A DNA stretch of 63,442 nucleotides, counting the filler, from Rhabdomonas costata (lineage: Eukaryota): assembly GCA_019059605.1 (NCBI GenBank). It is 55 parts of 55 records of this genome, joined end to end, with 100 filler letters (N's around TTAATTAATTAA, not from the genome) between each part and the next. Parts side by side here need not be neighbours in the genome. Positions count along the whole stretch, not along the records: positions 11,552 to 12,607 come from JAHMHO010031029.1; 54 more parts are not named here. The stretch is one strand, 5' to 3'. The notes below the pieces were generated by a model that did no database searches, was not told where the DNA came from, and worked only from the letters and a program-made list of their open reading frames with translations. A program made the position numbers and the translations under genes. Shown piece after piece: positions 1 through 63,442 of this stretch. Each line of letters starts with the position of its first letter. Positions within the stretch are counted from its first letter, which is position 1.

Positions 1-1056
1 GTGGTGGGTGTGTTTGGTGGTTTGGTGCTATAAAAGGTTGCCGCTACGGAAGGATTCTTTTGTGTCGCTTTGAAATCCTTGGAAACACTTCTATGGAGGA
101 TTCTTGGTCTTCAGAGAGGGGGGAACAGCAGTGGGTGGTCACCAATTCAATTTCCTGTGTGTGGTGTGGGTCGTGCGTGTGTGCGCGTGTGTGTAGCATT
201 GCGAAAATGACTAGTTGAACGCAGCACACTGGTGGCCGAAGAGTGTCCACCAATCATGGACTTGTATGCACTTCGTTGTCTTTGGAGCTAAGATCTGCTA
301 CCCCGTATGCAAGAGCGGAGGTTTGATTTTTCATACCCGCTTTCTGCATCAATTTAAGGCGTGTATAGTTGTGTGCGCTCCCGTCTGGGTTGGTTACTGC
401 TGGTTTGGTGTACTTTTGTCTCTCTCGGCCGACTTGACTGTCGTGCGGAGTCTCTTCTTCCTCACAGGGAGGCTCGGCCATGGCGACGAGCAGCAAGTCC
501 TGGAGCCCAAGAAGGTACTCGAAAAAATTTATTTCCCTCCCTTAGTTTCTTGGGTTTAGGCTTTGTCGGCTGTTTTGATATAATCAGTGCAGGATCGCCT
601 GTTCTTTTTTTTACGACTGTAAAAATTGCCAAAAAAAAAGTCAGAATTACGTTAGGTGCACAAGGCCGACATTTTTTTTTCAAAGTTAAAACAACAATGC
701 CGAATGGTCTCACATGTGCTGTGTGGTGTTTACAGTTACTGCACAGATACTGCACAACTCCGAAAATATTGTGTTCGCAAGTCCGCAAGTCCGCAAGATT
801 GAAAAAAAAGGATAGCTTAAGAATTGTAAAAAGAAATTTGGGGTAAGAGTTTTTTAAATGGAAAAAGGCCTTCCCTTATCCCTGCTTCGATAATTTCAGA
901 ATGTCAATCCTATGCGAAGCGAGAAACTACCGCTTGTGTCACCCGCGCACCTGAAAAGTATGGGTGACACCTCCTGTAAGTCCATAGGTAACCTCTTAGG
1001 GACACGTTAAGTACACCACCCCAACATCGACCCTTGATACACAAAAAACACTCAAA

Positions 1057-1156
1057 NNNNNNNNNNNNNNNNNNNNNNNNNNNNNNNNNNNNNNNNNNNN
1101 TTAATTAATTAANNNNNNNNNNNNNNNNNNNNNNNNNNNNNNNNNNNNNNNNNNNN
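1057..1156. other. Artificial contig-joining spacer N44-TTAATTAATTAA-N44 (first of 54 copies, period about 1155 bp)
   Basis: The same 100-bp spacer with stops in all six frames recurs at 1101, 2257, 3413 ... 62332. Contigs are almost equal in length (about 1050-1065 bp), as expected for size-sorted unplaced contigs. Confidence 0.99.
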
Positions 1157-4100
1157 GGGGGGGGTTGGTACTAATACGTCTTCCTGTGGAAAGGAGTGCG
1201 TTTAGTTCATAGTACATATAGGTGCTGCTTTTATGCTGAAAGATAAACACTAGGCGTTGGCCACAAAAGGAAAAGACGAGAGGCCACAAAAGGGCATCAG
1301 AAATTTCCCCCAGAAAGAAGAGTGTTTGCCAATCATTGGAATCCCTAAGCTCAACATCACCTAGAGTAATAAATGGCTTGCCAAGATATTGCCCATGCAG
1401 AAGAGGTGTGAAACTCCACCAAGACCTTAGAGTGCAAAAAGACGCAACCAATAACCGGCGTACCAACCTAAGTGCTTTCAGGTTGCCGAAAGCAAAATTG
1501 CACATGGAGTGCATCAGGGTAGAGTAATTTGGCATGAAAAATGTAAATTAACCGTTCTACTGTAACACAGCAAGCTGCACGTCAATGAAAGCGCCTCGCT
1601 GATCAAGAAAACGGCTGAGAAAAATGCAGAAATGGCACAATTCCAAACTGAAGTCATGACCCGGCGCTACGGTGACATTGAAGTCGACTAGAAGGAGTGT
1701 GGGCATCGTCATTTCCAGGAGGGCGACAAACTCCATAAAGTGGCTTTACGTAATTTACAACTGGTGTCACTAGAGAGATATGCATACACCGCAAAGTCTC
1801 GTATTTCAAGAAGAAAATCGTGTCAAAGTGGAACAAGTAACACTTGAAGGCGATCCATAGCATAAAGCGGTATCCAATTCTGGCCATATTGAAGCAAATG
1901 AGAGACGGCCACCACATGGGATGGCAAAACTCCCACGCCAGAGCGGTTTCTCCATTACCACCGGTACAGAGAGCATAAGGCACAACACCGTAAGAAATGG
2001 GTATACCCCAAAATGCGCAGTGCTGATGAGGCATATTTCAAAAACAAACGCGCAAACTTGGTCTTCAAAACCGCCCAAAAGATGTGCACTTATTCCAGCA
2101 ACGAGAGGCGGTGCTGACTCATCCAGGACACATTCCACCTCCCTCTGTGATGAGGGCAACGCAAGAGCCCACTGGTTTATCTTGACATTGGTGGGATTAA
2201 TCCCCCCCAACCNNNNNNNNNNNNNNNNNNNNNNNNNNNNNNNNNNNNNNNNNNNNTTAATTAATTAANNNNNNNNNNNNNNNNNNNNNNNNNNNNNNNN
2301 NNNNNNNNNNNNGGTTTTTGGTGGTGTGTTTGGTGTGGTTGGTCAGACATGGCTTACCCCCTGGCGCTTGTGAGAAATATAGGTGTTTCCTTCAATGCAA
2401 GGCTCATCGCAATGCTCATTCACAGCTTTTGGGGGGCATTAAACTCTCTTAATTTGCACCCTTTGGTTCCAGTTGCTTGCGGGTGGACGTGGTATTCATT
2501 TCGGGTCATTTCGGGTTGATGGTGATGAGCACATACGCTGAGCGCGGGGGTGCTGCCTTCGTCATTATTTTGTTGTGCAGAGACCTCACCTCCATCACCT
2601 CCCATGATTCGAGAGAGCTTTTTGTGATGAGTGACGACGGTCACGGGAGTACTGTTCGGATCCGTTCTGTGCTCATCACCGCAGACGCGGGAGCCCTCTT
2701 TTTGTATGATGCGCAGCGTTTTCGCAGGTTTGGTGTTGGAAATTTTTCAATTGTTCAAGTACCACCCGAATTGTGGCATCATTGTAATCTGAAAGTAAAT
2801 ATTTTCTCAAGAGTTAGTTGAACTGCTGCCGTCGCAGATTGGTTTGGAATTTATTATGGCTTCAATTCTACTGTCGACACACTCCCACACATACGGGACA
2901 TTACGGGAACGCACTCACACTTTGTGTGTTTTTGTGATTTTGGGGTTGCGAGTGGAAATAGAGACTGAGTGACAAGTTCACAGTCATTAGGGGTCTGGGA
3001 AGTGTCGGCCCATAGCGAGCTTTCAAACAAAACGGAAAAAGAAGCCCCCTGAAGTTTTTCGGGCAGGCTGTTTCGTAGCTGATATTGTTTTTTGGTTCAG
3101 GGATGTGCTCAGGAACTGCAGTGCGCAAAGCTTACCCCAGCAGTCGAACTGTATCATGGTTTCTCTGGGTTACCCATTGGAATACCACTACTTCACATGA
3201 CCCCAGTTTTCTGTAATCTCGTGCTTCTGCCCTGTGTTGTACTTATTTTGCGAGTTGCTGTCGTGCCCGTGCTTTGTCTTGTGTTGTTGCTGTTGTTGCC
3301 GCTGCATCCTTCCACTTCGAGCTCTACGACGCCAGGTTTGATACCCAAAGGGAATTCGCCAAAAAAACNNNNNNNNNNNNNNNNNNNNNNNNNNNNNNNN
3401 NNNNNNNNNNNNTTAATTAATTAANNNNNNNNNNNNNNNNNNNNNNNNNNNNNNNNNNNNNNNNNNNNGTGGGCTGAGGGTTTTGCCGTTTTCCGCTTTT
3501 TTTGTGGCTGCTTTTCGTTGCTTTGGAAGTAAACCAGGGAGTCTCGAGTCAAGCTTGTGACCTGTAAGCTTGACTTTCGATCTGAAGCGGGCCAGATGGA
3601 AAAGAACCAATAGAAAGAGAAATTTAAAAAACGTTTCAACCAATATCGTTCTGCAGCAAAGAGCAGCGAACATCGAACACAGAGCAATGAAATAGAGGGG
3701 GGTTTGCCAGAACATCGAATGCACCATTGGAATTGCCTTCCCAGGAGATATGGCACATGGAATAGGGGATATGGCGATCAACGAATGTGAAGGAGCGGGC
3801 AGCAGTGGAAAGAACGGGTGTATGGGAGAAGGCTTCCAAAAAAAAGGTTAGAAATTCCGATTTTCAGACCTGAGAGGGTTGAAACGACAGGCGGCATTTG
3901 GCATAAACTTGCTATTTCCGCACGTGCGTGTGCGGGGACAAAGTTAGGAATAAAGGAGGCGAAAGAGTACGTGTAAGCGCTTGGAGGGGCGCACAATATG
4001 GTCAATCCGGCAGTACACACAACCACCGACCCAAGACCCAGCTGAAGGCCATTCGCTTGTGCAAGCCCCGCAGAAACCCTTCCCCACAGCGCCGGGTACA

Positions 4101-4839
4101 CTTTCGAGGGGGAGCCCCAACCGCGCCCGGTAGCGCTGGAATAGGCCGCACAGGGCTGTCACCGCAGAGGCTTCCCAGCCGCAGAAGGTGTGCACCACCA
4201 CTGGAGCAAACTCCACCCTTTCTTTGGCGCCGAGGCCGAGTACAAGACTTTTTACTGGGCTCAGCTTCTCGTGCACGCCAGACTGCGGGGAAGGCCGAAG
4301 TTGGCTGAGAGCTGAAGCTCGTTTACCACGGACAGGTCGACAGCGAAAATCCGCAGCACGCTGCGTGAAGTCCTGTGGGACTCGTTGCTCAACCGAAAGC
4401 AGACTCTGCAATGTGAACCACCTCGTCTCTAAGCGCGTTGTGCCGGCGTACTGGCCGAGGCTGAGAATTTCCCATGTAACGCTCTCCTCCATCCACCATC
4501 TGCTGACAAGTCAGAAAAACAACANNNNNNNNNNNNNNNNNNNNNNNNNNNNNNNNNNNNNNNNNNNNTTAATTAATTAANNNNNNNNNNNNNNNNNNNN
4601 NNNNNNNNNNNNNNNNNNNNNNNNGGGGTTGTTAATGTCTAGGATATGGCCCCGCCATACCGTACGTGAAAAACGAAAAACTACAGCTGGTGTCAGAAGG
4701 ACATCAGGAAAACATCGGCATACCCCAGAAAAGGTACGCTGAAATTTGAAGCTTCCCGTGCTTAAGAGGAAACTATTGAAATGATACCCAGCTTGACGCA
4801 TTCTAGCATGCAGCTGCATGTATGAATGTTTGTGTGGAC

Positions 4840-5510
4840 CGGTTGAGCATGGGTCGATGGGGTGAAGGGCAGGGACCTCCTCCAGCTGAGTGAACTGAGC
4901 CACGGCGGAGGGGGGGTAGGCCTGCAGCTGAGCCCCTTCTCTGGTGAGAGTCGTGGACACCACGTACCCATTGTCTTCAGACGGTGGAGCCGCAACGATC
5001 CCGATGTGCCCTGCGGCAACGACACGCACATATTCCCACACAAGAGTGGTGGCCAAATGCAGACACACGTTGTGCCCCCCCCCTTTTTTTTCTGTGCGAA
5101 GCTTCTGTTGGCGTTTTAAGAAGGGTTTCATTAGCATTACGAGCATTCTAGCTTTCTTCACCTCTACTATGGTGGCGAGTGCTCCTGGTCAGCAAGGGGT
5201 GTTAACCAGTGAACACCGTTACGATTGGGGACAGCGTTAGTTTGGGAGCGGAAGCCAGCCTGCGGCTTGGCCGGAGCGGACAGATGAGGCGGGGACATGT
5301 CATGGTAGGGGTCGTCAAAAAATCTGACTTTTGGTGTTCAAGGGTGGTAAGCGTTAAACGCCCTGACCTCCCAATACAATATTCCCCATGCCTTTCTGAC
5401 AAGTCAATGAGGGTCAAGCGCAAACGCCGGGTACATGGGGGTCACACACCCCGGATGTCCACTCCCACGAGAACCGCGGCGGCATCCGGTGGCTGCTCAG
5501 GGCCCGTGAC
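4840..5510 (-). CDS. Two exons of an unidentified protein (5510-5450, 5010-4840)
   Basis: cag acceptors and gtgtgt/gtccac donors. The phase-1 junction gives VTGPEQPPDAAAVLVGVDIRG-HIGIVAAPPSEDNGYVVSTTLTREGAQLQAYPP; GC3-rich. No family recognised. Confidence 0.45.
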
Positions 5511-8500
5511 CTGCCACACTCCAATCTCTCCTTTCAAGAAGAAAATGAGAAATAGAGGTAAAGGGAGAAAGTAGACAGAGCTCTGCAGGGGGGCGCCCAC
5601 GCGAGCAAATATCCGCATCTGAGATAAATTGCGTCATGTTAAAAGTGAAAAAACTATAAAAACTATAGCCACACCCACCCNNNNNNNNNNNNNNNNNNNN
5701 NNNNNNNNNNNNNNNNNNNNNNNNTTAATTAATTAANNNNNNNNNNNNNNNNNNNNNNNNNNNNNNNNNNNNNNNNNNNNAGCCGCGCAATTCACCGACT
5801 GGACGGTTTTGTGGATTGAAGAGTTTCTTGGAGTCCGCCCCCAAGCTTGGGAAGAATTGTTCTGTGTTTGCCTCATCGAGATTGAGTGTCAAGGCATGCT
5901 GGAGGTGATATTCTGGTTTTGTAACTGTCGGCTTTGTTTTCTCATCTAATTCATGGGTCTCCCTGGTGCCCAGTCGGTCCCCGCGCAGCCTTAGCATGGC
6001 TGCTTTTTCAGAATTTTTTTTTAGAATAAAGGACAAGCCGCCACCACAGCGTAGTTCAAAGCGACAACCGGCGGGAAGAAAAAAACAAATACTTGTGGTC
6101 GGGAACCTCAGCGCGGGGACTACGGGTGTTCAAAGAGAAAAGGCGTACGGGAACATATTTTCACCCACCGCTAAAGCAGCTTTCTGTTCCATTACCTGTT
6201 TCCCAGGGCCAGGCCCAGGATCCATTGGAAGCGGGGTTATTCCGGGATGCCAAGACACGGTATATAAAACCCCAAATCGGTCAAAGAAAAGATTGCGCCT
6301 ATGCGCCCGGGGAGGCCGCCGATCTGGACACCCTCCGGTGAAACGCACTGTCAACGGCGGTTTGGGCGTGGGCGGCCTTACCCCCCGGCACGGCACGTAA
6401 CGGCCCCAAAGGCCAAAGGCCCCAACGCCCATATCCCTGCGCCGCCCAACGGACAAAGTAAAGCGACCTTAAAAAGCCGATGATACAATTGCGGGGGGTC
6501 GGACGGGCACCGGGAATTCACAACAGAATCGATGGCCCGGCAAAAAAAAACCAGAGAAAAAGGCAAACAGGAGGCCGCGCCGCGAACAAAAACACACACT
6601 TAAGGAAGGGGAAACTTTCGACTCCCCAACGGAAGGGCCAGATTATAGCAAACATTACTTCCCCCGAGCGAGCTGGCAATAAGCCCACTTGCACGGGAAC
6701 AACACAAACACGCACTTTAACGGAACCGGCTAACAAAAGCCCCAGCCCTCGGCCGACTGGCCGATTGATTGTCCGGAAGCCTGCATGTCCAATTGCGGTG
6801 CCCACACACCCCACCCACACCCACCACANNNNNNNNNNNNNNNNNNNNNNNNNNNNNNNNNNNNNNNNNNNNTTAATTAATTAANNNNNNNNNNNNNNNN
6901 NNNNNNNNNNNNNNNNNNNNNNNNNNNNGTTGTTGTTTCCCGTGGACGTGTCTTCTTTGCTGTTCTCTTGCGCACACGTTTCCGAAGGAAAATTGATGTT
7001 TTCGACCTTTTCTGCAGCACATTGTTCATTTTTACCTTTTGTTTGGTGCCCGCCCGCCTCAATTCGTTGCCTGCTACTGCTACGTGCGAAATGGTCATTT
7101 TGAACGCTGGCTTGACCCCTTCTCTTTCCCAGGGACATGTTTTCTGTGCTGTTCAGTTGTGTAAGCGGGGAGAAAACAAAAGTTTCCGAAGGGAACCACC
7201 TTTTGCGGACACTATCCCTACTTCACCGGCTTGCAAAAGGACAGCAGCACTTTGAATGGAAGGGCGCAATTCCCGACAATGGCAATCATCACCGGTAAAG
7301 CTGAATGCCATGCATCTGAAAGAAAGAAAGACAGGGCAAGTGACTTTGCACAACGAGTATCGGCACTATTGACAGGGAAACCCACGGATGAACAGAACAT
7401 GACAAAACTACGCAGGCGGACAGAAACGGGCCGCAGCGGCCCTTGCAACTCTCACGAGAGGCTTCCAAAGGAAAGCCGATGGCCGTGCATGGCAGCCAGC
7501 AGGTTCAGCTCGTGATCCAAGCGGCCGTCACAAAGGTCCCAGGTGCTGGTCTGCAAAGGCTGGAAACCAATGGAAACAACAGCCAGAAGTGGTGGTGAAA
7601 GGCAGAGGTTTCCTGGGCCAGAAGAAACGTTCGAAGCAATGGACGATTCCTCACGGCAACGATTGGAAGGTCTGCACGGTTTTCTTCCTTGATTCAGACG
7701 CTGCGCAAATCAACAAACTCGAAGCGAATCACAGTACCGAACACCGTTGAAGAATGGATGAGACCACAAGGAAAGGAGAGAGGCTAGGAGGGTTTTCAGC
7801 CCGAGAGGGACACTCAAGCGCATAAACCACCTAATCATCGCATGCGAGTTTCCACCCTAAGCACTGCAGAGCACTTCTGTAAAGAGATGGACACAGAGAG
7901 TTAGACGCTAGGAGCAAAAACCTGCGCTGGAGACTCAAAGTCCCGAAGGTCAACCGACTCGCTGCGGATGGGATGTGCGGCGGANNNNNNNNNNNNNNNN
8001 NNNNNNNNNNNNNNNNNNNNNNNNNNNNTTAATTAATTAANNNNNNNNNNNNNNNNNNNNNNNNNNNNNNNNNNNNNNNNNNNNGGGGTGTGGTCCATTA
8101 TCCTACATTGGGGAGGAAGATTTGGATGATTGGCTTGATGACAGCATTGTAAGGCCTCACTGTTGACGAGAACTGGTCTGGTTACATCCACAAGCTTCAA
8201 TGCCTTTCCTTATTTTGGAAGTGAAATTTGGAGCAGCAACACGGTTTGATTTTCCTGACTTGTGAACTTGGGACTCTTTAATCATTGCGAACGTTGCTCG
8301 TAACTATTGCTACAAACTCTTGCTTTTTAAGGCACACATTCATGTAATTGTAGCAAATGTGAATACAAAAACTAAGTTTGCTCGCAATGGAGATATGGTA
8401 GTTGCGGGTGTGTAGTTTCGTGCGTGTAATTGAAACTCTATCTTCCTATTCCTATTATGTTTTGATATGCTTTCTGCATCACTTCAATCATTTAATTAAC

Positions 8501-9317
8501 TGTGTGAGAAGACAGTGCAGATTATATTGTGAAAGAATAGCAATAGAGAGTTTAATATCATCCGCACATCCATCTATTTGTCATTGCGAATATGCAAACA
8601 CTCAGAAAATGAATGCCATTGAGCCCACGCCACATTTTGCCTGAGTTAACCAATCTCGTGCTTGTGATCCCATAAGGATGCTCCGGAGAAAGATTTGGTG
8701 CCAGAGGCTTAAAATCTGCTTGTAAAATGTTTCAGCAGTAAAGAGTTTTCAGAAACTATGCACAATATTGCCGCATGCTTTTACCTGGAAAGTGAAGAAA
8801 ATGTGATGATTGCAGCTTTAGACAATGTATTTATTCCCAAAGACGTGCCATTTGCATTACGGGCTTATATAGAGGCATTGCCACGCGCAGTGTTTTGAGA
8901 TTTAAGCACCACATCTCGGTTGTATCTGGAGTAATTGATGCTGAAACATGTAATTTTGGACTACTACCTCAATAATGGTGATTGTGTGGCCTGTTTTATG
9001 TTGTACATTATTCGGCAAATTTCTGGTAGCGTGCGATGTTAATGTGGTTTGAATCCTATTGATGTGGTTCGGTTTTTGAACTCCATGACGCCCCTGGTGT
9101 TTTAAAGTGATGACAAATGGCATGGCAGTTGGACGTAATTNNNNNNNNNNNNNNNNNNNNNNNNNNNNNNNNNNNNNNNNNNNNTTAATTAATTAANNNN
9201 NNNNNNNNNNNNNNNNNNNNNNNNNNNNNNNNNNNNNNNNGTGGTGGGTGTGTTTGGGTGTGGTGGTAACTGGCACAAGTCTGGGCTTGGATGAGGGTGA
9301 CAGATATGAGGACGTGC

Positions 9318-9547
9318 CTGGATGACCGCAATGACCTCCTCGTCGTGCAGGATGGGCATCGTCAGCACGGACTTGGTGAGATAGCCCATCAGGCGGTCAA
9401 TGTTTGGGTTGAAGTGAGGGTCCTGGTAGGCGTCGGCGATGGACATGGTCTTCCCGGTGCGCGCGACGTGCCCAGCGATGCCCTCGTCCAGGTTAAACCG
9501 AATCTCCACCCCGCCCGTCTTATGCGCGGCCTTCGAGCACAGCTGCC
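9318..9547 (-). CDS. Exon encoding a GAF domain (cyclic-nucleotide phosphodiesterase/cyclase type)
   Basis: EIRFNLDEGIAGHVARTGKTMSIADAYQDPHFNPNIDRLMGYLTKSVLTMPILHDEEVIAVIQ is a classic GAF signature. Acceptor ttgcag; ends CAG|gcacgt (GC donor). Confidence 0.9.
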
Positions 9548-10505
9548 CTGCAACCCCCCACCGGCAGTGATCGCCTGGGAAAGAAATCACACCCGAGTCA
9601 AACAACCACGGCACCCATGTACAAAACCTTTCAAAGGAATTCAAAGGAAGACACAGACCACAAGCAATTGCGAAGCATTCGACCACCCCCGCCGTTATGG
9701 AGACCAGCGCGTGATAACTGCAGCAATCGCACACGTCACTCCCGCGTCCGTATTCGTAACAACGCCCTTTCACCATCCGTGCGATTCGCAGATCCTCTCC
9801 CGTGGGATAAGTGTTTCGCCCTATATCCCTTCCGCGTGACCCACGACGGAACAAAATCATCCATCGCTGCCAAAAGTTTAGGAACGTTCGGAGCGATCGC
9901 TGGGCACGGGCGAATACCACGGGGGAAGTGCTACAGCCAAGATGTGTGGTCCTTGACCTTAAATAAATAATTAAGAGGCACTTTCAACTTCCAATTAGCC
10001 ACATTGTACTCACGCTGACACGAAGAACGCGCCGGGCCAACGCTAAGAGTTACAGCTCGATAGTCAAACGGTAACCAAGCCAACACACGCTATGACCCAC
10101 AGTTGCAGTGGCATACCATGCTCCTTGTCCACAACAAACCTGCGAGACAAACAGACACGAGATATCAAAAAAGCTGGGCAATATTTAGCTCTGGATGGTC
10201 CAAGAGCACTGGGAACAGGGAAACCTTTTCCATGCAGCCAATCACCAAACCAACCGGCATGTCAACATTCTACAAACCAGAAACCGAAAAACAAAANNNN
10301 NNNNNNNNNNNNNNNNNNNNNNNNNNNNNNNNNNNNNNNNTTAATTAATTAANNNNNNNNNNNNNNNNNNNNNNNNNNNNNNNNNNNNNNNNNNNNGTCC
10401 GAAGCTTGATCACGACCATAGCGGCACGTCACTGTACACGTGATGACATACCGATAGCACCCACAGAGGGCAGGATGACACACGCATCATTAAGGCCACT
10501 GACAC

Positions 10506-10693
10506 CTAGCGATGGTGGTGGTTATGTCTGTGTCGCTAGTCGCGCGGCGGTGCATCTCTTCGGCCTCCGCAACCTCCTCGTCGCGAAGGTGCCCCAAGAA
10601 GCGGTGGAACTCCACCGTGGCCTGGGCCCGAACCATTACCCGGCGATCCACCAGGTGGGTCCGCCTCTGCTCCTCTAGAGCCCTCCGCGCAAG
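10506..10693 (-). CDS. Exon of a helical/coiled-coil protein
   Basis: Polypyrimidine-cag acceptor and AG|gtgtca donor; LARRALEEQRRTHLVDRRVMVRAQATVEFHRFLGHLRDEEVAEAEEMHRR; GC3-rich. Confidence 0.5.
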
Positions 10694-11551
10694 CTGAGGA
10701 GGAAGGGGGGTGCCAACGAACAGTGCGTGAGAGAGGGACTGAGTCAGTCGACAGCCCATGAGATGAGAGCTAATCTGAGGAGGACTCTCGATCCATTGCA
10801 CCTTCTCCCTCTCCTCCCTTTCTCCCTCCATCTCTCTTCTATTATTTCGTTCTGTCTGTCATATCCATGAACTATGTCCGAAACCCCATCCCGTAGCAAC
10901 ATTCGCTTCCTCTCCAATCTCTGTCCATATTTTTTCTCCGTTCTAGTCCCTTATCCTTGTCTCCGTCTTTTTTTTTCGCACGCTTTCTCCCGCTCCTTCG
11001 TTCATTCCCCGTTCATAACTATTTATACGCCCCGCAAAATTTAAAACACTTCTACAGCGGGGCTCTGTGGGGGCTGGACTGACCCCCAAAGGACTGGGGA
11101 CTATTCCTTTCAGAGGACACATGGCACATGAAGAGGGGAGATCTGGCGACGTGGTTTCCCGCGGCACCATCTATAGGTCCCCTAGTGTCTAAAACTTTGG
11201 GGTATGCCAGCTTTTCCGCGTTGGCAGCGTTCTTCTGTCTTCGTGCCCCTTCTCTCCTCTCTCCCTCTCTCTCTCTCTCTCTCTCTACCAACGGATGGGA
11301 GGGAGCGTTCGGACACGGTTGAACAGAGTGCGGGTGAGCCCTTCCTGTTCAGGTTCTTTTCGTCTCCTCTCCTTGTGTAACCTCCCCTTCACACTCCACT
11401 CAGCCCAAAATCATTGGTTCAATTCACATTTTTTGGCGCGCAACAACCCACNNNNNNNNNNNNNNNNNNNNNNNNNNNNNNNNNNNNNNNNNNNNTTAAT
11501 TAATTAANNNNNNNNNNNNNNNNNNNNNNNNNNNNNNNNNNNNNNNNNNNN

Positions 11552-11762
11552 CATCAAACAGTTTTTTCATTGCTTTCATGTTTTTCTCTTCTTGTATCTT
11601 ATCTTCAATGGCGCGTTTTCTTGGTTTTCTTGCAATTTTTTTAATTGCTTTGAGCTGATTAGGTATTGGGCGTATCAACTTCATGAATTCTTCCGTCCTT
11701 TTTTGTGTTTCATTTCTTATATCAATCATATTTATAATAGTACTAGAATTTATATTCTCCAT
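11552..11762 (-). CDS. Lys/Ile-rich hypothetical protein of the PolB element, 3'-truncated
   Basis: ATG at 11762 after an AT-rich tract, open to the contig end; AT-rich codon usage like the PolB ORF. Confidence 0.5.
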
Positions 11763-11894
11763 CTATACTATAGGTTTAGAATATAAATTTTAAAAATTAT
11801 ATCTTTTTTAATTTTATATATACTTATTTTCTTAAGCCTATAATTTTTAAAAATTATATATTTTTAAAAATTTTATATTTTTACTAGTAGTATA

Positions 11895-11967
11895 GTAAGT
11901 TGGGAGCACCGTCCCAGTTTTACGAAGCCTGCGGCTTCGGAAAACTAGGACGGTGCGCCCAACTTAC
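11895..11967. repeat. Hairpin: 35-bp arms (32/35 paired), 3-nt loop
   Basis: gtaagttgggagcaccgtcccagttttacgaagcc-tgc-ggcttcggaaaactaggacggtgcgcccaacttac. Confidence 0.95.
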
Positions 11968-12055
11968 GTTCACTTTCATTCGCCGCCGCGCCGCCGCCAT
12001 TAGACTATCTGTTTGAGAGAGAGCCGCTAAACTGACTGTCCTGTACAAGTTAAAT

Positions 12056-12157
12056 ATTACCCACCCCGTCCATAATATCTAGCGCATGATACCACCCAGT
12101 CCATCCATAATACCAAGCGCATAATACCACCCAGTCCAGACATAATCTCTAGCGCAT
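12056..12157. repeat. Three imperfect direct repeats of about 32-35 bp
   Basis: Units approximate taccacccagtcca..cataat.tctagcgcat and end at 12087, 12122 and 12157. Confidence 0.9.
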
Positions 12158-12212
12158 ACTAGGATATTTTTGTATAATTTATTAAAAAAATTATATAATA
12201 ATTATATAATTT

Positions 12213-12607
12213 TTATTCTGTTTTAATCTCTGTTTTAATATCTGTTTCTTCAAGCGGTGCTTTAATATCTTTTTCTTCAAGCGGAGCTGTACATAAACCA
12301 TCACACATAATATTTCGTTTGTTATATTTTGCACTAAGGCCTGTTTTCGATGTTTTATACCAGTATATAGAGCCGTTAAATTGTCTCATTCCTATATTTT
12401 CACACATCATATCAACGTTTGAAAATAGAACTTTTTTGAAATTTTTGTAGTTTAAAAGTTTGTTATTTTTGGTTTTCTGTACACCTTTACTCGAAAATTT
12501 GTCTTTCTTATTCTGTTCACTAAGACAATAATATAATTTACTTGATAAGCAGATCATCCCGTCACCGATGAACTCGGTTTTAAACAAACCAGCTGTTCGA
12601 TTGTCAT
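12213..12607 (-). CDS. Family B DNA polymerase, C-terminal part (Polinton/adintovirus-like), 5'-truncated
   Basis: DNRTAGLFKTEFIGDGMICLSSKLYYC...KFSSKGVQK...NIGMRQFNGSIYWYKTSKTGLSAKYNKRNIMCDGLCTAPL matches the RTxGLFKxE / KxY / KGV / KR..DG..T.PL pattern of this PolB group. Confidence 0.85.
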
Positions 12608-12765
12608 NNNNNNNNNNNNNNNNNNNNNNNNNNNNNNNNNNNNNNNNNNNNTTAATTAATTAANNNNNNNNNNNNNNNNNNNNNNNNNNNNNNNNNNNNN
12701 NNNNNNNATTTTATTCCTTCTTCATTCAGCGACTATATTTTTGGCAATAAAGAATATTTCGAACA

Positions 12766-13410
12766 ATGCTTGCCCGCAGGTTCGTTTCAGGCGCAATGCT
12801 GCGGCACTTTGCAACTAAAGTGAAGGAGACCACAGGCATTCCAGGGTATCCGGTGAACCCAAACTGGCGAATGGCCCTGCTTGACCTTTACCAGGACAAC
12901 CTCAACCTGGTTCAGAGGCTTCCCGAAGACTCAGCGTACCGCAAAGGTCTCACAAACATCACCCTGCATCACAAGGCCATTGTGGAGTCCAGCAGTGACT
13001 ATGATGTGGTGGAGATGAAGATTGGGCTGGGTCAGGTTGTTGCGTGCCTGTGATAACCGCTACTGTTTCCCGACTTACCACTTAAGCTGACTGGCTGCAC
13101 TCGCAGAAAACGGCACCCACTGGCGCTAATAGGCCGCTGCGTGCAATTACAGGTTGAACAGCTCATTAGGATTGCCGAGGGTGAGAAGAAGCTGATTCAA
13201 GACATGCTTGTGTGGCGTCTCTGGGAAGCCGACCACAGCATTCTCGACCGGATGGATGTCAGCTTCCGCACCACCATTGGAGGGCACTACAAGCCCCGGG
13301 CTTACGAAAAGATGCTGGACATGGAGGAGGAGAAGCTTTTGCTGGAGAAGCTGCAGAAGGAAGCCGAAGAAGAAAAGGTTCGGGTGACCGCTGGAGCTAA
13401 GCAGCAGTGA
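12766..13410 (+). CDS. NDUFA5: Complex I accessory subunit NDUFA5 (B13), complete; exons 12766-13035 and 13153-13410
   Basis: Mitochondrial-type presequence MLARRFVSGAMLRHFA; KETTGIPGYPVNPNWR...LPEDSAYRK...IGLGQ|VEQLIRIAEGEKKLIQDMLVWRLWE. The 117-nt GT-AG intron restores the conserved GQ-V/IE junction. Confidence 0.93.
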
Positions 13411-15206
13411 GCTCCTGCTTGTGTTGCCACCCATACTTCTTCTTCCTCTTCTTTGTCTTTGCCTTCGTCTTCAGAAATTCACTTCCTTTTTGTCGTTCTT
13501 GTATTACAATTGCTGCATCCTGGGCTGGTCACTGCTGCACTTCCCTCCTTCCTCTCCTCCTCCAGGCAGTGCGGCTCTTTCCTGTCACAAGATGGACACT
13601 GGTGCCCGTGTTCGTTCACGAATTCGCCGGTTTTCTGTTGTTTCTGGTGGCAAATGCGAAATCAATCATTGGGCAGGCCCTGTTCTGATTTTCCGTGAGT
13701 TTCCGAGTCATAGAAAATCCGAACAGGGCCTGCCCAATGATTGATTTCGCATTTGCCACCAAANNNNNNNNNNNNNNNNNNNNNNNNNNNNNNNNNNNNN
13801 NNNNNNNTTAATTAATTAANNNNNNNNNNNNNNNNNNNNNNNNNNNNNNNNNNNNNNNNNNNNGGTTTTGTGTGTGTCGCGTGTATGAATTGTGTGTATG
13901 TGTGTGTCCAACTCGAAAACCTATGCCTCACACCTCGTGCTTCTGTTTTTACGTGCCTCTGATTGCCCGACTCACCGTGAATTCTTTTGATACAGTACAC
14001 GTCGCTCCGCACTCTTCGCGTCACCCTAGACAGCAGTAGGGATTGTATTGGGGGGGGACCTTTATCAGCGTCTTGGACATTATGGATCGATTGGGACAAC
14101 TTTGGTTTATTGGCGGCTGGAGCGGACAGATGAGGCGGGGAAACAGCAAAAATTCTTCTTGTGCTGTTTGACAACGTTAAACGTTTGACGCCTCCCACCA
14201 CTACAAATAATAACACAACGGCTCCCAGCACTCTGGTGTGTGTTGAAGACGTGAGAGAAAAGCGAGAGATGGAGGAGCAAGCCTTGGGGAAAGCAGAAGA
14301 GTGCCAGACGCGATGACCAGAGTGTAGCTGGGCCTCAACCTGCTTCATGTTAATGTTGGACCCGGTCACCGGTCATCACCACCGTGTATTCTCGTCGTCA
14401 TTTGCTGTCTTCAGCGGTTTCACTGCATCGCCCTGTCGCCTTCTCACCCCTCCGGGCATGGATGTCATATTTGCTTTGTAAGCACACACGCTCTCAGGTG
14501 GAGCCCCCTCACGCGGTTGCGGAGGCCGCGGCTCCTGAGCCGGAGCTGCCAGTGGGGACCCTCTCGCCCTCACTGAAGATCACGGTGAAAGCCCTGCACA
14601 ACGCCGACTTGGATTAGTGCCCTCACTCACTCCACAATGGAGATCATCACAGAGCTGCTGCACGCACGTCCTCAAATTCGCACAAACACGCCCGTGCGCG
14701 TTCACACATACACGCCTCGCACACACGTAAATGCACGTCTGCACCGGGGAGACTGAAAGAAAACACGGCTTGATACTACGCGCTTCGGGCGCGTGGTGGA
14801 CTGCGACATCTGGAGGGACTTGCCGGTAGCTTGCTTTGTTTTCGGTGAAGGCTCATGTTTGGCGTGCGATTGGGTAGAGACACAGCAAAAGAGGCGGTAC
14901 CCACCCCCGCCCTCTTTTGNNNNNNNNNNNNNNNNNNNNNNNNNNNNNNNNNNNNNNNNNNNNTTAATTAATTAANNNNNNNNNNNNNNNNNNNNNNNNN
15001 NNNNNNNNNNNNNNNNNNNGTGTGGTTGTATATGATCCTGTTTGTATATTTTCGTTGTCATTAGGACCGGCGAACGGAAGGAAGACATTTGCCCTGGTCG
15101 GGCTTCTGTGAACCCGTTTCAAGGGCTGTTTGCATCGCATGGACATGCAGTTTTTGATTGTGGGCAGTTGGGTGGCAGTGATGAGGTTCCGGGCTATGCT
15201 ATGCAG

Positions 15207-16055
15207 AGCTTGGGCTGCCGTGCCTCCCACTGACCTTGGGCATGGCGCTTACGGTGCGGAAGGCGGTGGTGTCGGTGGCGGGGTACCAGAGCGACCTCTT
15301 CCCGGCCAATGTCACGGGGACGGGGATGTTTCCCGTCGTGGACCGGGACGGGCTCTGCAAGCCTGCGGTGCTGATCATCGTGGAAGAGGTCCATGGGCTG
15401 AATCCTTTTCACCGTAACCATTTTCTTGAGGGGGTTTGGGAGATGAAGTGCTGTTTTCCCTAACTATTGCCACATTACCGAAGAAACGCAGTCGTGCAGT
15501 TGCTGTCTGTTCTTGATGGGTATGAGGGGTTGCAATCATCTCGGTAACCCCGATGCGGCGCCGCACCGGAATCATTCCGCCCCAATCGGGCCTAACCCCT
15601 CCACCAGAGATTATGCAGCTCTACGCCAAGCTCTCACCTCCCTGCTTCACGCACAGTGCCAATGATCGTCGTCGTGCAAGCGCAGGTTGCGTCTTTGGCT
15701 TATGTTTCCAAGTTAGGTGACAGTTCTGCGCGATACAGAGGTGCTCTCTTCGAGCTCACAGTTTCTATTTCGCAGAAGCCACGCATCAGAGATATCTATG
15801 ATCGCAATCATCTCCTCTGTATATGCAGTTCATCAGTTCTTGCCCCTTCCCGAAAGGGTTCTTTTCCGTCAACAATTCGTTCTCTCCTCTAAGGCGGTTT
15901 GCGCGGGCATCGAGGAGGTAGTGCTGGTGGTGCATCCCGACGACGAGGCAGCGTACCGCAGGCTGTTCCACACCAAGATGGCCATCGCGAAGTACAACAA
16001 GCTTACCCCCAAGGGCCAGACCTACTACCATAGAGTCCAGGAGCTGGGCCAGAAG
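15207..16055 (+). CDS. GHMP (galactokinase-like) kinase / GalU-like sugar-phosphate nucleotidyltransferase fusion, partial; exons 15207-15388 and 15894-~16055
   Basis: ELGLPCLPLTLG-MALTVRKAVVSVAGYQSDLFPANVTGTGMFPVVDRDGLCKPAVLIIVEE|AVCAGIEEVVLVVHPDD. VRKAV...FP..DRDG..KP....IVEEA..AGIEEV is the nucleotidyltransferase N-terminus; GT-AG phase-0 intron. The kinase part rests on one short upstream peptide. Confidence 0.75.
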
Positions 16056-16781
16056 GTCCGCCTGGACCAAAACAANNNNNNNNNNNNNNNNNNNNNNNNN
16101 NNNNNNNNNNNNNNNNNNNTTAATTAATTAANNNNNNNNNNNNNNNNNNNNNNNNNNNNNNNNNNNNNNNNNNNNGGTGTTGGGGTAGACGCCAAGGTTG
16201 CAGCACCCGAGCAAGCTCAGGCTTGGTTGCGGTGGTGGTGGGAAGTGGGTGGGCGCGAGCGAGCTTGCATGTGGTGCAGTTAGGAGACGCCATGCATCGG
16301 TGGTGTCCGTCACAGCACTGTGAGAATACTAGGCAATGTTGATTGGCGTTTAGAGCAACGCGCAAACCCGGAGAACATTTGAGAAAAAAACAAGGACAGG
16401 GTGACAAGAGGATGTGGGGAGGAGAGGTTTGACAAGGGAAAGAGAGGGGAAGTGTGCAAAATGGATGGGAAAGAGAGAGCTTCGGAAAGAGAAAGAACAA
16501 GATGTCGCATTCCATTCCTATATAAAGAACGGCATCCCAGTGGAGCCCACCATCGAATAGACCATAGGCGGGAATCCACTTAATCATCCGCTCTAACGCT
16601 CACTCAGCTCAGATCCGATTTCCTTATATCTCGCCAACCAAAGGATACGGCCCGCAATGAGCACAGAAGGATCGAAACAACTCCGATCCTTAATGAGCAT
16701 CATCCAGCCCAAAATGTAGCCCCAGCGTCAAGTGCTAAGAGTGCTCTGAAAAGCCCACAGGGGGAGAGGGAGGGCCCAAAC

Positions 16782-16935
16782 CTCGGCGAGCTGGCCCTCG
16801 TTGAGGAACTTCATTTCCGACCGGATCTGCCCCCACACCTCGCGAAGGTTCCGCGGGGTCAGCGCCTCGGGCATCTCCAGCTCCCCGGGGTCCTCTCCCG
16901 CCATCAGGCCCCGCTGGAACTTGATCAGTCGCTGC
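16782..16935 (-). CDS. Exon of an unidentified protein
   Basis: cacag acceptor and GAG|gtttgg donor; QRLIKFQRGLMAGEDPGELEMPEALTPRNLREVWGQIRSEMKFLNEGQLAE; GC3-rich. Confidence 0.5.
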
Positions 16936-17726
16936 CTGTGTTTTTTATGTTGAGCATGGAATGATTAGGACCTCACCTTCTGTGCCTGTCAGCTGCAAAA
17001 GCGCGCGGTGATTGCTCACACCCGAGCCCCCCTGCCATTGGTTCAACACCGCAAGATGAGTCTCTGGTCTCCGGAGTAAACCCCAAGCGCGCGAACATAG
17101 CGAGCGCGGTCTGTAAAATATGGCCCGTCAAAAGTGGGAGATCCAAACGTAAAACAGTCAAAACTCTGAGAAAGACCTAAAAATGAATGGGCTCCTTCAA
17201 TTGTCCGAAGGTAACCACTTTTGTCACCAAANNNNNNNNNNNNNNNNNNNNNNNNNNNNNNNNNNNNNNNNNNNNTTAATTAATTAANNNNNNNNNNNNN
17301 NNNNNNNNNNNNNNNNNNNNNNNNNNNNNNNATGTATATAGGCTAAAAAGACTTCGAATGGAAAACCGTCACATACCATTTTCTGAGTTTTTGGGTGTTA
17401 CTTACCTTAGAATGCAATCCAATTAAAACTGCGACCTTCAGATGCACATGCACACACATTCAAATCCCGAAATGAAACGTCACCGCAATGAAACGTCAGA
17501 GAGAACCCTTCTCTCACTCCCATTCGCTCCTGCGCATGAGTTGAACCAAGTTCGAAAGCAGTTTGATGTGCATGCACCCCGCCCTGCCCGCGTCAAGACG
17601 ATAAACCCTGTGCTTCGGGTGGGACTATTGTGATATTCAATTTCCTTTCATCCAAGGCGCTCATTTCCCATATGACTTCATCTTTGTCACGAAACGATTC
17701 CGGTTCTGTTCTTTGCCGCTAATCAG

Positions 17727-18343
17727 TGGGGGATATGAAGCTCTTCACTCCGGGCGAGGGCGCCAAGCCTGGCTTCTTGCACATTATTGAGGTCACGCCT
17801 GGGTACACCCACGCTGGTGATGTCACAGCGGTGATGGCCTCCCAGGGGAACTACTGGCCCAGCTACAACCTCCCTTACTTCGACGACATTTCTCTGCGTT
17901 TAGGAGCCAACTTCACCTGCACGAAAAGGGGCCCAACGTTTTGCTATAAGACGAGCTCTCGGGCCAATATTTTCCGGCGCGACCACCACACGGTGCAGAC
18001 CCTGTCCGACATGAAGCGAATGATCCGATACAACAACTGGCAGAACGACTCTCTTTCTCTGGGGGATGCCTGCGAGCCTATTGCTTGTCGGTATGACCTC
18101 CGGGTCCCTCCCCTGGGGAATTCCCCAACTGGGGCCACGGATGGCAAGGTGAGCTCTTGGGAGATGGTCGTGCAGCAGGGAGGCGCGATGTTCGCGGTGA
18201 GTGGTCCCACGACGGATCAGCAACCTGCCTTCCGATGGTCGCAGTACCCGGGCAGCCTGCACCTTGGGCAGCCCGAGGTGTTCGACTTCGATTGGGTGCG
18301 GTTCGACTTCAACGACAGCCTGAGCGACACCCGCGAAATTTAA
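17727..18343 (+). CDS. Phospholipase B-like protein (PLBD family), terminal exon
   Basis: YWPSYNLPYF, RANIFRRDH, MIRYNNWQND, IACRYDL, GATDGKV, SGPT...QPAFRWS and HLGQPEVFDFDW motifs; taatcag acceptor; stop at 18341-18343. Confidence 0.93.
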
Positions 18344-18715
18344 CCAACGGGGGTAGTCACCGCACCTTCCTGATTCACCACAAACCCNNNNNNNNNNNNN
18401 NNNNNNNNNNNNNNNNNNNNNNNNNNNNNNNTTAATTAATTAANNNNNNNNNNNNNNNNNNNNNNNNNNNNNNNNNNNNNNNNNNNNGGTTTTTGGTCCG
18501 TAATTTTCTCTGTTATATCATCCAGGTATTCCGTTTTACCTCTTGTCTGTAGATTTCATTGCTGGTTAAAATTCATTTGTGTACCTGTTATTTTGCAGTG
18601 GTACTTTACTGTTTATCAATCAACGCAGCCCTTCTTTCACGCAATGGTGCACTTGATTGACGCAAAAGTATCGAACGCTAACTCCCCGGCACGGTTTCTT
18701 TTCTTTCTGTGTTAG

Positions 18716-19543
18716 GATGCTCTGGGGGAAGACAAAATGCAGGCCAGCATCAGCAAGGAGCTCAAAGTTGTCCACGATGGAACAGCCATCTGCAAAGCTC
18801 GGGACGAAATTCTGGCAGAGTCTTCGTTTTCTAAAGATTTCTGCACAACTGAGGATGAGAAAAAAAAAGTGAAGAAAGATACCGACACTGTGGTGATGGC
18901 CTCCCGCCTGGATTTTGTGAGGTGAGTGCTGTCCTCTCTATATGCATCGCTGCACCGTTTTGTTGCATGTCCTCAAAGGCTGCGTGGCGTTGCAGAAGGA
19001 GAGTTGGCGAGAAGATTGGTGAAGACCATTTTTGTTTCTTCAGTATTTTTTGTGCCCTTTTTCTCTTCCAATTTAGCGATCAATTCGCTATCATTTTGCG
19101 AGAAGAACGGCAACGTTTCCTGGTTTTCTGTTTCTGAGGAAACTTTTTTGCATCGAAGCGCTTTCGCCGCCCAACACCCCCCTCCTCCTCCTTCGTTTTC
19201 CCCCTCTCCTCTCCCGTGGCTTTCATTTCCTTCGGAAACTTTCGTTTGATCTGGGAGAAAGTCATCTCACTCGCGAACTGTTTTCAGATGCCTCCAGTTC
19301 AGCGCCATTCTGACGACCAACTACAGCATGGAGCTTTGCAGCTGTGGCGATCAATATGGCTGCGGGTTGTGCTGCACGCCGTGCCCGGTGGGCCGAGTGG
19401 ATCCTTTCGGTGTTCAAAGTGCAAAGCAAAGCAAACTGCCGGACAGCTCGAGAAGCTGCAACGCGAGTTCACGAGGATATGCGGAAAGTTTAGGGTTTCG
19501 CACTTTTGAGGCCGAAACTCTACCTCCCTACGTGGACATTCTG
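18716..19543 (+). CDS. SIR2-like (SIR2_2/FAM118-type) domain protein, partial; exons 18716-18921 and 19288->
   Basis: Phase-2 junction AG|gtgagt...ttcag|A gives DALGEDKMQASISKEL...MASRLDFVR-CLQFSAILTTNYSMEL, resembling the l.f.ailTTNYD motif. Confidence 0.55.
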
Positions 19544-19668
19544 NNNNNNNNNNNNNNNNNNNNNNNNNNNNNNNNNNNNNNNNNNNNTTAATTAATTAAN
19601 NNNNNNNNNNNNNNNNNNNNNNNNNNNNNNNNNNNNNNNNNNNGTGTTGGTGTGTTTGGGGTGTTTGG

Positions 19669-19838
19669 GGAGGAAACGGTACCTATTTTGGTCTGGATTT
19701 GGCATGTGCCCGATAAACTGGTCCGGTAGAGATTGCTCCACAATCCCCGAGGCACCTGGGGTCTGAAGGAGCAATCTCTACCGGACCAGTTTATCGGGCA
19801 CATGCCAAATCCAGACCAAAATAGGTTCCGTTTCCTCC
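19669..19838. repeat. Foldback element: 71-bp inverted arms (70/71), 28-nt partly self-paired spacer
   Basis: 19669-19739 is the reverse complement of 19768-19838 except at one position (19680/19827). Confidence 0.95.
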
Positions 19839-20176
19839 ACAAAAAAGCCCAAAATTCATTCGCGACAAAGTATGTCGTCTTGCACCTGCTTTGGTCAAAT
19901 TGTGAAATCCATGAAGAAGCTCGGACCAAACTAAGCGTCCAGTTTCTCCGAGACACTTCCCTGAGAAAGTCTGAGAATTTCTATATAAAAAACAGAGTTT
20001 TTAAAAACTGTGGTCCATTTAAGTGAGTGCGTGACAGAACACTGCAGAATGTCGCTTAGAAAAAAGTGAGGAGCTGCTAGCATCCCCAGAGAATGCCTTC
20101 ACAGTTTAAAACGCCTGCACCGGGAGGAAAGCAGACTTTCTCATTGAGAATGTGAAGGGGTGGAAGAAACTGAAAC

Positions 20177-20637
20177 CTTGCTGCTGTTGCACAGCGGCCA
20201 GCAGTCGCTTGAGGTACTCGTAGTCCGGAGCTGCTGTGTAAGTCAACTGCTGGAGATGCTGAAAAAGTATTTCGAGAGTGTGTCCGTACCGCAAACACAT
20301 TGTCAACGGCATTGACGACAACACATCAAGATAGTCTCTTGGTTTTCTGCACTTCCTCGCGCTGCCTGAGCGTACATTTTAAATGTCGGTTGGACCCACA
20401 CTCCACTGTCCTCCGCTGTACATACCCACCCTCTTCTGTCCCTCATGTGCGCTTCTATCCCTCATGTGTGGGGGGCGTTCAGGGAGTCAGCAGACGAAGC
20501 AGCAGAATTAAATTTTCGGCAATTACCGGTAGACACAGAAAAGAATGACAAACTTGAAGAAAAAGTGTGAACTCATGAGGAAGGTCTTTCACCAGCTCCG
20601 TGTTGGTGTACTTCTCTTTGAGCTCGCCGATCTGGTC
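20177..20637 (-). CDS. CK1-group (tau-tubulin-kinase-like) protein kinase, C-lobe; exons 20637-20554 and 20258-20177
   Basis: DQIGELKEKYTNTELVKDLPHEFTLFLQ|HLQQLTYTAAPDYEYLKRLL fits the CK1/TTBK P.EF..F..HL..L.Y...PDY motif; GT-AG phase-0 intron. Confidence 0.85.
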
Positions 20638-21722
20638 CTGCAGTGAAATTTAACCGAATAACAAGAAAGTGCAACGGAGGGCAACGAAGTCCACACAAAN
20701 NNNNNNNNNNNNNNNNNNNNNNNNNNNNNNNNNNNNNNNNNNNTTAATTAATTAANNNNNNNNNNNNNNNNNNNNNNNNNNNNNNNNNNNNNNNNNNNNG
20801 TGTTGGTGGGGGGGAGCAGGGCTACAAGAAATCACGAGTGCGCGTCGAGCAGAGTGCCAAAAGAGATGAAGGAGGTTGCCAAAGGAAAGGGGATTCTTCG
20901 AGAAGAGGCAGGGACACGGATGTATATATCAGTGACAATGGGGGAAAATTTTGGCTGCCACATTTTACTGTGCACCGCATTCTACATCGCGGGTGCCACA
21001 GGTCTTACCACCAACTACACCGCAGCGCACATACCTCGGAACAAATGACAAGAAGGCAGGAATACAAATGGGGAGGGGCGGGGGGACGCGGTGGGTACTA
21101 CCACAATCAATGAATTCTGCTCTTTTCCGCTGTTCTCCGCAAAATGCGTTAAAAACGCAAGCGATCCGTCCAGACAGGACGGAATCCATCGCGCACGCGC
21201 ACACCAATACGTTTTTTTGGAACAACAGAAAAGTGACATTCCAACAGCAAGGGGAGAGGGAGAGCTGACATACATCACGACGAGGGAGGGACTGGCACAG
21301 CATCCGATGAAGTGACAGCAACACAGTGATGCGACAACACCAAGTTAAGTGGGCAGAGTTCTCTCACCCAGCGATCAGGTCAGACAGCAAGCCAAAACAG
21401 GGAGCTCCTGGTCACTGGGCTGGAGGAAAAGGGTTCTTGTGTGCTTACGTTTGTAAGTGTTAAGTGAAAGTGTGATATGTGTCTGGAACCCTTGACTCTC
21501 CGTGAGGCGGCCGTCAACAACGTCATCACATCGGCTGCGGCAGCAGCAAGCAATGCACTCTCTTTGTGTTGCGATGGTTGCAGCATGCCGGAAGCATCTT
21601 CTCACGATGGAGGAGGTAGCGGCCTTGCGTTGCCCTGTGCGCGTAAAAGTGACCCCCCCCCTCCACCAAAAATCCGATAGCAAAGTCTTCGGAAGACTGT
21701 AGGTGCACCTCCGCCCACTCGC

Positions 21723-21855
21723 TTGTTGGACACCCTCCTGGCAACACGAAGAGCTCCAGGAGAACGCATACAAAGTGAGAAATTCTTCTTGCACATTAAA
21801 GCTCACGATTTCGGTCTCGCGGAGCTCTTCGTGTTGCCAGGAGGGTGTCCAACAA
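21723..21855. repeat. Perfect 35-bp inverted repeat with 63-nt spacer, reaching the contig end
   Basis: ttgttggacaccctcctggcaacacgaagagctcc (21723-21757) and its reverse complement at 21821-21855. Confidence 0.9.
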
Positions 21856-23289
21856 NNNNNNNNNNNNNNNNNNNNNNNNNNNNNNNNNNNNNNNNNNNNT
21901 TAATTAATTAANNNNNNNNNNNNNNNNNNNNNNNNNNNNNNNNNNNNNNNNNNNNGGGGTTTGTTTTCTTATGAGGAAATTTTGTGCTCTTTCCATGCGG
22001 GCGCAAACCATCAGGGGAACTAGGCGAAATACCAAAAGCAGGCTTATAGCGCGTTGAGGGGCAACTTGGAGATGCACAGCGCGCGTTTCATATCGGGCAC
22101 CGCTTGCGTAAACGAAAAAGCGCGCGACACGTGCAAAACCCAATGCCCATGTTTGGTTTCATATACCGCGTGATTTTTCAGAAGATATACCTGATTTTCC
22201 TCCGGTATATCCAGCATGTTTTCGAATCATTCCAATTACCACTTCCTAAACCTATGAGGACCTTATGCCGCAGCGAACCACATGTGGCAGAAAATGGGGT
22301 TTCTGGTCCAGAAAGCGGCATGACCATGAACCCATGACCAGAATTCCCCGCACGCATTACGAAGCAAATGGCTTTTCAGAGGCACCGCAGCGAAGACAAA
22401 CACAAATCAAATCAACGCATCAAATACCTCATGAAAAACATGCGGAGCCTGGACTGCGAACCCAAAAAGAAGGACAAGAAATGAAATTTGGACTGGCGCT
22501 GTTACCAAAAGTGGCTTGGGCCTCCCGGGGTAGCATGAATCCAGCATGGTCGTTAGTCCATGTTGGATACAATTTTGCATTTTTGGGTGTTCAGTCTTTA
22601 CAGGTTTCTTGAATCATGACATGGAAAGTCTTAATCTTTCAATTCGCATCCACTTCCTCCACAAGGGATGAACTGAGCCCCACTCACATTCCGCAGCTTA
22701 TCACACTTGCGGCACGGGCTGCAAAACTCCTTTCCACCATGAAATCGCAGACTCACCCATCACCCATGACCTTCATAGATGTTATAACGCGGCAGAGTAT
22801 TGCTAGTCCAAGCTATTTGGCTAGCGCGAAAGGCAGGGCACAACCCAGTTTCAGGTTTATTTCCACTACTCTCAAACAACACAATTGGGGCAAAAAGAAA
22901 CGCTCACAAATGCCAAGTCACAATACCGACAGTGTCACACAAACCCTCTCTCAAGCAGCAGCGGGTCAAGGCACTTCTTTGCCTTGACAAGCCTCATTCA
23001 AACATGGAAAANNNNNNNNNNNNNNNNNNNNNNNNNNNNNNNNNNNNNNNNNNNNTTAATTAATTAANNNNNNNNNNNNNNNNNNNNNNNNNNNNNNNNN
23101 NNNNNNNNNNNGTGTTGGTGTAGAAGGGGAAGGGTGGGGTGGTTGGTGTTGAGCTGATCATAGGGTGTTGGTTCGAGGGGTAGGGTGGATGGGAAGGAAT
23201 TGGGCCGAGAGTGGTGATGAAGTGTGCCTTGAAATGAAATACGCGACACGAGGAGGTGTGTTGGAGAGTGTCCAGTGGGAAAAGTGCTT

Positions 23290-23800
23290 CCAGATCCAGA
23301 CAAAGGATTTGGTGGATTAATTTGGACTTGATGCTCAGACAGAGCCCCGCGGATGTGATGAGGCGAGCGCAGTAATGAGGAGCGAATGAAATTTAATAGG
23401 GGTCTGGAGAGGCAACAAGTATGTCGCCGAGATGTTGAAAGAAGAGAAGAGAGCCCAGAGACGAAATAGGATGCAGGGTGCAGCTAAGGATGTGTTGTGC
23501 GACTATGGGAGACCAAGACTAACCGAAATGGAGGCGGGGTCCAAATGTCCACTCCACGGCGGACAGAGCGAAGCATCCCTGTACTTTGTGAGGAAAGCGC
23601 AAAGACCAAAATAAATTAGACACATCCAGTTTGGTGAAGAAAAAGGCCGAAGCATGGGAGGATTCCAAAAAGCTGGAGAGTGTAGGAATGTGAAAGCGAG
23701 GATGTTTTGGCCAGTGCTTATTTTGATTACGCAGGTCCAGCAGGCGGGCTTTTTCCGGGGTTTTTGCAGTCACAAATACGGGGCCGCGGGCTGCATTGTG
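23290..23800 (-). pseudogene. Degenerate reverse transcriptase of a DIRS/tyrosine-recombinase-type retrotransposon
   Basis: GPVFVTAKTPEKARLLDLRNQN...FFTKLDVSNLFWSL...RLHFG*SWSPIVAQ...FQHLGDIL. RT motifs are in order, with W changed to TAG at 23519-23521 and YLDD decayed to HLGD. Confidence 0.8.
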
Positions 23801-24267
23801 AAGAGGAGTCACCAGCTTGTGCAGCATGGTGTAAGCTTCGGTGGAGGGCCGAGGAGGAGTTGCTGGGTGAAGAAGGAGGGTCAAAGGTATCCCGAAACAC
23901 GTCCATACGTCACCGGGGACGGCCGCGCTTCCGATCGGGTCCAGGCATTGGTGAAGACTCGCTGGAGTGGTGTGAAGCCTCCGCAGAGCTGGGGGGAGAT
24001 GGAGTCCGGCGTAAATGAGGAGAAGCGCTGGATGTCGACCAGTACCAAAGGTAGGTACTGTGAAACTGACCACAGCTGAGGGTGGGACTGGTGAGATGTC
24101 CGCAGCACTTAGGACAGCTTGCGGACACACCAGCGGTGCTTGAGTGGTGTAGGAATCCCAGAGGACANNNNNNNNNNNNNNNNNNNNNNNNNNNNNNNNN
24201 NNNNNNNNNNNTTAATTAATTAANNNNNNNNNNNNNNNNNNNNNNNNNNNNNNNNNNNNNNNNNNNN

Positions 24268-25166
24268 GGGGTGTGGGTGGTCAGTTTTGGAAACAACGAG
24301 GAAGAAGCGAGAGCTCGTATTCCAGCTTCCCCACACTGTGCACTGACCAATTCCAGGGTAGTGAGACCAGGAAAGCAGGGCGACCGCGTGAGTGCATCCA
24401 TGCCGGACTCCCCGATTGGGTTGGTACCAATGGCTAAGGTCTCTAGTTTTGGAAAATGAGGTGAAGCCGCAAACGCTCGAATCCCTGCAGGCCCTATTAA
24501 ATTGACCTCCAGAGTCAAGGTCTGCAGGCCGGTATGAAAAGAACAATCCGCAAGAGCTTGAATTCCCGGATCTCCGATATTATTGTAACGCGCATAGAAG
24601 GAGATAAGGTTGGGAAAAAAGGACGAAGCAGAAAACGCCTGCATTCCACCATCCCCAATTAAATTAGAGCAAACATCTAAGGCGGTCAGGCTGGTAAGGA
24701 AAGGTGAGGCCGCGAGGGCTTGCATTCCCCATTCTTCGATCTCGTTGTAGCCCAAGTTCAAGCACCTTAAGCTGGGGAACATAAAAGACCCCACAAGCGT
24801 TTCCATTTCTTCAAACCCGATCTGATTGTAGCCCAAATCCAGGGATGTGAGATTGGGAAAGACGCATGCAGCCGGGTTCGCGATCGCCTCGGCAACGGCA
24901 GTTTCTATCAAAAGCACCGCAAGATCCTTGCCATCGACCAGAATCTCCGCAGCATGGCAACCTACGCGAATGCTACGACGCACGGCAGCTCTTAGAATGG
25001 GATACTCAAGAACATCGGGAAACCGCAGAACCACTTTCCAGTTCGGAGCCAAGTACTCATCCACCAGCTCGCGAAACTGTCGGCAAACCTGCCGCAGGCC
25101 CAGCTGAGGCTTCAGCCGAAGAAATCGAAAGATGGTAACTAAGGCGTTCTCTGGAAGCGTGGGCAT
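24268..25166 (-). CDS. F-box + leucine-rich-repeat protein, intronless, 3'-truncated
   Basis: N-terminal LPENALVTIFRFL...LRQVCRQFRELV F-box, then seven 27-aa LRRs (LxxLxLxxNxIGxxGxxALAxSPxFPx). Confidence 0.9.
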
Positions 25167-25425
25167 CAGCTTTCATTTCATGCTTTTCGTTGCAGCTGTA
25201 GTTGTGGGAAGACTGCAGGTAAAGGAAGAGAGAGGCCAAATTAACTGATATGGATGAAAAACATTACATTCGAATTTATCCGTTCAGCGCACGACTGCAA
25301 TTTGTGATGCGTTACAAAACAACNNNNNNNNNNNNNNNNNNNNNNNNNNNNNNNNNNNNNNNNNNNNTTAATTAATTAANNNNNNNNNNNNNNNNNNNNN
25401 NNNNNNNNNNNNNNNNNNNNNNNGT

Positions 25426-25689
25426 GTTGGGGGGGGGGCGCCCTCTAACGGGTGCTAGACGGTCGTCTAATGCCCGTCTAACCCGAGTATCCAATAGAAG
25501 CTTTGCAGGGGGTTTCGAAGGCGACACACGTCTCCCTGGGATTCCAATAGAAGCTTTGCAGGGGGTTAGGAAGGCGACACACGTGTCCCCTGGGATTCCG
25601 CCAAAAGGGGCTTGGGTTACACGGATGTTAGACGTCTAACGCCGTTGGACGTCTAACGGTGTTAGAGGTCTAACGCCCCCCCCCCCAAC
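25426..25689. mobile_element. MITE-like element with imperfect terminal inverted repeats enclosing two 53-54-bp tandem units
   Basis: gttgG(n)cg...ctctaac...cgtctaacccgag on the left mirrors cttgggttacacgg...gttagagg...cgC(n)aac on the right; internal units start at 25490 and 25543. Confidence 0.55.
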
Positions 25690-26579
25690 TGTGCATGACC
25701 CAGTCGAACAACCGAAGGAAGTCCACGGAGACACACCCCGAAGTTGTGAGCAGAAAAAATAACCACACACAGGAAGCAGGGAAAACCCAAGCAGACACAA
25801 GTTCGACAAAACGTCGAATCTGTCCCCAAGACCCCGTGCCCATGGCGGAACGATTTCATTCCATTTCGATCCCCCAGAACGAGAAGACAATCACTCTAAA
25901 AGGAAATTGTCTGCTTTGCATGAAGTGTTGGAAAATGATTCCCAAGTTCCAATGCGGCAACATTGCATTGAAAACTCGTAGAAAACTCGAAGCCAGTGAT
26001 TCGCCAATAAACCCAAATCCAATCATGGGCAAGGGAACCCTTGCACATCTGCACACGATTTAGCACACCGTTCAAAGATGCTGAGAACAATGATCCACAA
26101 AATTTTCAAACTCTTGCTGTGGTGGTTGATCCGCAAAACCTGCAAACTCTTTCCTGGAGTGAGAGCAAGTTCATCACTGGCCCTTCCCCTCCCAAAGAAG
26201 AGAAAGACAAAGCGAAGATGTAAAAGTCATTCAATCCAAGGACTCCAATAGGACGAAAAAAATGGCAAGAAATCCGGAAGACCGCACAGGACAAAATCCA
26301 CACACTGCTGTTAGCCTAGGCATGGGAAGCAATACCGCAAAACGCTTGCCCACCTCAACAGAAACCATGCGCCATGAGCACATTCGTCATTTCATTGAAC
26401 AGCGTCATCAAAACCACTCAAAAACAAACAGAAATAGGCAAGTAACTTTCTTTCCACCCACCCAGCAACCCACCCAACCNNNNNNNNNNNNNNNNNNNNN
26501 NNNNNNNNNNNNNNNNNNNNNNNTTAATTAATTAANNNNNNNNNNNNNNNNNNNNNNNNNNNNNNNNNNNNNNNNNNNN

Positions 26580-26582
26580 GGT

Positions 26583-26632
<50 letters not shown>
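26580..26632. repeat. (GT)n microsatellite
   Basis: About 25 GT units at the contig start; short (GACT)n/(GGTT)n runs nearby. Confidence 0.95.
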
Positions 26633-26635
<3 letters not shown>

Positions 26636-28027
26636 GGGCGCATTGTGCGCTGGCTGTTGCCTGACTGACTGACTGGTTGGTTGGTTGGTTGTTGTGACCA
26701 CTGTGGGCTGACTGGCCACGGGTGCTCGGATGAGGTTCCGTTGGAGCGAACGGTGCCATGGGAAACCGGAACCGGCTCACCGCCGAACGTTCCACATACC
26801 TCGCTCTGCCCCATGGGTCCCGGGCCTTTGTCGCGCAGCTGCTCCTTTCCAGCCGAGCTGCATTGCTCCATTGCTGCTCGGGTCTCTGAGACTCCACATC
26901 CTTCCTTGGACTTCCTTGCGGGGCTGGGGCCTTATCTCGCAGAAACGACCCTTGCAGCTTTTCTTTCGGACCGGTGAACGGGCACTGTATCGACAGGCGT
27001 TGCCGTGCCAGCTTGCCGTGGTGCGTCTGCGAGTGTCTCACTCGAAAAAGCGGCATTTGGGGTTCATTCCTCTCAGCTGAATTGTGGCATGAGGATTGGG
27101 CGACTTCGAACAAATTTTCAGAGAATTTTCATTCTTCGTTTCTTGCTACCTGATTATCGGCTTTGCAGTGGTGGGAAATTGGTTGGGAAGAAATGCGATT
27201 GCTGAGAGCACGAAAAAAAAACACTCAGCCAACAGCCAGTGCCTCGTGGATAGTGGTGGAGGTGGGTTGCAGAATGTGCTTCAGATAACAATGGCACAAC
27301 ACCCATCACGGGGAGTGACGCGACGGTCTTCTCCACCCATTCCATCTGAGTTTACGTGATGGCAACAATGCCACAGCCAAGAAAAGGTAAAGCGACGAAA
27401 GATGCCCCTCTTACTCTTCAGGAAGAGTTCTTCACAGATGGAAAAAACAATATTTCGCCGGTTACCTGGTGAGGTAAACAGGATTACAGGTTTTCGCAAG
27501 CATCTGCACCATAATTTCGATGACACGCTCGCTCTTCCTCGCTGGGTTTGTGACAGCAGATCTCCACAGCGCAATGAGGCGTCCATACCGGTGTCAGAGA
27601 GCCTTCTGGTGGTGAAGGTGGTGCTGGTGGCCAGCCCCCCCACAANNNNNNNNNNNNNNNNNNNNNNNNNNNNNNNNNNNNNNNNNNNNTTAATTAATTA
27701 ANNNNNNNNNNNNNNNNNNNNNNNNNNNNNNNNNNNNNNNNNNNNGTGGGGGGGGGGGGGGTAAGAGGAGTTCCGGTGACGGAGAAGCAAAAAGATCTTG
27801 AATTATTGACCCTTTTTTACTGTGTGATAGGGCATTTTAAAATCGAGCTTTGTCACCTCTTTGTCAACAACCAACGACCACATGCTCGAAAACATGCCGG
27901 AGCGCGCAAACCAACCGAGACGAACGAAATCAGGACATGGGAAATATCAAAAGGAAACACGCATAATCCGAACGCTTGAGGCGGAAGGGTTCTGTGCACC
28001 CGCGTTTCACCGAATGACAAGGCATAC

Positions 28028-28801
28028 GTCTAGCAGGTCGTTGATCTGGGACAGCAGCGCACTTCCGCTGCAGCTGATCAGGTGTGCACACTCCCTTTGC
28101 TTGGGGTCCAGTGCCGTAGTTTCCAGGAGGATCTGCAAGCGCAAAGAAGGGTCTTGCAATTCTGGCCGTTCCATCCCTCTCCCTCTTTCAGTCCCTTTCC
28201 CGGACATATGGAACATATATCTCACAAGGAGAGGGGAGGGGGGCTGACTCCGCCCTCAGCACACACACCTGGAGTTTTTGTAGTGCCAGCCCAAGCACTC
28301 AGCTCAACCCGTGCGGTGCGCTGGCTGCGACAGCGCATTCAGAGAACCCGCTTCACTTCTCCCTGGCAATTGGATTCTAGAAAACCACCCAAAAAGCAAT
28401 TTTTCGTCTACAATTTTTTTTTGATATTACAGCAATCTAGAAGCAGAACGCAGGAAACATAGTATTTGTAGTACAGACAAAGACGCAAAAAACAAGTAAG
28501 CAGCGGAGAAAAAATTAATGCGTGCAGAAAAGGTATGTGTGACATACGTGAAGGGTATTCCATAACCACTTCCGGTCAAGCCGGTGACCAAAATCAAATC
28601 CAGACAACCGTAGACAAGAAATGGCTACTGTGTTCTGAATACAGCCCCACAGAAAACAGAACGGAAGAAAAAGCACATTCCTCGGCCATCCCAATGCACG
28701 TCGTCAACGGCGTCCGCATCTCGTGGCTCACCATCGCGAAGAACATCTCCTTCGAGCGCATCAGCTCCTGGGCCTGCTCCGCGGCCCGGGCCAGCTCCTG
28801 A
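28028..28801 (-). CDS. Sensor histidine kinase, HisKA (H-box) region; exons 28801-28681 and 28132-28028
   Basis: KEMFFAMVSHEMRTPLTTCIGMAE|ILLETTALDPKQRECAHLISCSGSALLSQINDLLD. The junction requires donor GAG|gaatgt. Confidence 0.93.
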
Positions 28802-28980
28802 NNNNNNNNNNNNNNNNNNNNNNNNNNNNNNNNNNNNNNNNNNNNTTAATTAATTAANNNNNNNNNNNNNNNNNNNNNNNNNNNNNNNNNNNNNNNNNNN
28901 NGGGTTGTGTTGTAGACCCCATCCTCAGTCCCTCCATGATTCGGAAATTCTGATGCGAGCTTTCTTCCATTTCTTGGCAG

Positions 28981-29957
28981 TGCGTGTGCCTTCTGCTGTA
29001 GATGCCGTCGAGATGGCGTTCGGCGCTGCAGTATGCCGCGACGAGGCGTGGGAGCGCTCCTTCTGTGATCAGCTGCACCACCACAGCCACATCCTGGATG
29101 AGCACGGGCACAACCCCCTCCTGATTGCTGCCAGCGGGCTGATCAGCGCGGGCAGCGTGAACGCGCTGGTGTTTGCCCAGCAATGCCTGGCATGGGCCGA
29201 GGAGCGGTACCCCTCGGACGTGCTGGCGGTGGCGGCGTGCCGGTGGTGGACCACAGGGGAGGAGGACCCCGCGCGGAAGGCCCCGTACCGAGTCATCAAC
29301 GGCACTCTGCGTCCCACGGGGCGAAAGACGGCTGCCTCTCTGGAGCTGGTGATGCCCGCGGTGTGTGTGCTGACGTGGGCCCTGGAGAACCTGCCGAGGA
29401 GCGTGGAGTTCGCTCGGAAGTCCGCGGCGGTGTACCGCGTGGTGGGATGGCTGTTCCCCAACCCTCAGCAGTACGACCCGCAGGCCCACTTCCGGGAGGG
29501 CACAGTGATCACGACGTATGACTTCCGGTCTGCTAGCCGGTCCCTGGCCATCGCGGCGAACGCGAACTTCTCGGCGCCACGGTGGGTGGGCGAGGATGTG
29601 CAGGACACGGGGCACTACCTTCTGATCGAGGACCTTCTGCCTGGGGTGAGTGTGGATGAGCTTGTGTCTGGGGCCATCGCGGACCCGTCGCTGTGCAAGG
29701 GTCACATCGAGGGCACCCACTTTGATTATGAGGTGAGGAACATGTCCGGAGAAGGGCCACCGGATGCCACAGGCTTCCAAGCTTTGGGCCCGGGGAGCTC
29801 CGGGTCCTGTCGTGTGGAGGTCGTTTTGACCAGCTCGGACACCGCACAGACCATCCGGGGCTTCTCCACGCCGAACTTCGCCACTCACTTTGTGATTGAG
29901 AGTGCCTGTGTGGCCTACGTGGCACCGGTGAGCTGCTACCCCGAGGAGGACGAGGTG
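28981..29957 (+). CDS. NAD:arginine mono-ADP-ribosyltransferase (R-S-E clade) domain, long exon
   Basis: PYRVINGTLR, ALENLP, VYR (29436), FRSAS (29529), HFVI...VSCYPEEDEV (E-x-E at 29946-29954); polypyrimidine-cag acceptor at 28980. Confidence 0.8.
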
Positions 29958-31460
29958 NNNNNNNNNNNNNNNNNNNNNNNNNNNNNNNNNNNNNNNNNNN
30001 NTTAATTAATTAANNNNNNNNNNNNNNNNNNNNNNNNNNNNNNNNNNNNNNNNNNNNGGGTTTGGGGCTCCGCCGTCTGGTCGATAACTTACAACTTCGT
30101 AAAGGTCGGATAATGGCCGGCAGAAGGGATTTTTCTTCGAGTCTCTTGTATTGCTGCAACCAGGCCATTGCATTCCTCGCCCAGGCCACCAAGTGCCCAG
30201 GGCTGGCTTTGGGTGTGGCAGCAACCATCCGGGGGACTCTTTCCCAAGGCAAAAGTCCGTTATCTCCATCTTTATTTTTGGAGTTGGCGCCGAGTGCGGC
30301 AAACTGGCATTAAGCCTTCGCAGTAATTGCTCCACTTTGACTTTAACTTGCAAGTTAAATCCATCAGGTGAATTCCACTAAGGACAGAACGCAATCTCGG
30401 CCACGTCCGACTGCCCAGCCAGTCGGGACTATCAAGGTAAACTGGTCTACCGGCTGCCGTTGGCTGGATTTGTGACACTTTACAGCCGACCTGCATCTCT
30501 TATCAATAGGGCGCAAGCTGCCAGAGCGGTTGCTACCAAAATATTCCACATTTCGTGAGCGTCCTTGGAGCTCATCAGTTTGTCGTGGAGCGCGACTAAC
30601 ACTGGGATGTCGCACGAACGCGGTCAGCCAATGCCTGTCAGCAACTCCCCCCTTCAGTGTGTGCTCCAATGTGAAGGAAAACTGCTGCTAGCTCACGACA
30701 ACTTGCCACACAGTTCTAAGTTCGGTGGCAACCAACTCACAATGATGTTTGCATGTGCAAACTGCTCTGGAAGGGCTAGTGTGCCGGAATCAGTTTTCAC
30801 CAGCTGTGCGAAAAGGCTTCACATGGATGACTCGCTTTCCCTTCCAGGGTTTCTTCTAGTGTTGTCAGGTGGAGTCATTTTTGGTTCATCGTCTTCTGCC
30901 ATAAACAGATAAGAACAAATGCGAAGAGATGAAAAACCCATTTGGAAAATATCTGCTGTATTTGCGGTTTGTGACGGTCGGAAACATATGCATCGTGCAA
31001 CTTCAAAAAATATTACCTACGCGTGTACGGGGTCAAACCTATGGAAGGACGCTCTAAGGCTTTCCGCAGCTGACATACGTTGTGATTGGAGCGACGCGAA
31101 GTGCAACAACCCCNNNNNNNNNNNNNNNNNNNNNNNNNNNNNNNNNNNNNNNNNNNNTTAATTAATTAANNNNNNNNNNNNNNNNNNNNNNNNNNNNNNN
31201 NNNNNNNNNNNNNGGTGTGCCTGATTGTCTTTCCATACAATCTCGGCCCATAGGGTGGCGAAGTTTTCATGGTGCCATTTTGTGGCGTTTGGTTTAGTTT
31301 ACAGTATCTGTTGATGCAGTGCGCATTGGTCGTAGTATCTTTTGCTTCCGCACTGCAGAGGCACTGTGCCGGCTTAGCCGCCTATCGCGTTCTGCTCTGT
31401 GTATCTTCCTGCCCCATGAACACTATGTGGATGTGCATGGTTTTGATGAAATCATTGCAG

Positions 31461-32182
31461 AGCCCACGTGTGCGGAGCAGCCCAACGTGAAGTGTAATGG
31501 CAGCCTGCCCACCCCCAAAGCAAACCTGAGCTCCGTCTTCTGCGCCGCGGCGGTGTGCCTGCAGGAGGAGTGCTGCAAGCCAGGTCTCTGTGTTGCCCGC
31601 CTCGGTGCACTTTGCTTTTTCTTTTTCACACGTCTTTCAAGCTTTCGGTCGCACAGTGTGCTGTTTTGTGTGGCTCAACTGCGGACGCCTCTTCGCCCTC
31701 AGCCCCTCCCCCCGCCCCGTTCCTGTGCCTTCCAATGTTATTCTCGCGGTTCCCCACCATCATGTTCGTTTTTCCGCACCCCTCCAGCCTCGATTTGGAT
31801 ATGAATTTGCTTTTGATTGCCTTGATTTGCATACATTCGCTGGTTGGCAGGAGGTTGTTCTGCGATCGGCTAACTTTAGGAGTGAGTGGGTACGATGATG
31901 TTGATCTTGGTCTGGGTGTCGTAAGTCCCGTCCCCTCACCAGCGGTGCACTGAATTCGACCGATTGGCGTTGATTTATGTGCGGACTTACTGTCGATGAA
32001 TGTCGCTGAGCATGTCAGGTTCTTCTGCACCCCGCATTTTGCACATTCATTAGCGGACGCGACGACCTGTGCCGAGCAGGACTCGCTGACCTGTCCCTCG
32101 AGTTACGTGCTGAGGCCCAACCAGCCCCAGATACTGTGCGCCGTTCCACAGCAGTGCAGCGTCACGGAATGCTGCCAGTCAG
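31461..32182 (+). CDS. Cys-rich repeat protein; two phase 1-1 exons (31461-31583, 32054-32182), each one 6-Cys module
   Basis: EPTCAEQPNVKCNGSLPTPKANLSSVFCAAAVCLQEECCKP and DATTCAEQDSLTCPSSYVLRPNQPQILCAVPQQCSVTECCQS, both flanked by AG/GT. Confidence 0.8.
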
Positions 32183-33587
32183 GTTGGAACCCCCAAAGTT
32201 CTTATAACGCTTTGCTGAACCAATCCCATCCTTCTCCTTATATCGACTGGCACAGCAGGAAGTNNNNNNNNNNNNNNNNNNNNNNNNNNNNNNNNNNNNN
32301 NNNNNNNTTAATTAATTAANNNNNNNNNNNNNNNNNNNNNNNNNNNNNNNNNNNNNNNNNNNNTGAATAGTAGATGTTCGAGAGTGATAGAAAGTACCAA
32401 GAGGTGGATGAATGCAGTGCAGTGGATTTCAGATCGGTACAAGGACAGGAAAGAGAATGCAGAGATCACAAATCTAGTGGGTATTCTAAAGCAGGTAAGA
32501 GTTGAGATTGGCTATGCAGGAGTTGAAAGAGTGGATGATGATTGCCCAGGGATCTCCACAGTTACCGACCATGAGTACCATTCCACCAGTGTTGGAGGAT
32601 CATGCCATGGTGACGTATGTGATGGAGGTGATTGATCAGATTGAGGGATCGGTTCTGATTTCAGAACTGGAGAATATCGAGTGGTTGCTTAATGAGGTTC
32701 TGAGGAGGAAGCTTGTTTCCAGAGAGTTGTTGACCCAGCTTCCATAGACGAGGCAGTGGGTGAAGTATGTACCTCGGGCCCCGAAGCCATCTACACAGGC
32801 ACCAGTTGCAGATACGTTAGGAGAAATTTTGCGACAGCTGAATATGGGTAGGAGACCGTTGGTTGAACCTCCCAGAGGAGGTAATGCACAGCAAGAGACT
32901 GGAATCAAAATGACAGGGGTGGCCAGAGCCACGCCCTCGACTTCCACATAGAGTGCAGTGCCCAAGGCGGCTCCACAGACAGTTCCAAAGTTGATGGTTT
33001 TGTAAATACGCAGTGTTAGACAATCCAGAGATGATTATGGTGATTGACATGGAGTTCATACAATACTCAAGTGAGGTGGTTGAATCCAGAGTTCCACATG
33101 CTCAGGCCGTTACGTGGATAAAAGGCAGAGGAGCGGTGTACACATGGAGTACTCTGAATTATCTGTGTGCGAATTGGGACTCGCCCCCGTTTTGGTGTGG
33201 TAAGAACTTCAGTAACCCGAGGCAAGGTGGACTTTTGAGCAGTTTGTTTCCCTTGCAGAGTACCATATGAGTGGGAAAAAGCCCCGTGGGACAGTGAGGT
33301 TACCGAGAGAGTTTGCGTGGGCTTACAGAGTTCCAGATGGAGATAAAATTCACTTTGCCGTCTACGACGTGCACCCCCTGATCAGTGCGAAACATTACCT
33401 GTCCAGACCCAACCCTCCCNNNNNNNNNNNNNNNNNNNNNNNNNNNNNNNNNNNNNNNNNNNNTTAATTAATTAANNNNNNNNNNNNNNNNNNNNNNNNN
33501 NNNNNNNNNNNNNNNNNNNCATTATACATGGACGTTCCAGTTAAGGCATGTGTCCTTCTGCTCCCAACCTTTCCTTCTGTTTCTCAG

Positions 33588-34568
33588 GCGACTTCTGAAA
33601 GACCACTGCCTCAGGTCTTTCGTGCCTCCAGAATGGCCACCTGCACCAAAGCTCTGTGCCGGTGCCGAGCCAAGCGGAATTCCATGGAGGTTTGCTTTGC
33701 ATGGGTTTTACTTTGCTGCCTCTTCCTCTAATAACCAACCGACAGCGGGGGACACCACCATCTCATCCCTTCCTCGGTCTGTCTCAGGTGTTCTCGACGC
33801 TGAAGCCCACCACGCAGCTTGTGGTAGTGGTCGCCGTGATGAGCCTGGTGATGTGCCTGGCGGGGGGGGGCACGGCGGTGGGGCTGGACTTCAGCAGTGG
33901 GATCCGAATCCAGAAGGACAGCTTGCAGAAGGAGCTCAGCCTGGTGCTCAACGCGATGGAGAGCCTGACGGTGACCCAGGCTCGGCAGCTCACGGTGTAC
34001 TTTTGAATCCTTCAGTCCTCCCAGCCTTGGAAGAAAGAGGGCGAATGCACTCAAACATACCAGCATTATTTGTACTCGGACTTTTGATCGGCACAAACTC
34101 ATATCTTAACGTTCTCCCTGGGTAGAGGCTGCAGTTTCCAAGCTTTAACTTGCTCTCAGCTTAATACGTACTTCAAGACGGCCGTGATGATGGCAGAGAT
34201 GGTTCAAGGTTTGGGATACGACAATGTCATCGAGACCATTCAAGGCCACACCCAGAATGCGGCCCAGCTGATGGCCACGGTGACGGACCAGCTCTTCCTC
34301 TCGACTTCCAACAAGCTTGCCCTGGAGCGTGCCAAGTTGCTCCGGGACCAGCTCAAGGTTTTGTCCAGGATGGGCCTCAGCCTGAGCTCGCTGATCTCTG
34401 TGGTGAATGAGCTGAACAGCGAGGAGTTCGAGGTGGGCCATGAGGCGCTGCTTGTGCAGGCCTCTGCCAACGCGACCCAGGGCTACAGCCTGGGCAATGG
34501 TGCGGTGCTCTTGAGCCAACTTCGGTACTGCGCAGGAAGCTTACCTTCGTCCGGGTGCAGCCTCAGCA
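33588..34568 (+). CDS. Membrane-anchored receptor-like protein, partial; exons 33588-33689, 33788-33994, 34160->
   Basis: Phase-0 GT-AG introns keep one frame. Hydrophobic segment LVVVVAVMSLVMCLAGGGTAV is followed by a long helical region. Confidence 0.6.
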
Positions 34569-35935
34569 NNNNNNNNNNNNNNNNNNNNNNNNNNNNNNNN
34601 NNNNNNNNNNNNTTAATTAATTAANNNNNNNNNNNNNNNNNNNNNNNNNNNNNNNNNNNNNNNNNNNNGGGGTGTGGTTGCTAGGAGACAAAGGAAGTCT
34701 CAGGCAAGGGCTCATTGCCCTCTTGAAAAGAGAAAAGGAGCCAGAGGGAGAAGGAGAGGTCTGAAGTTACTCAGATAAACGAGCCCCGCCAAGAAAACAA
34801 CTGCTATCCTGAAAAAGGTCCACCCACAAAAGAATGTCGTGGCTTCCGCTGCAGGAGGAGGCGGGGGGGGTGGTGAAATGGTTTTACACGGTGTTGAACG
34901 GTGACAACTGCGGCAATTTCTTAGATTGCCGGGCCATGCTGCTAACGAGAAATGGAAAGCAAAACAAAAGCGTTATCCGTTTCGATGAAGACTTCATGCG
35001 GAAATACTCTCCCTGGTACTGCTTAAGACGTTGCAAAAAGGTGACGGCTCAGAAGGCGCCACAGCACTCTGTCCGTCTCCCGGAAGACCTCAGGGGGAGA
35101 GAGAGCGGGACGAGGGGGGGGGGAAGGCGAAGGTAGCGCAGTGGGCCTGTGGACTGTTTGCATGGAGCCTCGGAAAACAAAAAGACAATGTACAGCGCAA
35201 AAAAAAACAGCGAAAAGGTACAGCCTGAAATCCTGAAATACAACCACCATTGCACATCGACGACAACGGAAGCCTGATAAGAACATCGGAAAGCAACGAA
35301 AACAAACAGCTGCCTGCAGCTGAGAATGGAAAATGCGGACTGGACTCGATGGCCAGAATTCTGCGACGAGAGAGAGTGAAGAAGCCAGAGGCGACTCAGG
35401 CGAGGCTGCGGGACAAGCCCACGGGAACGATGGAGACAGCCACATTCTGGAAGACAAAGAAAACAGAAACCAAAAAGATATAATGAAAAAGGAAAAGTAC
35501 CACCCCGGAGCAGGGCCTACCCAATCGCAGCACTCAGTGCCGGGGGGACTCCCACACCTCGCACTCTTCTTTGGGTAATATGGCCCGCGTCACGTCAAAC
35601 GTAACAGGTGACAGAAGGCGGTTGAAAATCAGCCTCAAAAACATTCGCATCCGCTATGCACGGGAACCCAGCTTTTTCACCACCCGGTTTCCAGGGAGAA
35701 GAAATTCTTTTGAAAAAGTGAACCNNNNNNNNNNNNNNNNNNNNNNNNNNNNNNNNNNNNNNNNNNNNTTAATTAATTAANNNNNNNNNNNNNNNNNNNN
35801 NNNNNNNNNNNNNNNNNNNNNNNNTGTTTTGTGGGGAGAAGCTTTTGGTGTCCAAGTGTTTTTTCGGGGTGGCGGGGAGTGGGCGCAATTATTGCGACCG
35901 TCCGATCGAATGGTGCTCACTTGCCCTTGGCTCAG

Positions 35936-36880
35936 GCTCCTGCGGGGAAAGCTCTGCTCTGGTGTGCCCCGCGGGCTACGGGAGGCTTCCCCCGGAGACC
36001 TCCTGCTACTCGAACTCGTGCACCCTGCGGGAGTGCTGCCAACGTATTCTCGCCTGTGCCTCCTCCCTCCCATATTTCGAACATCGGCGTGCATCGTTCT
36101 GCACCGCGTTGGAGATTTTCTCTACTTTGCTTCCCTGTTCCTGTTGAGCTGTCGTCTACCTCAGTCTCCCTCTGCCCTCTGGCGGCTTTGGGGATGGAAT
36201 GGTGCATGCCAGAGCAGTTTTAGGGGTCGTGCGTAACAGGGAGAGAGGTACGCATTCTCAGATTGGGAATTCAGTTTCTATTCAGTTGAACCAATTTGTA
36301 CGGCACTACTTATTGTTCTCGCACAAATGTCTCTCGTGGGCTCTGAAGCCGAGTTGCCGGTCCTTTTCGGGACAGAGACCGAAGGCTGCGAGGCAGTCGT
36401 TGCATCTGCACAGCGGCTCCCGCTGTGCCGCTGCCCGTGTACCAGCACCGTAAAAGCCCGATCCGTCTTTTCGACATTAACTCCTCCCAAGAGGACGAGT
36501 CATTGCAGAAATTGTGTCAAATAAGGGTTCGTTGCCAAACTCCCATTTTCGCCCACCTCCATTGTTGGTGTGTTGGCCCATCTAGTGGATATGGGGTTTG
36601 TGACCGAGCAAGCGCGATCGTTCTGCATGACACCAACTCAACCCGAGAGGACGAACCTCCTCATAGGCCGGAATGTTGGCCCATCGAGTGGAGCGTGTCG
36701 GGGGTTCGCGCAGCGCTGTACTCCTGGGTCGCCCTCAACATCACGGCGACGCCTTCCGGGGTCTACCCCCGCATGGACCACTGCACAATGACCTTCGGGG
36801 ATGTGTTGCTGATGATTGCGGGGACGGACGCAGGCAACAACAACCTGAACGATGTGCTGTGGAGCAGGGACGGGCTGTCG
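35936..36880 (+). CDS. Protein with a 6-Cys module exon (35936-36043) spliced to a Kelch-like repeat exon (36714->)
   Basis: SCGESSALVCPAGYGRLPPETSCYSNSCTLRECCQ-P-LYSWVALNITATPSGVYPRMDHCTMTFGDVLLMIAGTDAGNNNLNDVLWSRDG; phase-1 junction is compatible. Confidence 0.75.
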
Positions 36881-37851
36881 NNNNNNNNNNNNNNNNNNNN
36901 NNNNNNNNNNNNNNNNNNNNNNNNTTAATTAATTAANNNNNNNNNNNNNNNNNNNNNNNNNNNNNNNNNNNNNNNNNNNNTTTGGGGACTGTTCAACTGA
37001 GCGGGTAGGCAAGCGGAAAGAATGGGATAATTAGGCTGGTTTGGGAAAACGAAAAGAATGGATTAAACTGTGCTCCAGTAAAACGGTGGTTGGAAAGTTG
37101 GCAACCATCAAATACCGCTATTGCGATGGACGCAAGCGCTGGAGGTCTGGATTGCGACAGGGTTGCGGCCACCATTAGGCCTCCAACCAACTTTTGCATG
37201 TGGTAACCACACTACAGCTCAGCACCCTCCCCAGCGCAGCACCAAAAATGGTGCGGTGTCCCAGTTCGTGTGCGCCCGGGGTCCGTCTGTGTGTCATAGA
37301 GCGTGCACGCTTCCTCTCGGCAAAGGACACGGCTTGCCTGCGCTTTGGAGATTCCGGACTACGCGCTAGGTGGCCCTTTCCACCCCACCCCCTCTCCTTG
37401 GTCCGCTGGGAGTACGGAGTTTTCGCGGAGTAACCTATTAATACACTGTTGCGACAGCATAATAACCAAAAATCTCGGAAATTCAGTGTGTCGAAAGTTT
37501 TAAGGATAAAAGGTTTGGTCTGGTGAAAAGGGCCTTTAGTATTGGTTTCACCTTTCACAACCTCCGTTTAATTCTAACCTGGCGGTAAAATTGAACAGAA
37601 ATACATTTTTTAGACTTCGGCGTTCCAAAGGGTCGTCAGACCCTATATCATTCCCATCTTCTTCAGCAGGATGGTTATGTGGTCCCGCGACCCCTGCCAT
37701 CTTGACTCGCACCCATATCAAGGAAAGGTCTTGCTTTGTTTTGCACCCAGCGGGAATGCTTCCACATCACGCCTGCGGGTTGTGTGGTCCTTACACGGGT
37801 AGGTTTTCTGCTTGGAAATAACAAAACAGCTGAAAAAAGGAAGAGTTCTGT

Positions 37852-37916
37852 AGTTCTGAGTTTAAAGTGTAAAGTACCTTAGTTTATAAAGTACGTTACA
37901 CCGTAAACTCAGAACT
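37852..37916. repeat. Imperfect hairpin, 30-bp arms (26/30), 5-nt loop
   Basis: agttctgagtttaaagtgtaaagtacctta / taaagtacgttacaccgtaaactcagaact. Confidence 0.8.
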
Positions 37917-38478
37917 CCACCACAAGCTGCCCCCAGATTCAAACACGAACTCTATACACCCCACTCCTCAAGTATCCTTCCACAGAGCTTCACAATTTGC
38001 TTCAAAATCCAGCACAAACGCGGAATCAACCCCCCCNNNNNNNNNNNNNNNNNNNNNNNNNNNNNNNNNNNNNNNNNNNNTTAATTAATTAANNNNNNNN
38101 NNNNNNNNNNNNNNNNNNNNNNNNNNNNNNNNNNNNTGAAATCTGTCACCTGTGATTTGCACCGTGAGGGAAAGCTAGCAAAAATTTTGATTCGTTTTCG
38201 ATTTTTTTTGAAAACTCGCATTGGGTCCGGGGCCCTAATCACTGCGAGCTTGTTCACAACGAACTGTACAGGAACCCACCAAAGCGGATTCTTTTTCCGC
38301 TCCCAATAACACAAGCAGAAGTCCCTCCAAGACAGTTGAGCAAACTTAACAGTTCAAGGAGGGCAAGCACTAAAAGAAAGTGGAAAAAAAAAGAAAAGGG
38401 TGCCAACGAGGAAAGGAGTGCACAGCACAGAAAGGCATGAAAAAGGATGCAAGACACAAAAAATTGAAGAAGGCGTTC

Positions 38479-39189
38479 CTCGTCATCCCAGCGGAGGTCG
38501 TGGGTGTCTGCGAGGCACAGCACAACGTCGAACCGGCTTAGCACCGGTGAGGCAAGGGTGGTGGTGAGGGTGAGGCTGCTGGTGGGATCGAACCGCCCCG
38601 CCCGCCCCGTGGGGTTCATCGCGGCCACCACAGAGCACTGCGCCCGCAGCTTCGTCACTAGTCCCGCCTTCGCTGGGTGTACAAATGGCACCGCAGAAAG
38701 CCATCCGTATCACGGAATGCTAGATTTCCATTACGAGTCTAGCATCACTACGCCTGCACGTGCTTTAGAAAGGACAAAATCCTCCCACACAAAACAAAAA
38801 AAAACTGGAGTGCAAACCAATCTGCCAGCCCCACCTCAGGCTGCTCTTGTTATCACGACTCTTCCTCCACAGTGCGAACTGCAATGGCGCCGGCGCCTGC
38901 TTGTTCCAGAACTTCCTAAATAACTGTCCAGCCCTCTTCATCATACCGACTTAAAGCTTTGACTGTCGAAACCCACACACACTCTGCTTTTAGGCTGCGC
39001 GCCCACAAACGCAAACGCAGCGTGACGCTCTCGTGTGTGCCCTGTGGGCTCCGTTTCCCACCAGAGGAAACGTGCATCGCGTCAAGGACAGGACACACCC
39101 ACGCTGATGGTCTGCTGCTCCATGGCCTCATTCACCGCACCCATGTCGTGCTTCGGGATCAGCCCAAACTCGTCGATGCAGCACACCCC
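38479..39189 (-). CDS. MCM9: MCM-family helicase, most like MCM9; exons ~39189-39099 and 38672-38479
   Basis: GVCCIDEF...[31 protein letters not shown]...[24 protein letters not shown]: Walker B plus SRFD arginine finger. AGLVxKL and the downstream WD fit MCM9. Confidence 0.88.
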
Positions 39190-39982
39190 ACANNNNNNNN
39201 NNNNNNNNNNNNNNNNNNNNNNNNNNNNNNNNNNNNTTAATTAATTAANNNNNNNNNNNNNNNNNNNNNNNNNNNNNNNNNNNNNNNNNNNNCCTTCACC
39301 GAGCGGGGCAAAGAGGGGTACGGGTCGCAAGCCAAGTGGGCCTGAACCCCGAAAAAGGAGGGAGGGATGCATCCAAAAAGACCCACGTCAAGTTGGGAAA
39401 TAAGGAATTTCCATAGGAGTTTGCATAGCAACACCCTGCGTCACCCGCTGAGGGTTCGTAATACCTCACTATCATTCATACCATTTTCGGTTATGTCGAA
39501 CATCCCGTGTGGTCACACAGTGAAAACAACACGCCCAAATAGACACCTAGGACTGGTGGATACCGAGGCGAGAAAATGGATCACTGGTGCCAGCCCTCAA
39601 CTTTGAACTGTTTTCTTGCAGGCATTTTCGGGACCACTATATAAGGATAGTTACCACCCGAAACTCGACGAGGAACGTACGTGACCCATTTAAACAACCT
39701 GGTCTCCTCGGACCCTATATAATTGCCATCGTCATTCAGCAGAATGCTTATGTGATCCCCCGGCCCCCTGCCATTTTCGTTCGCACCTGTACCAAGGAAA
39801 GGTCTTTAGTGTTGCTAAGTGCCGCAGGCGCGAGAAAAATGTCGAAACTTTGCACCCATCTGGAATGCCAGCACATCCACGTTGTGTGTGGCATATACGC
39901 GCATGGGTAGTTTGGCTAAGTGAAGAAATTTTACCCAAGAAAGAAAAAATTACCCCAAGTCCCACGTGGAGACAAAACAGGA

Positions 39983-40145
39983 GTCCCCTGTGGCTCCAAT
40001 AGAAGCTTTTTGCAGGGGTTACGAGGCGATGTACATGTCCCCTGTGACTCCAATAGCAGATTTTGCAGGGGGTTGGGAAGCGATGCATGTGTGCCCTGTG
40101 ACTCCGATAGAAGATTTTGCAGGGGGTTAGGAGGCGACAAACGTG
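39983..40145. repeat. 54-bp minisatellite, about 3 units; same family as 25490-25599
   Basis: tccaatagaag.ttttgcagggggtt.g.aggcga.....gtgtcccctg units start at 39995, 40049 and 40103. Confidence 0.9.
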
Positions 40146-40447
40146 CTTGGTAGAACTTTGTCCAAGATCTTAGGTGCTTTCATTACCCTCCTGTTTAAAC
40201 AACGATGGAGGCTTTTCATCGTGTTACCCTTGATTCTTTGGTGCTCAAGCACAAGGCGAAGCCATCACTCCTTGTCAATGATCCACGACGGTTGGGGGAA
40301 TTTTTTTCCCTTGGGGGACTTAACCACCAACCCAAACACACCCACACNNNNNNNNNNNNNNNNNNNNNNNNNNNNNNNNNNNNNNNNNNNNTTAATTAAT
40401 TAANNNNNNNNNNNNNNNNNNNNNNNNNNNNNNNNNNNNNNNNNNNN

Positions 40448-41177
40448 GTGGTTGACCACGAGATGGGCCAGGTGGTCGGAGGCAATGTGGAAAAGGATGA
40501 GGATCGAGCCCCGGTCGGTGTACTTAATGGCGTTCTCAAGAAGCTGGTACGCCACCTGTGGGCGCATTGAGGTGTGTGTGTGTGAGGGGGTGGGGTTTGC
40601 GAAAAATGAGCTGAACGGGCAGAAAGGTACTTTAATAACAAATCGACTCTACTTCTCTGCGCCGTGGGCCTCTGAGGCAATCCCCGGACAGGAGAGGGCT
40701 CTGTTTTAGGAACTACAAGGAGATGCAAAAAAGACCTGGCGCAGCCTGAGGGGGTCCGCGAAGACCGTGTTGCTGCCCGGGGTGTGCAGTGCAGCAACCT
40801 GAAAATCCCGAAAAAATGGAAGGCACAGGCAATCACGGATCACAGATCATCGGAAAGAAATATGCAATGCAGGGATGCACTGGAGACCAATATAGAAACA
40901 GACCTCCGCGATAGAACAAGAGAGGAAACGGTCCTGCTTCCATTTGCATATTTTGCGGCCTTGATTCTATCCATGGAGGCAAGTAACGGCCAGAAGCAGT
41001 ATTCCCTGTGCTGACGCGGTGGGGTGAGTAACTGTGAGTGTGCTTGAGGACCTCCACGCCCTTCTCGCGGGCGGTCCCGTGCAACGTGACAGCCAGCTCG
41101 CAGATGAGCTCCCCAACTTGCACTATCTCGGGTTCCAGTACGAGCTCTCCCAGCTCCAAACGGTTGAAGTCGAGGAC
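40448..41177 (-). CDS. Sensor histidine kinase, HisKA-to-HATPase region; exons 41177-41052, 40798-40736, 40555->
   Basis: VLDFNRLELGELVLEPE...AREKGVE|VAALHTPGSNTVFADPLRLRQ|VAYQLLENAIKYTDRGSI (N-box); phase-0 GT-AG introns. Confidence 0.9.
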
Positions 41178-41645
41178 CTGCGAGACCACCACAGGCATTA
41201 GGAGGGTGGGTATGGGGAGGCAAGAATGGCCGTGAAGGCACCCAAAGCCGCAGGACACATCCGATGCCACCTGAGGTAAGATGAAAGGGAACCTGCCATT
41301 CCTTGGCCGAGTACCCGATGTTCATTGCCGTTGACCGCGTGCTCAACAAAGGCCCCTGACCCTTGGACTGCTGTCTTGTTGGAACGTTTCTCCACCAAAA
41401 CAGCACGTGTACACCCCAGACACCAGTCTCGTGTGTGTGTACTCAGATGTTCGGTGAGCACACACACATACGACACATGACGCACCCCGTTCATCAATGT
41501 GGNNNNNNNNNNNNNNNNNNNNNNNNNNNNNNNNNNNNNNNNNNNNTTAATTAATTAANNNNNNNNNNNNNNNNNNNNNNNNNNNNNNNNNNNNNNNNNN
41601 NNAACGACTGGAGAAGTACCTCTTTTCTTTTTCTTCCCTTTTCAG

Positions 41646-41878
41646 TGCCCAGCTTCTCACTTTTTCTTCAAGCCCATCGATGCTTTCCATTGGGTTTGGC
41701 GGGGTTGGGATGCCCCTGGGCCTGGGGTTTGGCATGCCACTGGGCATGGGCATGGGAGGTTTTGGCATGATGCCCTTCGCTGGGCATGGGGTTTGGCGGG
41801 TTCGGCATGCCTGTGGGCGGCTTTGGGATGGGAGGCTTCGGGATGGGTGGGTTCCATCACCATCACCGCTATTGGTAA
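41646..41878 (+). pseudogene. Gly/Met/Phe-rich low-complexity terminal exon with a 1-nt frameshift near 41773
   Basis: GFGGVGMPLGLGFGMPLGMGMGGFGMM continues as LGMGFGGFGMPVGGFGMGGFGMGGFHHHHRYW* only in the +1 frame; could be an assembly error. Confidence 0.5.
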
Positions 41879-44093
41879 GAACCATCGTAACCCACCCAGC
41901 CTCATTCCTGCCTTGCCTTTTACCTTGTCTTTGGACAGTGCATCTACGTGACAGCCTCTACTGCCCTGTTCCTATGGTAAATTACAGCATTTTGGCAGCT
42001 GTGTGGGGATGCGATTTGCGCGTTCTCTTCTTCGTCTTTTCTTTCGACTGAATCAGGGCAGTGACAATGTGTCCATGTATCCCACCATCCAGCATTTCCT
42101 TTTCAAAGCGGCGCACCTCCAGGTCCCTGCAGGTCCCTTCTGTGTGCTTGGCAGAGTCGTTCTTTTGCATGCCTTGACGACCCATTTCCCGTCCCTCGTG
42201 TGTGACCGTCAGCGGACTGTGTTTTTGTTTAGGGGTGAGGTTCTGGCAGATTTCATTCTGCATGTGCACCTCAGTATCGGGCTCTAGGGGAGCGATTACG
42301 CATTTTTGCAACCGGGGTGCTGAACAAATCCCGCACAAATCCTGCGTATCGAAAACTCGGTTTTCGACTGCACCGTCAAGCAAGCGGTGCAAAAGTCAAC
42401 GTCATCCTACGGGATGCATAACGATCCCTTAACGTTCACCTTTTAGTATCAAGAAAGGCACAGCTGTCGGGGACCTTCCATTTCGCCCGTCGTCGTGTAT
42501 CAAGGCGGGCATCCGATATCGCCTGCACAATTTGAGTGCTGGGCACGTTGTATGAGTGGTGCACATTTTGGAGACATAAACGATACGGATGTAGTTCTCT
42601 ATTTAGGCCTCTGCTAAGCAGAGCACATGTCTTTGGTACCGTTCTCCTGAATTTCCTNNNNNNNNNNNNNNNNNNNNNNNNNNNNNNNNNNNNNNNNNNN
42701 NTTAATTAATTAANNNNNNNNNNNNNNNNNNNNNNNNNNNNNNNNNNNNNNNNNNNNAACCCGAAAGATTGAGAACGGCATTTCTGGGTCAAAGTGTTAA
42801 AATAACAGTGAAGAGTCCCACTGTTCCTAGTGTTTCGCTGCAGTTCTCTGGTGGAGGCCGGGTGGGGAAAAAGTCCTCCCGAATTCCACCGCCCCAGCGT
42901 CGCCTTCAACCCCGAGGATTTGCTTCACACTGAATCTATGATGCACGATTAACAGTTTTACGGATGTAGGGGGGTCCAAGAATATACACAGAAAAAGGCA
43001 CAGCACCCGTTCCGCTGGAGTTGGAGTTTGAGGGGAAGGGTCTGCAGAAGAGGTGGAGGCGTCGAAGTGGACCGCGGAAGAGGGCAACCTCTTCTGAAGG
43101 GAACAAAAAACGTCCGCAGTGTGTCCAGGGGGGGAAACGTGTGCGCCGGTAAGTGCGCGTTTTCGCTACTTCATCCGAAAGTACATTTGCGCCCCCCCCC
43201 CTCCCGTGGTCCAGATGGATATGCACCCAGCGTGTGAGCTCTTGTGAGTGTGAGTGTGAGTGCCGGGGGGTCTGGAACCGAGGTGGTGTGATGTTGGAAG
43301 GCGGCAAACAAACCCCTATGGGAGCATAAGCCTTGCAGGGACCAGAGCGCGATACTCAATCCCAGGGGTCCAAACAGATTCACACAGCGAAATGAAAAGC
43401 GTTTCTGAAACGGGTGCACCACAAAAGAGCCTTTTCATACTCAGCCACACGCCAACGTGCTCCAGGTGCGGAGCCTCAAGCACGGAGGGGAAGTCGGAGG
43501 ATCTTGAGCACAGGGCTGCCTAGCTGCTCAGAGTGCGCAATTATTACTACCGCAGACTGCTCATGGAGAAAAACCGGGGTCCCATTGGGACGCAATTGGG
43601 ACATTTGAACGACAGGCACCCCTGCCACCCCCCGCCATTCACAAGTACGTAGTTCTATTTGCGTAGCGATCGCCACTCATCCTCGGGCTCGAATAGAAGC
43701 TCTAAGAGGCCGTGTGTCCCCTGGGTTAAGGGATTTGAATTGAAACTTTTGCACCACCAAAACTTCGGCTCTAAATGCAACCCACCCCCCTCTAGCGAAA
43801 CAACCACACACANNNNNNNNNNNNNNNNNNNNNNNNNNNNNNNNNNNNNNNNNNNNTTAATTAATTAANNNNNNNNNNNNNNNNNNNNNNNNNNNNNNNN
43901 NNNNNNNNNNNNTGTGTGGGGTCGCTCTCCCGATTTGTGGAGCTCATCTCTGTCAGCTTGCTCCTTGCTACTAAGCCGATGTGGGATTTTGCAGATTCCT
44001 TCCCGGGTGTTCTGTGTCTTGGTGTGGAGGGAGGGAGTATCCGTTAATTCTACCTTTCATTTTTTCCCCTCGACCCTTGGTGTTTTCAATCAG

Positions 44094-44950
44094 TCGGGGA
44101 TCGCTGTCTCCTGTGCGATGGCAGGCATCGTGAACTTCTCCTTCTTTTGGATGGTGGGGCAGACGAGCCCACTGACGTATGCTGCGATTAAAGACCGAGG
44201 GGAGTTTACTATCATAGTTTTCCTGGCTTTAACAAGACTTTCGGTGTGTACTGGGGAAAGCGGAAGCACTGGAATTTAGAAAGGAAGAGCTGCCAAGGGG
44301 CAGAGGTGGGTACCGCTCTGAGGGTGCATGGACGGCCACGCAGCGTTTCGGAAGGCCCGCTGTGCATAGAAAAGGCCCCTTGTCTGCTTCGACCGTGCGC
44401 TCACCAAAACACCTGTGGAGATGTACATTGTGTGCCGATGCATGCAGTTGCAGTTTCCGATTTAGGTTATTTCCATTGACGTTATATTGGTGTTATGATC
44501 ATGCATACTGTAGCAACAAGACAGTCACAGTTGCAATTTATGAAAAAATTGCTGGAATCGTCAGCGCCTTCTATTTGTTTTCCACCCACGTTGCGCCGCT
44601 TGAAAAAATCCCTTGGGGTCCAATCCTCTGCCACGTTTGCCCAGGGCTAACGTTGTGGGCTACCTGAAGACCGCTCTGGTGTTCATCGGGGGATTTGTGC
44701 TTTTCAGCTCCTCCTTGACCCCGCAGAATGTCGCTGGTTTGAGCTATTTGACGTGTACCTTCCCCTTTCTGTGAGATAGTTTGGTAATCGCCCGAGCAAC
44801 CCACCATAACTTGCGTGAAGACAAGAAATATCGCACTTCTACTTTCGGCGCCCCCCCCTCCAGCTTCTAATTGAATTTTAGGCATCGTCCTGACCATGGT
44901 CGGCAGCGCCTTGTACACTTGGGCCCAGACCGCCCCTGCGCCGCCGCCCA
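44094..44950 (+). CDS. Nucleotide-sugar/triose-phosphate transporter family (SLC35E-like); exons 44094-44176, 44645-44736, 44882->
   Basis: SCAMAGIVNFSFFWMVGQTSPLT-ANVVGYLKTALVFIGGFVLFSSSLTPQNVAG-IVLTMVGSALYTW; splice phases match. Confidence 0.9.
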
Positions 44951-45400
44951 CACCCAAACACCACAACNNNNNNNNNNNNNNNNNNNNNNNNNNNNNNNNN
45001 NNNNNNNNNNNTTAATTAATTAANNNNNNNNNNNNNNNNNNNNNNNNNNNNNNNNNNNNNNNNNNNNGTGGTGTGGTTTCAGAAATAGAGAAGCAGGGAA
45101 ATACAATTTTGGAGACTCACGTGTTATCCGGGTGATGGGTATGATGCGTATTAGCGTGTTGCCGGAACCGAGAGTGCCTGAGTAACGACTTTGTTTTTCT
45201 TTGGTGAAATCATTCCAGACCTGAGCAGCTGGAGGAGTGGGGGGGGTGGGGCGACGGGCCACCTTCTTGTTCCTTTGGTGGGATATGGGATGGCGTCTCG
45301 GGAACTGCATTTAAGAGGTGGTGGTAAATCCCTTGGCTTTGTCCTGGTTCTGGATCAACCCGCTGCCGCTTCTTTTGTTTTGTCTGTCTGTGCTCGACAG

Positions 45401-46069
45401 GCTCAGCTGTCTGAGCTTGGCCTGAGGCAAAACCAGAAGTTCATTTTAATGGGCACCCCCGATGACCAGATCCCTCAGGTGATCGTGCAGCCTGAGTTCT
45501 CCGAGGTCGCCACCCACTCACCCATCCACTCCTTTCCTATTCACGTTTCACTTTTGAATCTTCGATTAATTCTTTCAAAGATCTGGCGGGAGATTCTTCC
45601 ATGCATTCCTTAACGACTGTAGCACAACCTGGTACCGTTTTGGGGGCCTTTTTTTAGATGCAGGCGGAGCGATGGGACACGGGCACCTCTTACCCCAATT
45701 TGGGTCCCCCAGCGTTGTCTTGGTTTTGCTTTCGAGCCAATTGACGTGTGTGATGAAGGTAAAACCGATGCGGAGTTGTGGCTGCAACTATACTGCAGCG
45801 GTCTCTCGGTCAGTGTTTCTGTTCCGCCTGGCGCTCTTTCTTGCGGAAGAAAAGGTTGGTGGCATCGACGTGTCTGGATTATGGATCATACCACACTGCC
45901 ACAACCCTGAACCTAACCTGTGTCTTCTTCTCGCTCGGGAAGGATGACCAGGGCTACGAGGAGGACTCCGCGAATGACTTCGACATTGCGACCAGCAAGC
46001 AAAACCTCGACCGTGTGCGGCAAAAGATCGCGTCGACCACCATAACCCTTCTCGCGGAGCCACGCCCAG
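45401..46069 (+). CDS. UBLCP1: Ubiquitin-like domain-containing CTD phosphatase 1; exons 45401-45505 and 45943-46069
   Basis: LSELGLRQNQKFILMGTPDD (end of UBL domain) ... NDFDI ... NLDRVRQKIASTTITLLAEPRPG (just before the KKLLVLD motif). Confidence 0.8.
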
Positions 46070-46284
46070 GTCCCTCTACCTGTTCTCTGATGCGCCCCCA
46101 CCCTTCCGAAAAAAAAAACCCCNNNNNNNNNNNNNNNNNNNNNNNNNNNNNNNNNNNNNNNNNNNNTTAATTAATTAANNNNNNNNNNNNNNNNNNNNNN
46201 NNNNNNNNNNNNNNNNNNNNNNGTTTTTGTGTGGACCCGTGAACGGGGCGATCGGTTGCTGGTGAGGAGGGAGGGAGGGGGTAC

Positions 46285-46970
46285 GTACCCTCTTCAATCA
46301 GCTCGCGCTCCCGAAGGAAAGCCCGGCGAATCTCACGCTGCTCCTGAAGCGAGAGCTCCGGAAAGATTAGGCTGGGGGTGTACCTAAGAGAAAGCGAGCA
46401 TACATCTTGGGAGTCCATACCACTCCATACACAAACCCTCGGCCTCACATGTCTTCATAAAGTTAGAGAGAGGAAAATATAAGCTTTACAGATGACGGTG
46501 TCAAGATGTCAAGGGCTTGCAGCCTTCGACAAGCGAATAGCTCTGGAAGCGATGAGCTGCGCGTGGGGGAGGATCGGATTCAGAGGTGTAGTAGAGGAGC
46601 AAAGTTGTTGAACAGCACAGATGCAGTTGGGGAGAGATGGATGGATGGATAGGAGAGCTGGAAAGGCTACTGAGACTGTGGCAAATACTGTGAAAAATGC
46701 TTGGTATGCGGCAGGTGGGCTTGGCCAAAGAGTCATTCACGCCAATTTCGGATTCTGGGGACAGAGCGTAGGAGGCGAGGCGGGATCGGAGGGGCAAACC
46801 GCGTTTCTCACAACTTTCGTTTCAATCCTTTGAAAGCTATTTTGTAAGCTCGGAACATCCGTAATTACTTATTTAACCGCAGAAGGGCAAGGGAGAGGGG
46901 AAAGCGGAAGATGCAACGCACTTCACGGAGCTTGGGTTGACCAGGTCGAGAAGCTCCAGCTCACTCAGGC
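46285..46970 (-). CDS. Two exons of an unidentified protein
   Basis: LSELELLDLVNPSSVK (AA|gtgcgt) joins tag|G-YTPSLIFPELSLQEQREIRRAFLRERELIEE in phase; ends approximate. Confidence 0.45.
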
Positions 46971-47444
46971 CTATGAGGAAATTTGACCAGAGGTACAAAA
47001 AGCAAACACTACTCATTTAGCGGAAGGATGATGAACGAGAATGATAAGGGGGAAGGGCACAAACACAGAGTTAGATGGAAAACCCTCTTGTCGCATGATT
47101 TGAACAGAGGCAAAACGTGCGATATAAAGAGACGCATGCTGCATTCCAACCATTTCATCATTTCTACAGCGGCGCACGGATACACACCTGGACCAGGGTC
47201 TTGTTTTGCAGACCCGAGTCGGCTGCCATCGCCATCCAGCACACTCTGAAAAGATTGACCCCTCGCCCTCAACAGAANNNNNNNNNNNNNNNNNNNNNNN
47301 NNNNNNNNNNNNNNNNNNNNNTTAATTAATTAANNNNNNNNNNNNNNNNNNNNNNNNNNNNNNNNNNNNNNNNNNNNGGTGTGTTAGTTCAAGTGCCGCC
47401 TGCGTTGTTTCCTCTCAAGCTTCTTATGCTGAATCTTCGCACAG

Positions 47445-48132
47445 GTGTGGACTTCGTGGCGGTCTCGTACGTCCGCAACGGCCAGGACCTGGCTCCGGCT
47501 CGGGAGGAGCTCCGCCGCCGCAAGTCGATCGTGCCCCTGGTGGCGAAGATTGAGCACCCCTCCGCCCTGAGGAACATGGCGGAGATCCTCAGGGAGGTCT
47601 GATTCTTCAGGGAGGCAGCTGATTTTTCTTTCACCGGTTAGGAAGCCACGAAATTGACCTGTACAACAATGGCGCAAATCGGTTGGAGGGAACTGAAGAA
47701 GACGAACGGAACCAACAAAACTGCTTCCTTTCAAAGTCAGGTCATTGGACGAGGTAGGTGAATTCTTGTCGTCGTGCGCGTCCTTCCTTGGTGAGGTCCT
47801 CAACGCCTGTGTGCATTCCATAGCTTTCGATCTGCCTTTTTTCTCTGCAGGCCGACGCGGTGATGGTGGCGCGTGGGGACTTGGGGGTGGAGATCCCGAT
47901 GGAAACGCTCCCGCTGGCCCAGGAAGAGATCATCCGTGCCGCGCTAGGCCGTGGGCTGCCCGTGATTGTGGCTACGCAAGTGTTGGAGAGCATGCAGTTC
48001 AACCCCACCCCGACCCGGGCGGAGCTCACGGACATTGCCACGGCGATTCGTCAGGGCACGTCCTGCCTGATGCTCTCCGGGGAAACGGCGACCGGGCAGT
48101 ACCCCATCGAGGCGGTGACCACGATGGCAGAG
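47445..48132 (+). CDS. PYK: Pyruvate kinase; exons 47445-47596 and 47851-48132
   Basis: [30 protein letters not shown] and MLSGETA motifs; phase-0 GT-AG intron. Confidence 0.97.
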
Positions 48133-50942
48133 GTGTGCGTTTTCTTCCTCAGTCGAATTCTCTCCTGGACTCGAGGTCGGTGGCCCTGAGATCCGCTGCA
48201 GCCACACTAAGACCAATAATACTTCAACTAAATGTAGAACTTAACATGCTGGCAATGTCTCAAAGACCTCCGCCAGCCTAGAAACGAGGAATGCGCCACG
48301 GAAAGTACCGTTTTTTTTACTTTGCTTTTACTTTGACACGTCCAGCGACTAAATACCACGCAGTCTGCGGGCTTTTTCTTGGGACTGAATTTCAAAGGGT
48401 GTCATATGGTTTCAGTCATATGACACCCACCCNNNNNNNNNNNNNNNNNNNNNNNNNNNNNNNNNNNNNNNNNNNNTTAATTAATTAANNNNNNNNNNNN
48501 NNNNNNNNNNNNNNNNNNNNNNNNNNNNNNNNGTGTGGTTATCAACGACATTCTGGTCTCCCACCTCCACCCCCATCTCTTCACTTTCATTTTTGAGCGG
48601 TCTCCGAATAGAAAGTCGGAAAGGCCTTTCTTTGCTGGTCGACCGAAGCTGAAAGGGTGGTGGTTCGGGAATACCGCCGGCAGCCATACCTTGCGGCTTT
48701 TTTGTCCACTGGGAAACTGGGACACTACGTGTAGTTTCTATTGAGTTTTGAGGTCCCAATGTTTGTAAATCAAACAAGATTAACCGTTGCGTGCCATCAA
48801 AAGGAGTCATTGGCCGAGAGGGGGGATGACTTCAGTTTTAACTCAACGCAATGTAACTGGTTTGACGTTTTTAGTTTGCGACGACGGAAATTGGGTGTGT
48901 GCATTTAGCACGTGGAGCAGCCATACAAAGGGAATGTCCTATGAACCCCAACCGAAGTGACACTAGTGAGCTCTGTGTTTTCCGTTACATAACGACGACG
49001 AGTTTTGCAGTAGATGAACCCATTTCATTTCCCCCATTTCCCCTGTATTAGGCTTTGTGCTGGACCCAACACACTGGCGATGACCCCTAATTGTTGGAAG
49101 CTAGAATTAGCCCCCAGGGGATCGAAATGAGGGTTTGGCTTGATCAGCAGCCGATTGGCCACCAAACGGGTTTTCTTTTCTGCTGTCCATTGATAAACTT
49201 TTTTGTGTTCTGCCTTTATTGAGTTTTTCAAAACGATATGGCCCTCCAGCACGCAGTGAGTTGTATGTCGAAGCTGTGGTGATATGGTTTGTGGTGCAGG
49301 AGGGCGGGTCGGGGTAAAAAGTAGCACCTTCACTCCTGCGTTCTCCTCCGTTCAGTACTTTTGCGCAATCAGTGAGCCCGCCGCGGTCCGTGCTGAGCTC
49401 CCCTGGGGCCCCCTTTGGGGCGCTGCTGAGTGAGATCCGCCACAGCCTCTCCGAGCCAGGCTCGCTGTGCCGCAGCCTCATGCGCGGCTCCCACACCTTT
49501 ACTCACATCCACCCCAACTCCAGTGCCCCCTCCCAGTCCCACCACCATCACCACCACCACCATCACCGCACCTCTCCCACCACCACANNNNNNNNNNNNN
49601 NNNNNNNNNNNNNNNNNNNNNNNNNNNNNNNTTAATTAATTAANNNNNNNNNNNNNNNNNNNNNNNNNNNNNNNNNNNNNNNNNNNNGGGGTTGTTTTAG
49701 GGACCTGTCGGATACGATGGGCATCGGCGGAAAGCCTCAACAGGATGGACGGGGCCTGACAAGTATTTGCAGGGTCCAAATTCCTTTGGTGTTGTGTGGA
49801 GCGGAGTCGGCTCAAATCGGAGGCTTCGGCTGGGGAGAGTGATCAAACATTAAGGAGGTGTAGGTGTGGACATCGTGACGTGCCAGCCATCCTCCCCTGA
49901 GCAAGCATTATGCGAATGTGGCTGGGGATCGCATGGGCAGCGCACCTTTCACCAAGCCTGGGATGAGCCTGATCAACGACATGATATGATTTCGCTGTCC
50001 GATAAACACAATACCCACCTGCCAGATGTGGGATTGGGGAGGGTGGTCGGTTTGAAGTGGTCCACCTTCAAACTGGTTGGAATGAATTGCTTGGAATTGA
50101 GCAGAGAACCTTACTGAGTCCATGCGAGTCCATGTGCTTCAAAGAGAAAGACGAGATGGCCAACACGCTGGCTTCACCTGTTTTGGAGGACTGCCACGCA
50201 ATTCTGAGTGCAATCATGCCGGCTTTTTGGTACCGGCTTTTTTCTTCCCTGAAAACGGCTTTTGTTGTTTTGGCACACTTCTCCAGAGCGAGAATATATT
50301 CGCCATGCCTTCGCCCACAAGAGGAAAAAACAGGGAGCACCACCCCACTATAGACTGCAAAGGGTTCCTCTTCTCTTTATTTCTCTTCTCTTGGCGGCAA
50401 AGGGATGGTTCACGATGGGCAAGAAAGGGGGGTTCCTTCCCCACACCGCTCAAACCTCTCTCTTGAGGAAAGGAAATGAGCTCTTAGGCAAATGGCAACG
50501 AATGGCAGCAACAATCGGGGGGAGCAACACGGACGAGGGGAAAGACAAATGGGCAAAGATGATCCCTTTGACCACGGCTGAGTTGTAGGGAGGGGTTTCC
50601 ACAATCCTCTCAGATGAGGGTGTGGGGCAGGCACTCAAGGGGTAATGAACGAGTTGTGTAGGGGAATGTAGAGCAGAAAAACACACACACGAGGACCTAA
50701 ACTGAAGCGATGAAGGGCACGTGTAGTTGTAAGCACAAAAAANNNNNNNNNNNNNNNNNNNNNNNNNNNNNNNNNNNNNNNNNNNNTTAATTAATTAANN
50801 NNNNNNNNNNNNNNNNNNNNNNNNNNNNNNNNNNNNNNNNNNTGTTTTGTTGCCTTGTTACTCAATGGGTTTGTGTGCATTCTTGCCCTGTATTCTTGCG
50901 CTGCGCTGTGGCCCGACCCCGGTGGTGTGGGGTGAATTGCAG

Positions 50943-51159
50943 GTACATGCGGTGGGTGGTCCCGTGCCTGGGCTGGGCGGTTACCGGGGACTACCGTGCC
51001 TACCGCTACCTCAATGACAGTGTGGCTGAGTTTCCGTCTGGGGAAGAGCTTTGCGTGGTGCTTCGGCGTTGTGGGTTTACCACGGATCCTCCGCGGCCCA
51101 TGCTATTGGGTGCAGTCACGCTGTACTCGGCACGCGTGCCACCACACGAAGCACGTTGA
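50943..51159 (+). CDS. UbiE/MenG/COQ5-family quinone C-methyltransferase, terminal exon
   Basis: YMRWVVPCLGWAVTGDYRAYRYLNDSVAEFPSGEEL...GF...RPMLLGAVTLYSA; ttgcag acceptor; stop at 51157-51159. Confidence 0.85.
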
Positions 51160-53152
51160 AACGCTTGATTTCTTGCTCAGGCGCCGTGTGCCAAAACATG
51201 ATGACGGGCAATTATGCCCCGCATTTGCTGTCCATGGCGAAACTTTGCGATGGCTATTGTTTCACTTCCAGTGACGGGTGAAGGGTTTGCCGTCACTGTC
51301 CGTTTTGGAAGCAAAACATCCCAGAATCTTCAGTTGCCATGTCTGGACAATGCAATTTAGCACCCTCTGGACAAGCTTTCTTTTGGAATCCTGGGGTGAG
51401 TGCAAAAATGTGAGGTGGTTTTGCTTAGGTTTGCGGTTTGGTGGTGCGAAGCGACGGCGTAAACAACCCTGAGTGATAATACCAATAGTTCTGAATCTCG
51501 TTTTCCTTACTCGCTGGTCAATATTGAGCCCCAAAAAACTGCAGGGCCGTGAGGAGCACACCATCGAAGTTTCCAATTCAGCATTGCCGATGCGGGGGGC
51601 AGGGGGTCCAAGAAAAACTCTTTGGAGGGACTCATCTCCGGTCAAGGCCAAGCGGGGAGGAGTGTCCAGTATCCTCCTCTCACCTCCCCCGCTGCAAGCC
51701 TGGGCAGGGCTCTCGTGCCAGCTCCCGAGATCGTCCTCTCCGTCACCCTTCCTTTCTCTCTTCGAACCGGTTGCCCATCGGGGCCTTCTCGACAGGACCC
51801 ACCAGCTGCAGAATGGGGACCATATGGGTGAACAACACACCGCCATAGAGGACTTGTGGGATGGGGAAATGTCACTGCGTAGGTGTGCCAAAACAAANNN
51901 NNNNNNNNNNNNNNNNNNNNNNNNNNNNNNNNNNNNNNNNNTTAATTAATTAANNNNNNNNNNNNNNNNNNNNNNNNNNNNNNNNNNNNNNNNNNNNCGG
52001 AATTAAGGCCACCATAGCAAACAGTATTTTAGACATCCTTAATAAAAGTAACTCTTCCAGGGAGCAACAATGTACATTGGTTCAAAGAAAGCAGACAGGG
52101 CAAACAAGGCAGTAATCACAGAAAGTCGGAAGGGCAGAACAGCAGAACAGATACAAGGGGGGGAGGAGATCACGGGGGGGACAGGGGCATCGTCCCCAAC
52201 AGCTCACCACATCTCGAAAAGCACACTTCCCACCAATTTCAGGCAAAAATAAATCAATAGCGGAGGAAGTGAGTCTGAGAAAACTCTGGCGGGTTACCAG
52301 CTTTCACGGTCAGCATGGCCGGACGACTTGTCGCCTGAGAGGGAAAGGGAGGACGGGGAGTCTGTGTGTGTCGGGGTGTCGGGCTCTCTTCTCCATCTCT
52401 TTCCATTCACAACACCATTATCGCCCTTTGGAGAATGGCACTACGCAAGTTTTTTCTTTTATGCGAATTCAGTGTTGCACCGCGAGGAGAATTTTGTTCA
52501 CGCAAAGGGCGCCAAAACCTAACAATGTCTAAGCGCCTCGTGGCGCGGAGGCCTTATTAAACCCCGAAACAGATCGCCAGCGAAAATTTAACGCTGACAA
52601 CGTGCAACGTGGGACAACAATAGGACACCAGCCGCAGCAGGTCAGTGAGTTGCCGAAAGCTTCCGCTATACGAAAAACAACATAGGGGCAGCACCGAAGC
52701 TCTTCGATCTGCCGCTTCTGGTCCAGATAGGCCTTGCGGGCGATTTCAAACTCCTTCTCGTTGGCGGCTACCGTGCTCCTTTCAAGAAACAAGAGGCACC
52801 CTCCTTCACCGAAGGAGAAAAGAGCACTGCAAAATAATGGGCCACAGCAACAAACCGATGCACAATGAACCGGAAGGGGCAAGGGGTTTGTCAGGATCCC
52901 AAGCAAAAGCCCTTATGAGACGAGAGCAACATTTCGGTGAAGGAAGGAGTTCTCGAGAAGAAGAAGGATCGACAAGAAGTGATATGAACTTGGTGCGAAC
53001 AACGCGCTGCCAAAAAGTTTGCTTAAAATCCTGCTTCATCTAAGTAACCAACNNNNNNNNNNNNNNNNNNNNNNNNNNNNNNNNNNNNNNNNNNNNTTAA
53101 TTAATTAANNNNNNNNNNNNNNNNNNNNNNNNNNNNNNNNNNNNNNNNNNNN

Positions 53153-53944
53153 GTGTGGTGGTTCTCAAAGGTCTGCGACGGGGGGTGCATTGCGCGGAAG
53201 AGCTCGGGGTTGGAGGACTCAATCCGCAGGAGGTACCTACACATACGTTGGGCGTGGCGTTGGGTTGGTTGACACAGTCGAAACGAACAGGGCCACTGGG
53301 AACAACAGTGCGAGGGATTGAGGTCGCTATCACGAACAGGGCCACTGGGAACAACAGTGCGAGGGATTGAGGTCGCTATCGCACAATCTATAAAGGAGAA
53401 AGGATCTTGCATCCCTTGCATCTCTTTTCTGCCTCGTGCTGAATGCAACCTGATAATAAGACCGCGAAAGCTCCATGGGGTGCGCCAGAGTCCTATACGC
53501 CTGTCTCAGCTTCAAGGTTGGTAAATGCGCTTCACAGAGAAAAAAACTCAGGGGGGCTGAGCAGGAAAGGGGGGGGGGTTAACATCCGTTTCGCCATCTC
53601 AAAAAACCCATCACGAAATATCCATTGCAAAACTCGAAAAATACGCGCAGTGGGACACCGATGTTTGTGCTGGGAGGGCTCTGCTCAGCAATACGCACAT
53701 GCTCTTACCTGTGAGCCCCAGCGTCGTACAGGGCCTGGTAGTCCTCCTCGGGAAGCTCCCCCACGCTGAGGCTGATGCCCAGGCCCTGGCCGTGCTGGCG
53801 GTCGTTGGCTACGGTGCGCTCGCGGATCTTCTGGATCGCTGTGGTGAGATACTTCATCCGCTCTGGGGTCCGGAGCTCCCCGGACTGCAGCATAAGGCTG
53901 CCGTAGCGGTTCTCCTGGGCCCAGTCCGCAACCTCGAGAATTTC
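53153..53944 (-). CDS. hydE: Radical-SAM [FeFe]-hydrogenase maturase HydE (or HydE part of HydEF); exons 53944-53709 and 53236->
   Basis: EILEVADWAQENRYGSLMLQSGELRTPERMKYL...LGISLSVGELPEEDYQALYDAGAHR-YLLRIESSNPELFRAMHP. LQSGE, SLSVGE and AGAxRYLLRxE match HydE; phase-2 GT-AG intron. Confidence 0.88.
53283..53380. repeat. Perfect 49-bp tandem duplication in the hydE intron
   Basis: acgaacagggccactgggaacaacagtgcgagggattgaggtcgctatc twice. Confidence 0.95.
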
Positions 53945-56900
53945 CTGAGAGACAAACACCCGTGTATAGCACGGCCAAAGTACTGCAACTAAAGCGCAAA
54001 TGACAGCCAAAACGAAAGAGAAGGGCGAGGAACGATTCCGTACATAGGTATTCAAAAGGTGAAATTCAACAGCTGGCTTTTTGGGACGGGGCATAATCTT
54101 ATCACCGTTACAACGTATTCGTATTTTCCGATTCTCCAGGCTGCAGCTAGCTTGAAAGGGGTGGGGTAAAATGCACGCCAGAATACACATGTGGCGGCAT
54201 AGCCTAGNNNNNNNNNNNNNNNNNNNNNNNNNNNNNNNNNNNNNNNNNNNNTTAATTAATTAANNNNNNNNNNNNNNNNNNNNNNNNNNNNNNNNNNNNN
54301 NNNNNNNTGTTGTTGGTTAACTTTTGGTTGGTGTATCGTTGCGTGCAAGTGCAGTTCTATAGACGTGCCGCGTGCACTATAGCGTTTTCTTAGCCACTGC
54401 CACAACCCACCTTCCCATTTTTCTCGACGTTCTACTTTTGGGAACGTCATGCTGCTTGGGCTTTCCCTTCTTCGTCGGGATGCGGTTGCTATCTCACTTC
54501 GTACGCCCACTCTGTAACAAGTCATCCGCTGCCCCCCACAGAACGGCGTGGCATCTGCATCTGCAAATGCTATGCGGTCTTCCCTTAGTCTCAGTCAACC
54601 TTCAGTTCCACATCGTCGCTAATTGTTGCCTATGCCACCCTCCCAATCTCCGGTGATACCTGTGAGCTCAGACTCCGTGCACAACACTGCCCATACGTGT
54701 GCCAACGAACAGGATCAACGAAAACATTACAAATCCAGCTCGCTTTAGTCGGAAAAATACAACGGATGAACTCAAACGGGTTGGGTCCATAAGTTTTGCA
54801 TTCTGGGTATGAGGATGCACTTTTCCTTGGATCCAACCTCCCAGCAAACGCCAGTACCACAGCCAGTGAAGCACCCAACTGACTCTCAGTCGATCGGCGC
54901 ATGGCAATCCAAAAACATACGCCATACAGGGCACCAACAAAGACAAAAAACACGACGAAGACAAGAAAATGAATACTCCAACCAAAAGGGAGGGAGTCAG
55001 ACCTCATCTCGTCCCTTTTCGCGCTACACCTCACAAAGAGAAGAGAACCCTAACTTAATGCACACACACTGCGAAATAAAGGACAAATGTGAACGAGAGA
55101 AGGAACCGCTGATATACCCAACGACGATGAGACCGCGACCACACTACACCCGTTCACCCGATCAAGGGGATCAGTTATTGCACACCGTGGCGGAGGAGAG
55201 AAAAGGGATAAGGCTCGGAGGGCAATTGCGGCGACATTGCGCCCCAGTAAAGGCGCTTTCCAAGTAACCGTCCCCTGACTCCAGCCATGAGGACACGACC
55301 TCTGATGATAGTTCAGCAATGCTCGGAGGGGATGCGGCCGTTAATCCCCAGCACACCACAAANNNNNNNNNNNNNNNNNNNNNNNNNNNNNNNNNNNNNN
55401 NNNNNNTTAATTAATTAANNNNNNNNNNNNNNNNNNNNNNNNNNNNNNNNNNNNNNNNNNNNTGTGGTGGTTGGCCGCAGCGGATATCATGTGGACAGAG
55501 TCTTGTGTTAACGCAATTCTGTCGTATTTATCGTTCGGTTCGTTGTCACGGTTGTCTACGAAACCTCAGTCTTGAATACTCACATTCATTCCTTACTGTC
55601 TTTCGTAGATCGTAGCTTCCTAACGAGTGAATAGTGCGTTACTTTAAATGTAATTATTAACAGGGTTTTTCCGATGAATTGTGGTTCACATTTCTGGGTC
55701 CTCTGCAAGTATCTAACTCTCTTAGATTCTGATGTTGATGGTGATTGTAATCCATTCAAAACAAACGCTATATACGCTATCTACGCTGGGGCATTTTTCC
55801 GTTGCACGGAAGAAGACAGGACGGCGATTAGGGTGTTACCTTCTTGGGAAGTGAACTGAACCTGACAGTTTTTCATGCTTTTCATTGCCATTCCAGCGGT
55901 ATTGCACGGCAGTGTGCCTGGGTGGAGAGGAGGGCAGAAGGGGCCTCTGTGCAGAGCCGCCGGGGGTGAGAGAGCCGGGAGGCTCTGGGGTGGAGGTAAT
56001 ACTGTCAGGGAGTGTAACTTTGGCCCAGGGAGCACGGGTGGAGGCCCCACGGAGGAGGATTCCCGCGGTGGCGGTGGGATGACGTGAGCGCAGTGGGGGA
56101 GTGCCCTCGAGGCTTCGACGGCGAGGACGGGAAGGGATGGCGGGGTGAGCCTCAGGGGATGTGGTGCGCGGCCTGGAGGCAACCCCACCCCCAAACAAGG
56201 AAGCCCCTAAACCGCTCGGTTCCACATAGGTTTGTGTCTTCGAACGTGCTTACACTCAGCGGAGAGAAGACCTTTACACGGCGGCCGCGGAACATGAGAG
56301 CACACTGCTATTGACAGGGTGGATAAAAAAGTACTCGAGGGCAAGGGGATTCTACCGACGTCTGTTAAATCAATAATTTGAAATACTAACCCAAAGCGTT
56401 TTTTAAAAAGCAGCAACGCGGAAAACAGCATTGCATAAAAGCTTTCGGTTTCCGGAATCAACATAAAGAATTATGTGAAAGAGGTGCAAACAGTATCCAG
56501 CGACAACAAACCNNNNNNNNNNNNNNNNNNNNNNNNNNNNNNNNNNNNNNNNNNNNTTAATTAATTAANNNNNNNNNNNNNNNNNNNNNNNNNNNNNNNN
56601 NNNNNNNNNNNNATGCATACTCCTTTCCTCGTCATTCACTCCTCTTTCCCCTTGGGGCGGGTGTTCTGCTTTTTTTAAACTGCATTGAAGCACAGTGTTG
56701 AACGCTCGTGTTGTAAGTACACTTGTTGAATGCTCGTCCGTAATTCACGAGCTTGTAAATTCGGGTTGAAGACATACTTCGCCGCAAACCCGGCTCGTCA
56801 TATAACACTGCTTGTGATCGTCGTGACTGTTCGTCATTTTCCAGGCCAGCTCATCGGCGCCACGCCGAACTTGTTCCGGTGCGGGAGGCCTCGTTGCTGG

Positions 56901-57767
56901 GATGGTTTCTTTTCCTCCCTCCCGTCCTCCCTTCCCACCCCATCCCTTCCCTTCGCTACCTTTCTGAGTCGTTGGTGGTCGTTGGTTGTGGATTTAGTGG
57001 CGGAAGTAGCGCTGGTTGCCTCACTTTGAAGCAGCGAAGGCTGTCCTGGACTTTCCCGGAGAGAGGCGCTGTGTGTTTTTCAAATGGAATGAAATGGGGT
57101 TAAATGAAGTCAAGTGTTACGGAATATGGCCGAAAACTGTGATTGTGTCTTTTGCACAGAAAGCTGCCTTCGAGACCGCACCTCCTGCCCAGGTTTGGCG
57201 CAACTCTGCGATCTGTGATACCCCAGTGCAGATGCTTGGGAGGCGCTGATCTTGAGCCCCTCTCTACTGAAACGAAGATGGACTTTTCCACAGATACAGA
57301 AACGGATACAGTGCAACAGAAGTAGTGGCCGTTTCAAGCAGGGTAACCCGCGATTGCTGGTGTCGGAACACTAAGCAAGCGAAGTCAGCATGTGTTAGAT
57401 TTCTTTTCCTGTGCGGTGTCGCAGGCGGAGACGCCTTCGTCTGCTCGCCGCCTGAGACGTGAGGCAAGCAGTGCGTCTCCCGAAGCCGGCGGGGCGGCCG
57501 TCCCTGCGGCAAAGAGACACTCCATAGACAGCTCCACAGAGACCGAGGTGCACTCGCTCAGTTTTTTTTTTGTGTTTCATGAGAATGCATCATCACCTGA
57601 CATCCCGCCCACCACCTACAGCATTTCCCGCCCTTCATCCAGATTGAAACGGTGAGCTACCAGCCCTNNNNNNNNNNNNNNNNNNNNNNNNNNNNNNNNN
57701 NNNNNNNNNNNTTAATTAATTAANNNNNNNNNNNNNNNNNNNNNNNNNNNNNNNNNNNNNNNNNNNN

Positions 57768-58174
57768 ATGGTCATCGCGGGCTTCCTGGGGTTCTACCTT
57801 ACATACGTGCAGAGCCAGCAGAGCCTGCGGGGCATTGCCGAGGTGGATATGCAGGAGGCCGCGCAGAGCATTATGAGTCTGTTGGTGTCGAAGTTCGAGA
57901 CGGGGCATATGCTGAACCACGCAGAGTCGATTTTTTGCGGGCGCTCCGGTCTGCGTCTCGACAACTTTGTCAATGCGGTGAAGGTTTGGCTCCCTCTGAC
58001 GGTGTCCCAGATGCTTGGGGTGGCAGACACATATACTTTCTCGTTGGCTATTTGGCCTGTAACTCACGGGCCCGGCCGGATGGTGTCTTACAGTTCTGCC
58101 GGCTTGGCTGCATTGTTTTGTTTCAACTCTACGGTTTGCAACGACACGGTCAACTTCCCCGGAAGCAACTGCAG
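57768..58174 (+). CDS. Membrane-anchored receptor-like protein, partial exon
   Basis: Hydrophobic MVIAGFLGFYLTY followed by helical QSQQSLRGIAEVDMQEAAQSI; AG|gtttgt donor at 58175. Confidence 0.5.
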
Positions 58175-59012
58175 GTTTGTCCGGATGATGGTTTTCATGC
58201 GTTGATGTGACACAGAGAAGTGGAGTTGTCTGGTTACTCGATTTCTTGCGCTGCTTCCTTGTCAGCACTCCCTGAGCGTGATCAGAAATTTCCTGTGAGT
58301 ACTTTAGAAAGAATGAGTACAACGGTTAGTCGCCATGAGTTTTACCCACCGGCACAGCCGAATTGCCGCACTATTGTGGCGCTTCTGTGGGGTAACCACT
58401 TTGATTTCTTCTTCGCCTTTGTTGTCTCGCTTTTTTCCCCTTCAGTGTCAAGGGGATGGAGGTGTACTTTCTGGACCCGGGTACATTGTTGCCAGCGTTT
58501 GAAAATTCTTTGGCGGTGGAATCCACGGACCCCGATCCCATGACCTACTCCGGAATGCTCAGTGGTGCGTATGCCCGCGGTGTCGCCAATAAAGACAAGT
58601 TCGATGCTTCAGAAGGCATAAAGAACAGCCATTCACACAAAAGGAAGTTCATTGAGTAAATTCAGTGTCTACCCTGTGGTGAAAAGTTGTTTGGGCAAAA
58701 ATCCTCATTTGTGTCCGAGCTTTGAATTTAAAAAAGCGGGAAAAAAGCGCACACAAAAAGCGGAAAACTCCATATTACCCTCTCTACTCACAAGAATGTG
58801 TCAAAAACCCACAGATCCTTCGNNNNNNNNNNNNNNNNNNNNNNNNNNNNNNNNNNNNNNNNNNNNTTAATTAATTAANNNNNNNNNNNNNNNNNNNNNN
58901 NNNNNNNNNNNNNNNNNNNNNNTCCTCTCAAGCTATTTCGGATTGTGCCCTTTTGGGGTCTGCTCGTGTGCATGTCGTTTTCGTCACATTGCTGAATTGG
59001 TTTTGTGTGCAG

Positions 59013-59332
59013 GAGGCGGCAGACAACCTGTTCCATTCGCTGGCCGTGCCCCACGAGGTGGCCGAGGGCGGGCCGAAGCACCCCGCACTGACCTTCGCGG
59101 GGTTCCTGCAGGCCCTTGTGACGCTGTACGTGCAGGCGGAGAAGGAGTTCCCTGAGGAGCACGTCGCGCGGCTCACCAGCCGGGACCTCTGGCTGGGTGA
59201 GGGGTTCCGTTTGAAGAAGGCCCTGGCTCGGCCCTCCCGTGGGGTGCTGTCGCAGCTGCAGCAGGCCTTGGCCGGGATGAACCTCCTGACCTCGGGGCCG
59301 CAGAACTGCAGCCCGAACCTTTCCCCCCGCAG
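59013..59332 (+). CDS. Exon of an unidentified helical protein
   Basis: tgcag acceptor and AG|gtgctt donor; strongly GC3-rich EAADNLFHSL...LTFAGFLQALVTLY. Confidence 0.55.
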
Positions 59333-62300
59333 GTGCTTTGCTTTCCTCTCCCTCCCTGCCTGCTGGCCCCGTACCGTACCCGTTACTTGGGGCAGCCCTC
59401 TTTCTCCAATGGAGGGGCGTATAGAAGATCTTGCGTGCGCGAAACAATGGTGAAGGGCAAGCTGCTCTGCTTCCTTCAACGTAGCTGAGCAGGCTTTGGC
59501 AGGGTCGGCTTGGTCATCGTTTTTCAGGAGCCTTTCGTTTACTGCTTTTGCGCCACTTTTGTCTACTCTGTGTCTTTGTGTGTTGAAACATCGCGGGTTT
59601 GTACCCCTTTTGTACGGGCATGCCCTGTGATGATGATGATGATGTTAGCTCTTTGGATTCTTCTTGGCTGGTTTGATGAGTACACGGGGACACTCACTAC
59701 TCGGTGCTTGCATTACGCTGCTTGCGTGTTGGCATAACTGCACCTTACCTACACGGTCACACCCTTTCACCCTTTCAGGACGCTTCTTCCCTCTCACACA
59801 AAGGGGACAAGCATCCCATCACCAGAAGTGTTCTGCAACCAACCGCATTCGAGAACAAACCAGTGCATCGCTACATCGCTACCAATCAGTCAGGAGCCTC
59901 CTGAGAGAGAGGATCAATAGAGTGAGGTGGCCCAGAGGAGAGGACAAAGTGATTATTAAAATTTCATACACACACACNNNNNNNNNNNNNNNNNNNNNNN
60001 NNNNNNNNNNNNNNNNNNNNNTTAATTAATTAANNNNNNNNNNNNNNNNNNNNNNNNNNNNNNNNNNNNNNNNNNNNGGGTGTGTGGGTCATTCTCACTC
60101 TTGGCGTGGAATTTTTGCTTGGTGTTTTGTGTTTGCGGGTTTCACTTTCGCGTGATGGTTTGTGCTTTGGGGTCTGGATTCGTGTCGTCGGATGTAATGT
60201 GGGTGTTTGGAAGGTAGTCATGGGTATCGAGTGCTTTGTCCCGTGGGTGGGGTGTTGATGTAGGTCTTCAGGAAGAGAGTTCGAGGTTACGGGTTCGGGC
60301 TGTCGTCTCCTGGGGTGTTGGGCGTAGGATTCACAACAGTACTGGGGGTTGAGATGCGTTACCGCCCCTTGCGTTTGGTGAGCTTCTTGTTGGGGTTGGC
60401 GTTGCGGTGTCGTGGCTTGGTCTTTGGGTTGCTGACTTTAGGTAGCGGTGCCTGTCGTCGTGGGTTTGGGCATTCGTGTTGGGCATTCTAGTTCGGGCAT
60501 TGAAGGCTACGTGTTCGCTTTTGTGGATATGGCGGTAGAACCGGTGCTTGAGTTTGCCTCTCTGGATATGACTGTAGGACCATGGTTTCGCTTCACGGGG
60601 TTGGGTGTCTAATGTGGATATGTGCTGTACTTGATGTGGGCTTCTGGGTGCCGGTGTCGAGATGGAGGGGTTGGAATTGGGGTGGGTGTGGGTTCTGCAG
60701 TTTCTTCAATGGATGCGCGCTTTCGGTATCAGTTGGTTTGGGTTTCAGGTTCCTGTCTCGGGTGTCTGTCTTCGGTATCAAGCTTTCGTTGTTATCCTGG
60801 GGATGACGCGCAAGCGTAGTGTGGGTGGGTTTTGGTGTCGGCGTTCGGTATCTTGGCGTTTGTGGTGTTTCCATCGCTGTGGTTGCTTCTTCTACTTTGG
60901 GTGTGCCGGGGGTACGTTTCTGTGTGTTGCTTGCGTGGGTTGCTGTGTTGTGTGTTTCTGGGGTGGGCTTCGTGGGTTTGGGTGTCGGATGGTGTACTGG
61001 GTGTTGGATGGGATACAATGAGTGGGTTGGTGGATTCTTGAGCTTTGTGGATGTTTGGAGGTGAAGCGCGGGGTGTAGGTGGTGCTTGGGGTGTACTGAG
61101 TGGTGTTGCGGATGCTGGATGTGGGGTTGGGTNNNNNNNNNNNNNNNNNNNNNNNNNNNNNNNNNNNNNNNNNNNNTTAATTAATTAANNNNNNNNNNNN
61201 NNNNNNNNNNNNNNNNNNNNNNNNNNNNNNNNGTTTGAGGGGGAGGCACCTGTAATACACGGGAAGCTAGAATTCTAACCCACTCACTAACTAACTAACC
61301 TACGGGCGTATCTTTTCCTGGGTTTATTTTGCTGGGAAATTTCTAATTAGCACGCTAATAATGTACCTGTTATGATTCGCCAGTCTCAGGAGGCGGCGAG
61401 TGTCATGCCATGACACCTTCTGAGGAAAGACCGAATCTACTTCGTCGAGCTGGGGTCATTTTCCAATGCCGCACAATACAGGCCCCATACACTGGTTACT
61501 GAAGAGCGTATCTCGAGCGAAAGTTCCCCCGAAAGTTAAGGACTCTTTAAGGCTGATAGGTGTCGGTGTCTCATAGCTACAATTGAAAAGGAGCAAAATC
61601 CCGATCAGTTATGTAATCTCAAGAAAGTGTAAAACTTGCGTTTGAGTGATTTTGCCCCCCCCCTCGAAGAGATTTTCGGCTTAATAATCATCGACTCCAC
61701 TTGCGCCCATGCACTCACGTGAATTCTCTGATGTTGCTGTCCGACCTTTCGCATATATTGGGATCGTTCGTAATGTTCTGGCTTAATTTCATTATACATC
61801 CTACACAGGGTGCCCTTGCCTTACGTTGGCAGCCGTTCAAATGTGTATGGTACGTTTTGTTAGAAGTATTTTTGCTTCGAACTCATGGCCGAATCAGTCG
61901 TGGTGTCATGTCCTAATAGGTGGACGAGACGTGCACCCTGTAGGGTCCGTAAAATGCTTGTATTCTCCACTTCCTCAAGTATCTTTGCACCTTTATCTTC
62001 ACGCATTTGCTGTATATGCAAAAGACGCCAGGCCTGCTTCGGCTTACACCTTTTATTCGCATGATATTCTGCATTTCAGGCGTGTACCAAAAATTGTGAG
62101 ACTGGATTGCGCCGGGAGCGCCGGGAGGACGTGTGTTCAAGATGTGCGAACAAAAGCGCATTGCGGCAGGGGCACCTCAGGCTCGCGCGAACGGCGACTG
62201 TGAAGAGCGGTCCGCCAGTGACGCTTCCCAGCACCTGTTAAGAAAACGCACTCCCTTGGAATGAACCCTATCCAACAAAACCAAAAANNNNNNNNNNNNN

Positions 62301-62694
62301 NNNNNNNNNNNNNNNNNNNNNNNNNNNNNNNTTAATTAATTAANNNNNNNNNNNNNNNNNNNNNNNNNNNNNNNNNNNNNNNNNNNNGGGTTGGGGGGGC
62401 CAGTGTTGTGTGTATTTTTTCTGTTGGGCCCGGACGCGAGACAGCGTGAAAACAGTTGGAGTGCCCAGCCGAATAAAAGGGTGATTGGGTATGGTTGGTG
62501 AGTTGAACATTAGGATGGGCTTTAAATGGGCGTTTAATGTGTAGAGTTGGTTTGGGAGGAGCTCATCGGGAAAGCAGGAAAGGTTGGCAAACGAAGTCCG
62601 AGGTGGGTGCAGGTATTGATTTGGGGGTCGAGGATCGCTTTATTTGAAGGTCCGGTGGTTATGGTTTGAGGAGAGTGCGGATGTGTCTTTACAG

Positions 62695-62841
62695 GCACTG
62701 GAGAGTGCGATGGCAGGTGCCGAGGCGGACCCGCTTTGGCAGGAAGGACTGCAGCTGGTCAAGAACCGGGAGTTTGTGAAGGCCTCCAACCACTTCTGCC
62801 GGGCCCTGCTGCTGATCAACAAGCAGTTTATCTCTGACCTG
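62695..62841 (+). CDS. Exon with a TPR-like repeat
   Basis: ADPLWQEGLQLVKNREFVKASNHFCRALLLIN fits TPR spacing; ttacag acceptor, gtgcgg donor. Confidence 0.5.
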
Positions 62842-63442
62842 GTGCGGTTTGCTTTCATGCGCCCACCACGCACCACATTCGCAAGTGGGATGCGAAGAAT
62901 GTGTGCGGGCACGGGGGGTGTGATGGTTGCCAATTCTGGTTGGAGGTGCACGGTTTGTGGATCTGCGCCTGCCCCATTAGGTTACGGAGGGTTTCTCATG
63001 GGTGGAGTACTACAGCGTGATGCTCAAAGTGGTGAAGTCCGTGGCAGAGTTCAAGCAGCTGTGGGACGCCATTCCTCCAAATTCCTTCAAGGCACCCGCG
63101 CATACGTTTCCAACTTTCCGAAATTCAATTTTGTTTGTTCTCCTGTGAACCTATTTTTTTTGGAACACCAAGGTCTGTGCTTGCTCCGTGTGGTACTCTG
63201 CTCTTTCGCACTTGTTTCTTCGTTGCCAATTGTTTTCGTTTTTTTTTGGCCACAGAGACTCTTGTGTGAGGAGTATACGAGCGTATGCGAGTATACGACC
63301 AGCAACATCTCGGGGCCCCTCGTACATACATCATCCCATCTAAGGGTACCATCATCCCACATCCATGCCATCACCCCTTGCTCGGGATTTTGCTCGGAAA
63401 TCAGGGTAGGCCAGCGGCAGCTAGCATACACGTAGGGGCATG

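Follow-up and report, generated by a model that had tools for sequence, protein, structure and literature searches.

Locus organization and genomic setting

The window, i.e., the whole stretch of 63,442 nucleotides analyzed here, is a series of unrelated contigs, 55 in all and each about 1056 bp long, with N spacers between them, and positions 11552-12607 correspond to one complete contig (JAHMHO010031029.1, G000:C31029) of the Rhabdomonas costata assembly (G000; 104,289 contigs, 97 Mb). The contig has a GC content of 31.7%, the minimum in the window, the next lowest contig being at 40%. Read on the minus strand, it carries the end of a PolB gene, a series of repeats leading to a hairpin and a terminus, a short filler, and the upstream region and first codons of a second PolB copy (Table 1).

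Information on the host was provided by the neighbouring contig, whose NDUFA5 product gave as top PDB match 8IUF (79.5 bits, against 53.3 for the next), a Euglena structure. This NDUFA5 gene (12708-13763) contains a GT-AG-type intron, and the contig ends with an exact inverted repeat, probably an amplification fold-back. Elsewhere in the window, the contig at 28902-29957 (GC 64%) showed one frame open on each strand across its entire length and returned no match in Pfam.

Table 1. Features of the contig, with window positions, strand and supporting evidence.
Feature	Position	Strand	Evidence
First 70 codons of the PolB of the second copy	11553..11762	-	Extension by L017; cut by the contig end
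Region upstream of the second PolB copy, AT-rich and with many palindromes	11763..11870	-	Repeat and copy comparison
AT-rich junction filler, about 15 nt	11871..11885	.	Absent from uninterrupted L007, L020, L027, L068, L209
Element terminus AGTAGTATA	11886..11894	+	Homology between copies ends here, flanks differ
Subterminal DNA hairpin, 73 nt, 35-nt arms	11895..11967	.	Folding z = -9.3
Inner segment of the hairpin-type end module	11968..12053	.	80-99% identity in 12 other contigs
Three 35-bp tandem repeats	12054..12158	.	Common to both element ends, inverted
AT-rich module with perfect 14-bp-arm palindrome across the PolB stop	12162..12214	.	Repeat analysis
Last 130 codons of protein-primed PolB	12213..12605	-	Open frame; homologs; model; pN/pS
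Variable-number 27-nt/12-nt slippage repeat in the PolB tail	12216..12287	-	Repeat analysis; copy comparison

The polymerase fragment

A reading made from the sequence alone (the sequence-only reading) had described an AT-rich PolB C-terminus without introns or internal stops, and this description was borne out by the 130-aa frame running from 12605 to 12213, which closes with the tail APLEEKDIK-APLEETDIK-TEIKTE before the stop codon. A check against DNA_pol_B_2 had also been proposed; it failed on the 130-aa fragment itself, for which the Pfam scan returned no match, but gave a positive answer for its homologs. The fragment matched 8 of 481 candidates at E ≤ 0.001 with 40-74% identity, one of them bearing PF03175 (DNA_pol_B_2), and the same domain was detected in 3 of 11 additional full-length homologs, bringing the count to 4 of the 16 PolB homologs scanned overall. 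Moreover, a Littorina protein bearing PF03175 could be aligned to the greater part of the 1283-aa homolog P0008.

The C-terminal 283 aa of a close PolB copy were then modelled with a pLDDT of 92, and the predicted model returned 17 structural matches at E ≤ 0.001, the best being the polymerases of bidnavirus-like, adintovirus and MELD viruses. Bidnavirus-like matches are given as a mark of the Alpha PolB class in an extract of Starrett et al. 2021 (PMC8502044). The PDB structure search with the same model gave no match at E ≤ 0.001, the best TM-score being 0.45 for phi29 polymerase, against 0.25 for an archaeal PolB, and the lowest E value in the PDB sequence search with the PolB profile was 0.29. 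Relatives of the PolB were not found in the IMG/VR scans. According to the predicted fold, the protein is a PolB of the Polinton/adintovirus protein-primed kind, as the sequence-only reading had proposed.

That reading had named a cellular polymerase as best match as the outcome contrary to it, and none was found at E ≤ 0.001 in the PDB sequence and structure searches. A cellular polymerase or an unrelated contaminant, to which the GC content far below that of the host might point, can be given a practically negligible probability: structurally the protein matches viral pPolBs, broken copies are found within GC-rich DNA, and host repeats recur in the flank of one sister end (see below).

The duplicated tail is indeed present in the window, but it turned out to be a variable slippage repeat, as the APLEE units number one, two or three according to the copy and the shortest copies lack the duplication. 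A functional role of this repeat was rejected on comparison of the copies. Comparison of the window PolB with six close copies returned pN/pS values of 0.03-0.17 at pS 0.13-0.30, and a value of 0.26, obtained from 20 codons, was calculated for L014. Frameshifts occurred in two copies of the group defined below as group A (L006 and L022), and stops were found in 15 of the 40 PolB matches, 36 of 235 candidates having been scored.

The element end and the junction with a second copy

The terminus AGTAGTATA, the hairpin, the inner segment, the 35-bp repeats and the AT palindrome were common to the copies, while the sequence outside 11886 differed from copy to copy. At the left end of the element, the sequence of the AT module recurs ahead of the first gene. 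The hairpin, the 35-bp repeats and the terminus had gone unmentioned in the sequence-only reading. As far as can be judged from these comparisons, the contig is the right-hand end of the element and not an internal piece. The terminus begins with AGTAGT (11886-11891), which was exact in 14 of the 18 hairpin ends and was not evident at most of the ends bearing the alternative outer module X described below; (AGT)2 is reported as the commonest end motif of vertebrate Mavericks in the relevant part of PMC8097293.

None of 200 shuffled sequences folded as well as the subterminal hairpin. Across the 18 ends (15 distinct), 11 of 32 pairs displayed at least two Watson-Crick types, in an ungapped comparison made with no shuffle control and in which two out-of-register copies break pairs. 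The Rfam search on the hairpin gave only four sub-threshold matches, which were taken as chance. A Helitron, with its 3' hairpin and CTRR end, was considered and rejected, since the base past the conserved end varies and the end reads ACTACT.

The co-oriented basic ORF noticed downstream of PolB in the sequence-only reading does exist (start at 11762, 70 aa, minus strand), but it is not a separate gene. Extension with L017 lengthened it to 232 aa, and the product showed 52% identity over 100 aa to residues 19-118 of P0008 (E 4e-26), identifying it as the PolB N-terminus of a second copy. Four contigs (L007, L015, L020 and L027) match the left part of the contig and continue without the hairpin, thus indicating that the contig joins the end of one copy to the PolB promoter of another.

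Nested and tandem insertions of such elements are known, as reported in parts of two preprints (bioRxiv 10.64898/2026.07.28.741278; 10.64898/2026.10.13.758929). The contig might also derive from a PolB-only unit, comprising promoter, PolB and hairpin end, that forms a small circle or tandem array and behaves as an autonomous replication module; the terminus meets the second copy just before the PolB promoter, at the very point of divergence of other upstream partners, and mobile replication modules have been proposed in sections of the latter preprint. This origin is nevertheless very improbable. The end-to-promoter junction occurs in one contig only, and overlaps from the second-copy PolB start, within an incomplete set, chain to integrase-bearing copies at 90% identity and to the contig's own C-terminal part only at 88%, a result that speaks slightly more for nesting than for a PolB-only circle.

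The AT palindrome at 11831-11870, upstream of the second PolB start, is the point of attachment of four or more distinct upstream sequences in different copies, and may represent a recombination hot spot or a module border.

A multi-copy family with virion genes

At least 39 other contigs match the window contig with 76-99% identity (40 of 79 candidates scored). The contig had been regarded as foreign to the host; it is AT-rich, as stated, but it does not stand alone, being one of many diverged copies, some of which are broken and joined to host-like DNA. Pieces of the family, some of them decayed, adjoin GC-rich host-like DNA, repeats in the flank of the sister end L063 recur in three of the window's host contigs, and in L167 a fibre piece is joined to a decayed LTR retrotransposon. 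The whole element, both ends together or a target-site duplication were found on none of the short contigs examined.

Overlapping contigs returned the order of the left arm, in which the end module is followed by several small ORFs and these by a fibre-like gene and a divergent penton. The fibre-like gene is long and Ser/Thr-rich, with PHROG tail matches at E 4e-7. The start of the penton (L263) showed 77% identity to P0011, whose model matched the mavirus penton (E 9e-9). The penton is linked via overlapping contigs at 82-96% identity which ties it to the family as a whole but not strictly to group A itself. The family also includes a parvovirus-type PLA2 (L156; PF08398, E 5e-7).

The companion genes suggested as a search target by the sequence-only reading were thus recovered in part, with integrase and penton present in the family; the search for the PF21738 major capsid gave no match, and its control was equally blank. 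The assignment to a dsDNA virus was upheld by the occurrence of the penton fold. On its gene content, the contig family is a dsDNA virus with putative virion genes and many diverged copies.

Some further observations concern these genes. In L239, L214, L190 and L164 the fibre-like gene exceeds 1100 codons and has many variants (82-97%), and L119, L242 and L251 are close relatives with a different tip. In L156:12-482 (G000:C81221) the PLA2 start continues in the same frame into the start of an integrase, by deletion or as a chimera. At least three further integrase-bearing families occur in the assembly, represented by L148 (G000:C10922), L145 (G000:C28799) and L153/L033/L200; their contexts comprise a different PolB class, a helicase with an endonuclease VII-like tail and a more distant PolB.

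Strong AT palindromes were detected behind 4 of 9 stops, each at the end of a gene run and two of them in one intergenic gap; equally strong ones occurred in 0-1 of 100 dinucleotide shuffles and in none of 82 coding windows. Terminator hairpins in virophages and transpovirons are described in part of PMC7031253 as a sign of Mimiviridae transcription. The palindromes at gene-run ends might tentatively suggest that a helper virus of the Mimiviridae type transcribes the element. A common TCTA late-promoter motif was rejected, as it occurred at 2 of 11 starts only.

Integrase in sister groups and its absence behind PolB in group A

The assembly gave 50 integrase matches. Among the 267 element loci compared, 12 contigs span the PolB end; six of them continue into an rve integrase and six into the end module. 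The window contig is among the latter, hereafter group A, in which the PolB stop abuts the left end copied in inverted orientation as far as the ATG of the first gene. Six metagenomic relatives (L095, L096, L098, L099, L100 and L101), i.e., those with usable downstream length out of 11 loci, show PolB directly followed by an integrase-type ORF, the rve domain being recognized in the L099 ORF with E 7e-12. In two of them, L096 and L099, the PolB end and the integrase are repeated around a GC-richer 1-kb segment, a layout expected of a short circle or of a tandem unit with truncated PolB.

In sister group B, the same hairpin-type repeat is present behind the integrase (L142) and ahead of the first left gene (L067 and L089). 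By this arrangement the group B repeats are a predicted canonical terminal-repeat pair, with the order PolB-integrase-terminal repeat. The ends of group A share about 160 bp in inverted orientation and differ in their outer parts in 4 of 5 informative left ends. In these four the hairpin is replaced by X, a conserved outer segment of 185 bp (e.g., L010:871-1055, G000:C14917), which folds weakly (-15 and -10.5 kcal/mol over 205 nt).

A PolB tree of 21 rows and 336 columns, from which L014 was left out as too short, placed the A copies in a cluster (86/90, not starred) within a G000 clade (98/97), the basal rows having the integrase. Since the A-type PolB diverged under purifying selection, the arrangement is old and has been maintained by selection, and is not a single dead deletion. 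Group A is most simply described as a putative derived sub-lineage without integrase behind PolB, on contigs that cover the left arm as far as the penton and the PolB end.

This coverage leaves room for a different account, in which group A is an ordinary autonomous Polinton or PLV whose integration gene was moved or replaced in the middle of the element (e.g., by a tyrosine recombinase), targeting TA-rich microsatellites, with (AGT)n slippage. PLVs often exchange their integration genes, as stated in parts of PMC12220804 and bioRxiv 10.64898/2026.07.28.741278, and the several sequences joining upstream of the PolB promoter imply that the gene content varies. On the other hand, none of the 14 contigs with an integrase N-terminus places it behind a known A-arm gene. 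Of those with upstream sequence, L204 has it behind a PolB-internal join, L145 behind a helicase and L156 in the PLA2 fusion, and in the others it follows a PolB end. We consider this account quite unlikely.

Flanks of the element ends

Low-complexity 40-nt flanks of TA/TAG/TACA type were found at 10 of 12 A hairpin ends and at all 8 X ends, as opposed to none of 5 B/C ends (Fisher p 0.003; low-complexity background 1.5% in host and 6.3% in element sequence), with an entropy cut-off of 3.9 that was set after viewing the flanks and with ends that are not fully independent, three A ends representing one junction type. L008 (A) and L053 (X) were dropped from these counts because of their short flanks. 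The partners to which X is linked through TA-rich filler are hairpin ends, a further X, GC-rich DNA and AT-rich ORFs.

Among the sequences joined to group A ends were GC-rich DNA, intronless ORFs of AT-rich composition and other A ends. The GC-rich flanks (L002, L003, L006, L009, L014 and L018) had no match among the small set of contigs compared, and are therefore host-like by composition only. The AT-rich intronless ORFs beside A ends (L055:13-519, L056:2-292, L061:3-743, L062:2-436 and L019:3-407) include an M16 peptidase-like protein (L055, assigned with very high confidence in the atlas), a ricin-type lectin domain and others. No relatives were found for three flank ORFs in IMG/VR and for the L061 flank ORF in the protein search. 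These AT-rich ORFs may be giant-virus DNA or DNA of other PLVs.

Exact fold-backs were found in 26 of the 267 element loci and in 2 of the 55 window contigs, which demonstrates that amplification chimeras occur. Group A might accordingly consist mainly of free linear virus genomes whose ends mis-primed on TA-rich templates during whole-genome amplification, giving rise to the varied junctions and fillers, that of the present contig included, only the integrase-bearing sisters being endogenous. The fold-back contigs are in line with this possibility, as are the A ends joining GC-rich DNA and viral-looking ORFs (L055, L056, L061, L062 and L019), the A ends joining each other (L005, L010, L012 and L054) or a PolB promoter, and the PolB differences between A copies, mostly synonymous as in a replicating population. 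However, the pS values up to 0.3 and the two frameshifted copies fit resident copies of different ages better, and fillers of tens to more than 100 bases of patchwork repeat would seem to go beyond simple microhomology priming. On balance, a mainly free state of group A is doubtful.

Comparison with known elements

Endogenous Polinton-type viruses are frequent in protists. The element works like a Polinton; among the diagnostic features of that group, the pPolB, the end motif and the penton are present. It shares with Maverick/Polinton elements the protein-primed PolB with bidnavirus-like matches, the (AGT)2 terminus, the single jelly-roll penton, the rve integrase (here in sister groups) and the parvovirus-type PLA2 of the family (L156). 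It differs from them in its protist host, in the integrase lying directly behind PolB, or not there in group A, in the long conserved subterminal hairpin and in the X outer module at most A left ends. The adintovirus label holds for the kind of PolB but not beyond it, as strict adintoviruses are an animal group in the pertinent section of PMC8502044; membership of Adintoviridae was discarded because the host contigs are protist-like and the penton model is closest to mavirus. A linear mitochondrial plasmid was likewise discarded, since the family has penton, fibre and integrase.

The metagenomic Polinton-like contigs L095-L102 are similar both in the PolB C-terminal fragment, with 61-74% identity to the ENA proteins P0003-P0008, and in the penton (61-77% identity). 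Unlike group A, they keep the PolB-integrase order wherever the downstream sequence suffices. AHEV_PLV1 and Ca_PLV1, as presented in part of PMC11296320, resemble group A in having PolB, terminal repeats and no detectable integration gene, and Ca_PLV1 is described there as integrated nonetheless, with integration in trans proposed. Those are single elements with insect hosts, whereas here a single genome also contains the integrase-bearing sisters against which the loss can be set, and the loss is accompanied by a change of junction type. The endogenous virophages and PLVs described from Halocafeteria seosinensis (bioRxiv 10.64898/2026.07.28.741278) share terminal-repeat palindromes and nested insertions; their palindromes occur mainly with non-pPolB replication genes, while the hairpin observed here accompanies a pPolB and lies 9 nt inside the terminus.

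A search of the main text of openly accessible papers found no description of this Polinton family, nor of a Polinton in euglenids, and the family is not described in the portions of PMC8547959 and PMC12455990 that cover such elements.

Proposed mechanism and significance

Taken together, we regard it as fairly probable that the contig belongs to an endogenous, multi-copy Polinton-type virus of a euglenid-like protist, with an integrase-less sub-lineage that inserts via a borrowed integrase or host repair. The integrase would have disappeared in one ancestor as its left end was copied to rebuild the right end. Replication of group A would still be protein-primed and start at the AGTAGT end, where the hairpin of the displaced strand is probably bound by the machinery for initiation or integration, and the genomes would be packed into virions. 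Its entry into chromosomes might use the integrase of a sister in trans or host break repair, and entry without an integrase of its own would explain the TA/TAG-rich junction filler.

A further reading, which we put forward as speculative and rather unlikely, describes group A as self-replicating, hetero-ended, integrase-free euglenid Polintons derived from integrase-bearing sisters, transcribed by a giant virus and inserted by error-prone end joining, with TA/TAG filler, into host chromosomes as well as giant-virus or other viral DNA. If true, it would provide a before-and-after record of a virus that goes on spreading in a genome past the loss of its integrase.

The added value of the present family lies in the contrast within one genome between integrase-bearing sisters with clean junctions and a group A that is under selection and has filler junctions. 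If confirmed by long reads, this contrast would make it possible to test directly by what route polinton-like viruses without an integrase become integrated, a question that PMC11296320 leaves open, and what function terminal hairpins serve in pPolB elements.

What the first reader, a model, noticed from the sequence alone, without database searches (positions are those of the whole stretch)
28133..28680. GA-AG intron in a histidine kinase: donor position +2 appears free when the site reads AG|G-x-A-Y-G
Seen: the conserved HisKA peptide SHEMRTPLTTCIGMAE-ILLETT...INDLLD is restored cleanly if the minus-strand intron starts GAG|GAATGT and ends ttgcag|ATC. The nearest GT (4 nt inside) is out of phase. 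Two other non-GT donor candidates (9317 CAG|GCACGT; 38478 GAG|GAACGC) share exon-terminal AG and +3..+5 = AYG, like the canonical GTATGC donors at 28027 and 44177. Ordinary GT donors here are otherwise very degenerate. Known: frequent GA donors are mainly reported from dinoflagellates, which lack complex I, while this assembly has NDUFA5. Inference: a spliceosome that tolerates T, C or A at +2 when flanking pairing is strong.
Basis: partly seen in the sequence, partly recalled or inferred. Interest (0 to 1): 0.8.

Follow-up and report, generated by a model that had tools for sequence, protein, structure and literature searches.

The report
GA-start intron in euglenid kinase gene
One copy of a sensor histidine kinase gene from the euglenid Rhabdomonas costata has an otherwise ordinary intron that begins GA instead of GT; this is a rare but known splice-site variant, and whether this copy is actually spliced could not be checked.

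Summary
On the minus strand, two HisKA exons (28681-28800 and 28028-28132) are separated by 548 nt that start GAATGT and end TTGCAG. Only this intron, or its 1-2 nt slides, gives an uninterrupted protein.

The window is not one locus. It is 55 unrelated ~1,055-bp contigs joined by linkers. The kinase exons match transcriptome-derived Rhabdomonas costata proteins, which read GMAE|ILLETT across this junction. No single protein matches both exons: exon 1 fits RCo016899/900 (40/40) and exon 2 fits RCo016905 (35/35).

Four other genomic copies read through the same position as GTN-TGY (3) or GCN-TGY (1). The GA therefore looks like a +2 substitution in a conventional donor. The Euglena nonconventional-intron code is not met, and end-pairing is at background level.

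Site 9317 is GC and also unanchored.

RNA and raw reads were not available, so I could not separate real GA-AG splicing (about 0.45) from a dead paralog (about 0.28) or an amplification/assembly artefact (about 0.12). Non-GT/GC-AG introns are already reported for this assembly. Interest is modest.

The parts
27746..28801 (.). One independent 1,056-bp contig of the fragmented assembly; the only part of the window relevant to the finding
   Evidence: 55 contigs of 1,048-1,066 bp separated by N44-TTAATTAATTAA-N44; no similarity of this contig to the rest of the window.
28681..28800 (-). Exon fragment (cut by the contig end) encoding the H-box half of HisKA, ...FAMVSHEMRTPLTTCIGMAE
   Evidence: translation. 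HisKA profile 2-25, E 2.2e-8; 40/40 identical to RCo016899/RCo016900, 36/40 to RCo016905.
28133..28680 (-). 548-nt intron with GA...AG borders (equivalently GG...CA or AG...GC after sliding 1-2 nt)
   Evidence: Its removal is the only way to get the ungapped 75-aa sequence seen in transcriptome-derived paralogs.
28675..28680 (-). Donor hexamer GAATGT after exon ...GAG. It has +4 T and +5 G like the local GT donors, and A instead of T at +2 (base 28679)
   Evidence: the six GT donors placed in the window all have T at +4 and G at +5; paralog read-throughs are V-C, V-C, V-C and A-C, i.e. GTN-TGY x3 and GCN-TGY x1.
28133..28152 (-). 3' end of the intron: pyrimidine-rich tract ACCCTTCTTTGCGCTTGCAG ending in CAG
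   Evidence: pyrimidine fraction 0.76 over -20..-4, within the range 0.53-0.88 of the five GT-AG introns compared.
28028..28132 (-). Exon encoding the second half of HisKA, ILLETTALDPKQRECAHLISCSGSALLSQINDLLD
   Evidence: HisKA profile 26-59; 35/35 identical to RCo016905, 31/35 to RCo016899/900.
27746..28027 (-). Start of the next intron, with conventional donor GAC|GTATGC. The genomic read-through (DLLDVCLVIR) departs from the cDNA-derived DLLDFSKIQ exactly here
28153..28676 (-). Best all-canonical GT-AG alternative (donor AAT|GTGCTT, acceptor ATTGCAAG|ACC). It would insert 8 residues into the HisKA helix and is not seen in any transcript-derived paralog
   Evidence: score 342 against 360..

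Best explanation
The contig is a fragment of one paralog of a Rhabdomonas costata (euglenid) membrane sensor histidine kinase family. The 548-nt interruption is an intron at a position shared by the whole family. It has the build of a conventional spliceosomal intron: exon-terminal AG, +4 U and +5 G as in other local donors, and a pyrimidine-rich 3' end with CAG. Its only departure is A instead of U at +2. The most likely history is a T-to-A substitution in a GT donor, since sister copies carry GT or GC. I infer, but have not shown, that the copy is still spliced at the same site by the U2-type spliceosome as a rare GA-AG intron. In the copepod and tunicate genomes rich in GA-AG introns, the reported context is the same AG|GAA. 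Shown here: the intron position, the junction at protein level in paralogs, the GA in the assembled DNA, and the lack of the Euglena nonconventional signature. Inferred: that this particular copy is transcribed and spliced.
For: - **Species.** RCo016899, RCo016900 and RCo016905 carry accessions EP00906_Rhabdomonas_costata. They come from a protein set predicted from the transcriptome, because the genome was not gene-predicted (PMC8219788, sections read).
- **Junction.** All three proteins read GMAE|ILLETT. Exon 1 is 40/40 identical to RCo016899/900 and exon 2 is 35/35 identical to RCo016905.
- **Assembly match.** The window's contigs have GC 0.5163; the published assembly figure is 51.63%.
- **Best splice solution.** GA-AG or its slides rank top among 6,372 combinations. 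HisKA profile coordinates abut, 2-25 and 26-59.
- **Paralogs.** 4 of 4 other genomic read-through ORFs break at the same residue and continue with GTN/GCN + TGY. The donor is therefore homologous, and +4..+6 is conserved in 5 of 5 copies.
- **Local donors.** Six GT donors placed in the window all have +4 T and +5 G. Two of them (pyruvate kinase, MCM) have abutting Pfam coordinates: 182-239|240-328 and 123-152|153-214.
- **Intact exons.** There are no stops or frameshifts in the 75 codons.
Against: - **No matching transcript.** No transcript-derived protein matches both exons. The contig is a mosaic of two expressed paralogs, so it may be a third, possibly silent, copy or a chimera.
- **No RNA or read data.** RNA-seq and raw reads could not be consulted, and the genome is not held.
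- **GA is a singleton.** 0 of 6 other donors in the window and 0 of 4 paralog donors are GA.
- **Assembly quality.** The DNA came from whole-genome amplification of sorted or microdissected cells at 10-20x coverage (PMC8219788).
- **Splicing chemistry.** In most studied spliceosomes a +2 U-to-A change impairs splicing (recalled, not from a call).
Confidence: 0.45

Rival explanations
1. Dead or silent paralog. The GT donor of one copy of a multi-copy kinase family mutated to GA. This copy is not productively spliced, and the clean junction is seen only in its expressed sisters.
For: - The family has at least seven sequence variants: this contig, four other genomic ORFs and two distinct transcript-derived sequences.
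- None of the transcript-derived proteins matches both exons of this contig.
- All other copies carry GT or GC.
Against: - Both exons are intact, and each is 100% identical at protein level to an expressed paralog. Any inactivation would therefore be very recent.
- +1 and +4..+6 of the donor and the 3' CAG are all preserved.
- The published protein set was made non-redundant, and only 43.5% of transcriptome reads map to the assembly. Absence of a matching protein is therefore weak evidence.
Confidence: 0.28
2. Artefact. The A at 28679 is an amplification or consensus error, or the contig is a chimera of paralogs created by PCR-based whole-genome amplification or by the assembler. The real gene has GT.
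For: - The assembly comes from WGA4-amplified DNA, has 10-20x coverage and N50 1,194, and the authors blame uneven amplification for its fragmentation (PMC8219788).
- The exon 1/exon 2 mosaic pattern (40/40 to one paralog, 35/35 to another) is what a chimera would look like.
- One paralog read-through (P0008: V-C-A-F) differs from this contig (E-C-A-F) only at the first codon of the four compared.
Against: - A consensus error has to strike one specific base. The starting material was 69 to about 2,000 cells, so many templates contribute.
- A chimera explains the mosaic but not the A, which must still exist in some template.
Confidence: 0.12
3. Euglenid nonconventional (or 'intermediate/nonconventional') intron. 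It would be removed by the spliceosome-independent pathway that relies on pairing of the intron ends.
For: - By the operational definition used for this genome (not GT/GC-AG) it would be filed as nonconventional (PMC8219788).
- The 5' base is a purine and the first base of the downstream exon is a purine (A). Both are features of the class (PMC4770533 abstract; PMC12501133).
- A 4-bp helix, +5..+8 with -10..-7, is possible.
- The full intron folds slightly better than shuffles (z -2.05; 4 of 100 shuffles as good).
Against: - The experimentally defined code N3-CDG / CH'G-N5-6|R is met on neither side in any of the 3 slides. The motif +4..+6 is TGT, not CAG.
- The terminal-pairing energy of -4.2 kcal/mol is reached by 17% of 3,000 random segments. 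It lies inside the 0 to -6.2 range of five GT-AG introns in the window.
- The intron has a pyrimidine tract plus CAG, and its paralogous introns are GT/GC-AG.
- The code was defined in Euglena. 38.8% of E. agilis nonconventional introns lack it, so this rival is not excluded.
Confidence: 0.08
4. A canonical donor is used instead: GC at 28674 (adds EC), GT at 28662 (adds ECAFSS), or GT at 28676 with the AG at 28153 (adds EYPSLRLQ). This would give an isoform with an insertion in the HisKA helix.
For: All three are in frame and stop-free.
Against: - 0 of 3 transcript-derived paralogs carry an insertion.
- The donors GCTTTT and GTTCTG lack the local +4 T/+5 G pattern.
- The acceptor at 28153 has no pyrimidine tract.
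- The alignment scores are lower: 342-348 against 360.
Confidence: 0.05

Closest known systems
[quoted passage not shown]
   Same: - GA at the 5' end and AG at the 3' end.
- Exon-terminal AG and A at +3, the flanks reported as highly conserved in the two GA-rich animals.
- Otherwise conventional intron architecture.
   Different: - A single instance in a euglenid, with no RNA support for this copy.
- No canonical GT six nucleotides upstream, as described for FGFR. The exon sequence upstream is ...ATGGCCGAG.
- No variant U1 could be looked for.
Euglenid nonconventional and intermediate introns (PMC4770533 abstract; PMC11170887 sections 4 and 10; PMC12501133 sections 5 and 11)
   Same: - Same organismal group.
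- Borders are not GT/GC-AG.
- Purine at the intron's first base and at the first base of the next exon.
- One canonical border (AG), as in the 'intermediate/nonconventional' subtype.
   Different: - Lacks the defining CAG/CTG-type pairing at +4..+6 / -8..-6 and the N3-CDG/CH'G-N5-6 code.
- Terminal pairing is at background level.
- It has a pyrimidine tract and conventional homologues in paralogs.
Putative introns with nonconventional boundaries already reported in the R. costata draft genome (PMC8219788: 1,164 Exonerate predictions, 105 contigs with read support, 7 curated)
   Same: Same assembly, and the same operational class (not GT(GC)/AG).
   Different: Whether this contig is among them is unknown. 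The main text does not mention GA-AG or histidine kinases ('histidine kinase': 0 occurrences).
Dinoflagellate GT/GC/GA donors
   Same: GA tolerated at the donor beside GT and GC.
   Different: - The organism here is a euglenid with complex I subunit NDUFA5.
- There is no evidence of a genome-wide GA class here.

Membership tests
U2-type GA-AG intron | GA at intron 5' end and AG at 3' end | tested here: met
   The borders are slidable by 1-2 nt (GG-CA, AG-GC give the same mRNA).
U2-type GA-AG intron | Conventional flanks: exon AG before the donor, A at +3, pyrimidine tract before the acceptor | tested here: met
   GAG|GAATGT; pyrimidine fraction 0.76 over -20..-4; CAG acceptor. Flank pattern as described in PMC7072748.
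U2-type GA-AG intron | Spliced mRNA from this very locus | not testable with these tools
Only paralog-level protein evidence is available.
U2-type GA-AG intron | Recognition by U1/U6 (complementarity to the donor) | not testable with these tools
   No snRNA in the window (0 Rfam matches). The genome is not held.
Euglenid nonconventional intron | Borders other than GT/GC-AG | tested here: met
   GA-AG.
Euglenid nonconventional intron | Pairing of +4,+5,+6 with -6,-7,-8 (mostly CAG/CTG); code N3-CDG / CH'G-N5-6|R | tested here: not met
   +4..+6 is TGT, ATG or AAT in the three slides, and no C-H-G lies at -8..-6 or -9..-7. 2 of 3 register pairs form, one of them a wobble.
Euglenid nonconventional intron | Terminal base pairing stronger than in conventional introns (10 nt + U7 + 10 nt test of PMC11170887) | tested here: inconclusive
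   -4.2 kcal/mol. 17% of 3,000 random segments reach -4 or lower. Five GT-AG introns of the window give 0, 0, -1.5, -2.1 and -6.2.
Euglenid nonconventional intron | Purine as first base of the downstream exon | tested here: met
   A at 28132.
Euglenid nonconventional intron | Spliceosome-independent removal | not testable with these tools
   Needs experiments.
HisKA (PF00512) histidine kinase | H-box and dimerisation helices matching the profile without a break | tested here: met
   Exon 1 covers profile 2-25 (34.5 bits; cut-off 26.9). Exon 2 covers 26-59 (18.3 bits alone). The full paralog P0007 scores 69.4 bits.
Rhabdomonas costata draft assembly | Identity to R. costata proteins and assembly statistics | tested here: met
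   40/40 and 35/35 residue identity to EP00906 proteins. GC 0.5163 against the published 51.63%, and ~1 kb contigs against N50 1,194. No nucleotide-level comparison was possible.

The most novel reading that the evidence does not exclude
The R. costata spliceosome genuinely accepts A (as well as C) at +2 when the donor reads AG|G-N-A/N-U-G. The histidine-kinase family, with T, C and A at +2 of one homologous intron, would then show this tolerance in evolutionary flux. Euglenids would become a further lineage with a recurrent GA-AG class, alongside two animals and the dinoflagellates, and distinct from their CAG/CTG nonconventional introns.
Probability: 0.15. Interest if true: 0.5.

Novelty: new member of a known kind. 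Interest (0 to 1): 0.27.

Why it matters
If this copy is spliced, it would be a documented spliceosome-type GA-AG intron in a euglenid. That would be a third category beside the group's conventional and CAG/CTG-type nonconventional introns. It would also warn that 'nonconventional' counts based only on 'not GT/GC-AG' mix two mechanisms. If the copy is not spliced, it is an ordinary donor-site lesion or an assembly artefact in a multi-copy family. Either way it does not show a new splicing system. The practical lesson is that the window is a concatenation of unrelated 1-kb contigs from an amplified, low-coverage assembly, so single-base oddities need read-level confirmation.

Tried and rejected
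- **RNA and DNA read evidence.** The whole genome is not held, so there was no genome-wide donor table and no U1/U6 search.
- **Rfam.** 0 matches on the window at gathering thresholds.
- **Paralog searches.** Two searches with exon 1 and with its read-through ORF returned the same four genomic ORFs and three R. costata proteins. Their DNA could not be fetched, so +3 and the wobble bases of the paralog donors are unknown.
- **Metagenome scan with P0004.** It kept 80 loci at 31-47% identity over one uninterrupted match each, which I take to be bacterial kinases. None informs on the intron. All 80 span the junction, and 54 of 80 are ungapped within residues 85-94. The other gaps fall in the loop after the junction.
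- **MCM exon search for the 38478 candidate.** No R. costata protein was found, only one 49%-identical relative. Its alignment ends at W-D, before the disputed residues.
- **Nonconventional-intron hypothesis.** Tested and not favoured.
- **Self-similarity of the contig.** None within the window.
- **Earlier notes of this scan.** None found by place, by sequence or by words.
- **Literature.** A full-text search for 'GA-AG' together with 'Euglena' listed 5 papers, none on euglenid GA-AG introns judging by titles and abstract openings in the listing. The supplements of PMC8219788, which may list this contig, were closed.

Full report
**What the window is.** The 63,442-base window is not a continuous locus. 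It consists of 55 contigs of 1,048-1,066 bp, sorted by length and joined by N44-TTAATTAATTAA-N44 linkers. No whole genome is held for it. Each contig must be read alone. The finding lies on contig 27746-28801.

**The observation.**
- On the minus strand, 28681-28800 encodes QELARAAEQAQELMRSKEMFFAMVSHEMRTPLTTCIGMAE.
- The sequence then runs GAATGTGCTT... for 548 nt and ends ...CTTTGCGCTTGCAG at 28133.
- Bases 28028-28132 encode ILLETTALDPKQRECAHLISCSGSALLSQINDLLD, followed by GTATGC.
- Pfam HisKA aligns to profile positions 2-25 on the first piece and 26-59 on the second.
- I enumerated all 6,372 in-frame, stop-free donor/acceptor pairs around the gap. I scored each product against the two R. 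costata protein variants, P0007 and P0010 (P0010 is identical here to P0004).
- The maximum score (360) is reached only by intron 28133-28680 (GA-AG) and its two slides (GG-CA, AG-GC), which give the same mRNA because AG is repeated at both junctions.
- Canonical alternatives exist but all insert residues: GC at 28674 (+2 aa, score 348), GT at 28662 (+6 aa, 344), and GT at 28676 with the AG at 28153 (+8 aa, 342).
One correction is that the nearby GT is out of phase only with respect to the cag|ATC acceptor.

**Whose gene it is.**
- A search with exon 1 found EukProt proteins RCo016899 (100% identical) and RCo016905 (90%), plus four short ORFs from ENA contigs of 526-2,536 bp.
- The cluster look-up gives accessions EP00906_Rhabdomonas_costata and a third protein, RCo016900.
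- The R. costata paper (PMC8219788; abstract, sections 6, 7 and 19, and passages) states three relevant facts. The proteins were predicted from the transcriptome, and no gene prediction was done on the genome. The genome was assembled from whole-genome-amplified DNA at 10-20x, with N50 1,194 and GC 51.63%. Only 43.5% of transcriptome reads map to it.
- The window's contigs have GC 0.5163.
- I conclude that the window is from this or an equivalent R. costata assembly. This rests on protein identity and assembly statistics, not on a nucleotide comparison.

**Evidence for the junction, and its limit.**
- All three transcript-derived proteins read ...CIGMAE|ILLETT... with no insertion. The intron position and the exact junction are therefore supported by cDNA in this gene family.
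- No one protein matches this contig throughout. Exon 1 is 40/40 identical to RCo016899/900 and 36/40 to RCo016905. Exon 2 is 35/35 identical to RCo016905 and 31/35 to RCo016899/900.
- The contig is therefore one of three things: a third paralog, a natural or artificial recombinant, or the true template of transcripts that were mis-assembled. Which one cannot be decided here.

**Paralogs.**
- The four ENA ORFs read through the same junction into their introns: P0005 ...GMAE-V-C-V-H, P0008 ...GMAE-V-C-A-F, P0009 ...GMVE-V-C-C-P and P0006 ...GMAE-A-C-T-H.
- Val is GTN, Ala is GCN and Cys is TGY. Their introns therefore start GTN-TGY (3 of 4) or GCN-TGY (1 of 4). This contig has GAA-TGT.
- A second search with the read-through ORF found the same four and no more.
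- The donor is thus homologous across copies, with +1 G and +4..+6 TGY in 5 of 5, and T, T, T, C, A at +2.
- Their contig sizes fit the R. costata assembly, but their origin is not stated by the tool and their DNA could not be fetched.

**What kind of intron.** Euglenids have conventional introns, with GTGTG as the E. gracilis donor consensus pairing with U1 (PMC11170887). They also have nonconventional introns, defined as follows:
- Pairing of +4..+6 with -8..-6, mostly CAG/CTG (PMC4770533 abstract).
- CCAGG at +3..+7 and CCTG at -9..-6 (PMC11170887).
- The experimentally derived code N3-CDG / CH'G-N5-6|R (PMC12501133).

This intron meets that code on neither side in any of its three slides. 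Its terminal-pairing energy in the published 10+U7+10 test is -4.2 kcal/mol. That value is reached by 17% of 3,000 random segments from the window, and it falls inside the 0 to -6.2 range of five GT-AG introns of the window. The whole intron folds only marginally better than shuffles (z -2.05; 4 of 100 as good).

It does share the local conventional pattern. Six GT donors I could place all have T at +4 and G at +5:
- pyruvate kinase, GAG|GTCTGA
- MCM, G|GTGTGT
- NDUFA5, CAG|GTTGTT
- a transporter-like gene, AC|GTATGC and G|GTTTGA
- this kinase, GAC|GTATGC

How firmly each junction is placed differs:
- The pyruvate kinase and MCM junctions are anchored by abutting Pfam coordinates.
- The kinase GTATGC donor is anchored by the cDNA-derived DLLD|FSKIQ.
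- The NDUFA5 and transporter junctions rest on my reading of the frames. Pfam gave no hit for the short transporter exons, and for NDUFA5 it covered only the first exon.

The 3' end has a pyrimidine fraction of 0.76 plus CAG. I therefore read it as a conventional-type intron with a +2 substitution. [quoted passage not shown]

- **38478.** The exon is MCM8/9-like (Pfam MCM 153-214). The frame stays open past the proposed GAG|GAACGC for seven more codons (EERLLQFF), up to a GTGTCT donor. No downstream exon is on the contig, no R. costata protein was found, and the one relative found aligns only up to W-D. Nothing requires a GA donor there.
- **9317.** CAG|GCACGT ends a GAF exon at profile position 105 of 133. 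The next exon is off the contig, GT alternatives exist a few bases on, and GC-AG is in any case a conventional variant.
- **NDUFA5.** It is present (12751-13035; E 4.1e-13), as expected for a euglenid.

- **Functional GA-AG intron.** In favour: intact exons identical to expressed paralogs, preserved +1, +4..+6 and 3' signals, a GC sister showing +2 is not absolutely fixed in this family, and a flank context known from other GA-AG classes.
- **Dead paralog.** In favour: the multi-copy family, the lack of a matching transcript-derived protein, and GA being a singleton (0 of 6 local donors, 0 of 4 paralogs).
- **Artefact.** In favour: the amplified, low-coverage, fragmented assembly and the mosaic exon pattern.
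- **My odds.** 0.45 functional spliceosomal GA-AG, 0.28 dead copy, 0.12 artefact, 0.08 nonconventional pathway, 0.05 alternative canonical donor.

**Novelty.** GA-AG introns are a known rare class. Introns with non-GT/GC-AG borders are already reported for this assembly: 1,164 predictions, 105 read-supported contigs and 7 curated. A full-text search for 'GA-AG' with 'Euglena' listed nothing on euglenid GA-AG introns (listing only). At best this is a new member of a known kind. The broader claim that position +2 is free in this organism is not supported by what can be checked here.

Noticed in passing
window 1-63442: The window is 55 length-sorted contigs (1,048-1,066 bp) joined by N44-TTAATTAATTAA-N44 linkers. 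Pooled GC is 0.5163, the same as the published R. costata assembly figure. Any reading that uses neighbouring contigs as genomic context would be wrong.
   Followed up: yes
window 38458-38672 and 39099-39192 (minus strand): Two exons of an MCM8/9-like helicase, separated by a GT-AG intron (38673-39098, donor G|GTGTGT). Pfam MCM coordinates abut (123-152 | 153-214). No R. costata protein for this gene was found.
   Followed up: partly
window 12751-13407 (plus strand): NDUFA5 (complex I) exon, followed by a 117-nt GT-AG intron (13036-13152). The junctions carry the direct repeat CAGGTTG. The intron ends pair well (-6.2 kcal/mol, 3 of 3 pairs in the +4..+6/-6..-8 register). This is the 'conventional/intermediate' look described for euglenids.
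   Followed up: partly
window 47378-48186 (plus strand): Pyruvate kinase barrel domain split by a 254-nt GT-AG intron (47597-47850, GAG|GTCTGA ... TTTTTTCTCTGCAG|GCC). Pfam coordinates abut (182-239 | 240-328).
   Followed up: yes
window 28902-29957: This contig has GC 0.64, far above its neighbours, and frames open across its whole length on both strands (352 aa each). It may be bacterial contamination, which the paper says one DNA sample contained, or a GC-rich exon.
   Followed up: no
window 11552-12607: This contig has GC 0.317, far below the rest. It may be organellar, repeat-derived or contaminant.
   Followed up: no
window 24268-25172 (minus strand): An uninterrupted ORF of about 300 aa with leucine-rich repeats of the ribonuclease-inhibitor type and an F-box-like start. 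No intron is apparent on this contig.
   Followed up: no
window 9318-9548 (minus strand): A GAF-domain exon (Pfam GAF 50-105 of 133) ending CAG|GCACGT. A GC donor is possible, but the next exon is off the contig.
   Followed up: partly

Follow-up and report, generated by a model that had tools for sequence, protein, structure and literature searches.

The assembly of Rhabdomonas costata holds what is probably the middle part of a nuclear, intron-bearing HydE gene, most likely belonging to the main euglenid of the sequence analyzed, and this gene would imply a set of HydE, HydF, HydG and HydA. That the fragment is a genuine eukaryotic HydE gene we regard as nearly certain. HydE is a TIM-barrel radical-SAM enzyme and acts as the radical-SAM maturase of [FeFe]-hydrogenase. 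The window, that is the whole stretch of DNA analyzed here (63,442 nucleotides), consists of 55 contigs of 1048-1066 bp each, separated by spacers that are runs of N around TTAATTAATTAA.

The HydE locus occupies the minus strand of the contig at 53153-54207 (1055 bp) and comprises two coding segments, exons A and B, on either side of a conventional spliceosomal intron (Table 1). Exon A opens after a polypyrimidine tract and CAG, is bordered by ...TGTCTCTCAG|GAA upstream and AG|GTAAGAGC downstream, and translates as EILEVADWAQENRYGSLMLQSGELRTPERMKYLTTAIQKIRERTVANDRQHGQGLGISLSVGELPEEDYQALYDAGAH. Exon B is preceded by TGTGTAG|G and its open stretch, YLLRIESSNPELFRAMHPPSQTFENHH, continues off the end of the contig. 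The intron interrupts an Arg codon (AG|G) between its second and third bases and the two exons are in phase, giving 106 spliced residues, 102 of them reliable, or about 31% of the HydE domain. The splice junction is backed by a gap-free alignment with homologues, and the 13-mer that spans it, YDAGAHRYLLRIE, is identical in the HydE of Naegleria gruberi. A first-pass annotation of this DNA had proposed two exons that splice in phase into a HydE-type segment; the exon coordinates that it gave are correct, and the motifs that it quoted, MLQSGELRT, SLSVGELP and AGAHRYLLRIESSNPELF..HP, can all be read in the exon translations. It had also argued that the intron rules out a bacterial contaminant. 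This holds, as the HydE segment is split by a conventional GT-AG intron, but another eukaryote is still allowed as the source.

Table 1. Positions of the HydE gene segments and of other features along the window
Feature	Position	Strand	Description
Upstream intron 3' part or 5' flank	53945..54207	-	polypyrimidine tract, CAG acceptor at 53947-53945
HydE exon A	53944..53709	-	236 nt = 78 codons + 2 nt; EILEVADWAQENRYGSLMLQSGE...YDAGAH + AG of Arg
HydE intron	53708..53237	-	472 nt, GTAAGA...TGTAG, conventional spliceosomal type (GT-AG)
HydE exon B, reliable part	53236..53164	-	G of split Arg + 24 codons (YLLRIESSNPELFRAMHPPSQTFE)
49-bp tandem duplication in HydE intron	53283..53380		2 copies, 0 mismatches
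G/T-only tail	53153..53163		11 nt at contig end, probably amplification-primer derived
G/T-only ends, examples	1-24, 9241-9264, 19644-19667, 40324-40347		look like amplification-primer remnants in the assembly
NDUFA5 (complex I) exon	12751-13050	+	PF04716, E 1e-13, 51.2 bits against a cut-off of 27
UbiE/COQ5-family exon	50845-51156	+	E 9e-7, profile positions 169-215
Phospholipase B	17723-18340	+
Pyruvate kinase barrel	47824-48186	+
MCM P-loop	38257-38709	-
F-box plus LRR	24270-25172	-
GAF domain	9243-9983	-

The contig holds no more of the gene than these two exons. The upstream part (53945..54207) contains no HydE-like exon according to tblastn with eight HydE or HydEF proteins, whose matches are exons A and B alone. 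The CX3CX2C cluster motif maps upstream of position 84 of the HydE profile and lies, like the N- and C-termini, outside the contig, which stops at profile position 178; a HydF domain fused to HydE would lie beyond this point. Within the intron, the tandem duplication of 49 bp may be a real minisatellite or an artefact of amplification or assembly. No further copy of this repeat was found in the window; as it is not common to other contigs, it provides no link between the HydE contig and a host. A search of the whole window against Rfam gave no match.

The ends of the contigs call for caution. Runs of at least 8 nt made of G and T only mark 64 of 110 contig ends, whereas the share among internal positions is 1.2%, and a motif G-K-GTGTTTGG is common to five contig ends. 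G/T-only primers of this type are used in commercial whole-genome-amplification kits. The HydE contig carries such a tail, which on the minus strand encodes a terminal N-H-H. The sole departure of the fragment from the near-invariant columns of HydE is a His encoded in this tail, at a column where 56 of 56 HydE rows have Arg. Since the last 11 nt are a G/T-only tail, we consider N-H-H unreliable and trust exon B only to 53164; the exons of the first-pass annotation stand, but the end of its span, which ran from 53153, includes the tail. More generally, primer-like contig ends can corrupt terminal codons wherever an exon extends beyond its contig.

The family assignment draws on profiles, pairwise identities and diagnostic residues. 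Taken alone, exon A matches the NCBIfam HydE profile TIGR03956 with an E-value of 4e-4 (19.7 bits, profile positions 84-151), over a span that includes the LQSGE and SxGE motifs, and exon B matches it with an E-value of 0.12 (11.6 bits, positions 154-178). The two matches are collinear, and the gap of two profile positions between them corresponds to the His and the split Arg. These scores are to be read against a curated cut-off of 254.6 bits that applies to the whole protein, of which the contig covers positions 84-178 of 340. No other radical-SAM family of NCBIfam matched exon A or B at an E-value of 1 or below, so that the HydE-type segment announced by the first-pass annotation is borne out as a radical-SAM segment. 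Single exons gave no radical-SAM match in Pfam, only a weak chance match to CHMI (E-value of 0.2), and phmmer against the PDB with exon A alone found nothing beyond chance similarity to a LOV histidine kinase (E-value of 0.23).

Comparison with whole proteins is more telling. By blastp against a small database of retrieved HydE proteins, residues 1-105 of the 106-residue fragment align at 46-60% identity, with E-values of 1e-31 to 9e-39 among the 45 matches listed. A search with exon A for longer relatives yielded one match among 54 candidates (P0003), which is 55% identical to exon A and 79% identical to exon B, and whose ...AG-VK-R-YLLRIE aligns with ...AG-AH-R-YLLRIE of the fragment. P0003 in turn resembles a Seminavis robusta (diatom) protein named HydE by NCBI, with 82% identity in the searched region and 71% overall. 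All 30 relatives that were scored on NCBIfam reach values 2-4-fold higher for HydE than for PylB, BioB, ThiH or HydG. For 29 of them HydE ranks first, the exception being the fusion protein P0144, in which HydF comes slightly above HydE; 24 exceed the HydE cut-off of 254.6 bits and the other six are partial models or fall just below it. Across 56 HydE rows, 23 columns reach an identity of at least 90%, and the fragment keeps 22 of them. It also has, after a helix, a loop extension that starts with T-x-A-x-D. The same motif is found in Cantina, Chromera, Amoebidium and the green algae Enallax and Edaphochlamys, and is missing from bacteria and diatoms.

What such a gene would do can be read from its family. 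In HydE, a CX3CX2C cluster cleaves SAM reductively. HydG supplies an Fe(CO)2(CN)-cysteine unit, whose cysteine sulfur is then attacked by the 5'-deoxyadenosyl radical. The resulting Fe(I) species dimerizes to give the [2Fe] precursor, which HydF completes and delivers to HydA. The segment on the contig includes the LQSGE and SxGE motifs, which presumably contact SAM, as well as the strand with RYLLRxE. By analogy with characterized family members, the encoded protein would bind a [4Fe-4S] cluster and SAM, take up Fe(CO)2(CN)-cysteine, the product of HydG, and convert it to the di-iron precursor that HydF would hand to the hydrogenase HydA. Given this role in H-cluster assembly, the gene would imply a HydE/HydF/HydG/HydA set used at low oxygen. 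The search of the window itself for further HydE, HydF or HydG exons (tblastn with three HydG, four HydEF and four HydE proteins) found none, a null result that is uninformative for 58 kb of a large genome.

Published data add to the pathway. The main text describing R. costata makes no mention of hydrogenase (PMC8219788), and the predicted mitochondrial proteome that accompanies it has two maturase rows in the accessible part of its Table S8. One, RCo052057, is HydG-like: it matches a Chlorella "hydrogenase assembly factor" (8e-173) and the HydG of Pygsuia, with targeting scores of 0.898 (TargetP) and 0.977 (MitoFates). The other, RCo018024, is labeled "[FeFe] hydrogenase H-cluster maturase" and has a TargetP score of 0.864; in nr it best matches an "iron hydrogenase assembly" protein of Chlorella (2.5e-245), and in Mitominer the HydF of Trimastix (1e-120). 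As far as these rows go, neither transcript has an orthologue enriched in the mitochondrial proteome of E. gracilis. Both belong to the same pathway as the HydE fragment and are predicted to be mitochondrial, and neither was returned by the search with exon A. Among 25 algal genomes, a table that leaves euglenids out, the seven with HYDE all have HYDA and HYDF, and six of them have HYDG (PMC8003979, Table 4). Together, the maturase rows of R. costata and the co-occurrence in algae raise the odds of a working, probably mitochondrial maturase set in a heterotrophic euglenid, which does not in itself demonstrate the hydrogenase. We lean towards the organism also having HydA, and the targeting scores of the maturase-like transcripts make the mitochondrion the likely compartment.

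The first-pass annotation had pointed to an NDUFA5 exon and a UbiE-type methyltransferase exon on other contigs as signs of a respiring mitochondrion, and both exons are present (Table 1). The domain scan covered every open stretch of at least 81 residues, 300 out of the 830 that reach 45 residues or more. With the assembly taken as one organism, the NDUFA5 exon marks a membrane-bound electron transport chain. The UbiE/COQ5-family exon could belong to Coq5 or to the related rhodoquinone protein RquA, which has been reported in euglenids. At its most ambitious, the interpretation would be that a euglenid which respires and combines complex I with rhodoquinone and wax-ester fermentation also possesses a full mitochondrion-targeted set of HydA and HydE/F/G. 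This would be the first H2-producing mitochondrion in Euglenozoa. As Naegleria has a maturase of the same eukaryote-wide type, the hydrogenase system would go back to the ancestor of Discoba, and Euglena gracilis and the kinetoplastids would have lost it. We put this scenario forward tentatively and hold it to be less probable than not; an H2-producing mitochondrion, taken by itself, is likewise doubtful.

A more sober possibility is that the gene is a real euglenid HydE in an organism that has no active [FeFe]-hydrogenase, and is either decaying or engaged in other radical-SAM chemistry. E. gracilis offers a precedent, as the accessible text of PMC10407231 reports no HydA-type gene in it, only a NAR-family protein, and barely detectable H2. 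HydA is also missing from the accessible part of Table S8, where all five occurrences of "hydrogenase" fall within the RCo052057 and RCo018024 rows (PMC8219788), and the search with exon A brought up no expressed counterpart in R. costata. Against this, the fragment retains all but one of the 23 near-invariant HydE columns and neither exon is interrupted, which argues against decay; the HydG-like and HydF-like transcripts of R. costata and the company that HYDE keeps with HYDA in each of the seven algal genomes also speak against this possibility. We therefore consider an orphan or relic gene unlikely, and retain a HydE that is part of a maturase set as the better reading.

Another question is whose gene this is. 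The GC content at third codon positions of the HydE exons (0.86-0.89) compares with 0.86 for pyruvate kinase, 0.83 for MCM, 0.77 for GAF, 0.75 for phospholipase B and 0.54 for F-box/LRR, and the HydE contig has a GC content of 0.647 in exons against 0.502 in noncoding DNA. In tetranucleotide profile it is the 14th closest of the 55 contigs to the mean. When all contig pairs are ranked by tetranucleotide distance, its pairing with the phospholipase B contig comes within the lowest 5%, and its pairings with the UbiE, pyruvate kinase, MCM and NDUFA5 contigs rank at 11%, 13%, 54% and 57%. This composition is consistent with one genome, although the evidence is weak on 1 kb of sequence. The phospholipase B exon (206 residues) is 75% identical to EukProt RCo015823 and 82% identical, over 114 residues, to RCo015824, the next proteins being at most 46% identical; the prefix RCo denotes R. 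costata transcripts (PMC8219788). As phospholipase B resembles R. costata proteins, the bulk of the window is probably euglenid, a conclusion drawn from a single marker. No R. costata protein came up in the database search with exon A, although RCo proteins are included there; the listed maturase transcript may lack the exon A region, the DNA may stem from a species other than R. costata, or the index may have missed the protein.

The HydE contig could instead come from another eukaryote that was sequenced together with the euglenid. The assembly is heterogeneous, with one contig of GC 0.317 and one of GC 0.641; no euglenid HydE is among the retrieved proteins, of which diatom-like, Naegleria and environmental ones come closest, at about 60% identity. 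Yet the HydE contig is typical of the window in third-position GC, in the contrast between exon and noncoding GC and in tetranucleotide profile; it has the same primer-like tail as companion contigs, and maturase-like transcripts are listed for R. costata in the accessible rows of Table S8 (PMC8219788). A foreign eukaryotic origin thus seems quite improbable to us, and the gene probably belongs to the euglenid that makes up the bulk of the window.

The two contigs of extreme GC content are among four (11552-12607, 28902-29957, 60078-61132 and 8085-9140) whose composition is unlike that of the rest of the window; of the remaining two, one has a very strong GC skew and one a GC content of 0.40. 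The contig of GC 0.641 is open over its full length on both strands, with no Pfam match. Bacterial DNA, organellar DNA or repeats may account for these four. A partial euglenid spliced-leader 10-mer, which occurs once in the window, was discarded as evidence, since 28 of 100 shuffles also reach it.

Phylogenies were computed with three BioB and five PylB proteins as outgroups, all above the cut-offs of their own families. The IQ-TREE set of 66 rows contains the fragment, 41 eukaryote-type HydE, 16 bacterial HydE and these outgroups; it leaves out three poorly alignable HydG rows and about 200 other HydE-like rows of the 270-row set used for FastTree. In the IQ-TREE analysis, the 58 HydE rows including the fragment are split from BioB and PylB by a branch with 99/99 support, so that the comparison with BioB and PylB suggested by the first-pass annotation leaves the fragment on the HydE side and no grouping with either. 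The fragment also falls outside the clade of the 16 bacterial HydE, which has 100/100 support. In FastTree, every named eukaryotic HydE falls, with the fragment, into one clade of 60-62 rows (support 95-98). The two methods disagree on its sister group: the neighbor is the anaerobic stramenopile Cantina marsupialis in FastTree (84), in a group with both Naegleria species (80), and Chromera velia in IQ-TREE (80/33), where green-algal HydE-HydF fusions form the adjoining grade. Given this disagreement and a length of 106 residues, we make no claim on vertical descent or transfer.

BioB and PylB belong to the same superfamily of radical-SAM TIM-barrels and share G22, G62, G76, Y80 and E85 with the fragment, but they differ from HydE at nine of the 23 near-invariant columns, and at all nine (Q20, E63, Y69, L81, L82, R83, I84, H96 and P97) the fragment keeps the HydE-specific residue. 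That the fragment belongs to BioB, PylB, ThiH, HydG or another such radical-SAM member is therefore hardly credible: the weak single-exon matches to HydE and the silence of Pfam on both exons invite this reading, but no other family reaches an E-value of 1, the identities of 46-60% are to proteins above the HydE cut-off, and both the 99/99 branch and the nine columns separate the fragment from BioB and PylB.

Within HydE, the fragment can be set beside several known proteins. The HydE of N. gruberi (P0059, in a 90% cluster with XP_002671091.1) is 56.6% identical over 106 aligned columns and, like the fragment, of the eukaryote type, with the junction 13-mer in common, although a sister relation between the two is unsupported in the IQ-TREE tree. 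Naegleria belongs to Discoba, as do euglenids, and is an aerobe with a complete respiratory chain; its full HydE gene and its HydA/F/G set are known, whereas 31% of the protein is seen here. Within the family, the nearest structures that have been solved are those of Thermotoga maritima HydE (3CIW, 3IIZ, 7O1O and others), to whose chains N. gruberi HydE scores 249 bits, against 62 for HydG (4WCX) and 47 for PylB (3T7V). The fragment spans the barrel strands with LQSGE, SxGE and RYLLRxE, as in T. maritima HydE; the latter is bacterial and intronless, and its chains are not reached by phmmer with exon A alone.

The top identities (55-60%) are to HydE of the diatom type (Seminavis robusta P0005, P0003 and about 20 relatives), whose full-length members pass the HydE cut-off; these proteins form their own 100/100 clade and lack the loop extension of the fragment, where they have a 9-residue gap. 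The shortest path distances to the fragment in the IQ-TREE tree are those of HydE-HydF fusions (Edaphochlamys P0126, Paulinella P0144 and Amoebidium P0054), which share the T-x-A-x-D loop motif but have a longer loop insert and identities of 46-48%. Two observations concern these relatives themselves. The diatom-type proteins P0005-P0027 make up a large, tight clade above the HydE cut-off; according to the accessible text of PMC10407231, citing Atteia 2013, HYDEF and HYDG were not found in Thalassiosira pseudonana and HydA is limited to some centric diatoms, and the role of HydE in diatoms may merit attention. The ichthyosporean Amoebidium parasiticum (P0054 and its cluster) has HydE-HydF fusion transcripts of up to 994 aa, a fused architecture outside algae.

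Hydrogenase maturases mark the capacity for an active [FeFe]-hydrogenase, and they are known in scattered eukaryotes, including the aerobes Naegleria and Acanthamoeba. The textbook view of euglenid anaerobiosis is that of a wax-ester fermentation without H2. Full-text searches of the literature brought up no paper discussing HydE, HydF or HydG in euglenids, and the sole trace of euglenid maturases there is the two unremarked rows in the accessible part of Table S8 of PMC8219788. An intron-bearing HydE in genomic DNA indicates that at least one such gene is nuclear and not the result of bacterial contamination. Judged from its sequence, a euglenid HydE hints at hydrogen metabolism in the group. 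The fragment bears on the vertical inheritance of this enzyme set within Discoba, and it makes testable the question of whether H2 is produced in the respiring mitochondria of heterotrophic, sediment-dwelling euglenids.
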